From Candidatus Diapherotrites archaeon CG08_land_8_20_14_0_20_30_16 (GTDB lineage Archaea; Iainarchaeota; Iainarchaeia; Iainarchaeales; 0-14-0-20-30-16), in contig PEXK01000052.1 in the NCBI GenBank assembly GCA_002779075.1, positions 1 to 19,212 of the forward strand: 19,212 bases of DNA, written 5' to 3'. Numbering within the stretch: the first letter of the stretch is position 1; each line of letters opens with the position of its first letter. The notes beneath the pieces are model-generated. The model had not been told where the DNA came from and did not search any database. It saw only the letters and a list, made by a program, of their open reading frames with translations. This document shows positions 1 through 19,212 of the stretch, piece by piece. A program made the translations under genes and the position numbers.

Positions 1-3000
1 GTTGCAAACTGTGGATCTTTACTTGCCAGCCATTTAAAGAATTTTCCATAATCTCCTTTTGCTTTTGGAAGATTTGCTTGCAATTCTGCATGGCTTGATA
101 TTTCGAATCTCTGCATTGCTGATGCCATTTCTTCCTGCATACCAGTTATTGTATTTAATCTTGATGTATTAAATAAGCTCAAAATAAAAGCATCTTCAAC
201 TTCTTGTCTTACATCCCTTCCTGTTAATGCTCCTTTGTTTTCAAATAATTCTTTTGCTTTTTGCTCATCAGTTACCCCTGGCTGACTCTCTTTGTCATAA
301 TCATTAAATAAAGCACCAACAACAGGTATTTTTGCAAACCAATTATGCACGCCATCATACCAATGATCTCCAGAATCAATACCCAAAGCAACATTATTTC
401 TATGGTTTGCATACCAGCTTGTTAAACCTAAATCTACAGTTATAATACTACACTGTAAAGCAGCACCAGCCCATGCAAAGGGTCCCAAAAACTTTGCTTT
501 GCCAACAACCATTTCTGTTGCCATACATGCACCAAATCCTGCTACACTGGCTGCACCTATAGCAAGAGGCAGACCACTAGTAATATCACTTGCAAATGGT
601 TTCACATTATTTGAACTGCAAGTTGTATTTGGTGTTTTTCCAGAAATATAAATATTTTTGTTTTTCTCCTGTACCTCTTTCAATACTTCACAGCCATCTT
701 TTTGTATTTCTCCGCCTTCCCAATATACTTGTGCAAAGTATTGATTGTTTTTTAAACCAGAACCCAAAACACCAAAAATAAAATCTGCTGGTGGAACACC
801 ACAGGGTCTAAAGGATATTGATTCAACAAGGTCGTCACCAACAACAGGTCTGAAAACTAATTTCAGAGGATCTGCTTTATTGAAATTCTGTGCAACGCTG
901 GGATCACTAAAATCTATTTCTAAAATATATTCTTGTGGTCCACCCTTAAAAATACTGATATCTGAAACTTCATTATTCTGTTGATTAATAATTCTTGTTG
1001 TATATCCTTGTGGATTATCTGGTAATACAAATAGTTTTCCGCCACCGCCTACTGGTCCAATCAAACTAAACTTCACTGATTGCTTTCCAGATCCTGCAAG
1101 CACATCTTTTTTGCTTATTGATAATTTGTATGCTCCTTTCAAATCACTTGTTGATGAAACAAAATGTAATTTATCTTCTTCTTTTGTAATACAACCAATA
1201 AACCCTCCTTTAAGGGCTGCTTCAACAGAATTCAAAACATCTTGTCTTTTATCTGGTTTTGACACATCAATCTCTTTATTTACAGTGACAACAACCTGTG
1301 GATTTTCTTCTGCTTTCAATGAAATATCTAAAACCCTGTTTTCCAAACTTGCTCTTGTAAAAAATAATGTGTTTGATTTTCCTTGTGCTAATCTTTCTTG
1401 TGCAAAAAACTTTTTGCTGGCTTCTTTTGCTAATAAATCATAACCTACACCTACAAGACTTTTATCATAATCTGCATAACCTAGCAAAAATCCTGCAGTA
1501 TTATCAATTCCTGATTTACTATCTTTTGGCAAAAACAAAATTGCATTCTGAATTTCTGGTTTGCATTCAGGTGTATTTTCATAACCAGCTCTTGCAAGCA
1601 GACTAAATGAATCTTTTTGCATTGAACCATCACGTATCGCAAATGCGCCTTCCAATGTTATTGTGTACTTTCCGCATTTTGCAATAGACATATCAACAAA
1701 CAATTTATTGAACTGATATTCTGATTGTTCAACTAAATTAAAGCCCTGCAAAGGCAAAAGATTTACACTTTTTATTTGCGGAATACTTGCATTCAATACT
1801 TTTTCTAAATATTCTTCGCTTATTCTATCATGCATCAAATATAAAGTAAAGGGTGTGTATTCAATTCCTAATTTTTCAAAAGAACAGGATTTTGCTTCTG
1901 GTTTACAGCCTGTAGACTTTAAATCTTTTGTATATTTTGCACCTGCATTATTATACAATTCCAAATAACCCTTAATCTTTCCATGCAGATAATCTGATGC
2001 TGTCTGGCCATCACAATAAGCTGCCCCGCAATCAACAGAACTTGCAACTTTAGGAAATTTCACAGAAACTTTTGTATCGCTATCACAAACAGACATTTCT
2101 TTATCTAACGTTGGAAGGATATCTTTTCCTTTAGCAGTTCTTCCAAACTCAAATCTATAATTTACTGCTAATTCATAAATCTTATTTGTTTGAAGGCCTA
2201 TTGCTTTAAAAATAATTGGTTGTGTCCAACTCAATTCACTGCCTGCAAAAACAACTGATTTCAAAGTTAATGCTTGTTTAGGAAGGATTTGTTGGTTTCC
2301 TGCATTTTCTGCATTTTCTGCAGTTACTTCCAAACTGACTTTGTCCTTTATATTTTGCGATATGGGCAGATCCAATTTAATAGGTTCTGCACAATCATTC
2401 TGGATTGTCAGATTATCATTAGGTGGTAAGTAAACCTCTAACTTGCCAGAAATAAAAGATAATTCGCTTCCTGGAATAACTGCTTTAACACATTTGGGTG
2501 ATGAGATACTTAAAAATAATGGTATGCTTGCTTCTACAGGCTGGCTGTCAACAGAACTTACTCCTCTTACTAATATAGTATATGCAGTAATCACATTTGC
2601 TTTTTGTGTGTAAGGTGGTTGAATATATAACTGCGATAACCCTGTTTGATTTGGCATAATATATGGCAAAACTCTTGGATTTGGGCTGATGTTTACACGA
2701 ACATTTGTTTGGCTAGCCTGTGCAACACCTTGAGGCGTCCAATTATTGTATGGTGATAAACTGCTTTTATAATTTCCCCAAGGATCGTAAAGTGATTGTG
2801 TTTGCGGGCCATTCAAAAGAGGATTATAATACTCAGATGCAGGCACATCACTATAAGGGACGCCTGTTGTGAAAGGACTTGCATTATATGGCAAAAGCAT
2901 TACAGTTACATTTCTTAATGGTACACTTCCCAAATTGTTGATGAAAAGAGGCATAGTAACAATCTGATCTGCTGACAAAAATAATTGTGGATTTGGCACA

Positions 3001-6000
3001 GAAATATAAAGTTGCCCAAAGCTATGGATCAAATTTAAATGTAGGGGTAATTGTTTTATAAAATATCCTGTGTCTAAGTTCAGGAATAATTCTGCTTTGA
3101 TACTTTGTCCTTGTACAACCCCTCTTGATGTTAATGAAAATCTTAATGGTTTCTGTTCTCCTCTTTTCAAACTAATTGCACTTGCACTAAAATCAACACT
3201 TTGCGCAATTTCATTGAAGTCTCTAAAAACCAAAAATGGCGATAATTGCACAAAATCAAATTCACATTCATTTCTCAAATTCAATATGCCCTCAAATCTT
3301 TTGGCCTGCGTATCGTAAAGTGTTGCATTCAGTTCTGTAGGATCTGCAACCAAACAAGAGCTGTCTAATTCTGAATTTGCAATAAAAGATAAATGAATAA
3401 CCTGTCTTACAATTTCATTTCCATTTATTGTTCCACTTATTACTAAATCTTGATCGCCATATATTATTTGGTCGGTTTCAGTACTGACTGTTACTATTAA
3501 TTTAGTATCTGATTGTGGCAAAAGATTTGATTTCACAAATCTATAACTCACAACAAATGCTTTTGCATCGTCTCTTAAAACATCGCTACTTAATTTCAAA
3601 ACAGGATACTGCGAAATATTGCTTACAACAATTTCATAATCTCTTTGCTTTTTTCCTGGCGGAATCTTTATTTCATGTTCTGATTTTATACTCAAAACAC
3701 CAAATCTTGTAACAATAAAATTGCCTCTGACTGTGACATGTTGCTGTGCTCTAACTTCATAATTATAAACACCAGATGGCAATTCACTTATAACATATGT
3801 TCCATCCTTCCCTTTCTGTTGTGTATTATCTCCTTTCACTAAAACAGTTGCCAAACCTTTATCTTCTGTTACTGTGATAATAGCATTTGATATTTTTCCT
3901 TGCGTATCAGAAACATTGAATATTATTGGTTTCCCAAATTCAATATACCCATTACCATTCAAATTTACATTCAATGTTCTTTGGCCATCAATTCTAAAAT
4001 CAAAATTCTTTTGCAATCCAATAATTGGTGCAGTCATAGAAATTGTTGCAGTTCCTTGCTGCTTTGCATTAAAATACAACCTGAATTTTTTGTGTTCCCC
4101 TTTTTTCAAAACTAGACTGTAACTTAGAGATTCTAACTCTGTTTCTTTGGGATTGAAATTCATTAAATCCTCATCTAACCCATTAAGCACAATTGTTTTT
4201 AATAAATTATTTGCATTGAAATCAAGTCTTGTTGAAGCATCGCTAGGGCTGTAAAAATCAAAATCTATTGCATAAAATTCGTCAACAACTGCTGAAAATT
4301 CACTATATTTAGTAAAGCCATCAGTAAAAGAATAAGAATAACAAACGCTGGATACTGAAGAGCATTCAAACAAACTAGAAAATACTTCTATTTCTTCAGA
4401 ATATGTATTAGAATGCAACTTTTTTAATTTAGAATTCTGGACAGAAACATCTGATTTTGGATCTGTATGATAAGAATTTCCATCAAAAGAATCTGCCCTG
4501 TAATAAACATATAATTTGTTTAAATCCAAAGCATTAGAAACATTTACTTTCACTTTAAATTCTGTAAAGCCTTTAGGATTTTCATAAATAATGTTTGCCC
4601 ATTTATTTCTTATTCCAGATCTTCCAAACACCTGTAAATCTTTTACAAAACTCTCATCAGTATTTTCAGTATAATATAAACCATATTCTTTCTTTGTTCC
4701 TATTGAGTCTACTCCTAAAATTGCATACTGCATGGACTTTACTGGTTCATTTTCTTTGCCCAATCTAACATGTGCTTCACCTTTTGTTTGTCCTTTAGGC
4801 CAGATTAATGAAAACTTCAAATAATATGTGCCCCCTATTTTTACTCCATTTACTTTATTTGCGTAGGCATCATATATTCCTACAAAAGATATTTTAGGAT
4901 CTTTTGTAATATCTAATTCTGTTAAGAGGATTTCCATCTTTTCTGATACGTCCACTAATTTGGTGTATATGTTTCCTTTGCCATCAACAACAGTTACTTC
5001 AACTTCTTTTGCCCCATTAGACAAAAACTCTACTTTGCCTAATCCTGTATTTCCATCGAACAAAACAGAGGTTTCTGTTTTTATAGTCAACCCACCATTT
5101 TTCAGTGGCTGACCATTTGGTCCATAAATATATAATTTACTTGTTTTCTGTTTTGTTGTTAATGTTATTTCTATTTTATTATCTCCGCTCACTAAAAGTG
5201 CATCTTGTGTACCTTCTAAATCTTCTGTACTTATTGTCACCTGAATATTGTTGTTCGGTTCTAAAATAGTTGTAAATAATCCTGTAATTGCTGTTCTATT
5301 ATCAGGCAAATAAACAGGAAGATTCTTTTCTCCAATTATAGAAATATCCACGCTTGCATTTGCAATTGGCTTGTTATCTACATTGGCTGCAAAAATATTT
5401 ATTTTAGCCGCAGTTGAAAAATTTATCTTTTTAAGTATCAATATTATTGGAGGCAGGGTTTCAGAATCAACATACTGGGTAACAGGATAAAAATTTCCCA
5501 AAGCATAAGCAGATACATATGCTCCACGTTTTACATCAATGCCAGAAAACTCTACAACACCTAAAAAATCTGTTGTTTTCGTATCAATAATTAATCCATT
5601 TTCTGAATACAATGCTACTGTTGCTCCTGGAACATTCTGTTTTGTTTCGTCTCTCACAATAACACTAATTTTTGTTCCGCCTAAATCCAGATAAACATTA
5701 ATTCCCAAAGAATTTTGTCTGAGAGTTATATTTTTGTTTTTATCCTGCGAATCAAAAGTAATAAAATCTTCTTTTGAAACAACATATCTCAGTTCGATTC
5801 CTTTTTGAATGTTTATAGGCAATTTTCCTTGAGCATCAGTATAATCTTCAGCAATTAATTTTTTGTCACTAGAGTATAATTGCACTTTTACTTTTTCTAA
5901 AGGCAATCCATTAGCAGAAGTTACAGTGAAAGTTATTGTCCCTTTTTCTCCTGTTGCTATACTCTTAGGTTCTAAAATTAAATCAGTTATTTTTCCATTT

Positions 6001-6689
6001 GCAGGCACTTCAATAGTTTGAAAATCCAAATAGCCATCTTTATTAATTTTTATTGTTAATGGCCCCTGCAAAGAAATTCCTGACAATAAAACAATTCCTG
6101 AATCATCAGATTTTGTTGAAAATAAAAGCTCGCCATCAGAATAAACATTTACATCAGCACCAGGGATTATTGTTTGAAATTCTTTATCAACTAAACGCAG
6201 TTGCATACTTCCTATTTTTTCTTCTTTGGTAAAAGTAATTATTTTATACATTTTTTTACCAGAAACAATAATTTCCAGTGGCCCGACAAAAGTATAGCCT
6301 TCTAATTGTCCAATTACTTTCAAACTGTCTCCGTCTGAAACACCATTTAAAGTAATACTTTGCCCATCTGTAGTCAATTCATTATACAATTGGTCTTCGC
6401 CAAAACCAATTGTTAGAAGAACGTTATCTAATTTATTTTTTCCCATGTCTTCAAAATTTACCTGTAAAACAATACTTGATTTGAAAATCAAAAGTGAAAT
6501 CAGCACTATAACTATAATAATCAGAAGAATCAAAAATATAGAAAACCACATTGCAGGAATGCCGTGTCCTTCCAAAAAATTATTATATCTTTGAAGAGGT
6601 ATACCCTTTTCTGTTAAGAAATCGCTAAGGCCTTGGTATTTTTCCTGCAGTTTTGCATTTATTTTTGAAAAAAAGTTCCCTAAACCCAT
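1..6689 (-). CDS. Giant membrane-anchored surface protein, partial (>2,229 aa; the C-terminus lies beyond the left window edge), with tandem carboxypeptidase-regulatory/PEGA-like beta-sandwich repeats
   Basis: This ORF is absent from the ORF track because it has no stop inside the window. Manual reverse-complement translation starts at the ATG at 6689-6687, the first start after the in-frame TGA at 6725-6723. The frame stays open down to position 3; I spot-checked codon by codon at 1-60, 421-600, 1021-1080, 2401-2460, 3661-3720, 5401-5460 and 6121-6689. The track lists no complete minus-strand ORF in 1-7000, which agrees. The N-terminus is MGLGNFFSKINAKLQEKYQGLSDFLTEKGIPLQRYNNFLEGHGIPA, followed by the hydrophobic span MWFSIFLILLIIIVIVLISLLIF (a signal anchor). 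Repeated modules follow, such as MQLRLVDKEFQTIIPGADVNVYSDGELLFSTKSDDSGIVLL, ITFTVTSANGLPLEKVKVQLYSSDKKLIAEDYTDAQGKLPI and ISVIVRDETKQNVPGATVALYSENGLIIDTKTTDFLGVVEF. A Gly/Ala-rich hydrophobic stretch (GLPLAIGAASVAGFGACMATEMVVGKAKFLGPFAWAGAALQCSIITV) lies at about 430-600. Confidence 0.85.
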   Translation of the reverse strand, partial: MGLGNFFSKINAKLQEKYQGLSDFLTEKGIPLQRYNNFLEGHGIPAMWFSIFLILLIIIVIVLISLLIFKSSIVLQVNFEDMGKNKLDNVLLTIGFGEDQLYNELTTDGQSITLNGVSDGDSLKVIGQLEGYTFVGPLEIIVSGKKMYKIITFTKEEKIGSMQLRLVDKEFQTIIPGADVNVYSDGELLFSTKSDDSGIVLLSGISLQGPLTIKINKDGYLDFQTIEVPANGKITDLILEPKSIATGEKGTITFTVTSANGLPLEKVKVQLYSSDKKLIAEDYTDAQGKLPINIQKGIELRYVVSKEDFITFDSQDKNKNITLRQNSLGINVYLDLGGTKISVIVRDETKQNVPGATVALYSENGLIIDTKTTDFLGVVEFSGIDVKRGAYVSAYALGNFYPVTQYVDSETLPPIILILKKINFSTAAKINIFAANVDNKPIANASVDISIIGEKNLPVYLPDNRTAITGLFTTILEPNNNIQVTISTEDLEGTQDALLVSGDNKIEITLTTKQKTSKLYIYGPNGQPLKNGGLTIKTETSVLFDGNTGLGKVEFLSNGAKEVEVTVVDGKGNIYTKLVDVSEKMEILLTELDITKDPKISFVGIYDAYANKVNGVKIGGTYYLKFSLIWPKGQTKGEAHVRLGKENEPVKSMQYAILGVDSIGTKKEYGLYYTENTDESFVKDLQVFGRSGIRNKWANIIYENPKGFTEFKVKVNVSNALDLNKLYVYYRADSFDGNSYHTDPKSDVSVQNSKLKKLHSNTYSEEIEVFSSLFECSSVSSVCYSYSFTDGFTKYSEFSAVVDEFYAIDFDFYSPSDASTRLDFNANNLLKTIVLNGLDEDLMNFNPKETELESLSYSLVLKKGEHKKFRLYFNAKQQGTATISMTAPIIGLQKNFDFRIDGQRTLNVNLNGNGYIEFGKPIIFNVSDTQGKISNAIITVTEDKGLATVLVKGDNTQQKGKDGTYVISELPSGVYNYEVRAQQHVTVRGNFIVTRFGVLSIKSEHEIKIPPGKKQRDYEIVVSNISQYPVLKLSSDVLRDDAKAFVVSYRFVKSNLLPQSDTKLIVTVSTETDQIIYGDQDLVISGTINGNEIVRQVIHLSFIANSELDSSCLVADPTELNATLYDTQAKRFEGILNLRNECEFDFVQLSPFLVFRDFNEIAQSVDFSASAISLKRGEQKPLRFSLTSRGVVQGQSIKAELFLNLDTGYFIKQLPLHLNLIHSFGQLYISVPNPQLFLSADQIVTMPLFINNLGSVPLRNVTVMLLPYNASPFTTGVPYSDVPASEYYNPLLNGPQTQSLYDPWGNYKSSLSPYNNWTPQGVAQASQTNVRVNISPNPRVLPYIMPNQTGLSQLYIQPPYTQKANVITAYTILVRGVSSVDSQPVEASIPLFLSISSPKCVKAVIPGSELSFISGKLEVYLPPNDNLTIQNDCAEPIKLDLPISQNIKDKVSLEVTAENAENAGNQQILPKQALTLKSVVFAGSELSWTQPIIFKAIGLQTNKIYELAVNYRFEFGRTAKGKDILPTLDKEMSVCDSDTKVSVKFPKVASSVDCGAAYCDGQTASDYLHGKIKGYLELYNNAGAKYTKDLKSTGCKPEAKSCSFEKLGIEYTPFTLYLMHDRISEEYLEKVLNASIPQIKSVNLLPLQGFNLVEQSEYQFNKLFVDMSIAKCGKYTITLEGAFAIRDGSMQKDSFSLLARAGYENTPECKPEIQNAILFLPKDSKSGIDNTAGFLLGYADYDKSLVGVGYDLLAKEASKKFFAQERLAQGKSNTLFFTRASLENRVLDISLKAEENPQVVVTVNKEIDVSKPDKRQDVLNSVEAALKGGFIGCITKEEDKLHFVSSTSDLKGAYKLSISKKDVLAGSGKQSVKFSLIGPVGGGGKLFVLPDNPQGYTTRIINQQNNEVSDISIFKGGPQEYILEIDFSDPSVAQNFNKADPLKLVFRPVVGDDLVESISFRPCGVPPADFIFGVLGSGLKNNQYFAQVYWEGGEIQKDGCEVLKEVQEKNKNIYISGKTPNTTCSSNNVKPFASDITSGLPLAIGAASVAGFGACMATEMVVGKAKFLGPFAWAGAALQCSIITVDLGLTSWYANHRNNVALGIDSGDHWYDGVHNWFAKIPVVGALFNDYDKESQPGVTDEQKAKELFENKGALTGRDVRQEVEDAFILSLFNTSRLNTITGMQEEMASAMQRFEISSHAELQANLPKAKGDYGKFFKWLASKDPQFA

Positions 6690-6793
6690 AAAAATACCTT
6701 TTTGTGGGAATCTGTCATAATTTCAGAATTTAATGAAGAAATTAGGACTGTCCCATTCCAATCCCATCTATATTATAATATTACTTATTAGTA

Positions 6794-6801
6794 TTTATAA
6801 A
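6794..6801 (-). promoter_or_regulatory. Candidate TATA box (TTTATAAA, palindromic) upstream of the giant gene
   Basis: This is the same exact octamer that sits at canonical distance from tRNA-Gln and from the leaderless start at 17501. Here it would imply a 5' UTR of about 80 nt. The intergenic region is very AT-rich, so a chance occurrence is likely. Confidence 0.25.
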
Positions 6802-7071
6802 TGTATATATATAAAGCTCTGTAGAAACCCAATTAAATATGTACAAATCAAACACCATATTAACATCTTTATGTCTGAGCAATAGGAAACAAATTTAGAA
6901 GTTATTGTTATTGCAAGAATATAAAATAACAAAAAGATAGACAATAAAAAAGACAGATCAAAATACAAGTAATTCTCAGATACAATATTTAAGAGTATAT
7001 AGTGTATAAGGATTAATAAAGATTACGATTAGTTCTAAAACAATAAAAGTAAAGTACTTGTATTTTTATCA

Positions 7072-8061
7072 TTATGGTTTGGTTGTCAGATTTATTGTAT
7101 TTAATTGCTTTTCTGGATTATAAACTCTCCAAAATATTGGACATCCACCAAAACAAAAATTAATTCTAGAACAAAGAGTGCATTCTTTTATTGGCCTGTG
7201 AGATATCTTTGCTCTAACCGAATTAAGTTCAGACCACATTTTTTCAAAATTGTTGTAGGAAATATTACTATTAATTTTTGCAATTGGAAAATCGACCCAA
7301 TGAGTGCAAGGCAAAATATTATTATTACTATCTATAACCAAACCACTTCCTGAAAAAATATGACAATTAAAATTATAGTGTTTTTTTAGATCATTTGGAA
7401 CTAAACAAGATGGAACAGGTGTAACAACCGAAAATGTCGCACCACTGTATTTTTTTATTAACCGTCTTAATAGGGGATTAAATTTCTTTGTGAATTCATC
7501 TGGCGAAAAAGTAATATTATTTTTTCTAAAGTTCGTAACTATATTATATCCAAAACGTTTAATTCCGAGATTGTATAGTTCATCTATTAATTTAGATAAA
7601 CTTGAAAAATTTGATTTGCTAATTGCTGTATTTGTGGATAATATCTTTATATTATAATTAAATACATTTTTTATTGCTTTTCTAATAAAATTATATGCTT
7701 GTTGGTTATCTACAATTATATTGTGTAAATCTTTTGGACCTTCAATCGAAATGGTTATGCCCTTTAATTTGGGCAGTATTGTTTTACACAAAGACTTTCT
7801 TGAAAAACCAAGACCATTTGTTACTACAAAAACATTGAAACCCCCATTATACAACATATTTACAATCTCTTCAAAATTAGGGTGTAATGTGGGCTCGCCG
7901 CCAATTAATATTATCTTTTTTGGTTTTATTTTATTAAATAAGTGAATAAAATTTCTTATGGTATCTAAGGTCATAATTCCTCCTCTTTTTTTATAATAAC
8001 AAAATTCACAATTATTATTGCATTGAGAAATTATTGTTAGCCACACAGTAGATATTGTCAT
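7072..8061 (-). CDS. Radical SAM enzyme with a C-terminal SPASM-type auxiliary Fe-S domain (putative peptide maturase)
   Basis: The CxxxCxxC motif is CNNNCEFC; its codons were verified at 8022-7999. A GGEP SAM-binding motif is present (ILIGGEPTLHP). The C-terminal region reads CHIFSGSGLVIDSNNNILPC ... ECTLCSRINFCFGGCP, which gives an exact Cx2Cx5Cx3C SPASM signature at about 7141-7365. The start is most likely the ATG at 8061, forming a TAATG overlap with the upstream stop. The track's TTG at 8067 is the alternative. Confidence 0.9.
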   Translation of the reverse strand: MTISTVWLTIISQCNNNCEFCYYKKRGGIMTLDTIRNFIHLFNKIKPKKIILIGGEPTLHPNFEEIVNMLYNGGFNVFVVTNGLGFSRKSLCKTILPKLKGITISIEGPKDLHNIIVDNQQAYNFIRKAIKNVFNYNIKILSTNTAISKSNFSSLSKLIDELYNLGIKRFGYNIVTNFRKNNITFSPDEFTKKFNPLLRRLIKKYSGATFSVVTPVPSCLVPNDLKKHYNFNCHIFSGSGLVIDSNNNILPCTHWVDFPIAKINSNISYNNFEKMWSELNSVRAKISHRPIKECTLCSRINFCFGGCPIFWRVYNPEKQLNTINLTTKP

Positions 8062-8750
8062 TAGCAATCCTCTTCAAAAAAATAAGTCCCATATATTCCC
8101 ATAATAAGAAAATCTTCTTCTTCAGACAATATCATTATTTTACTATAAAATTCGTTCTCGTGTTTTATGGGCGCTTTAAAAAGTGGCTTTGTTTTCAAAT
8201 AGAATTCTTTTATTTTATCAGAATAACATTTCTGCTTTGGCAAATACCCATATTTAATTTTAATAAGCATTTGCCTAAATTTAAAATCCACAAAAAAATA
8301 ATTGTATGGAATTAATGAGTAATCTATTGATTTTAATAAAACAAAATATTCCTGAGATCTACATTCACTAATATATGTTTCAAAAATATATTTATATGCA
8401 AGATAATCTGCCAAACAGGTCTTTAGATCTTTTGGGTATTTATTTTTATCAAAAAAGGCATCATAGATTTTTTCGCGTAACGAAAATATTGTTTTGTCTG
8501 CTTGTTTCATATACCTCAAATCTATTGCTTTTATTTTGTTTTTTAGTTGTGTATTATATTTGGCATTAACTTTTAATTTGTACTTTTTTCCTGATTCTTT
8601 TTCAATCTCAATTACTTCATGCAAAAGTATTTCTTTTCCTAAAAAAGATTCAAACATTTTTAAATAAGCCATTTTATTGATTTCATAAAAAAATTGTGAA
8701 AATGGCTTCCAATCAAATACCATAAAACTATTTATTTGAATTTCTCGCAT
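8061..8750 (-). CDS. Hypothetical protein (229 aa ORFan) in the rSAM operon
   Basis: This is a complete ORF. Its ATG (8750-8748) directly abuts the TAA of the upstream gene (TAAATG), and its own TAA overlaps the ATG of the rSAM gene by 1 nt. The protein is rich in Tyr, Phe and Lys and looks largely helical. I recognise no P-loop, ATP-grasp, HD or other catalytic motif. Confidence 0.7.
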   Translation of the reverse strand: MREIQINSFMVFDWKPFSQFFYEINKMAYLKMFESFLGKEILLHEVIEIEKESGKKYKLKVNAKYNTQLKNKIKAIDLRYMKQADKTIFSLREKIYDAFFDKNKYPKDLKTCLADYLAYKYIFETYISECRSQEYFVLLKSIDYSLIPYNYFFVDFKFRQMLIKIKYGYLPKQKCYSDKIKEFYLKTKPLFKAPIKHENEFYSKIMILSEEEDFLIMGIYGTYFFEEDC

Positions 8751-9086
8751 TTAAGAATCCTCTTTAACAACAAAATGTTTTTCATTTAAATCTATTGATA
8801 TGCTTGTGTTGGGTTTTAACATATCAAAAGAGTTAGTTCCTAAAATAACAGGTATTTTAAGTTCTCTGCTTATAATTAATGCATGACTCAAAATACTCCC
8901 ATTTTTAATAATTAGTAATTTATAATCCGAAACAAAAGGAATTCTATTCATTTGTAAAGTGGATAAAAACAATATTTTATTTTGTTTATTATCTTCAGTA
9001 TAATCTGGCTTTTCAAATTTTATAACTTGTCCAGAAATGTTGTTGTTTCCGTAAGACATGATATATTTAGCATTAAATTTAACCAA
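8751..9086 (-). CDS. Stand-alone PEP-utilising-enzyme mobile (swivelling phosphohistidine) domain protein, 111 aa
   Basis: The sequence ISGQVIKF...KILFLSTLQMNRIPFVSDYKLLIIKNGSILSHALIISRELKIPVILGTNSFDMLKPNTSISIDLNEKHFVV follows the PF00391-type pattern: G.xSHaaIvaRElgIPav.G, then ...v.vDg..g.v. The putative phospho-acceptor His is residue 68; its CAT codon was verified at 8885-8883. The TTG start at 9086 is preceded by GGTGAT (9096-9091) with a 4-nt spacer. The ATG at 9059 is an alternative start. Confidence 0.8.
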   Translation of the reverse strand: MVKFNAKYIMSYGNNNISGQVIKFEKPDYTEDNKQNKILFLSTLQMNRIPFVSDYKLLIIKNGSILSHALIISRELKIPVILGTNSFDMLKPNTSISIDLNEKHFVVKEDS

Positions 9087-9137
9087 TTAGATCACCAGTT
9101 TAATATTTTTAATTAAAAATATAAATTTAAATTACAA

Positions 9138-9362
9138 TTATTTATCACCAATACAATCACTACTACAATCAGGATTGTCACCACAATCACAAACACAATC
9201 ACAATCTCCTGGCGATCCATCTCCTTCGTAACAATCTGCAGCCATAAAAACATCCGATTGCCCCTTTTTGGACTTTATTATTATTAAATCACCAGTCACA
9301 TTAGAATTTCCAAATTGGGTATTATATAAAAGATATTCTTCTCTTACAGTACAATCTAACAT
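9138..9362 (-). CDS. Small Cys/Asp-rich peptide (74 aa; 89 aa if started at 9407), candidate RiPP precursor
   Basis: The sequence is MLDCTVREEYLLYNTQFGNSNVTGDLIIIKSKKGQSDVFMAADCYEGDGSPGDCDCVCDCGDNPDCSSDCIGDK. The ATG at 9362 is preceded by GGAGGG (9373-9368) with a 5-nt spacer, the same style of SD-like motif seen before purA and proS. It is the first gene of a same-strand, tightly packed cluster ending in an rSAM/SPASM enzyme. The last 34 residues contain 7 Cys and 9 Asp; codons were checked one by one across 9141-9245. Confidence 0.7.
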   Translation of the reverse strand: MLDCTVREEYLLYNTQFGNSNVTGDLIIIKSKKGQSDVFMAADCYEGDGSPGDCDCVCDCGDNPDCSSDCIGDK

Positions 9363-9511
9363 ATTATCCCTCCAAAAATATAAAAACACTAGTCTTTGGC
9401 CAAACATTAAAACAAGATACTAAAGATTTACAAAAGAAATAATTCAAAATTAGCTTGGTCGTTTTCCTTCTAAGTAAGGTTAAAACCATATAAATATATT
9501 ACCTAGAAGAA

Positions 9512-9519
9512 TTTATAAA
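9512..9519 (-). promoter_or_regulatory. Candidate TATA box (TTTATAAA) for the peptide/rSAM operon
   Basis: This is an exact copy of the octamer used upstream of tRNA-Gln and the 17501 start. It lies in the intergenic region between cls and the peptide gene. It would give a 5' UTR of roughly 80-130 nt. The evidence is weak because the region is AT-rich. Confidence 0.25.
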
Positions 9520-9681
9520 GAGTACTCTTGATAAGATATAATTCCTTCACAAAATCTATTTTTTGATTTTGTTGATAGACTGCCTTTTATTCTGACTTTG
9601 GTATAAAAAGATTGGTTTTTAAATATCCTCTTTAAGAATTTAGCACAAAGCATTCGTTCATCAGTTCAGATAGTGTGTAAG

Positions 9682-11139
9682 TTATAAAAGGGGGGAGATT
9701 AATCTTGCCAAAGACTGCTTTAATTTTATCCATTTGCTCTGCTGAATAAGATCGCTTTTTGTAATTTCCTTACAATCTTTTAAGTCATTATAAAATATCT
9801 GTGTAAGTTTTTCAGTAGTATTTGTATCAAATATGAATGCGTTCACTTCGAAATCCAACTTTAGTCCACGAATATTCATATTTGTTGACCCTACTGATGA
9901 AATATTATCTGAAATTAACATTTTTGTATGCAAAACGCCATTCTTTCCTTTTGCATAACTATATACTTTTACTCCGACATCCAGCAACTCTGGAAGATAA
10001 GTCAAATTCACCAGCTTATACAAAGAAAGATCTGGATTTTCAGGTATTATCAATCTTGTGTCCACTCCTTTTAATGCCGTAGATTTTAATGCTAACAGCA
10101 CGCTATCATCAGGAATAAAATAAGGCGTCTCAATATACAATTTTTTTTCTGATGTTGTAATTATTGAGAAAAAAATTAGTTTTAAGTTTTCCCATTTTGT
10201 ATCTGGCCCAGAAGGCGCAATGTGTAAATTCACCTTTCCTTTAGTTTCTAACTTCGGATATAATTTATAATCATAAATATCCTGTTTTGTTGCAAAGAAC
10301 CAATCTCTCACAAAAATAGTTTGAAGCGAATAAACTGCGGGTCCATTTATTTTTAATTGAATATCTCTCCAAAAACCATATTTCCCACCATTAAAATATT
10401 CCTGCCCAATATTCATACCGCCTATAAATGCTGTTTGGCCATCAAATATTGCTATTTTTCTGTGATTTCTATGATTTAATTTGCTTTTTAAAATAGTTAA
10501 TCTCACAGGTAGAAAAACTCCTAATTCTATATTATTCTGTTTCAAAATGTGTTTATAATGTCTTATAAATTTTTGTGAGCCAAAGCCATCTAAAAGTATT
10601 CTAACTTTGATTCCGCATTTTGCTTTTTTTATCAAGCAATCTATTAATTTTTTTGTTATTTCATCATTTCTAAAAAGGTAAAATTCTAAATGAATGTGTT
10701 CTTTTGCTTTTTCTATTTCATCAAACAGACTAGGAAAAAATTCTGATCCGTTATTCAAAATTTCAACAGAATTATTCTTAGAAAAGGGATAATTTGTTGA
10801 ATGCAAAGCTAAATACATAGTATGTCTTTTTTCTTGCAGTTCTACAGGCAATTGTGCATTATGCAAAAATTCTTTTTGTGATTCAACAATTTTGGTTAAA
10901 ACATTTGCATATTTAGGTCTGCGCAATCTCCAAGAATAAAACTTTTGCTTTAGATTTTCTCCTGCCCAGAAATATGCTATTATTCCAAATATAGGAATAA
11001 AAACAAGCACCAAAATCCATGCAATAGTTTTATGCGGATCTCTATTTTCCAAAACAAGTACAACAATCAGATTTAACACATAAACAACAAATAAGGCTAT
11101 TAAAAGCCAAAAAAACCAAAGCATAATAGAAACACGCAA
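9682..11139 (-). CDS. cls: Cardiolipin synthase, PLD superfamily (ClsA-like)
   Basis: Two HxKx4D (HKD) motifs are present: HRKIAIFDGQTAFIGGMNIG and HTKMLISDNISSVGSTNMNIRG. The N-terminus has two hydrophobic helices and the ClsA-like segment ENRDPHKTIAWILVLVFIPIFGIIAYFWAG. The track start at 11139 is a TTG; the ATG at 11124 (MLWFFWLL...) is the more likely start. Confidence 0.9.
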   Translation of the reverse strand: MRVSIMLWFFWLLIALFVVYVLNLIVVLVLENRDPHKTIAWILVLVFIPIFGIIAYFWAGENLKQKFYSWRLRRPKYANVLTKIVESQKEFLHNAQLPVELQEKRHTMYLALHSTNYPFSKNNSVEILNNGSEFFPSLFDEIEKAKEHIHLEFYLFRNDEITKKLIDCLIKKAKCGIKVRILLDGFGSQKFIRHYKHILKQNNIELGVFLPVRLTILKSKLNHRNHRKIAIFDGQTAFIGGMNIGQEYFNGGKYGFWRDIQLKINGPAVYSLQTIFVRDWFFATKQDIYDYKLYPKLETKGKVNLHIAPSGPDTKWENLKLIFFSIITTSEKKLYIETPYFIPDDSVLLALKSTALKGVDTRLIIPENPDLSLYKLVNLTYLPELLDVGVKVYSYAKGKNGVLHTKMLISDNISSVGSTNMNIRGLKLDFEVNAFIFDTNTTEKLTQIFYNDLKDCKEITKSDLIQQSKWIKLKQSLARLISPLL

Positions 11140-11215
11140 ACAAATATAAAAACAATCTTGACACTTTGGTTTTTAAACCTTTCCTTTCAAATTTAAATAT
11201 TACCCTAATACTTCG

Positions 11216-11223
11216 TTTATAAA
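11216..11223 (+). promoter_or_regulatory. TATA box (TTTATAAA) for tRNA-Gln
   Basis: This is an archaeal TATA consensus-like octamer. Its 3' end is 20 nt upstream of the mature tRNA 5' end at 11243, and its centre is about 24 nt upstream. Confidence 0.6.
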
Positions 11224-11242
11224 ATGTGAACTGTTTTGCTTT

Positions 11243-11315
11243 AGCCCCATGGTGTAGTGGTCTATCATACGAGGCTTTGGACCTCGTGACCTGAGTTCGA
11301 ATCTCAGTGGGGCTA
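11243..11315 (+). tRNA. tRNA-Gln (anticodon UUG)
   Basis: I folded the cloverleaf by hand. The acceptor stem is AGCCCCA/TGGGGCT with an A1:U72 pair, typical of archaeal tRNA-Gln. The anticodon stem is CGAGG/CCTCG and the loop is CTTTGGA, giving anticodon TTG. The T arm is CTGAG-TTCGAAT-CTCAG and the discriminator is A. No CCA is encoded. The 101-aa track ORF at 11042..11347 (-) overlapping it is spurious. Confidence 0.9.
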
Positions 11316-11338
11316 TTAGTGGGATTGTAAATCCTACA

Positions 11339-11362
11339 CAATCTCATTGAGATTGGAGTTTT
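11339..11362 (+). terminator. Hairpin plus T-tract downstream of tRNA-Gln (possible terminator)
   Basis: CAATCTC-att-GAGATTG forms a perfect 7-bp stem at 11339-11355. It is followed by gag and then TTTT at 11359-11362. The T-run is short, so this is tentative. Confidence 0.3.
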
Positions 11363-11511
11363 CCATAAAGCTATTTTTCCAAAAAGGTTCTTTGGATCTC
11401 AGTGAAACAATAAAAATAATTATTTTTGTGAAGTTTTATGTTTAGTTGTAAATTTAATTCTATTCGAAATAAATTGTACAACAGCACAATAAAACAAGGG
11501 TGTGAAGTTTT

Positions 11512-13224
11512 ATGTTAGAGCAAATAAAGAAAGATTTAGAGAAACTAGACCCAAGCCTCATTATAACAAGTCTTGAAATATACGAAAGGAATATAAGACT
11601 GGGTTTTCCTGAGGAATTATCTTTGTTGGGCCTCTTTTTGCCATACCTTTCAGAAGAAAGAAAAGCTAAATTGGAAGATATTGCAAAAAAGTACATCCCT
11701 TCGGGGGAAGAAAAAATAGAAAATCTTATTTGCATAAAAGATATTGAATCATTAAATGATCCTATTTTAAAAGAAAATTACAAAAAAATGCCTAAAAAGA
11801 TATATGAAGTAGCATTTACAAAAATAACACATTTGGATTTAGCTTTAGCACTTTTGTCTGAAAAGGCAACAGAAATAAACAATAAAACATATTTTCCAAA
11901 CCAAAATACCTTTGTTGAGTTTTTAGAAAATGTTTATTGTCAATTGTGCCAGATTTTTGATATTTCCTATTATACTAATTTTTTGGATAATTTTGTTATA
12001 ATTAATAAATATCATGAAGAATACAAAAAAGTTCTAGAAATAACAAAACAAAATCTGACTAGAAGCAAAGATGAAATTTATTATATAATATCAGAATTAA
12101 AAAAGTTTCAAAAATATCCTAATGAAATTTTCAAAGGCAGATTAAAAACACCTGCAAGCGTTTTTAAGAAAGTTTATGTTAGAAAAGAACCTGTAGAAAA
12201 CATTGTTGATTTTGTAGCAATAAGAATTGTTACCAATACAATAAGCGATTGTTACTCTTGGTTAGGATACATTTATTCTCTGTGGCCTCCAAGGCTTTCA
12301 AAATTTATGGATTATATTGAACATCCAAAACCCACTGGTTACAAATCTTTACATATTGTTGTAGACACAAAATTTGGGCCTGTTGAATTTCAAATACGAA
12401 CTCATAATATGCATAGATTTGCAGAATTTGGTTTAGCAGCACATTGGAAATACAAAATAAAAAACGAAAATAAAATGTTAGAAAAAATAAAATCTAGACT
12501 CGCTACACAAAACCCCTATTTTGATCAGGGCCACATTTTTGTATACACCCCAAAAAAGGACATAATAATATTAGATAAGGGTTCTTGTATTGTTGATTTT
12601 GCGTATGCAATTCACACAGATCTTGGCGACCATTTATTTTCTGCAGAAGTCAACAATAAAATTGCACCTTTGAACTATAAGTTAAAAGATAAAGACATAA
12701 TAATGGTTCATGCAGATTCAAAAAAGAAACCAAATAAAAATTGGCTTGAGTTTGTTGTCTCAAATAAAACAAAGGAAAAAATATCTCAAAGTTTAAAAAT
12801 TATAAAAATTAATAAAAAAATAAAATTGCTAAATCCAACTCTTTTTTTTAAAGAGAAGGTGCAAGTTGCACAATGTTGCAATCCTTTTTGTGATGATGAT
12901 GTAGGAATATACAAAAGCACAAAAAGAAAATTAATCCTGCATAAAGCGTCTTGTCTAGAAAAAAACCATTTGAAATATTCTTATGCTTCGGATGCTTTAA
13001 AAACCCTTTTTTTAATAAATAAAAGAATTAAAATACAACTATCTTCAGATTCCAATCTGCTTATTGAACAATTAAAAACAAAATTTGTAATGGAAGATCC
13101 AGAAATAAACAAAAAGAGGAATACAATAACATTCAACACAAAACTAGCACACAAAGAGGATTTTACAAAATTCAAAGAAGAATTATTAGAAGAAGAGTTT
13201 GTTGAAAGCGTTGAATTGGTTTGA
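11512..13224 (+). CDS. Long RelA/SpoT homologue (RSH), putative (p)ppGpp synthetase: divergent N-terminus, then SYNTH, TGS, Cys zinc-finger (ZFD) and ACT-like domains
   Basis: The synthetase motifs are GRLKTPASVFKK, DFVAIRIV, DYIEHPKPTGYKSLH, EFQIRT and HRFAEFGLAAHWKYK (about 12133-12456). The TGS domain is IFVYTPKKDIIILDKGSCIVDFAYAIHTDLGDHLFSAEVNNKIAPLNYKLKDKDIIMV (about 12532-12711). The post-TGS segment is PNKNWLEFVVSNKTKEKISQSL. The ZFD is VAQCCNPFCDDDVGIYKSTKRKLILHKASC. I could not find an HD hydrolase His-Asp motif in residues 1-200. GGGTG lies 9 nt upstream of the ATG. Confidence 0.85.
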   Translation: MLEQIKKDLEKLDPSLIITSLEIYERNIRLGFPEELSLLGLFLPYLSEERKAKLEDIAKKYIPSGEEKIENLICIKDIESLNDPILKENYKKMPKKIYEVAFTKITHLDLALALLSEKATEINNKTYFPNQNTFVEFLENVYCQLCQIFDISYYTNFLDNFVIINKYHEEYKKVLEITKQNLTRSKDEIYYIISELKKFQKYPNEIFKGRLKTPASVFKKVYVRKEPVENIVDFVAIRIVTNTISDCYSWLGYIYSLWPPRLSKFMDYIEHPKPTGYKSLHIVVDTKFGPVEFQIRTHNMHRFAEFGLAAHWKYKIKNENKMLEKIKSRLATQNPYFDQGHIFVYTPKKDIIILDKGSCIVDFAYAIHTDLGDHLFSAEVNNKIAPLNYKLKDKDIIMVHADSKKKPNKNWLEFVVSNKTKEKISQSLKIIKINKKIKLLNPTLFFKEKVQVAQCCNPFCDDDVGIYKSTKRKLILHKASCLEKNHLKYSYASDALKTLFLINKRIKIQLSSDSNLLIEQLKTKFVMEDPEINKKRNTITFNTKLAHKEDFTKFKEELLEEEFVESVELV

Positions 13225-13230
13225 TCCATG

Positions 13231-14121
13231 CTATGGGTTGACATAAACAATATCTGTACTAACCTTTGAATATATTAATAAACCCGTTTTTACCAATAAT
13301 TCTATTGCTGAATGAAAATCTGACCAGCTTATTGCCATATTTCTCCAACTCTTTGTTAAAGAATTATATATTGCTCGTTTAGATATTCCTTTTTTATTTA
13401 ACTTTAAAGATTTTTCTTCAAAATGCCCACTAATAAGTGTAAACATTCGTACAACTATCATAGAACATAACGAATTTTTCAAATCATTAACTCTTTTTTG
13501 GTATTCTAAATTATCTTGAATAACATATTCAGACCAAAAACCTTCTTCTTTCAAATATTTAATCGCTTTCATATAATATCTCAAATTAGAATCTGACACA
13601 AGCCCTGCTTTTCTTTTAACTTCAATTTTTAGTTTGCCAAAAGGCAGGTCAGTGTTTTGTCTAATACAGTCTAGCAAGTCATAATTTACTGGTAATGTTA
13701 AATAGGGTGGTGGTTCCTCTGGTATTGACAGTTTGGGTGTCTGCGATTTAACTTCTTGTGGTTTGGCTTTTTGTATGGTGGCATTTTCAGGGTATTCTTT
13801 TAGTGTTCGGGATATTTCTTGTAGAGAGAATCCTTTTGACAACAGAAATTCTACTAATTTTCTTCTTTCTAAATGTGAATTTGCACTTATTACTCGCAGT
13901 AAAATATCTTTTCTCTTTTGTTGTCTATTTTGTTCTAACAAAACAGCCCGGTCTATTTTTATTCTCAAAATTATTGTGTCTGCTTCAAAAACAGTATATC
14001 CAGTTTTTAATAATACAGATTTTAGGCGTCTTAAATTTAGATTTGGGTTTTCCCGCAATATTGCTTTTGCAGATTCTACTTTCCTAACAAATATATTTAC
14101 CCCTTTTGATCTTCTAGCCAT
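13231..14121 (-). CDS. Hypothetical protein with tandem helical modules resembling RecX or HTH repeats (tentative)
   Basis: This is a complete ORF. The ATG at 14121 (MARRSKG...) is preferred over the track's GTG at 14142. Internal repeats include NPNLNLRRLKSVLLKTGYTVFEADTIILRI and NSHLERRKLVEFLLSKGFSLQEISRTLKEY. The function is not supported beyond this. The gene is convergent with the RSH gene, with only 6 nt between the two stop codons. Confidence 0.55.
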   Translation of the reverse strand: MARRSKGVNIFVRKVESAKAILRENPNLNLRRLKSVLLKTGYTVFEADTIILRIKIDRAVLLEQNRQQKRKDILLRVISANSHLERRKLVEFLLSKGFSLQEISRTLKEYPENATIQKAKPQEVKSQTPKLSIPEEPPPYLTLPVNYDLLDCIRQNTDLPFGKLKIEVKRKAGLVSDSNLRYYMKAIKYLKEEGFWSEYVIQDNLEYQKRVNDLKNSLCSMIVVRMFTLISGHFEEKSLKLNKKGISKRAIYNSLTKSWRNMAISWSDFHSAIELLVKTGLLIYSKVSTDIVYVNP

Positions 14122-14210
14122 ATCATCACAAAAAATTAACACATAAAATTAACAAATCACATCCTGCACTACACGCTTTTGCAGCATATAAAAAGGATAT
14201 GTCTAAAGGT

Positions 14211-15707
14211 TTAACCTTTAATTATTGTTTCATCTCTTTCTGCACCAACAGAAATAATTCTTACATTTACATTACAGTCTTTTTCAATATATTCAACAAT
14301 GTTTTTCAAATTCTGTGGCAAATCTTTGTATTCTTTTATGTTTTTTATTTCTGACAGCCAACCAGGAAATTCTTTGTATATTGGCTTACATCGCCCCAAT
14401 ATAAGAGAGTCAACAATAGCAATTTTTATTTTATCTCCTTTTTTAATTAATTTGTCCCCGTAATAATAATTATCACCATTATATTCATATTCTGTGCACA
14501 ATTTAATTTTTTTTGCATCATTTAAAACATCAACTTTTGTCAAAATTATATCTGGACCATTAGTTATTGTTGCCCTTCTCAATAAAGGCAGATCTAACCA
14601 ACCAGTTCTCCTTGGTCTTCCTGTTGTTGCGCCATATTCTTGACCAATATATCTTACTGCAATTCCTAATTGTAATTCGTCTTCAGAATTCAAAGAAGCA
14701 TTTGGGTATGTTGCTCTTTCTGTATCTTTTGTATTGCTTGAACAATGTTTGTCTGACAATTCACCTCCCATTTCTGTTGGAAAAGGTCCTTGCCCAACTC
14801 TAGTCATATAAAACGCTTTTACAATTCCTAAATTCAAATCTACATCTTTTTCACTTAATCCAACACCTTTTGTTAATCCAGATATTGTAGTATCACATGA
14901 TGTAACATAAGGATAAGATCCATGGTCAACACTTAGTAATAATCCTTGCGCGCCTTCCAATAATATTTTCTTTTTGTGTACATTTTCTCTTAAAAATTCT
15001 TCTGCGTCACAAATATATTTTCTCAACTTATCTGCATAATTTTCTGTATAATAGTTTATTATTTGTGGAATATCTAAAATTGTTTCTTCATTATAAAATG
15101 CGCCATTTTCTAAATGTGAATGCATTAAAATAGTTTTAATCATCTCTTTATCATAGTTTTTCAAAAGCGAAAGATTTTCTGTAATGTTCTTTTTTAATTT
15201 CTTTTCGAACAAGGATTTATTTAACATATCATTTACTGTTAATCCTTTTCTATCATAATGATCAACATATATTGGACCAATACCTCTTCCTGTTGTTCCA
15301 ATTTTATTTGCACCTGCGTTTGATTCTTTTAATCTATCAAACAATATGTGGCAAGGCAAAATTAATTTTGCATTCAGACTTATTTTCAAATTATTATAAG
15401 TCATATTTTCTTTGTCTAAAATATTTAATTCTTCAATAAATGCTCTTGGGTCAAAAGCAACACCTCGACCAACAACATTGATCTTGCCCAAAGAGTCATA
15501 CAAAATTCCTGAAGGCACTAAATGAAAAACATATTTTTTATTATTCAGTATTATTGTGTGCCCTGCATTTGCTTCGCCAGTTCCTCGAGCAATTATATCT
15601 GCCCATTTTGCAAAATAATCAACAAACTTTCCTTTTCCTGTGTCGCCCCATTGGTTACAAACAATAGCAACAGTCTTTTTTTCGTCTAAAAAAATATTCA
15701 ATTTCAT
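14211..15707 (-). CDS. purA: Adenylosuccinate synthetase
   Basis: Recognised motifs are QWGDTGKGKFVD (GDEGKGK-type P-loop), GEANAGHT, TTGRGIGP and GATTGRPRRTGWLD. The start is set at the ATG at 15707 (MKLNIFLDEKKTVAIV...), preceded by GAGGGG with a 4-nt spacer. The track's start at 15779 would overlap the 3' end of proS and adds a non-homologous extension. Confidence 0.9.
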   Translation of the reverse strand: MKLNIFLDEKKTVAIVCNQWGDTGKGKFVDYFAKWADIIARGTGEANAGHTIILNNKKYVFHLVPSGILYDSLGKINVVGRGVAFDPRAFIEELNILDKENMTYNNLKISLNAKLILPCHILFDRLKESNAGANKIGTTGRGIGPIYVDHYDRKGLTVNDMLNKSLFEKKLKKNITENLSLLKNYDKEMIKTILMHSHLENGAFYNEETILDIPQIINYYTENYADKLRKYICDAEEFLRENVHKKKILLEGAQGLLLSVDHGSYPYVTSCDTTISGLTKGVGLSEKDVDLNLGIVKAFYMTRVGQGPFPTEMGGELSDKHCSSNTKDTERATYPNASLNSEDELQLGIAVRYIGQEYGATTGRPRRTGWLDLPLLRRATITNGPDIILTKVDVLNDAKKIKLCTEYEYNGDNYYYGDKLIKKGDKIKIAIVDSLILGRCKPIYKEFPGWLSEIKNIKEYKDLPQNLKNIVEYIEKDCNVNVRIISVGAERDETIIKG

Positions 15708-15721
15708 ATTACCCCTCAAAA

Positions 15722-17143
15722 TTAGTAGCTTTTTGCAAAGTAAGTATATTTTGCTTTTTCTTTTCCGCACCAAAAACATTTTCCATTTGGTTTTGAATCA
15801 AAAGGCACACACCTTGAACTCAAACCTGTTTTTTCTTTTATTTCTGCTTCACAATTTGGCAAACCGCAAAATGGTACAAACAAATACCGTCCCTGTTTGC
15901 TTTCAGCAAAAAATTGTTCTTTTGTTTCTACTTTTGTTATTAATGATTCCTGCAGATTTTTTGCTTTGTTGTACATGTCAATAGGCATTTGCTTCAATTC
16001 TTTTTTTATTGTTTCCTTCAATTCTTTTCTTGGAAGAAATTGTTTTTGCAAAGTGTCTCGTCTTACTAAAACAACCTGTTTGTTTTCTAAATCTTTTGGG
16101 CCAATTTCAATCCTTATTGGAATGCCTTTTAATTCCCATTCCGAAAACTTAGCACCAGGAGTATATTGTTCTCTAGCATCTAAAAAAGCACCAAATGATT
16201 TCAATGATTTTTCTAATTCTTTGGCTTCATTTAATACTTGTTCTTCCCTGCCCTTTATTAATATAGGAATGATAACAATTTTTGTTTCTGTCAATGCATG
16301 GGGGGTAACCAATCCTTTATCATCGCCATGCATTAATATTACTGCGCCAATTAATCTTGTGCTAAAACCCCAAGAGATTTGATGTCCTAATTGTTTTTTT
16401 CCTTCTTGATCTAAAAACTCTATACCAAAAGATTTTGCAAAGCCAGTACCCAAATAATGTGATGTTCCCATTTGCAGACTTTTTGCATCAGGCATTATTG
16501 CTTCTATTGTATAAGTATTTACTGCGCCTGCAAATCTTTCTGCCTGTGTTTTTTCCCCACATATTACAGGGATACACAACAAATTCTCTGCCAGTTTTGC
16601 ATATTCCTTCAAATATTGAAGGGCTTCTTTTCTTGCTTCTTTTTCATTTGCATAAACGCAATGTCCTTCTTGCCACAAAAATTCTTTTGTTCTCAAAAAT
16701 AATCTTGTAATTCCAATTTCCCATCTGACTATGTTGCACCATTGATTTATTCTTAGGGGCAGGTCACGCCATGAACGAATCCATTTTGAATATGAATCAT
16801 AAATAATTGTTTCTGAAGTTGGTCTTATTGCTAATCTATTCTGCTCATCAGTATTTGCTATCCATGCAACTTCTGGGCTAAAACCTTTTGCATGTTCCTG
16901 TTCTTTTTTGAAAAAACTTTCAGGGATTAATAAGGGGAAGTAAGCATTCTTTACTTTATATTTAGTTTTAATTGTGTGATCAAAATCAGATTGAATGTGC
17001 TCCCACATTTCATAGGCCCTAGGCCTTATAACCATAAAACCTCGAGTTGCTGCATAATCAGCTAACTCAGCTCTCTGCACAACCTCATTGTACCAATCAG
17101 TTATATTCTCACTTTTCTTTGTAAGTGCTTTATCTTCAGACAT
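15722..17143 (-). CDS. proS: Prolyl-tRNA synthetase, archaeal/eukaryotic type
   Basis: This is a class II aaRS core with an archaeal-type N-terminus (WYNEVVQRAELADYAATRGFMVIRPRAYEMWEHIQ). The C-terminal Zn-binding ProRS domain is CGLPNCEAEIKEKTGLSSRCVPF...GKCFWCGKEKAKYTYFAKSY, ending in the conserved terminal Tyr. AGAGGA lies upstream of the ATG. Confidence 0.92.
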   Translation of the reverse strand: MSEDKALTKKSENITDWYNEVVQRAELADYAATRGFMVIRPRAYEMWEHIQSDFDHTIKTKYKVKNAYFPLLIPESFFKKEQEHAKGFSPEVAWIANTDEQNRLAIRPTSETIIYDSYSKWIRSWRDLPLRINQWCNIVRWEIGITRLFLRTKEFLWQEGHCVYANEKEARKEALQYLKEYAKLAENLLCIPVICGEKTQAERFAGAVNTYTIEAIMPDAKSLQMGTSHYLGTGFAKSFGIEFLDQEGKKQLGHQISWGFSTRLIGAVILMHGDDKGLVTPHALTETKIVIIPILIKGREEQVLNEAKELEKSLKSFGAFLDAREQYTPGAKFSEWELKGIPIRIEIGPKDLENKQVVLVRRDTLQKQFLPRKELKETIKKELKQMPIDMYNKAKNLQESLITKVETKEQFFAESKQGRYLFVPFCGLPNCEAEIKEKTGLSSRCVPFDSKPNGKCFWCGKEKAKYTYFAKSY

Positions 17144-17265
17144 ATCTATCCTCTAAACCTACCTTATAGACAGTATAATTTTATGTGTTGGTTGAAAACT
17201 GCAATATAATATAGAATATATACAATATAAACAATTAACTTTAAAAATAAGAAAAAGATAAAAAG

Positions 17266-17339
17266 TGGGCGAGGCCGGATTCGGACCGGCGACATACTGC
17301 GTATAAGACAGTTGCTCTACCAGGCTGAGCTACACACCC
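17266..17339 (-). tRNA. tRNA-Ile (anticodon UAU)
   Basis: The hand-folded minus-strand sequence is GGGTGTG-TA-GCTC-AGCCTGGTA-GAGC-A-ACTGT-CTTATAC-GCAGT-ATGTC-GCCGG-TCCGAAT-CCGGC-CTCGCCC-A. The anticodon loop CT-TAT-AC gives UAU. There are two departures from the canonical form: a U6/U67 mismatch in the acceptor stem, and C rather than U at T-loop position 55. No CCA is encoded. Confidence 0.75.
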
Positions 17340-17363
17340 ACAGGCTTTTTTAACAAAAAAGGG

Positions 17364-17371
17364 TTTACAAA
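17364..17371 (-). promoter_or_regulatory. TATA-like box (TTTGTAAA on the minus strand) for tRNA-Ile, and possibly proS-purA
   Basis: It is centred about 28 nt upstream of the tRNA-Ile 5' end at 17339 and differs by one base from the TTTATAAA octamer used elsewhere in the window. Confidence 0.45.
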
Positions 17372-17470
17372 AAACTGCTCTTTTCCAAGAAAAGATTGCT
17401 TCGTAAAAGGAATATAACTTGCATTAGAACAATTTCTAAAAGCAGCCTTAATTATGTATTGGCTTAAATG

Positions 17471-17478
17471 TTTATAAA
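17471..17478 (+). promoter_or_regulatory. TATA box (TTTATAAA) for a leaderless transcript starting at about 17501
   Basis: The octamer centre is 26-27 nt upstream of the ATG at 17501, the canonical archaeal TATA-to-TSS distance. The track's ATG at 17468 sits immediately 5' of the box and is therefore unlikely to be transcribed from it. Confidence 0.55.
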
Positions 17479-17500
17479 CATATCTAGGCTAGTTTATATT

Positions 17501-18157
17501 ATGAATAACTATTTACCCACTTTAAAGCAGATAGAACAGAAACTGGTGGCAGACACGAAGAAGATCAGGGAAATAAAGGAGCTAGTTGATTCCTTTCAAG
17601 AATATGAAAAAATACTCCAAATGCTCAAAGACGATATAAAAATAAAAAAGAGCAATGAAGATGTTTTAGAAGAAGCAACAGCTAAAACAAAGATCCTAGA
17701 GCCTCTAAACATTTTTTATAGAACTTATTTGGAAAGCTATAATGCTTTTATGCAATCACAAACTGCAAAAGAAACATATGATTTTTTTGAAAGGTATAGG
17801 ACTTACAGAACTTATCAATTAAACGAAAACATCCTTGAAAGATTTATTTCTGGATTCTTAAATAATTTCGCAGAAGACTTCACTTTTAAAACTGAATTTA
17901 TAGGGCAAATTAACACAGCAAACTTTGCACAAGCAGTTGGCGGGGTAAAGGATGGATCTTTGATTAAAATAAAATACAATCAAATACCAAAAACAATAAA
18001 AGAAGCATATAATTTAAGGTTAAAGAAATTCATAATCGAATCTCATAATTTAAAGCTTCTGTTTAGAGAAAATTATTTGGTTGAAATTTACGGATCAAGT
18101 GGTATGATCTATAAAACAGATAGATTAGCAAAAGAAAATAATATTTCTTGCTTATAA
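17501..18157 (+). CDS. Hypothetical protein (218 aa), with a predicted coiled-coil/helical N-terminal half
   Basis: This is a complete ORF. The start is moved to the in-frame ATG at 17501 (MNNYLPTLKQIEQKL...) because of the TATA spacing. I recognise no motif. Confidence 0.6.
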   Translation: MNNYLPTLKQIEQKLVADTKKIREIKELVDSFQEYEKILQMLKDDIKIKKSNEDVLEEATAKTKILEPLNIFYRTYLESYNAFMQSQTAKETYDFFERYRTYRTYQLNENILERFISGFLNNFAEDFTFKTEFIGQINTANFAQAVGGVKDGSLIKIKYNQIPKTIKEAYNLRLKKFIIESHNLKLLFRENYLVEIYGSSGMIYKTDRLAKENNISCL

Positions 18158-18215
18158 TAACACATCAAATAGAACAATTTTATGTGTAGAGCATATTTAA
18201 TGCATAATGGGGGGT

Positions 18216-19212
18216 ATGAAAATGCAAACAGAACAAAATCAATTTTTATCAGAAGGTACAAAAAGAATTAAAGGAAGAGAAGCACAAAGAATCAATATTT
18301 TGATTGGCAAAGCGGTAGCACAAGCTGTTCGCTCTACTCTCGGTCCTAAAGGAATGGACAAAATGATTGTTGACGAGCTTGGAGATGTTACTATTAGCAA
18401 TGATGGTGCAACTATTTTGAAGGAAATGGCTATTGATCATCCAGTTGGAAAAATGTTAGTGAATTTAGCAAAGAATCAAGACTCTGAAGTTGGAGATGGT
18501 ACAACAACTGCTGTTGTTATTGTTGGATCTTTGCTAGAAGAAGCAGAAATCCTTTTGGATAATGGAATACACCCATCAAATATTATCAATGGTTATAGAT
18601 TAGCTGGCGAAAAAGCAAAGGATATTTATGAGTCAATTTCATCAAAAATAAATTCCGATAAAAGAGAGGATTTACACAATATTGCTCTTACTGCTCTTAC
18701 GGGAAAGGCTGCAGAATATTGTGAAAAATTAGCAGATTTAAGTGTTAATGCTATATTGTCAGTTACAGAAAAAAACGAAAACGGGAAAACAATAATTGAT
18801 ATTGATAATATAAAAATTGAAAAAAAGGAAGGGCAATCTTTAGAAGACTCAGAGTTAGTTAAAGGGATAGTTTTGGATAAAGAAAGAGTAAGCACTAACA
18901 TGCCTACTTTAATCAATAACGCAAAAGTAGCATTATTAGATGTTGCTTTGGAAATAAAGGGCCCGGAAACTGATACTAAAGTACAAATAAATTCTCCTGA
19001 CCAATTGCAGGCATTTATTGACCAAGAAGAAACAATGATAAAAGAAAAAGTAGACATTATCAAAAAATCTGGTGCTAATGTTGTATTCTGCCAGAAAGGT
19101 ATTGATGATTTAGCACAACACTTTTTAGCAAAATCAAATATTTTGGCTTGCCGTAGAGTTAAAAAATCAGACTTGGAAAAATTAGCAAAAGCAACAGGTG
19201 CTGAAATTGTTT
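18216..19212 (+). CDS. ths: Thermosome subunit (group II chaperonin), partial; the 3' end lies beyond the right window edge
   Basis: This ORF is absent from the track because it is open to the window end. Manual translation gives [111 protein letters not shown]...[44 protein letters not shown]. The hallmark GPKGMDKM and GDGTTT motifs are present. In-frame alternative starts exist at 18207 and 18222. A GGGGGG run at 18209-18214 sits immediately upstream. Confidence 0.92.

What the first reader, a model, noticed from the sequence alone, without database searches (positions are those of the whole stretch)
7072..9407. Four-gene operon linking a Cys/Asp-rich peptide, an orphan phosphohistidine swivel domain, an ORFan and a radical SAM/SPASM enzyme: a candidate undescribed archaeal RiPP pathway
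All four genes are on the minus strand and are packed for co-translation. The peptide (9362-9138) is followed by a 51-nt spacer carrying GGTGAT, then the swivel-domain protein (9086-8751). The ORFan follows with a TAAATG junction and no gap (8750-8061). The rSAM/SPASM gene follows with a 1-nt TAATG overlap (8061-7072). A small peptide with a Cys-rich C-terminal tail placed upstream of an rSAM/SPASM enzyme is the classic signature of sactipeptide, ranthipeptide and other SPASM-dependent RiPP systems. None of the SPASM RiPP families I know (sactipeptides, ranthipeptides/SCIFF, PQQ, mycofactocin, streptide-type) includes a PF00391-like phosphohistidine carrier. This combination therefore suggests a pathway coupling radical cross-linking with phosphoryl transfer or activation. 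The rSAM CxxxCxxC motif begins at residue 16, which leaves no room for an N-terminal RRE/PqqD-like leader-binding domain. Leader recognition may therefore reside in the ORFan or the swivel protein. The cluster is an accessory-looking island between a giant surface-protein gene and a lipid gene, in what looks like a reduced symbiont-type archaeal genome.
Basis: partly seen in the sequence, partly recalled or inferred. Interest (0 to 1): 0.88.

Follow-up and report, generated by a model that had tools for sequence, protein, structure and literature searches.

The report
Archaeal Cys/Asp peptide, rSAM, phosphohistidine cassette
A tiny symbiont-type archaeon carries a conserved gene cassette that appears to make a cross-linked cysteine/aspartate-rich peptide using a radical enzyme together with a phosphate-carrying protein module never before seen in such pathways.

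Summary
The four minus-strand genes exist as described and are tightly coupled. Comparative data support them as one system. Related radical SAM/SPASM genes (40-55% identity) were found in about ten other metagenomic loci, mostly with archaeal neighbours. Wherever upstream sequence is present, each sits beside a small ORF with a conserved leader and a (Cys-Asp)n core. Each also has a PF00391 swivel protein with an invariant catalytic His. The swivel is always translationally coupled to a partner protein: family A (the window's 'ORFan', seven known members), an unrelated family B, or a singleton. In one locus it is fused into an 888-aa enzyme of PEP-synthase/rifampin-phosphotransferase type. 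More distant rSAM relatives (at most 29% identity) in CPR bacteria, Clostridia and Mollicutes keep a Cys/Asp peptide but have no swivel. The rSAM lacks a leader-binding domain, is closest (weakly) to the Cys-Asp thioether maturase PapB, and reaches no curated family cut-off. The most likely reading is a ranthipeptide-like peptide pathway with a clade-specific phosphohistidine tailoring module. Chemistry, phosphate acceptor and phosphate donor are unproven. The window has no ATP-grasp domain. No literature precedent was found. All four genes are deposited as 'hypothetical protein'.

The parts
9138..9362 (-). Precursor peptide gene (74 aa plus stop). The leader is residues 1-42 (9237-9362), with the motif Y-x-L-Y...N-S-N-V-T-G. 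The core is residues 43-74 (9141-9236): DCYEGDGSPGDCDCVCDCGDNPDCSSDCIGDK.
   Evidence: ORF and sequence. Homologous leader and Cys/Asp core in 8 other loci. pN < pS. No Pfam or NCBIfam family.
9368..9373 (-). Shine-Dalgarno-like GGAGGG, 6 nt upstream of the peptide ATG.
   Evidence: Read directly from the sequence.
8751..9086 (-). Stand-alone phosphohistidine swivel protein (111 aa, TTG start, 'type a'). The catalytic His68 codon is at 8883-8885, in the motif S-I-L-S-H-A-L-I-I-S-R-E-L-K-I-P.
   Evidence: PF00391, E = 1e-8, above the gathering score. His invariant in 11 of 11 swivel proteins of the system.
8061..8750 (-). Invariant residues are N25, R92, Y119-K120-Y121, D155 and the C-terminal S209-E-E-E-D213.
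   Evidence: 4 hits among 1.84 billion representatives and 5 in the profile search. Always directly downstream of a type-a swivel gene. AF2 model with pLDDT 80 and pTM 0.81 has no match in PDB or BFVD.
7072..8061 (-). Radical SAM/SPASM enzyme (329 aa) with no N-terminal RRE. The CNNNCEFC motif is residues 14-21 (7999-8022). The seven SPASM Cys are residues 219-307 (7141-7407).
   Evidence: PF04055. Best NCBIfam match is PapB at 76.5 bits, against a cut-off of 340. Invariant Cys. AF2 model with pLDDT 86 is closest to SuiB, CteB and anSME, TM 0.67-0.73.

Best explanation
This is a conserved RiPP-type cassette, that is, a pathway for a ribosomally made and then enzymatically modified peptide. It is found in DPANN-type archaea.

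Shown:
- The 74-aa product has a conserved leader and a C-terminal core made almost only of Cys and Asp/Glu.
- It is encoded next to a compact three-cluster radical SAM/SPASM enzyme that has no leader-binding domain.
- It is also encoded next to a stand-alone phosphohistidine swivel protein that is translationally coupled to a partner protein.
- This combination recurs in about ten other loci.

Inferred step 1. The rSAM abstracts a hydrogen from Asp C-beta (or Glu C-gamma) and joins it to a Cys sulfur held on an auxiliary cluster. This would install several thioether (ranthionine-type) cross-links in the (C-D)n core, as PapB and QhpD do.

Inferred step 2. The swivel protein plus family A work as a split version of a PEP-synthase/rifampin-phosphotransferase-type enzyme. 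His68 carries a phosphoryl group. Family A takes the place of the acceptor-binding middle domain and presents the peptide, and the phosphate is passed to a side chain of the peptide. Candidate acceptors are Tyr-OH (one Tyr is present in every core), a Cys thiol (as in the PTS His-to-Cys relay) or an Asp carboxylate.

Inferred step 3. The window has no ATP-grasp domain, so His68 must be charged in trans, for example by the cell's own PEP synthase or PPDK, or directly from PEP. In L006 the charging domain is fused to the swivel. In L021 it is encoded next door.
For: Co-occurrence:
- Every locus whose rSAM is at least 40% identical to the window's has a swivel domain within two genes. These are the window, L005, L006, L009, L010, L013, L014, L015 and L021.
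- L012 and L020, found through family A, carry the swivel and family A, but their held sequence shows no rSAM.
- None of 79 loci with rSAMs at 29% identity or less has a swivel.

Gene arrangement:
- Three gene orders and one fusion argue for functional linkage rather than accidental adjacency.
- All swivel-partner junctions are tightly coupled, from 20-nt overlaps to 17-nt gaps.

Peptide:
- The peptide family shares a leader block and cores with 6-12 Cys and 6-12 Asp/Glu.
- It is under constraint, with pN < pS in 7 of 8 pairs and identity tracking that of its rSAM.

rSAM:
- It has invariant CxxxCxxC and seven SPASM Cys.
- Its best curated match is the Cys-Asp thioether maturase PapB.
- Its structural neighbours are the peptide-modifying enzymes SuiB, CteB and anSME.
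- PapB accepts Cys-Xn-Asp with n = 0-6, both nested and in-line (PMC9413430). This covers every spacing seen in these cores.

Swivel:
- It scores above the Pfam cut-off.
- The catalytic His is invariant in 11 of 11.
- The L006 888-aa protein has a PPDK_N ATP-grasp, an internally duplicated middle domain and a swivel. This is the architecture of rifampin phosphotransferase and PigC.
- L021 encodes an ATP-grasp + swivel ORF directly after the cassette.
Against: - No product chemistry is shown.
- The PapB similarity is weak (76 bits against a cut-off of 340) and little better than the match to anSME or TIGR04133. Epimerisation or another SPASM chemistry is therefore not excluded.
- Family A shows no sequence, profile or fold similarity to family B, to the L010 partner, or to the middle domain of the fused enzyme. 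Its role as an 'acceptor-binding domain' rests on position and analogy only.
- No ATP-grasp or PEP-binding domain lies in the 19-kb window or in the extra 9 kb held beyond its end on the ProRS side, about 17 kb from the cassette on that side. The phosphate source is therefore unknown.
- Distant rSAM + Cys/Asp-peptide cassettes function without any swivel.
- One near-identical contig (L016) carries two nonsense changes in family A. This could mean the gene is dispensable, or that the contig is of poor quality.
- No protease or transporter is seen in the cassette.
Confidence: 0.55

Rival explanations
1. The peptide is an intracellular metal-binding or redox peptide, like a metallothionein or a cofactor, rather than a secreted natural product. 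The period-2 C-D-C-x-C-D-C core would chelate metal or an Fe-S cluster. The rSAM would rigidify or mature it. The phosphohistidine module would regulate or load it.
For: - The core has a Cys-x-Cys periodicity and an acidic character, with almost no basic residues.
- No transporter, protease or immunity gene occurs in any of the loci.
- PQQ and mycofactocin are precedents for SPASM-made, peptide-derived cofactors (established knowledge).
Against: - There is no metallothionein or cofactor-family HMM hit.
- A conserved leader is typical of a peptide that is processed.
- This reading is compatible with thioether cross-linking, not exclusive of it.
Confidence: 0.15
2. The swivel protein and its partner do not transfer phosphate to the peptide. 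Instead they act as a leader-binding, chaperone or scaffold module that substitutes for the missing RRE of the rSAM.
For: - The rSAM has no RRE, whereas PapB has one at residues 1-86.
- Some RiPP systems encode the RRE as a separate protein (PMC12715619).
- The family A model has a small three-stranded sheet with helices at its N-terminus.
- Its invariant acidic SEEED motif could bind the Lys-rich second half of the leaders.
Against: - The catalytic His is invariant in all 11 swivel proteins.
- In L006 the swivel is fused to an ATP-grasp dikinase domain.
- Equally RRE-less rSAMs in distant cassettes manage without the module.
- There is no PqqD/RRE HMM or fold hit.
Confidence: 0.12
3. The rSAM performs a different SPASM or twitch-type chemistry on the peptide. 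Options include epimerisation (as in EpeE/YydG), Cys-to-formylglycine oxidation (as in anSME) or C-C cross-linking. Cys-Asp thioethers would not be formed. The phosphohistidine module would still tailor the product.
For: - Scores to PapB, TIGR04133, anSME and NirJ-type models are all low and similar.
- Foldseek ranks SuiB (a C-C cross-linker), CteB, anSME and EpeE close together.
- EpeE and anSME are also RRE-less enzymes of about 320-370 aa.
Against: - The core is built from exactly the two residue types that PapB and QhpD join, in roughly a 1:1 ratio and at spacings PapB accepts.
- The peptide has no C/S-x-P/A-x-R sulfatase motif.
Confidence: 0.15
4. The four genes are not one system. The swivel and family A would form an unrelated two-gene module, for example a defence or regulatory module, or one serving the adjacent giant surface protein. 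It would merely sit beside an rSAM + peptide pair.
For: - rSAM + Cys/Asp-peptide pairs exist without a swivel.
- Large surface proteins follow the cassette in five loci.
Against: - The swivel module co-occurs with this rSAM clade in every locus sampled, across three gene orders and a fusion.
- The downstream surface proteins are not homologous to each other.
- PADLOC gives no hit for the swivel, family A or family B.
Confidence: 0.05

Closest known systems
PapB/PapA (freyrasin, a ranthipeptide) of Paenibacillus polymyxa
   Same: - Both use a radical SAM/SPASM maturase. PapB is the best curated HMM match, aligned over the full length.
- The substrate core is rich in Cys and Asp.
- PapB links Cys-S to Asp-C-beta and tolerates Cys-Xn-Asp with n = 0-6.
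   Different: - The score is 76.5 bits against a family cut-off of 340.
- There is no N-terminal RRE, whereas PapB has one at residues 1-86.
- The core is a C-D-C-x-C-D-C pattern, not six CX3D motifs.
- The host is archaeal.
- A phosphohistidine module accompanies it, which PapB clusters lack.
QhpD/QhpC (maturation of the quinohemoprotein amine dehydrogenase gamma subunit)
   Same: A SPASM rSAM that installs Cys-to-Asp/Glu thioethers in a small Cys-rich polypeptide (established knowledge). The TIGR03906 model matches over the full length.
   Different: - The score is only 40.8 bits against a cut-off of 453.
- QhpD is about 470 aa, with an N-terminal extension.
- The QhpC context (dehydrogenase subunits, protease) is absent here.
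CteB/SCIFF, SuiB and anSME (structurally solved SPASM peptide-modifying enzymes)
   Same: The fold and three-cluster architecture are shared. TM-scores to the AF2 model are 0.67-0.73, and profile alignments run through the SPASM region.
   Different: - CteB and SuiB carry N-terminal RRE domains.
- Sequence identity is 16-19%.
- Their substrates are unrelated.
Rifampin phosphotransferase, PigC/RedH and PEP synthase (the ATP-grasp + swivel His dikinase family)
   Same: - The window's swivel protein belongs to PF00391 and has the catalytic His.
- The fused 888-aa enzyme of L006 has the RPH/PigC domain order, with an ATP-grasp, a duplicated middle domain and a swivel.
   Different: - In the window the enzyme is split and reduced. 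There is no ATP-grasp.
- The partner (family A) has no detectable similarity to any RPH or PEP-synthase domain.
- The presumed acceptor is a ribosomal peptide, which is unprecedented for this family.
Multi-protein phosphohistidine relays: the PTS (EI-HPr-EIIA-EIIB) and phenylphosphate synthase of Thauera
   Same: These are split systems in which a His-phosphorylated carrier hands phosphate to a Cys thiol (PTS EIIB) or to a phenol (phenylphosphate synthase). This is established knowledge, and both acceptor types are present in every core peptide here.
   Different: - There is no sequence relation beyond the swivel domain.
- The resemblance was recalled from knowledge and was not tested here.

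Membership tests
Radical SAM superfamily (PF04055) | CxxxCxxC cluster motif, and an HMM score above the gathering score. | tested here: met
   C14-x3-C18-x2-C21 is invariant in the subfamily. PF04055 scores 64.3 bits against a cut-off of 29.5.
SPASM subfamily of radical SAM enzymes | C-terminal seven-Cys signature, including CX2CX5CX3C, for two auxiliary [4Fe-4S] clusters. | tested here: met
   C219, C233, C252, C294, C297, C303 and C307 are invariant. Full-length alignments to anSME, CteB and SuiB. Caveat: Pfam PF13186 itself gave no hit at E <= 1.
PapB family ranthipeptide maturase (NCBIfam NF047865) | Score at or above the curated cut-off of 340 bits. | tested here: not met
   76.5 bits. 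Relatives score 60-108 bits.
PapB family ranthipeptide maturase (NCBIfam NF047865) | N-terminal RiPP recognition element (PapB residues 1-86). | tested here: not met
   The radical SAM motif starts at residue 14, with no room for an RRE. The PapB RRE is described in PMC12715619.
Ranthipeptides (RiPP class) | Thioether between Cys sulfur and a non-alpha carbon, installed by an rSAM. | not testable with these tools
   This needs MS/NMR of the product. Only the Cys + Asp/Glu composition and spacing of the core are consistent with it.
SCIFF / CteB system (TIGR03973/TIGR03974) | SCIFF-type precursor and maturase scoring above the cut-offs. | tested here: not met
   No NCBIfam hit for any of the precursors. 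TIGR03974 is not among the top matches of the window rSAM.
Anaerobic sulfatase-maturing enzyme (TIGR03942) | Score at or above 349 bits, and a substrate with the C/S-x-P/A-x-R motif. | tested here: not met
   57.9 bits. The peptide has no such motif.
Prokaryotic viperin (pVip) | Viperin C-terminal NTP-binding extension, and an NCBIfam NF038283 score at or above 180. | tested here: not met
   65 bits, covering only residues 9-192. PADLOC pVip matches residues 6-191 only. The C-terminal half is SPASM.
PEP-utilising enzyme mobile (swivel) domain (PF00391) | HMM score above the gathering score, and a catalytic His in the [STC]-H motif. | tested here: met
   35.1 bits against a cut-off of 23.1. His68 lies in S-H-A, and the His is invariant in 11 of 11 system members.
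PEP synthase / PPDK / rifampin phosphotransferase dikinases | A PPDK_N ATP-grasp nucleotide-binding domain that charges the swivel His. | tested here: not met
   None in the window or in the contig extension. It is present only in relatives, fused in L006 and as a neighbouring ORF in L021.
PEP synthase / PPDK / rifampin phosphotransferase dikinases | An acceptor-binding domain homologous to the PEP/pyruvate TIM barrel or to the RPH rifampin-binding domain. | tested here: inconclusive

The most novel reading that the evidence does not exclude
A new class of ribosomal peptide natural product or cofactor, restricted to DPANN-type archaea and possibly some CPR bacteria. A (Cys-Asp)n core would be cross-linked by a leader-domain-less SPASM enzyme. 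It would then be phosphorylated or activated through a modular phosphohistidine relay. In that relay a swivel carrier pairs with interchangeable partner proteins of novel fold (families A, B and others). This would be the first use of dikinase-type His-phosphotransfer chemistry on a ribosomal peptide.
Probability: 0.35. Interest if true: 0.85.

Novelty: new variant of a known kind. Interest (0 to 1): 0.72.

Why it matters
- **No archaeal example yet.** I know of no characterised rSAM-dependent peptide natural product from archaea. The one archaeal RiPP survey read here only lists predicted ranthipeptide and sactipeptide clusters and notes how few archaeal RiPP products have been identified.
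- **Implied importance to the host.** DPANN genomes are extremely reduced. A conserved multi-gene peptide cassette there suggests an important role, for example in host interaction, metal handling or a cofactor.
- **New enzymology.** A phosphohistidine swivel module attached to a radical SAM peptide pathway would add a new reaction type to RiPP enzymology. It would also give the dikinase family (PEP synthase, rifampin phosphotransferase, PigC) a new kind of substrate.
- **Possible new peptide-binding scaffolds.** The interchangeable partner proteins have no detectable relatives. They could define new scaffolds for binding peptides or transferring phosphate.
- **Testability.** The system is small enough, at four genes, for direct heterologous testing.

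Tried and rejected
**Family A (the 'ORFan')**
- The word-index homology search found nothing.
- The exhaustive HMMER scan gave 4 hits and the profile search gave 5.
- A scan of 185,579 species genomes found none.

**Relating family A to other proteins**
- I compared it with family B, the L010 partner and the middle domain of the L006 fused enzyme, using hmmsearch and hhalign. No relation was found; all probabilities were below 1%.
- Pfam, NCBIfam, PADLOC and PDB sequence profiles gave nothing significant.

**Fold of family A**
- Foldseek against PDB and BFVD gave no match.

**Search for an ATP-grasp**
- I looked in the window, in all split loci and in the contig extension. It was found only in L006 and L021.

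**Readings considered and rejected**
- Viperin: only the rSAM core matches.
- anSME: the score is low and the substrate motif is absent.
- Translated microsatellite for the peptide.
- Functional link to the downstream giant surface protein: these proteins are not homologous across loci.
- Bacterial (CPR) origin of the window, suggested by the RelA/SpoT and cardiolipin-synthase genes. This is outweighed by the NCBI Diapherotrites label, the thermosome on the same contig and the archaeal markers in related loci.

**Other**
- The bacterial promoter and terminator scan was uninformative: 25 sites found against 23.4 expected.
- Literature searches for precedent found nothing.


Full report
**Observation**

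- **Peptide (74 aa, 9362-9138).** GGAGG lies 6 nt before its ATG.
- **Swivel protein (111 aa, 9086-8751).** It has a TTG start preceded by GGTGAT.
- **229-aa protein (8750-8061).** The junction is TAA directly followed by ATG.
- **rSAM (329 aa, 8061-7072).** The junction is a TAATG one-base overlap.

Pfam confirms PF00391 for the second protein (35.1 bits against a cut-off of 23.1) and PF04055 for the fourth. The peptide and the 229-aa protein match no Pfam or NCBIfam family.

The SPASM Pfam model did not fire. Even so, the rSAM subfamily has seven invariant C-terminal cysteines, including C294-x2-C297-x5-C303-x3-C307. The protein aligns through that region to anSME, CteB and SuiB by sequence profile. 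It also does so by structure, with an AF2 model of pLDDT 86 and TM-scores of 0.67-0.73. The radical SAM motif starts at residue 14, so there is no N-terminal leader-binding domain.

**Source organism**

The rSAM is 100% identical to a protein of 'Candidatus Diapherotrites archaeon CG08'. NCBI lists all four genes as hypothetical proteins, PIU21936-38.

The flanks include a RelA/SpoT-TGS protein and a cardiolipin synthase, which at first suggested a bacterium. However, the same 63.5-kb contig encodes a thermosome. Related loci sit among MCM, ribosomal protein S8e, CGI-121, PTH2 and Kae1 genes. A DPANN archaeal setting is therefore supported.

**Conservation of the system**

Six rSAM homologues at 43-55% identity were found, and their contigs were read.

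| Locus | Gene order |
|---|---|
| L009 | peptide, swivel, 231-aa homologue of the 'ORFan', rSAM (same order as the window) |
| L013, L015 | peptide, rSAM, swivel, family A |
| L005, L021 | peptide, rSAM, unrelated 267-274-aa protein (family B), swivel |
| L010 | peptide, rSAM, a third unrelated 295-aa protein, swivel |
| L014 | both modules around one intact rSAM |
| L006 | peptide, rSAM, then one 888-aa protein with a PPDK_N ATP-grasp, an internally duplicated middle region and a C-terminal swivel |

The L006 architecture is that of rifampin phosphotransferase and PigC. L021 encodes an ATP-grasp + swivel ORF immediately after its cassette.

The catalytic His is invariant in all 11 swivel sequences. 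All swivel-partner junctions are tightly coupled.

A profile scan of 185,579 species genomes returned 80 loci. Only L021 is a close relative. None of the other 79 (rSAM at 29% identity or less) has a swivel or a family A gene.

**The peptide**

Every locus with upstream sequence has a small ORF with two features:

- a shared leader block, Y-x-[IL]-Y-x-V-x-L-x-N-x-N-[LVI]-[TSH]-G;
- a 21-38-residue core with 6-12 Cys, 6-12 Asp/Glu, one or two Tyr and almost no basic residues, often in a period-2 C-D-C-x-C-D-C pattern.

It is a real gene, for these reasons:

- The Asp-Cys frame is the only frame open in all loci, and synonymous codon variation is present.
- A Cys/Asp-tail filter picks out exactly these nine ORFs among 686 in 92 kb.
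- pN < pS in 7 of 8 diverged pairs, and peptide identity tracks rSAM identity, for example 0.69 against 0.70.

More distant RRE-less rSAM/SPASM genes also sit directly beside Cys/Asp-rich small ORFs. They occur in CPR bacteria, Clostridia, a Mollicute and other metagenomic contigs, as simple two-gene cassettes with unrelated neighbours. The rSAM + Cys/Asp peptide pair therefore looks like the older core, and the swivel module like a clade-specific addition.

**The 'ORFan'**

It is a genuine but very rare family.

- The exhaustive scan gave four hits among 1.84 billion representatives.
- The profile search gave five proteins. Together the two searches give seven full-length members.
- The species genomes held none, and the metagenome collection held five loci.

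Its invariant residues are N25, R92, Y119-K120-Y121, D155 and a C-terminal S-E-E-E-D.

The AF2 model has pLDDT 80 and pTM 0.81. It shows a small beta-alpha-beta-beta-alpha unit followed by a helical bundle. It matches nothing in PDB or BFVD. The other fold libraries were unavailable.

It has no profile-level relation to family B, the L010 partner or the L006 middle domain.

**Mechanism**

*Step 1, inferred: thioether cross-linking.*

- The best curated match of the rSAM is PapB.
- PapB joins Cys-S to Asp-C-beta and tolerates Cys-Xn-Asp with n = 0-6, both nested and in-line (PMC9413430).
- The cores consist of just these residues, at those spacings.
- The match is weak (76 bits against 340), so other SPASM chemistries remain possible.

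*Step 2, inferred: phosphotransfer by a split dikinase.*

- The conserved His, the tight coupling to a partner and the fused dikinase in L006 point to a split enzyme of PEP-synthase/RPH type.
- In this reading the swivel carries phosphate, and the partner takes the place of the acceptor-binding domain.
- The acceptor is unknown. It could be Tyr, Cys or Asp.
- The donor is also unknown. Neither the window nor the extra 9 kb held beyond its end contains an ATP-grasp. Charging would have to occur in trans.

**Rivals**

The rival readings are:

- a metal-binding or cofactor-type peptide;
- a non-catalytic role in leader binding for the swivel and family A;
- a different rSAM chemistry;
- coincidental adjacency.

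The last is the weakest, given three gene orders, a fusion and complete co-occurrence within the clade.

**Comparison with known systems, and novelty**

- The rSAM fails the PapB family test on both score and RRE. It also fails the anSME, SCIFF and viperin tests.
- The swivel passes the PF00391 test, but the cassette lacks the ATP-grasp that defines the dikinases.
- Five full-text searches found no paper linking a swivel or dikinase protein to rSAM peptide pathways.
- A survey of archaeal RiPPs only lists predicted ranthipeptide and sactipeptide clusters.

I therefore rate this a new variant of a known kind: an rSAM/SPASM RiPP with an unprecedented accessory module. There is a substantial chance that it defines a new class.

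Noticed in passing
window 17265-17339 (-): A tRNA-Ile gene with anticodon TAT (UAU). This is a rare way of reading AUA, since most archaea use a modified CAU tRNA.
   Followed up: no
window 11512-13224 (+): A RelA/SpoT + TGS protein, which would be a (p)ppGpp synthetase homologue. No HD hydrolase domain was detected. It lies on a contig that otherwise looks archaeal. This is unusual and may reflect horizontal acquisition.
   Followed up: partly
window 1-6690 (-); L009:2406-3215; L010:2464-2952; L014:7967-10924: A giant surface protein (3180 aa on the full contig) starts 382 nt downstream of the rSAM. Large secreted or anchored proteins also follow the cassette in four other loci. They are not homologous to one another, so any link would be thematic rather than evolutionary.
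   Followed up: yes
L016:35-1337 (equivalent to window 8118-9420): This near-identical metagenome contig has two nonsense and three missense changes in the family A gene and one missense change in the swivel gene. The peptide gene is unchanged. Either the contig is of low quality or the family A gene is decaying in this strain.
   Followed up: partly
L015:3159-4631: A second, longer rSAM (429 aa, with an N-terminal extension, 108 bits to PapB) follows the cassette. It is preceded by its own 47-aa acidic ORF, MRLCGDNFMNVSDHPNNGEWADEWIGNDGYVDTGDINPPGPSSDDED. This may be a second precursor-maturase pair.
   Followed up: partly
L012:2075-3601; L005:4525-4932: GNAT acetyltransferases recur next to the cassette. 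L012 has two plus a NUDIX hydrolase inserted between its two family B copies, and L005 has one. They may be further tailoring enzymes.
   Followed up: no
L103:718-3617 (same contig, beyond the window end): Two further radical SAM genes (263 and 495 aa) and an HD-domain protein lie near the end of the 63.5-kb contig.
   Followed up: no
P0003 N-terminus; L006:1-111: The +1 frame of the (GAT TGT)n core reads IAIVIV. One database gene call for an rSAM homologue (P0003) starts inside this false frame of an upstream precursor. This is a gene-calling artefact that hides the peptide.
   Followed up: yes
window 8748-8756: In the window the swivel and family A genes are in the same reading frame, separated only by a TAA codon. 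In the other loci the two genes overlap or are in different frames, so this is probably coincidence rather than programmed read-through.
   Followed up: partly
window 17468-18157 (+) and 13231-14142 (-): Two further ORFs (229 and 303 aa) have no significant family match. The 229-aa ORF is unrelated to family A despite being the same length.
   Followed up: partly

What the first reader, a model, noticed from the sequence alone, without database searches (positions are those of the whole stretch)
8751..9086. Orphan PEP-utilising 'swivel' phosphohistidine domain with no kinase or PEP-binding partner domain in cis
In PEP synthase, PPDK, PTS enzyme I and rifampin phosphotransferase, this roughly 80-100 aa domain is always embedded between an ATP-grasp or PEP-binding domain and a substrate domain, and it shuttles a phosphoryl group on a His. 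Here it is a free-standing 111-aa protein with the signature GSILSHALIISRELKIPVILGT (His68) intact. It is encoded between a putative precursor peptide and an ORFan. No ATP-grasp or TIM-barrel PEP-binding domain is recognisable in the operon. Three explanations are possible. The 229-aa ORFan could be an unrecognisably divergent donor or acceptor module. The domain could be charged in trans by a housekeeping PpsA/PPDK. Or it could have been co-opted as a non-catalytic scaffold, for example for leader binding.
Basis: partly seen in the sequence, partly recalled or inferred. Interest (0 to 1): 0.62.

Follow-up and report, generated by a model that had tools for sequence, protein, structure and literature searches.

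The report
Free-standing phosphohistidine carrier in peptide-modification operon
A tiny archaeon encodes a complete, stand-alone copy of the phosphate-carrying "swivel" domain of PEP synthase-type enzymes, always paired with an unknown 220-aa partner inside a radical-SAM peptide-modification operon. This suggests a phosphate-transfer step in peptide maturation that I found described in no paper.

Summary
Window 8751-9086 (-) encodes a 111-aa protein that is a complete PF00391 swivel domain (35.1 bits against a cut-off of 23.1). The AF2 model has pLDDT 84.7, and its best structural match is the His domain of rifampin phosphotransferase (TM 0.71).

It is not a gene fragment. Eleven free-standing 104-111-aa relatives form an exclusive clade (support 0.995) among 267 swivel domains, and His68 is invariant in them.

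Where the contig reaches far enough, a peptide with an Asp-Cys-rich tail precedes the pair (4 lineages) and an RRE-less radical SAM/SPASM gene follows it (3 lineages).

No ATP-grasp or PEP-binding domain lies in any of these cassettes. The genome's only one is an intein-bearing PpsA on another contig. A sister cassette (rSAM 54% identical) replaces the pair with a different unknown protein, a 96-aa swivel protein and a PPDK_N+swivel kinase.

Best reading (about 0.5): a further-split dikinase in which the free His carrier shuttles phosphate to the partner, which acts on the peptide. The donor and the acceptor are both unknown. The partner matches no known fold or family.

The scan has noted similar swivel+partner+rSAM clusters in other DPANN genomes. 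I found no paper describing one.

The parts
9138..9362 (-). Precursor peptide, 74 aa from the ATG at 9362 (89 aa if started at 9407). It has a leader with a Y-x-(V/T)-(N/Q)-(F/L)-x-N-x-x-(L/V)-x-G motif and an Asp-Cys-rich tail, DCYEGDGSPGDCDCVCDCGDNPDCSSDCIGDK.
   Evidence: Homologous peptides with Asp-Cys repeat tails sit at the same position in L005, L008, L046 and L015/L016; L048 has a shorter Cys/Asp tail.
8751..9086 (-). Free-standing phosphohistidine swivel domain protein (111 aa, PF00391).
   Evidence: 35.1 bits > 23.1. (fold). (dedicated stand-alone family).
8883..8885 (-). Codon of His68 (CAT), the predicted phospho-acceptor/donor histidine.
   Evidence: Read. It aligns with the catalytic His of PEP synthase and of the pyruvate-kinase C-domain TSH motif. 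It is invariant in A1 and A6 and sits at the N-terminus of helix 68-76 in the model.
8061..8750 (-). Its conserved features are K82, R92, a YL(S/A)YKY block and a C-terminal SEEED(Y/F) acidic cluster.
   Evidence: family alignment; 6 sequences from 5 lineages. The start abuts the swivel stop. No match in Pfam, NCBIfam, PDB, Foldseek, PADLOC or PHROGs.
7072..8067 (-). Radical SAM/SPASM peptide maturase without an N-terminal RRE. CNNNCEFC lies at residues 16-23, and a C-terminal CX2CX5CX3C motif is present. The likely ATG start at 8061 overlaps the partner's stop (TAATG).
   Evidence: PF04055, 64 bits. (best NCBIfam match is PapB NF047865, 76.5 bits, far below its cut-off of 340). Orthologues at 47-54% identity in L004 and L015/L016.

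Best explanation
The 111-aa protein is a working phosphohistidine carrier. With the 229-aa partner encoded directly behind it, it forms a two-protein phosphotransfer module dedicated to maturation of the Asp-Cys-rich peptide. This would be a dikinase of the PEP synthase / rifampin phosphotransferase kind, split one step further than the known two-component enzymes.

Proposed course:
1. His68 is loaded with a phosphoryl group by a donor that is not in the operon. Candidates are the genome's only ATP-grasp (PpsA), a gene in the missing ~19% of the genome, or the partner itself using an unknown donor.
2. The charged carrier docks on the partner, which binds the precursor peptide and passes the phosphoryl group to it. 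Candidate acceptors are an Asp carboxylate, a Cys thiol or a backbone oxygen next to Cys.
3. The RRE-less radical SAM/SPASM enzyme makes Cys-to-Asp-type thioether links.

Shown here: the complete swivel fold, the invariant His, the dedicated stand-alone clade, the obligatory pairing with the partner, the position inside the peptide/rSAM operon, and a related cassette that contains an ATP-grasp kinase.

Inferred: that His68 is phosphorylated at all, the identity of the donor, the role of the partner, and the acceptor.
For: 1. Complete swivel domain with the His at the canonical helix N-terminus.
2. His68 is one of only 8-9 invariant columns among stand-alone homologues that are 25-41% identical to it. 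A solvent-exposed His is not expected to be held fixed in a pure scaffold.
3. The 11 stand-alone proteins form an exclusive clade (support 0.995) among 267 swivel domains, so this is a dedicated component and not debris.
4. The swivel gene abuts or overlaps the partner gene in 5 of 5 lineages with context: the window, L004-7, L008/L046, L048 and L049.
5. The partner keeps invariant K82 and R92 and an SEEED acidic cluster, which is compatible with phosphate/Mg2+ handling.
6. The sister cassette L015/L016 has a similar Asp-Cys peptide and an rSAM 54% identical. It carries a 96-aa swivel protein, a 274-aa unknown protein and a PPDK_N+swivel protein. L004/L006 carry both kinds of pair. The 93/96-aa swivels fall in the next-larger clade around the 107-aa family (support 0.898).
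7. There is precedent for split dikinases in which the swivel-bearing component alone performs phosphotransfer and the His is essential: HpeHI, CreHI and PpsAB (PMC12167813).
Against: 1. No ATP-grasp, PPDK_N or PEP-binding domain lies in any of the five type-A cassettes. The genome has only the housekeeping PpsA, whose own swivel domain is normally charged within the same chain.
2. The T/S of the T/SxxGGxxxH loop described in PMC12167813 is V or I throughout this family, and the window protein has G-S instead of G-G.
3. The partner shows no similarity to any known donor or acceptor domain, and its model is only moderately confident at pLDDT 60.
4. The peptide tails share no conserved Ser/Thr/Tyr, so the usual hydroxyl acceptor is missing.
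5. Swivel-like domains of unclear, possibly non-transfer function exist, such as the pyruvate kinase C-terminal domain, which is among the best structural matches.
Confidence: 0.5

Rival explanations
1. The pair is a non-catalytic adaptor. The swivel protein and its partner replace the missing RiPP recognition element, binding the leader and presenting the peptide to the RRE-less radical SAM enzyme. On this view the His is kept for structural or binding reasons.
For: The rSAM starts its CX3CX2C motif at residue 16 and so has no N-terminal RRE, whereas PapB has an RRE at residues 1-86 and some systems encode the RRE as a separate protein (PMC12715619). The window's leader segment YNTQFGNSNVTGDLI resembles the swivel protein's own N-terminal hairpin YIMSYGNNNISGQVI, with only 2 of 2000 shuffles scoring as high. 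The genes are packed with no spacer, which suggests a complex.
Against: The leader/hairpin resemblance is at chance level in three other cassettes: L005 589/2000, L008 1063/2000 and L048 932/2000. L015/L016 keep the same leader motif and an equally RRE-less rSAM but lack this pair. The His is invariant and the loop and helix around it are conserved. Neither protein matches RRE/PqqD-type families or folds.
Confidence: 0.2
2. The partner itself is a new kind of phosphoryl donor that charges His68 from ATP, PEP, polyphosphate or acetyl phosphate. The swivel protein would then deliver the phosphate elsewhere, to the peptide while bound at the rSAM enzyme or to another protein.
For: No known donor domain lies in any type-A cassette. 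The partner is always present and has a conserved acidic cluster plus conserved Lys/Arg. The gene order, swivel first and partner second, is the reverse of the substrate-domain-then-swivel order of HpeH, RPH and the type-B pair.
Against: The partner has no P-loop, ATP-grasp or kinase signature, and no Pfam, NCBIfam or PDB match. The weak PTS EIIA hit (E=0.17) is not significant. The model confidence is too low to see a nucleotide pocket.
Confidence: 0.15
3. The gene is a remnant or a chance ORF: a fragment of a PpsA/PPDK-type gene without a function of its own.
For: The protein is small, the region is AT-rich (24-27% GC), the start codon is TTG, and the Pfam score is modest compared with the genome's other two swivel domains at 94-97 bits.
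Against: The domain is complete, with no missing strand, and the model is confident. Full-length stand-alone homologues occur in at least five independent metagenomic lineages, with conserved gene order and an invariant His. They form an exclusive clade.
Confidence: 0.02

Closest known systems
Two-component small-molecule dikinases HpeHI / CreHI / PpsAB (phenylphosphate synthase) and the single-chain rifampin phosphotransferase RPH
   Same: Both have a swivel domain with an essential His that carries the beta-phosphate of ATP between two separate sites, and in both the enzyme is already split into separately encoded parts. The best structural match of the window protein is the RPH His domain.
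   Different: In those enzymes the swivel domain is fused to a ~450-aa substrate-binding domain, and the ATP-grasp subunit is encoded alongside. Here the swivel domain is a bare 111-aa protein. The neighbour is a 229-aa protein with no detectable similarity to the RPH/HpeH substrate domain. No ATP-grasp is in the operon, and the context is a ribosomal-peptide/radical SAM cassette rather than aromatic catabolism or drug resistance.
PEP synthase (PpsA), pyruvate phosphate dikinase, PTS enzyme I
   Same: The same PF00391 domain, with the His aligned to their catalytic His.
   Different: There is no PPDK_N domain and no PEP-utilizers_C TIM barrel. The T(-8)/D(-7) and Thr(-2) positions of their GGxT(S/C)H loop are replaced (V/I, K, L). 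The genome's real PpsA is elsewhere, on C55.
Freyrasin system PapA/PapB (ranthipeptide, Cys-Asp thioethers)
   Same: The operon's rSAM/SPASM enzyme has PapB as its best NCBIfam match, and the peptide tail is rich in Cys and Asp, the residues PapB links.
   Different: The score is far below the family cut-off (76.5 vs 340). The enzyme has no RRE, whereas PapB has one at residues 1-86 (PMC12715619). The PapAB system as characterised in the papers read here involves no phosphotransfer component.
CPR/DPANN 'helical domain + swivel' proteins, including giant PPDK_N proteins with 3-6 swivel modules
   Same: These are the nearest sequence relatives of the window's swivel domain (29-36% identity). The window's own genome has one such protein (C21, 359 aa; hhalign probability 96.8).
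   Different: In those proteins every swivel domain is fused behind a ~250-aa helical domain. The window protein is free, and its partner is unrelated to that helical domain (hhalign probability 0.15).

Membership tests
PF00391 PEP-utilising enzyme mobile (phosphohistidine swivel) domain | Profile score above Pfam's gathering threshold | tested here: met
   35.1 bits against 23.1, E=1e-8, profile positions 3-69 of 72.
PF00391 PEP-utilising enzyme mobile (phosphohistidine swivel) domain | Swivelling beta/beta/alpha fold with the His at the N-terminus of a helix | tested here: met
   The AF2 model has pLDDT 84.7, with helix 68-76 starting at His68. Foldseek finds the RPH His domain at TM 0.71, plus PK-C, EI-N and PPDK. 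This is a prediction, not a solved structure.
PF00391 PEP-utilising enzyme mobile (phosphohistidine swivel) domain | Catalytic His conserved and aligned with the catalytic His of PpsA/RPH/EI | tested here: met
   The profile alignment to 9dae, 8a8e and 2e28 puts the family's H on their TSH His. The His is invariant in A1 and A6.
PF00391 PEP-utilising enzyme mobile (phosphohistidine swivel) domain | T/S-x-x-G-G-x-x-x-H loop (PMC12167813) | tested here: not met
   The window has I-K-N-G-S-I-L-S-H. The family consensus is (V/I)-K-x-G-G-(I/L)-L-x-H. The Gly pair is mostly kept, but the T/S at -8 is V or I in all members.
PF00391 PEP-utilising enzyme mobile (phosphohistidine swivel) domain | His actually becomes phosphorylated | not testable with these tools
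   Needs 32P labelling or intact-mass measurement.
Two-component dikinases (HpeHI/CreHI/PpsAB) and RPH | ATP-grasp (PPDK_N) component encoded with the swivel component | tested here: not met
   None is present in the window or in the type-A cassettes L004, L008, L046, L048 and L049. The genome's only PPDK_N is in PpsA on C55. It is met only in the sister cassette L015.
Two-component dikinases (HpeHI/CreHI/PpsAB) and RPH | Swivel domain fused to an RPH-type substrate-binding domain | tested here: not met
   The protein is 111 aa and consists of the swivel domain only. The partner has no match to RPH by sequence or by fold.
PapB-type ranthipeptide system (operon context) | rSAM scores above the NF047865 cut-off and has an N-terminal RRE | tested here: not met
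   76.5 bits against 340. The CX3CX2C motif starts at residue 16, so there is no room for the 86-aa RRE.
PapB-type ranthipeptide system (operon context) | SPASM cysteine motif and a Cys/Asp-containing core peptide | tested here: met
   CTLCSRINFCFGGC (CX2CX5CX3C) is read in the rSAM C-terminus. The tail has 7 Cys and many Asp.
RRE / PqqD-like leader-binding proteins | Profile or fold match of the swivel protein or the partner to a winged-helix RRE | tested here: not met
   No Pfam or NCBIfam hit. Foldseek on the partner model gave no match with E<=0.001, the best being E=1.4. The partner model is of low confidence, so this is weak evidence.

The most novel reading that the evidence does not exclude
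The free swivel protein and its 229-aa partner would be a new kind of peptide-directed phosphotransferase: the first use of a PEP-synthase-type phosphohistidine carrier in ribosomal peptide maturation, with a partner of a new fold as the catalytic acceptor site. It would activate Asp carboxylates, Cys thiols or the backbone next to Cys in the Asp-Cys repeats, before or after radical SAM cross-linking. The product would then carry a modification not known from ranthipeptides.
Probability: 0.35. Interest if true: 0.8.

Novelty: new variant of a known kind. Interest (0 to 1): 0.6.

Why it matters
Phosphohistidine swivel domains are known from central metabolism, sugar uptake, drug resistance and aromatic catabolism, and in all of these they are attached to at least one substrate domain. 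A dedicated, fully detached carrier wired into a peptide/radical SAM operon would extend the dikinase mechanism to ribosomal peptide natural products. It would also define a new partner protein family of unknown fold. It would give DPANN archaea, whose secondary metabolism is almost uncharted, a testable biosynthetic system of four small genes that can be expressed in E. coli. It also poses a clear biochemical question: how is a carrier charged when no kinase domain is encoded beside it?

Tried and rejected
1. Partner as a divergent copy of the N-terminal domain of the genome's other swivel protein (C21): BLASTP E=1.4. hhalign against a 238-sequence profile of that helical domain gave probability 0.15, while C21 itself scores 96.8. 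Rejected.
2. Partner homologous to the 274/278-aa protein of the type-B pair: hhalign probability 0.14. Rejected.
3. Partner fold search: the model has pLDDT 60 and there is no Foldseek hit with E<=0.001. A PDB profile search gave 0 hits at E<=10. Pfam gave only EIIA at E=0.17. PADLOC and PHROGs gave nothing.
4. Word-based search for partner homologues found nothing. A search of 213 other genomes of the same phylum found none. Homologues came only from contigs reached through the swivel protein.
5. Leader mimics the swivel hairpin as a family feature: significant only in the window. Rejected as a general rule.
6. Looking for the cassette in GTDB representative genomes via the rSAM: only distant rSAMs (<=38% identity), with no swivel neighbours.
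7. Trying to see the full gene behind the convergent swivel fragment at the end of L008: both contigs stop at the same place.
8. Literature: no paper in the searchable library links RiPPs with PEP-utiliser/swivel or PPDK domains.
10. The anti-phage viperin reading of the rSAM (PADLOC pVip 81.7 bits) was set aside. The match covers only the generic rSAM core, and the protein has a SPASM motif and a cognate peptide.

Full report
**1. The observation**

On the minus strand of the window lies a tight four-gene block.
- The first gene is a small peptide at 9138-9362. It is 74 aa from the ATG that matches the homologues' starts, and it has an Asp-Cys-rich tail.
- The second is the 111-aa ORF at 8751-9086.
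- The third is a 229-aa ORF at 8061-8750, whose ATG directly follows the TAA of the 111-aa gene.
- The fourth is a 331-aa radical SAM/SPASM gene at 7072-8067, which overlaps the 229-aa gene's stop (TAATG).

The 111-aa protein scores 35.1 bits on PF00391 against a gathering score of 23.1, with E=1e-8. In NCBIfam it hits only the swivel regions of PEP synthase, PRK06241-type enzymes, the pyruvate kinase C-terminal domain, DhaM, PigC/RedH and enzyme I. An AlphaFold2 model built on eight homologues has pLDDT 84.7 and pTM 0.80. It places His68 at the first turn of helix 68-76. Its best structural matches are the His domain of rifampin phosphotransferase (TM 0.71, rmsd 2.6 Å over 100 columns), the pyruvate kinase C-terminal domain, the enzyme I N-terminal domain and PPDK.

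**2. It is a dedicated gene, not a fragment**

An exhaustive HMMER search of 1.84 billion representative proteins gave 395 hits at E<=0.001. Most are long CPR/DPANN-style proteins with 2-6 swivel domains. Among the best hits, however, are seven proteins of 104-110 aa that align over their whole length at 33-41% identity to the window protein. A profile search added two more. His68 is invariant, and only eight or nine columns in total are invariant. The TTG start is supported because the N-terminal block F-x-A-K-Y is shared with the ATG-started homologues.

In a maximum-likelihood tree of 267 swivel domains, the eleven stand-alone sequences form an exclusive clade with support 0.995. One caveat applies: the domains were cut out with a profile built from this family, and the domain is short.

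**3. Context is conserved**

Five distinct lineages give context: the window; L004-L007 (JGI Ga0172374 and relatives); L008/L046/L050; L048; and L049. In every one the swivel gene is immediately followed by a homologue of the 229-aa protein, abutting or overlapping it. Where the contig reaches far enough, a short peptide precedes the pair and the rSAM/SPASM gene follows it.

The '229-aa ORFan' is thus a conserved family at 22-28% identity. Its conserved features are invariant F9, F21, K82 and R92, a YL(S/A)YKY block and a C-terminal SEEED(Y/F) cluster. The peptides share a leader motif, Y-x-V/T-N/Q-F/L-x-N-x-x-L/V-x-G, and tails made largely of Asp-Cys units. The cassette is sporadic: the partner family was found in none of 213 other genomes of the same phylum. 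The cassette also has the lowest GC content in the window.

**4. Where is the kinase?**

The window and all type-A cassettes lack any PPDK_N/ATP-grasp or PEP-utilizers_C domain. The 748-kb genome is 81% complete and has exactly three swivel domains.
- This one.
- A full PpsA on contig C55. It is the only PPDK_N and the only PEP-utilizers_C in the genome, and its ATP-grasp domain is interrupted by a ~520-aa intein-like insert.
- A 359-aa 'helical domain + swivel' protein on C21.

So 'no partner domain in cis' is correct.

A sister cassette, L015/L016, changes the picture. Its rSAM is 54% identical to the window's and is equally RRE-less, and its peptide is MNYILYNVNLYNKNLSG...CDCDCTFDCDCAIDCDC.... 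It lacks the swivel-107/partner pair. Behind the rSAM gene it carries instead a 274-aa unknown protein, a 96-aa free swivel protein and a protein with PPDK_N (120 bits) plus a swivel domain. L004/L006 carry both kinds of pair. The 93/96-aa swivels sit in the next-larger clade around the 107-aa family (support 0.898). Genuine dikinase hardware is therefore recurrently attached to this peptide/rSAM family.

**5. What the partner is not**

The partner has no significant match in Pfam, NCBIfam, PADLOC or PHROGs and no PDB sequence match even at E<=10. Its AF2 model is mostly helical with a small sheet, at pLDDT 60 and pTM 0.66, and it finds no Foldseek hit better than E=1.4. Profile-profile comparison shows no relation to the 274-aa type-B protein (probability 0.14). 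It also shows no relation to the ~250-aa helical domain that precedes swivel domains in CPR/DPANN proteins (probability 0.15), while the genome's C21 protein matches that domain at 96.8%.

**6. Mechanism**

The best-supported reading is that the protein is a working phosphohistidine carrier and that carrier plus partner form a phosphotransfer module acting in peptide maturation. The support is as follows.
- The exposed His and the loop and helix around it are invariant.
- The family is a dedicated clade.
- It is obligatorily paired with a partner that conserves basic residues and an acidic cluster.
- A sister cassette contains an ATP-grasp kinase.
- Split dikinases are a known precedent. In HpeHI/CreHI/PpsAB the ATP-grasp subunit is separate, the complex is transient, the His is essential, and the swivel-bearing subunit alone transfers phosphate between substrates (PMC12167813).

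Several points count against it.
- The donor is missing in all five type-A cassettes.
- The T/S of the T/SxxGGxxxH loop is V or I in this family.
- The tails have no conserved hydroxyl residue.
- The pyruvate kinase C-terminal domain shows that swivel-like domains without a proven transfer role exist.

I put this reading at about 0.5. A further 0.15 goes to the variant in which the partner itself is a new kind of donor.

**7. The scaffold idea**

The rSAM has no RRE, because its CX3CX2C motif starts at residue 16. PapB has an RRE at residues 1-86, and some systems supply it in trans (PMC12715619). An adaptor role is therefore reasonable a priori. The window's leader resembles the swivel protein's N-terminal hairpin, with only 2 of 2000 shuffles scoring as high. 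That resemblance is at chance level in L005, L008 and L048. L015/L016 keep the leader motif without this pair. With the invariant His added, I give this reading about 0.2. The fragment or pseudogene reading is effectively excluded.

**8. Comparison and novelty**

The protein is a member of PF00391 by score, predicted fold and catalytic His. It is not a member of the two-component dikinase family as defined, because it has no fused substrate domain and no adjacent ATP-grasp, though it probably works like one. The operon resembles a PapB-type ranthipeptide system but fails that family's cut-off and lacks its RRE.

I found no paper linking RiPP systems with swivel or PPDK-type domains. Earlier notes of this scan report similar 'free swivel + unknown partner + radical SAM' clusters in other DPANN/CPR genomes. 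I did not test those notes. They suggest a wider theme, but they are not independent evidence.

I class the finding as a new variant of a known kind: a dikinase split down to a free carrier and recruited to peptide maturation. It may be more than that if the partner proves to be a new catalytic fold.

**9. Limits**

No multimer modelling was possible. The genome is incomplete, so a dedicated ATP-grasp gene could lie in the missing part.

Noticed in passing
G000 contig C55:22561-26442 (-), outside the window: The genome's only PEP synthase is one 1294-codon open frame. Its PPDK_N match is split into profile positions 2-118 and 116-325, about 520 codons apart. The insert ends in ...ITHN|SASFAGQ, which is typical of an intein sitting in the conserved ATP-grasp motif.
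   Followed up: partly
G000 contig C21:3717-4793 (+), outside the window: A 359-aa protein made of a ~270-aa helical domain plus a canonical swivel domain (90 bits), with no ATP-grasp. It belongs to a large CPR/DPANN family (hhalign probability 96.8) whose members include 1400-2650-aa proteins with one PPDK_N domain and 3-6 helical+swivel modules (P0002-P0008). The function of these multi-swivel giants is unknown.
   Followed up: partly
L015:1331-3602 and L004:6744-7868: A second, unrelated swivel module is attached to the same peptide/rSAM family. It is a 274-284-aa protein with no family match (conserved YPIFRG.GF, FYKEY and TGH...GVLE.Y.Y.G blocks) followed by a 93-96-aa free swivel protein. 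In L015 a PPDK_N+swivel kinase follows, cut by the contig end.
   Followed up: partly
window 9260-9320 versus 9020-9065: The leader segment YNTQFGNSNVTGDLI resembles the swivel protein's own N-terminal hairpin YIMSYGNNNISGQVI (2 of 2000 shuffles). The resemblance is not reproduced in three other cassettes, so it is probably local chance or a lineage-specific feature.
   Followed up: yes
L008:6953-7906 and L050:10627-11580: In this lineage the rSAM/SPASM gene is called as two pieces (188 aa + 96 aa) in two independent assemblies. This may be a frameshift or decay of the maturase while the peptide, swivel and partner genes stay intact.
   Followed up: no
window 7000-9000: The cassette is the most AT-rich part of the window (GC 0.245-0.27 against 0.29-0.36 in the flanks). 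Its partner gene is absent from 213 other genomes of the phylum. In other contigs it sits next to ParE/RHH and Bro-N genes. Together these suggest horizontal movement.
   Followed up: partly
window 7072-8067: The rSAM core matches prokaryotic viperin models in PADLOC (81.7 bits) and NCBIfam (65 bits, below the cut-off of 180) about as well as it matches PapB. The SPASM motif and the cognate peptide argue for a peptide maturase, but the enzyme's family placement is loose.
   Followed up: partly
window 3-6689, 9682-11139, 11512-13224, 18207-19211: The neighbours are a protein of more than 2229 aa with CarboxypepD_reg/Big_1/MG3-type repeats, a ClsA-type cardiolipin synthase (two PLD domains), a long RelA/SpoT-TGS protein and a thermosome subunit. 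The L004 cassette is likewise followed by a 985-aa surface-type repeat protein.
   Followed up: no

Follow-up and report, generated by a model that had tools for sequence, protein, structure and literature searches.

A small Asp-Cys-rich peptide gene in a four-gene operon with a radical-SAM/SPASM enzyme and a phosphohistidine swivel protein in a Diapherotrites archaeon

What is the role, if any, of a short archaeal open reading frame that ends in a run of Asp-Cys dipeptides? The question is raised by the minus strand of a 19,212-nucleotide stretch of DNA (the window), in which such a frame heads an operon that includes the gene of a radical-SAM/SPASM enzyme. Much new peptide chemistry, and many macrocyclisation tools, come from RiPPs matured by radical-SAM/SPASM enzymes, and one of these enzymes, PapB, is already in use for macrocyclisation. 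Our analysis suggests that an undescribed peptide-modifying system most likely acts on the 74-residue product, because the four-gene operon to which it belongs is found again, with comparable peptides, in further ultra-small archaea and bacteria; that the frame encodes a genuine precursor or substrate of some kind is very probable. DPANN archaea and Patescibacteria are genome-reduced episymbionts with few accessory pathways, and that such reduced genomes keep a four-gene cassette suggests that it serves in interaction with the host, in metal handling or in redox chemistry.

The peptide gene and its Asp-Cys tail

The precursor-like gene encodes 74 amino acids on the minus strand (9141..9362; stop codon 9138-9140; NCBI PIU21938.1). 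Its N-terminal 40 residues (9243..9362, minus strand) resemble a leader and carry, in the alignment of the family peptides, the motif Y-x-L-Y ... N-x-N-[VIL]-[TS]-G-x-x-I. The remaining 34 residues (9141..9242, minus strand) form a core-like tail, AADCYEGDGSPGDCDCVCDCGDNPDCSSDCIGDK, that contains 1 Tyr and paired Cys and Asp/Glu residues (7 Cys, 9 Asp, 1 Glu). Translation of the minus strand from 9407 to 9138 ends in ...MLDCTVREEYLLYNTQFGNSNVTGDLIIIKSKKGQSDVFMAADCYEGDGSPGDCDCVCDCGDNPDCSSDCIGDK and a stop codon, and the C-terminal end of the frame, as read on the minus strand of 8900-9600, is ...FMAADCYEGDGSPGDCDCVCDCGDNPDCSSDCIGDK, again followed by the stop. An upstream ATG at 9407 would give a protein of 89 residues; the 74-aa start is favoured because of a GGAGGG Shine-Dalgarno-like site (9368..9373, minus strand) located 5 nt upstream of the ATG at 9362, the NCBI call and the leader lengths of the homologues. 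A sequence-only reading of this DNA had placed the tail at 9141-9245; the tail is real, but the codon at 9243-9245 is that of the preceding Met. Its counts of six GATTGT hexamers, 7 Cys and 9 Asp in 34 residues were reproduced by translation and counting, the one GTTTGT (Val-Cys) that it reported is visible in the tail, the spacings that it listed (Cx3D, Cx2D and CD/CGD) are all read correctly, and the terminal Lys is indeed the sole basic residue.

The six GATTGT copies are confined to 9153-9236 on the minus strand (at 9153, 9165, 9183, 9195, 9201 and 9231), and the window as a whole contains 25 copies against 12.65 +/- 3.48 expected, a number reached in 0 of 200 shuffles. The composition of the tail is far beyond chance. 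Against the composition of the 5,784 remaining residues that the window encodes (Cys 1.2%, Asp 5.2%), the probability of at least 7 Cys in 34 residues is 1.5e-7 and that of at least 9 Asp is 4.7e-5, and only 8 DC dipeptides occur in all of these other proteins. The repeated hexamer reflects DC repeats encoded under an AT-rich codon bias rather than amplification of a DNA repeat, since the homologues described below mix GAT with GAC and TGT with TGC. Gene callers sometimes read the DC repeat in the wrong frame ('IAIVIA...') or fuse the peptide to the N terminus of the radical-SAM enzyme (P0011, L014). Protein databases therefore miss such peptides systematically.

The annotation of Candidatus Diapherotrites archaeon CG08 (Crystal Geyser), a DPANN archaeon, includes the identical protein (PIU21938.1), which is called on 11 contigs of the CG08 population, all with the same DNA. 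A word-based protein search with the peptide returned no match except the peptide itself, and Pfam and NCBIfam gave none either, including to metallothionein or ferredoxin. A leader-only HMM built from the homologues ranked the window ORF top among 505 stop-free segments of the window, but at E = 0.15, and the apparent leader homology between the window peptide and the family is statistically weak. Mimicry of the swivel protein's N terminus by the leader was also considered: in the window an ungapped-window test matches the leader to the N terminus of the swivel protein (QFGNSNVTGDLI against SYGNNNISGQVI) with p = 0.0005, and the two proteins could not be aligned by BLASTP. Mimicry was rejected as a general rule because the match is not consistent across the family.

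The operon and its homologues

The peptide gene is followed, all on the minus strand, by the genes of a 102-aa swivel protein, a 229-aa helper protein (helper A) and the 329-aa radical-SAM/SPASM enzyme, and the identical four-gene set is called on independent assemblies. A gap of 78 nt separates the peptide gene from the swivel gene, the swivel stop directly abuts the ATG of helper A (TAAATG) and the start of the radical-SAM gene overlaps the helper A stop (TAATG), so that the last three genes are probably translationally coupled. About 380 nt of AT-rich sequence with T-runs set the operon apart from a giant surface-protein gene. The sequence-only reading was thus right to take the tail for the core-like C terminus of a genuine small gene that shares an operon with a radical-SAM/SPASM enzyme; it missed two conserved partners, the phosphohistidine swivel protein and the helper. 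A Pfam domain search of the window proteins found no protease, transporter or RRE in the operon. These missing functions count against the overall reading proposed below, as they leave leader recognition, cleavage and export unaccounted for.

The enzyme (7075..8061, minus strand) matches the Pfam family Radical_SAM (PF04055) at 2e-17. Its CX3CX2C motif at residues 14-21 (CNNNCEFC) and a GGEPT motif at residues 54-58 are both invariant in 7 homologues; further invariant Cys are C219, C233, C252, C294, C297, C303 and C307, and a SPASM motif of the form CX2CX5CX3C spans residues 294-307, which together make up the Cys set of a full SPASM enzyme with two auxiliary clusters. The protein is predicted to have no N-terminal RRE, since the radical-SAM motif already begins at residue 14. 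Its best NCBIfam match, over the full length, is PapB (NF047865; 2.2e-21), at 76.5 bits against a cutoff of 340, and other SPASM families (anSME, SkfB, QhpD and the CXXX-repeat maturase) score almost as well, with sulfatase maturase, SkfB and other SPASM families matching at 1e-11 to 1e-16. Because the PapB cutoff is missed and the other families are nearly equal, the sequence does not fix the chemistry of the enzyme. The full-length structures nearest to its AF2 model (pLDDT 81, pTM 0.84) are the peptide maturases SuiB and CteB and the Cys-oxidising anSME (TM 0.67-0.72), and SkfB, EpeE and PqqE are comparably close. Taken together, the Cys motifs, the below-cutoff family matches and the structural neighbours place it as a putative peptide-modifying SPASM enzyme of no described family, and as judged by these searches neither the peptide nor the enzyme belongs to a curated family. 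A viperin-type defence enzyme was also considered. PADLOC gave only generic viperin-core matches to the N-terminal half, and the presence of a SPASM domain at the C terminus and of a peptide gene next door speaks against such a function.

Close homologues of the enzyme (41-55% identity) were used to retrieve the surrounding contigs, which gave eight distinct loci with a preserved flank (L011, L012, L015, L016/17, L018, L023, L024/L104 and L105/106). All eight carry a (DC)n-rich small ORF beside the radical-SAM gene, a comparable Cys/Asp-rich ORF being what the sequence-only reading had demanded of homologous loci. The cores of these ORFs end in ...TDCTGEDRDCECDCDCIECCEY (L011), ...ECDCNCDCDCTFDCDCTRDCDCNPDCDCDCPY (L012), ...DSDCEDSNPGDCYEDCGDAGDCDCGEGHCGDHAD (L015), ...ACDCKCDCLPLPADCSPKCDCYDCDD (L016/17), ...TCDCPCDCLPAPIDCQPNCDCYDCEE (L018), ...DCDCDCDFDCDCGRDCDCEGNDCDCECRY (L023), ...NCDCDCTFDCDCAIDCDCVGNDCDCECRY (L024/L104) and ...DCDCDNCECDCNCHCDCNGNCDCASYCYDCR (L105/106). 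In the L023 and L024 peptides 24 of 63 codons differ, 10 of them synonymously, and 10/10 core Cys are kept. The retention of these Cys despite the codon changes, together with the mixed use of GAT/GAC and TGT/TGC, argues for selection at the protein level.

The N-terminal halves of the family peptides share the loose motif Y-x-[IL]-Y ... N-x-N-[ILV]-x-G-x-x-I. The conserved unit of the core across the family is Asp before Cys (DC, CDC, DCDC), and not the Cx3D motif to which the sequence-only reading had pointed. A Tyr is present in every core, as the C-terminal residue in four homologues (CEY, CPY, CRY) and within DCY[DE] in the window and three others. In the L105 and L016 cores Cys are more numerous than Asp and Glu together, and in several homologues the last core Cys has no acidic residue downstream; a strict model of one Asp per Cys therefore does not fit the whole family. 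Two loci of this clade are archaeal, namely the window and L105, the latter with a gene for ribosomal protein S8e, and the clade also includes one MAG labelled Patescibacteria (L024) and several metagenome contigs. A scan of a genome collection found only one close locus (L024), the remaining radical-SAM proteins being at most 30% identical, and a scan of viral contigs found no close relative. The window and the eight homologous loci thus define a small coherent family, which is distinctive in its almost pure Asp-Cys core, in a maturase that appears to lack the usual leader-recognition domain, and in a phosphohistidine carrier accompanied by two orphan helper families.

The stand-alone swivel protein (8754..9059, minus strand) is a PEP-utilizers mobile domain (PF00391, 8.2e-9, 35.4 bits against a cutoff of 23.1) that keeps the catalytic His (NGSILSHALI), a residue present in 10/10 aligned swivel sequences of the family. 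In the loci that have enough flank, the radical-SAM enzyme comes with a swivel protein whose His is intact, together with helper A and/or a second helper (helper B), except in L012, where a fused dikinase takes their place. Helper A (210-231 aa) pairs with the swivel protein in the window, L015, L018 and L019/L105, and helper B (267-295 aa) does so in L011, L016, L024/L104 and L105. Both pairs, swivel plus helper A and swivel plus helper B, occur in L105/106. Helper B is also encoded in L022 and L023, on contigs that both end before any swivel gene.

Helper A of the window (8064..8750, minus strand) is an orphan with an invariant SEEED motif near its C terminus (LSEEEDYLI in the consensus, LSEEEDFLI in the window protein). 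It has no Pfam, NCBIfam or PADLOC match, and a word-based homology search with it found nothing. An exhaustive HMMER search of 1.84 billion representative proteins yielded only 3 true relatives: the genes of P0024 and P0025 each adjoin a swivel gene, that of P0024 as part of a complete cassette, and P0023 (231 aa) agrees in length and similarity with the 231-aa helper of the L015 cassette. The AF2 model of helper A is mostly helical and of moderate confidence (pLDDT 74.6, pTM 0.78), and a search with this moderate-confidence model gave no PDB fold match at E <= 0.001. Comparisons by hhalign detected no homology among helper A, helper B and the fused L012 dikinase, including its central domain.

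The partner in L012 is a single protein of 888 aa that consists of a PPDK_N ATP-grasp domain (PF01326, 1.3e-95), a unique central region and a C-terminal swivel domain; it matches RPH, PigC and RedH at 1e-86 to 1e-92, and also the subfamily PRK06241, annotated 'PEP synthase'. L024 has an extra ORF with ATP-grasp and swivel domains. No ATP-grasp (PPDK_N) gene that could charge the swivel His was found in the window, in the operon or outside it, which counts against the mechanism proposed below. In RPH-type dikinases the phosphate passes from ATP to the swivel His and on to a second substrate. The swivel protein and helper A of the window are best read, by analogy, as part of a split phosphotransfer module in the radical-SAM pathway, because the swivel partners are conserved, L012 has a fused RPH/PigC-type enzyme and split dikinases are known. 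Split RPH-type dikinases such as HpeHI, CreHI and PpsAB phosphorylate phenols (PMC12167813). The swivel and helper partners imply a second, phosphotransfer-dependent step.

Beyond this clade, several more distant radical-SAM relatives (24-29% identity) adjoin CDC-rich ORFs and have no swivel gene nearby. The distant relatives come from Roizmanbacteria and Parcubacteria (Patescibacteria), Eggerthellaceae, Paludibacteraceae (Bacteroidales), Clostridia, Lachnospiraceae and a Mollicutes MAG. One example, L099, has a CDC-rich ORF with ...DCNCVCDCNCDCYDCEDCQDCRDC..., and others are L093, L114 and L112; none of the distant enzymes or their peptides reaches a curated NCBIfam cutoff. Other distant relatives (L129, L139, L161, L175 and L179) stand beside (ACHS)n CXXX-repeat peptides. 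Since the distant enzymes adjoin CDC-rich ORFs without swivel genes, the data suggest that the RRE-less SPASM enzyme may itself act on Cys/Asp cores throughout a wider, uncharacterised superfamily, and that the phosphohistidine module may be an add-on of the window's clade.

Possible chemistry and alternative explanations

In the mechanism that we propose, the RRE-less radical-SAM/SPASM enzyme would abstract a side-chain hydrogen and bond the sulfur of Cys to an acidic or amide residue close by, giving a thioether to the beta-carbon of Asp (or to Glu or Asn) in the manner of PapB and QhpD. If the reaction were repeated along the core, the DCDC modules would become a compact peptide held by several staples. 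The swivel protein and helper A would meanwhile act as a split module of the small-molecule dikinase kind and phosphorylate or activate the peptide, with the hydroxyl of the core Tyr or a carboxylate as the best-guess target. Thioethers between Cys sulfur and the side chains of Asp (or Glu/Asn) are the most likely chemistry, and we put them forward tentatively, at somewhat less than even likelihood; they are favoured because of the PapB and QhpD precedents, the spacing tolerance of PapB and the near-obligatory Asp next to Cys. The whole reading, in which a ribosomal precursor composed of a leader and a (DC)n core would be the substrate of the three downstream partners and undergo both thioether stapling and phosphotransfer, seems to us evenly poised between right and wrong. 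The gene and its conservation, the operon, the identities of the domains and their co-occurrence are established by the sequence comparisons; the peptide as substrate, the thioethers and any phosphorylation are inferences.

A further step would be to regard the system as an unrecognised RiPP class in which an RRE-less SPASM enzyme and a phosphohistidine relay together produce a thioether-stapled (Asp-Cys)n core. We consider this possible but doubtful. Such a class would so far comprise only ultra-small, AT-rich lineages, its relay being either a free swivel protein with novel-fold helpers or a fused RPH/PigC-type dikinase, and the phosphoryl group might pass to the conserved Tyr or activate an Asp carboxylate (His~P to Asp, as in two-component signalling). 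In the literature we found no described precedent for radical and phosphohistidine chemistry combined on a ribosomal peptide, nor any description of a RiPP system that pairs a radical-SAM enzyme with a PEP-utilizer or dikinase, or of such systems in DPANN or CPR; the curated family libraries likewise contain no SPASM maturase that is paired with orphan helpers and a free swivel protein. If phosphotransfer proves integral to cross-linking, the system could become a new RiPP class, and the operon provides a concrete four-gene construct for heterologous expression.

The same cassette and substrate could also serve a different radical chemistry, such as the conversion of Cys to formylglycine (anSME-like), the formation of S-C-alpha sactionine bonds, epimerisation, or the cross-linking or decarboxylation of Tyr as by MftC and PqqE; Asp would then be a spacer or recognition residue, or a target of phosphotransfer (for example from His~P to an Asp acyl-phosphate). 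This is unlikely in our estimate, although several observations speak for it: the model resembles anSME, SuiB, SkfB, EpeE and PqqE about equally well, sulfatase maturase, SkfB and other SPASM families match at 1e-11 to 1e-16, and anSME and EpeE resemble the window enzyme in having no RRE. The conserved Tyr, C-terminal in four homologues and part of DCY[DE] in others, would also suit it, as would the excess of Cys over acidic residues in L105 and L016. PapB is nevertheless the top curated match and a full-length one, the anSME recognition motif (C-x-P/A-x-R) is absent, and no feature of the cores is better conserved than the Asp beside Cys, which is expected if both residues react.

That the peptide is never cross-linked, and is instead an acidic thiolate mini-protein that binds metal or an Fe-S cluster in the manner of a metallothionein or metallophore, is improbable. 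Such a protein might be a cluster or electron donor, or a scaffold, for a radical-SAM enzyme whose true substrate lies elsewhere. The CxC and CC motifs, variable in number and spacing, do resemble those of metallothioneins, the operon has no protease or exporter, and the organisms themselves come from metal-rich anoxic groundwater or lake water, as given by the sample sources. However, the peptide is strictly adjacent to the SPASM enzyme in 8/8 distinct loci with a preserved flank, it combines a leader with a hypervariable core in which only Cys is conserved, it matches no metallothionein or ferredoxin family of Pfam or NCBIfam, and the ferredoxin-type spacing CxxCxxCxxxCP is absent. Least credible of all is that the frame is no gene but has arisen by chance in an AT-rich intergenic repeat of low complexity. 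It is short, belongs to no database family and retrieves only itself in a word-based search, but its composition lies far outside chance, a GGAGGG ribosome-binding site precedes it, and eight distinct homologous loci have a like ORF in a like position with synonymous variation and conserved Cys. These comparative data effectively refute a spurious ORF.

Comparison with known systems

Among dikinases, the RPH family (rifampin phosphotransferase, PigC/RedH and the split HpeHI, CreHI and PpsAB) shares the His-bearing swivel domain with the window operon. Unlike these enzymes, the window swivel protein is free-standing at 102 aa and has no ATP-grasp partner in the operon, and helper A shows no detectable similarity in sequence or fold (model pLDDT 74.6) to the RIF-binding domain of RPH. 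In the literature no RPH-family enzyme was found to work with a radical-SAM enzyme or on a ribosomal peptide. Metallothionein-like peptides resemble the window core in their CxC motifs; the window peptide has no Pfam or NCBIfam match, and its obligatory linkage to a radical-SAM enzyme argues against a metallothionein-like role.

Several SPASM systems were also compared. The anSME family (TIGR03942) is similar to the window enzyme in size, in having no RRE, in its full SPASM domain and in acting on a peptide Cys; the structures superpose at TM 0.67-0.69 and the family matches at 9e-16, with 58 bits against a cutoff of 349. The sulfatase motif, however, is absent here, and the window substrate would be a dedicated small peptide. 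SCIFF/CteB and the CXXX-repeat peptides with their TIGR04115 maturase also place Cys-rich small peptides beside SPASM maturases, and CteB is a close structural neighbour (TM 0.68), but CteB has an RRE, the window enzyme reaches only 42 bits against the TIGR04115 cutoff of 350, and neither system has a swivel partner. Their cores, six Cys in 45 residues in SCIFF and C-x-x-x repeats in the CXXX peptides, also differ from that of the window. QhpD is a SPASM radical-SAM enzyme that makes intrapeptide thioethers from Cys to Asp or Glu, and the window enzyme matches its family (TIGR03906) at 9.4e-11, with 41 bits against a cutoff of 453. Its substrate QhpC is an enzyme subunit (the gamma subunit of quinohemoprotein amine dehydrogenase) with a tryptophylquinone cofactor, unlike a (DC)n peptide, and the gene neighbourhood differs from the window operon.

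Another parallel is PapA/PapB, the freyrasin ranthipeptide system (NF047865), in which a radical-SAM/SPASM enzyme likewise stands next to a small Cys/Asp-rich peptide. PapB links Cys sulfur to the beta-carbon of Asp or the gamma-carbon of Glu and accepts spacings from CX0D to CX6D (PMC9413430), and because of this tolerance Cys-Asp thioethers are chemically plausible for the window peptide. The analogy drawn by the sequence-only reading holds in so far as PapB is the best NCBIfam match, and gives way at the family cutoff (76.5 against 340 bits) and at the RRE, which occupies residues 1-86 of PapB (PMC12715619) and appears to be lacking in the window enzyme. The PapA motif is CX3D, as against DC/CDC in the window family, and PapAB lacks the phosphohistidine and helper partners of the window operon. 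By these comparisons, the window system appears to lie outside the SCIFF, CXXX-repeat, QhpD and anSME families and to work like a ranthipeptide/SPASM RiPP cassette that is not a member of the PapB family.

Cassette variants and peptides hidden by gene callers

The DC repeat that forms the peptide's core is mis-framed by gene callers as 'IAIVIAILIAIV...' and 'VIVTVIVHLIVIV...', or is fused onto the N-terminus of the radical-SAM/SPASM enzyme (rSAM). Such mis-called repeats occur at L023 (211-299, at the N-terminus of protein P0011) and L014 (1-150), two loci with rSAM homologues. Because the real homologous peptides are lost to a wrong frame or to merger into the rSAM, they are absent from protein databases, and the peptide search therefore recovered only itself.

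Among the close loci, the archaeal lineage of contigs L105 (cassette at 2770-6141) and L106 (292-6036) has both partner pairs: the peptide gene comes first, then swivel A and helper A, then the rSAM, and finally helper B and swivel B. In the sister contig L106/L019, helper B and swivel B are separated by an insertion of two GNAT acetyltransferases, a NUDIX hydrolase and an additional copy of helper B; a GNAT also adjoins the L011 cassette. L018 has a second small acidic ORF (MRLCGDNFMNVSDHPNNGEWADEWIGNDGYVDTGDINPPGPSSDDED) and, after it, another rSAM, longer than the first at 429 aa; the two span 3159-4631. As this pair sits immediately downstream of the locus's (DC)n cassette, it may constitute a tandem RiPP system.

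Residues 2-13 of the window's swivel protein (SYGNNNISGQVI; 9021-9056, minus strand) closely resemble leader residues 16-27 (QFGNSNVTGDLI; 9282-9317, minus strand), with an ungapped score of 37 (shuffle mean 18.3; p = 0.0005). At other loci the top leader/swivel matches are located elsewhere or are non-significant. The resemblance in the window could be coincidental or could reflect a lineage-specific partial duplication.

Genomic setting of the operon

Downstream, about 380 nt separate the operon from a giant minus-strand ORF (3-6722) that runs past the window end; it covers more than 2,240 aa within the window, and the complete contig shows it to be 3,180 aa long. It probably encodes a DPANN surface protein, as suggested by faint matches to Big_1, bMG3 and CarboxypepD_reg and a further match to Lipase_GDSL_2; a large NPCBM_assoc protein likewise lies downstream of the L105 cassette. 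Directly upstream of the peptide gene, this archaeon carries a bacterial-type cardiolipin synthase/PLD (9685-11124, minus strand; PLDc_N and two PLDc_2 domains), a neighbour present in all longer contigs of the window's population.

The genome also carries a gene for a 570-aa protein with RelA/SpoT synthetase and TGS domains (11512-13224, plus strand; PF04607, 2.8e-33; PF02824, 1.6e-15). Few archaea have RSH-type (p)ppGpp enzymes. The tRNA genes include tRNA-Gln(TTG) (11242-11316, plus strand) and tRNA-Ile with anticodon TAT (UAU) (17265-17339, minus strand). Taken with the genes for thermosome, archaeal-type ProRS and PurA, the latter is consistent with a DPANN archaeon in which AUA is read without an agmatidine-modified tRNA.

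Distant rSAM relatives and their Cys-rich peptides

Small CDC/DC-rich ORFs adjoin distant RRE-less SPASM rSAMs (24-29% identity) in Mollicutes, Clostridia, Lachnospiraceae, Bacteroidales, Eggerthellaceae and Patescibacteria. They lie at L099 (5613-5984), L093 (2315-2536), L114 (2757-2990), L112 (1872-2039), L064 (5592-5990), L039 (7053-7220), L032 (6881-7144 and 3055-3255), L029 (6903-7118) and L031 (5644-5976). These distant loci contain no swivel genes, and neither their CDC/DC-rich ORFs nor their rSAMs matched a curated family; they may represent a wider uncharacterised superfamily.

Other distant rSAM relatives are adjoined by (ACHS)n repeat peptides, at L129 (2-376), L139 (3-197), L161 (1-120), L175 (2-340) and L179 (1-174). 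These resemble members of the known CXXX-repeat target family (TIGR04115 type), and the DC family can usefully be contrasted with them.
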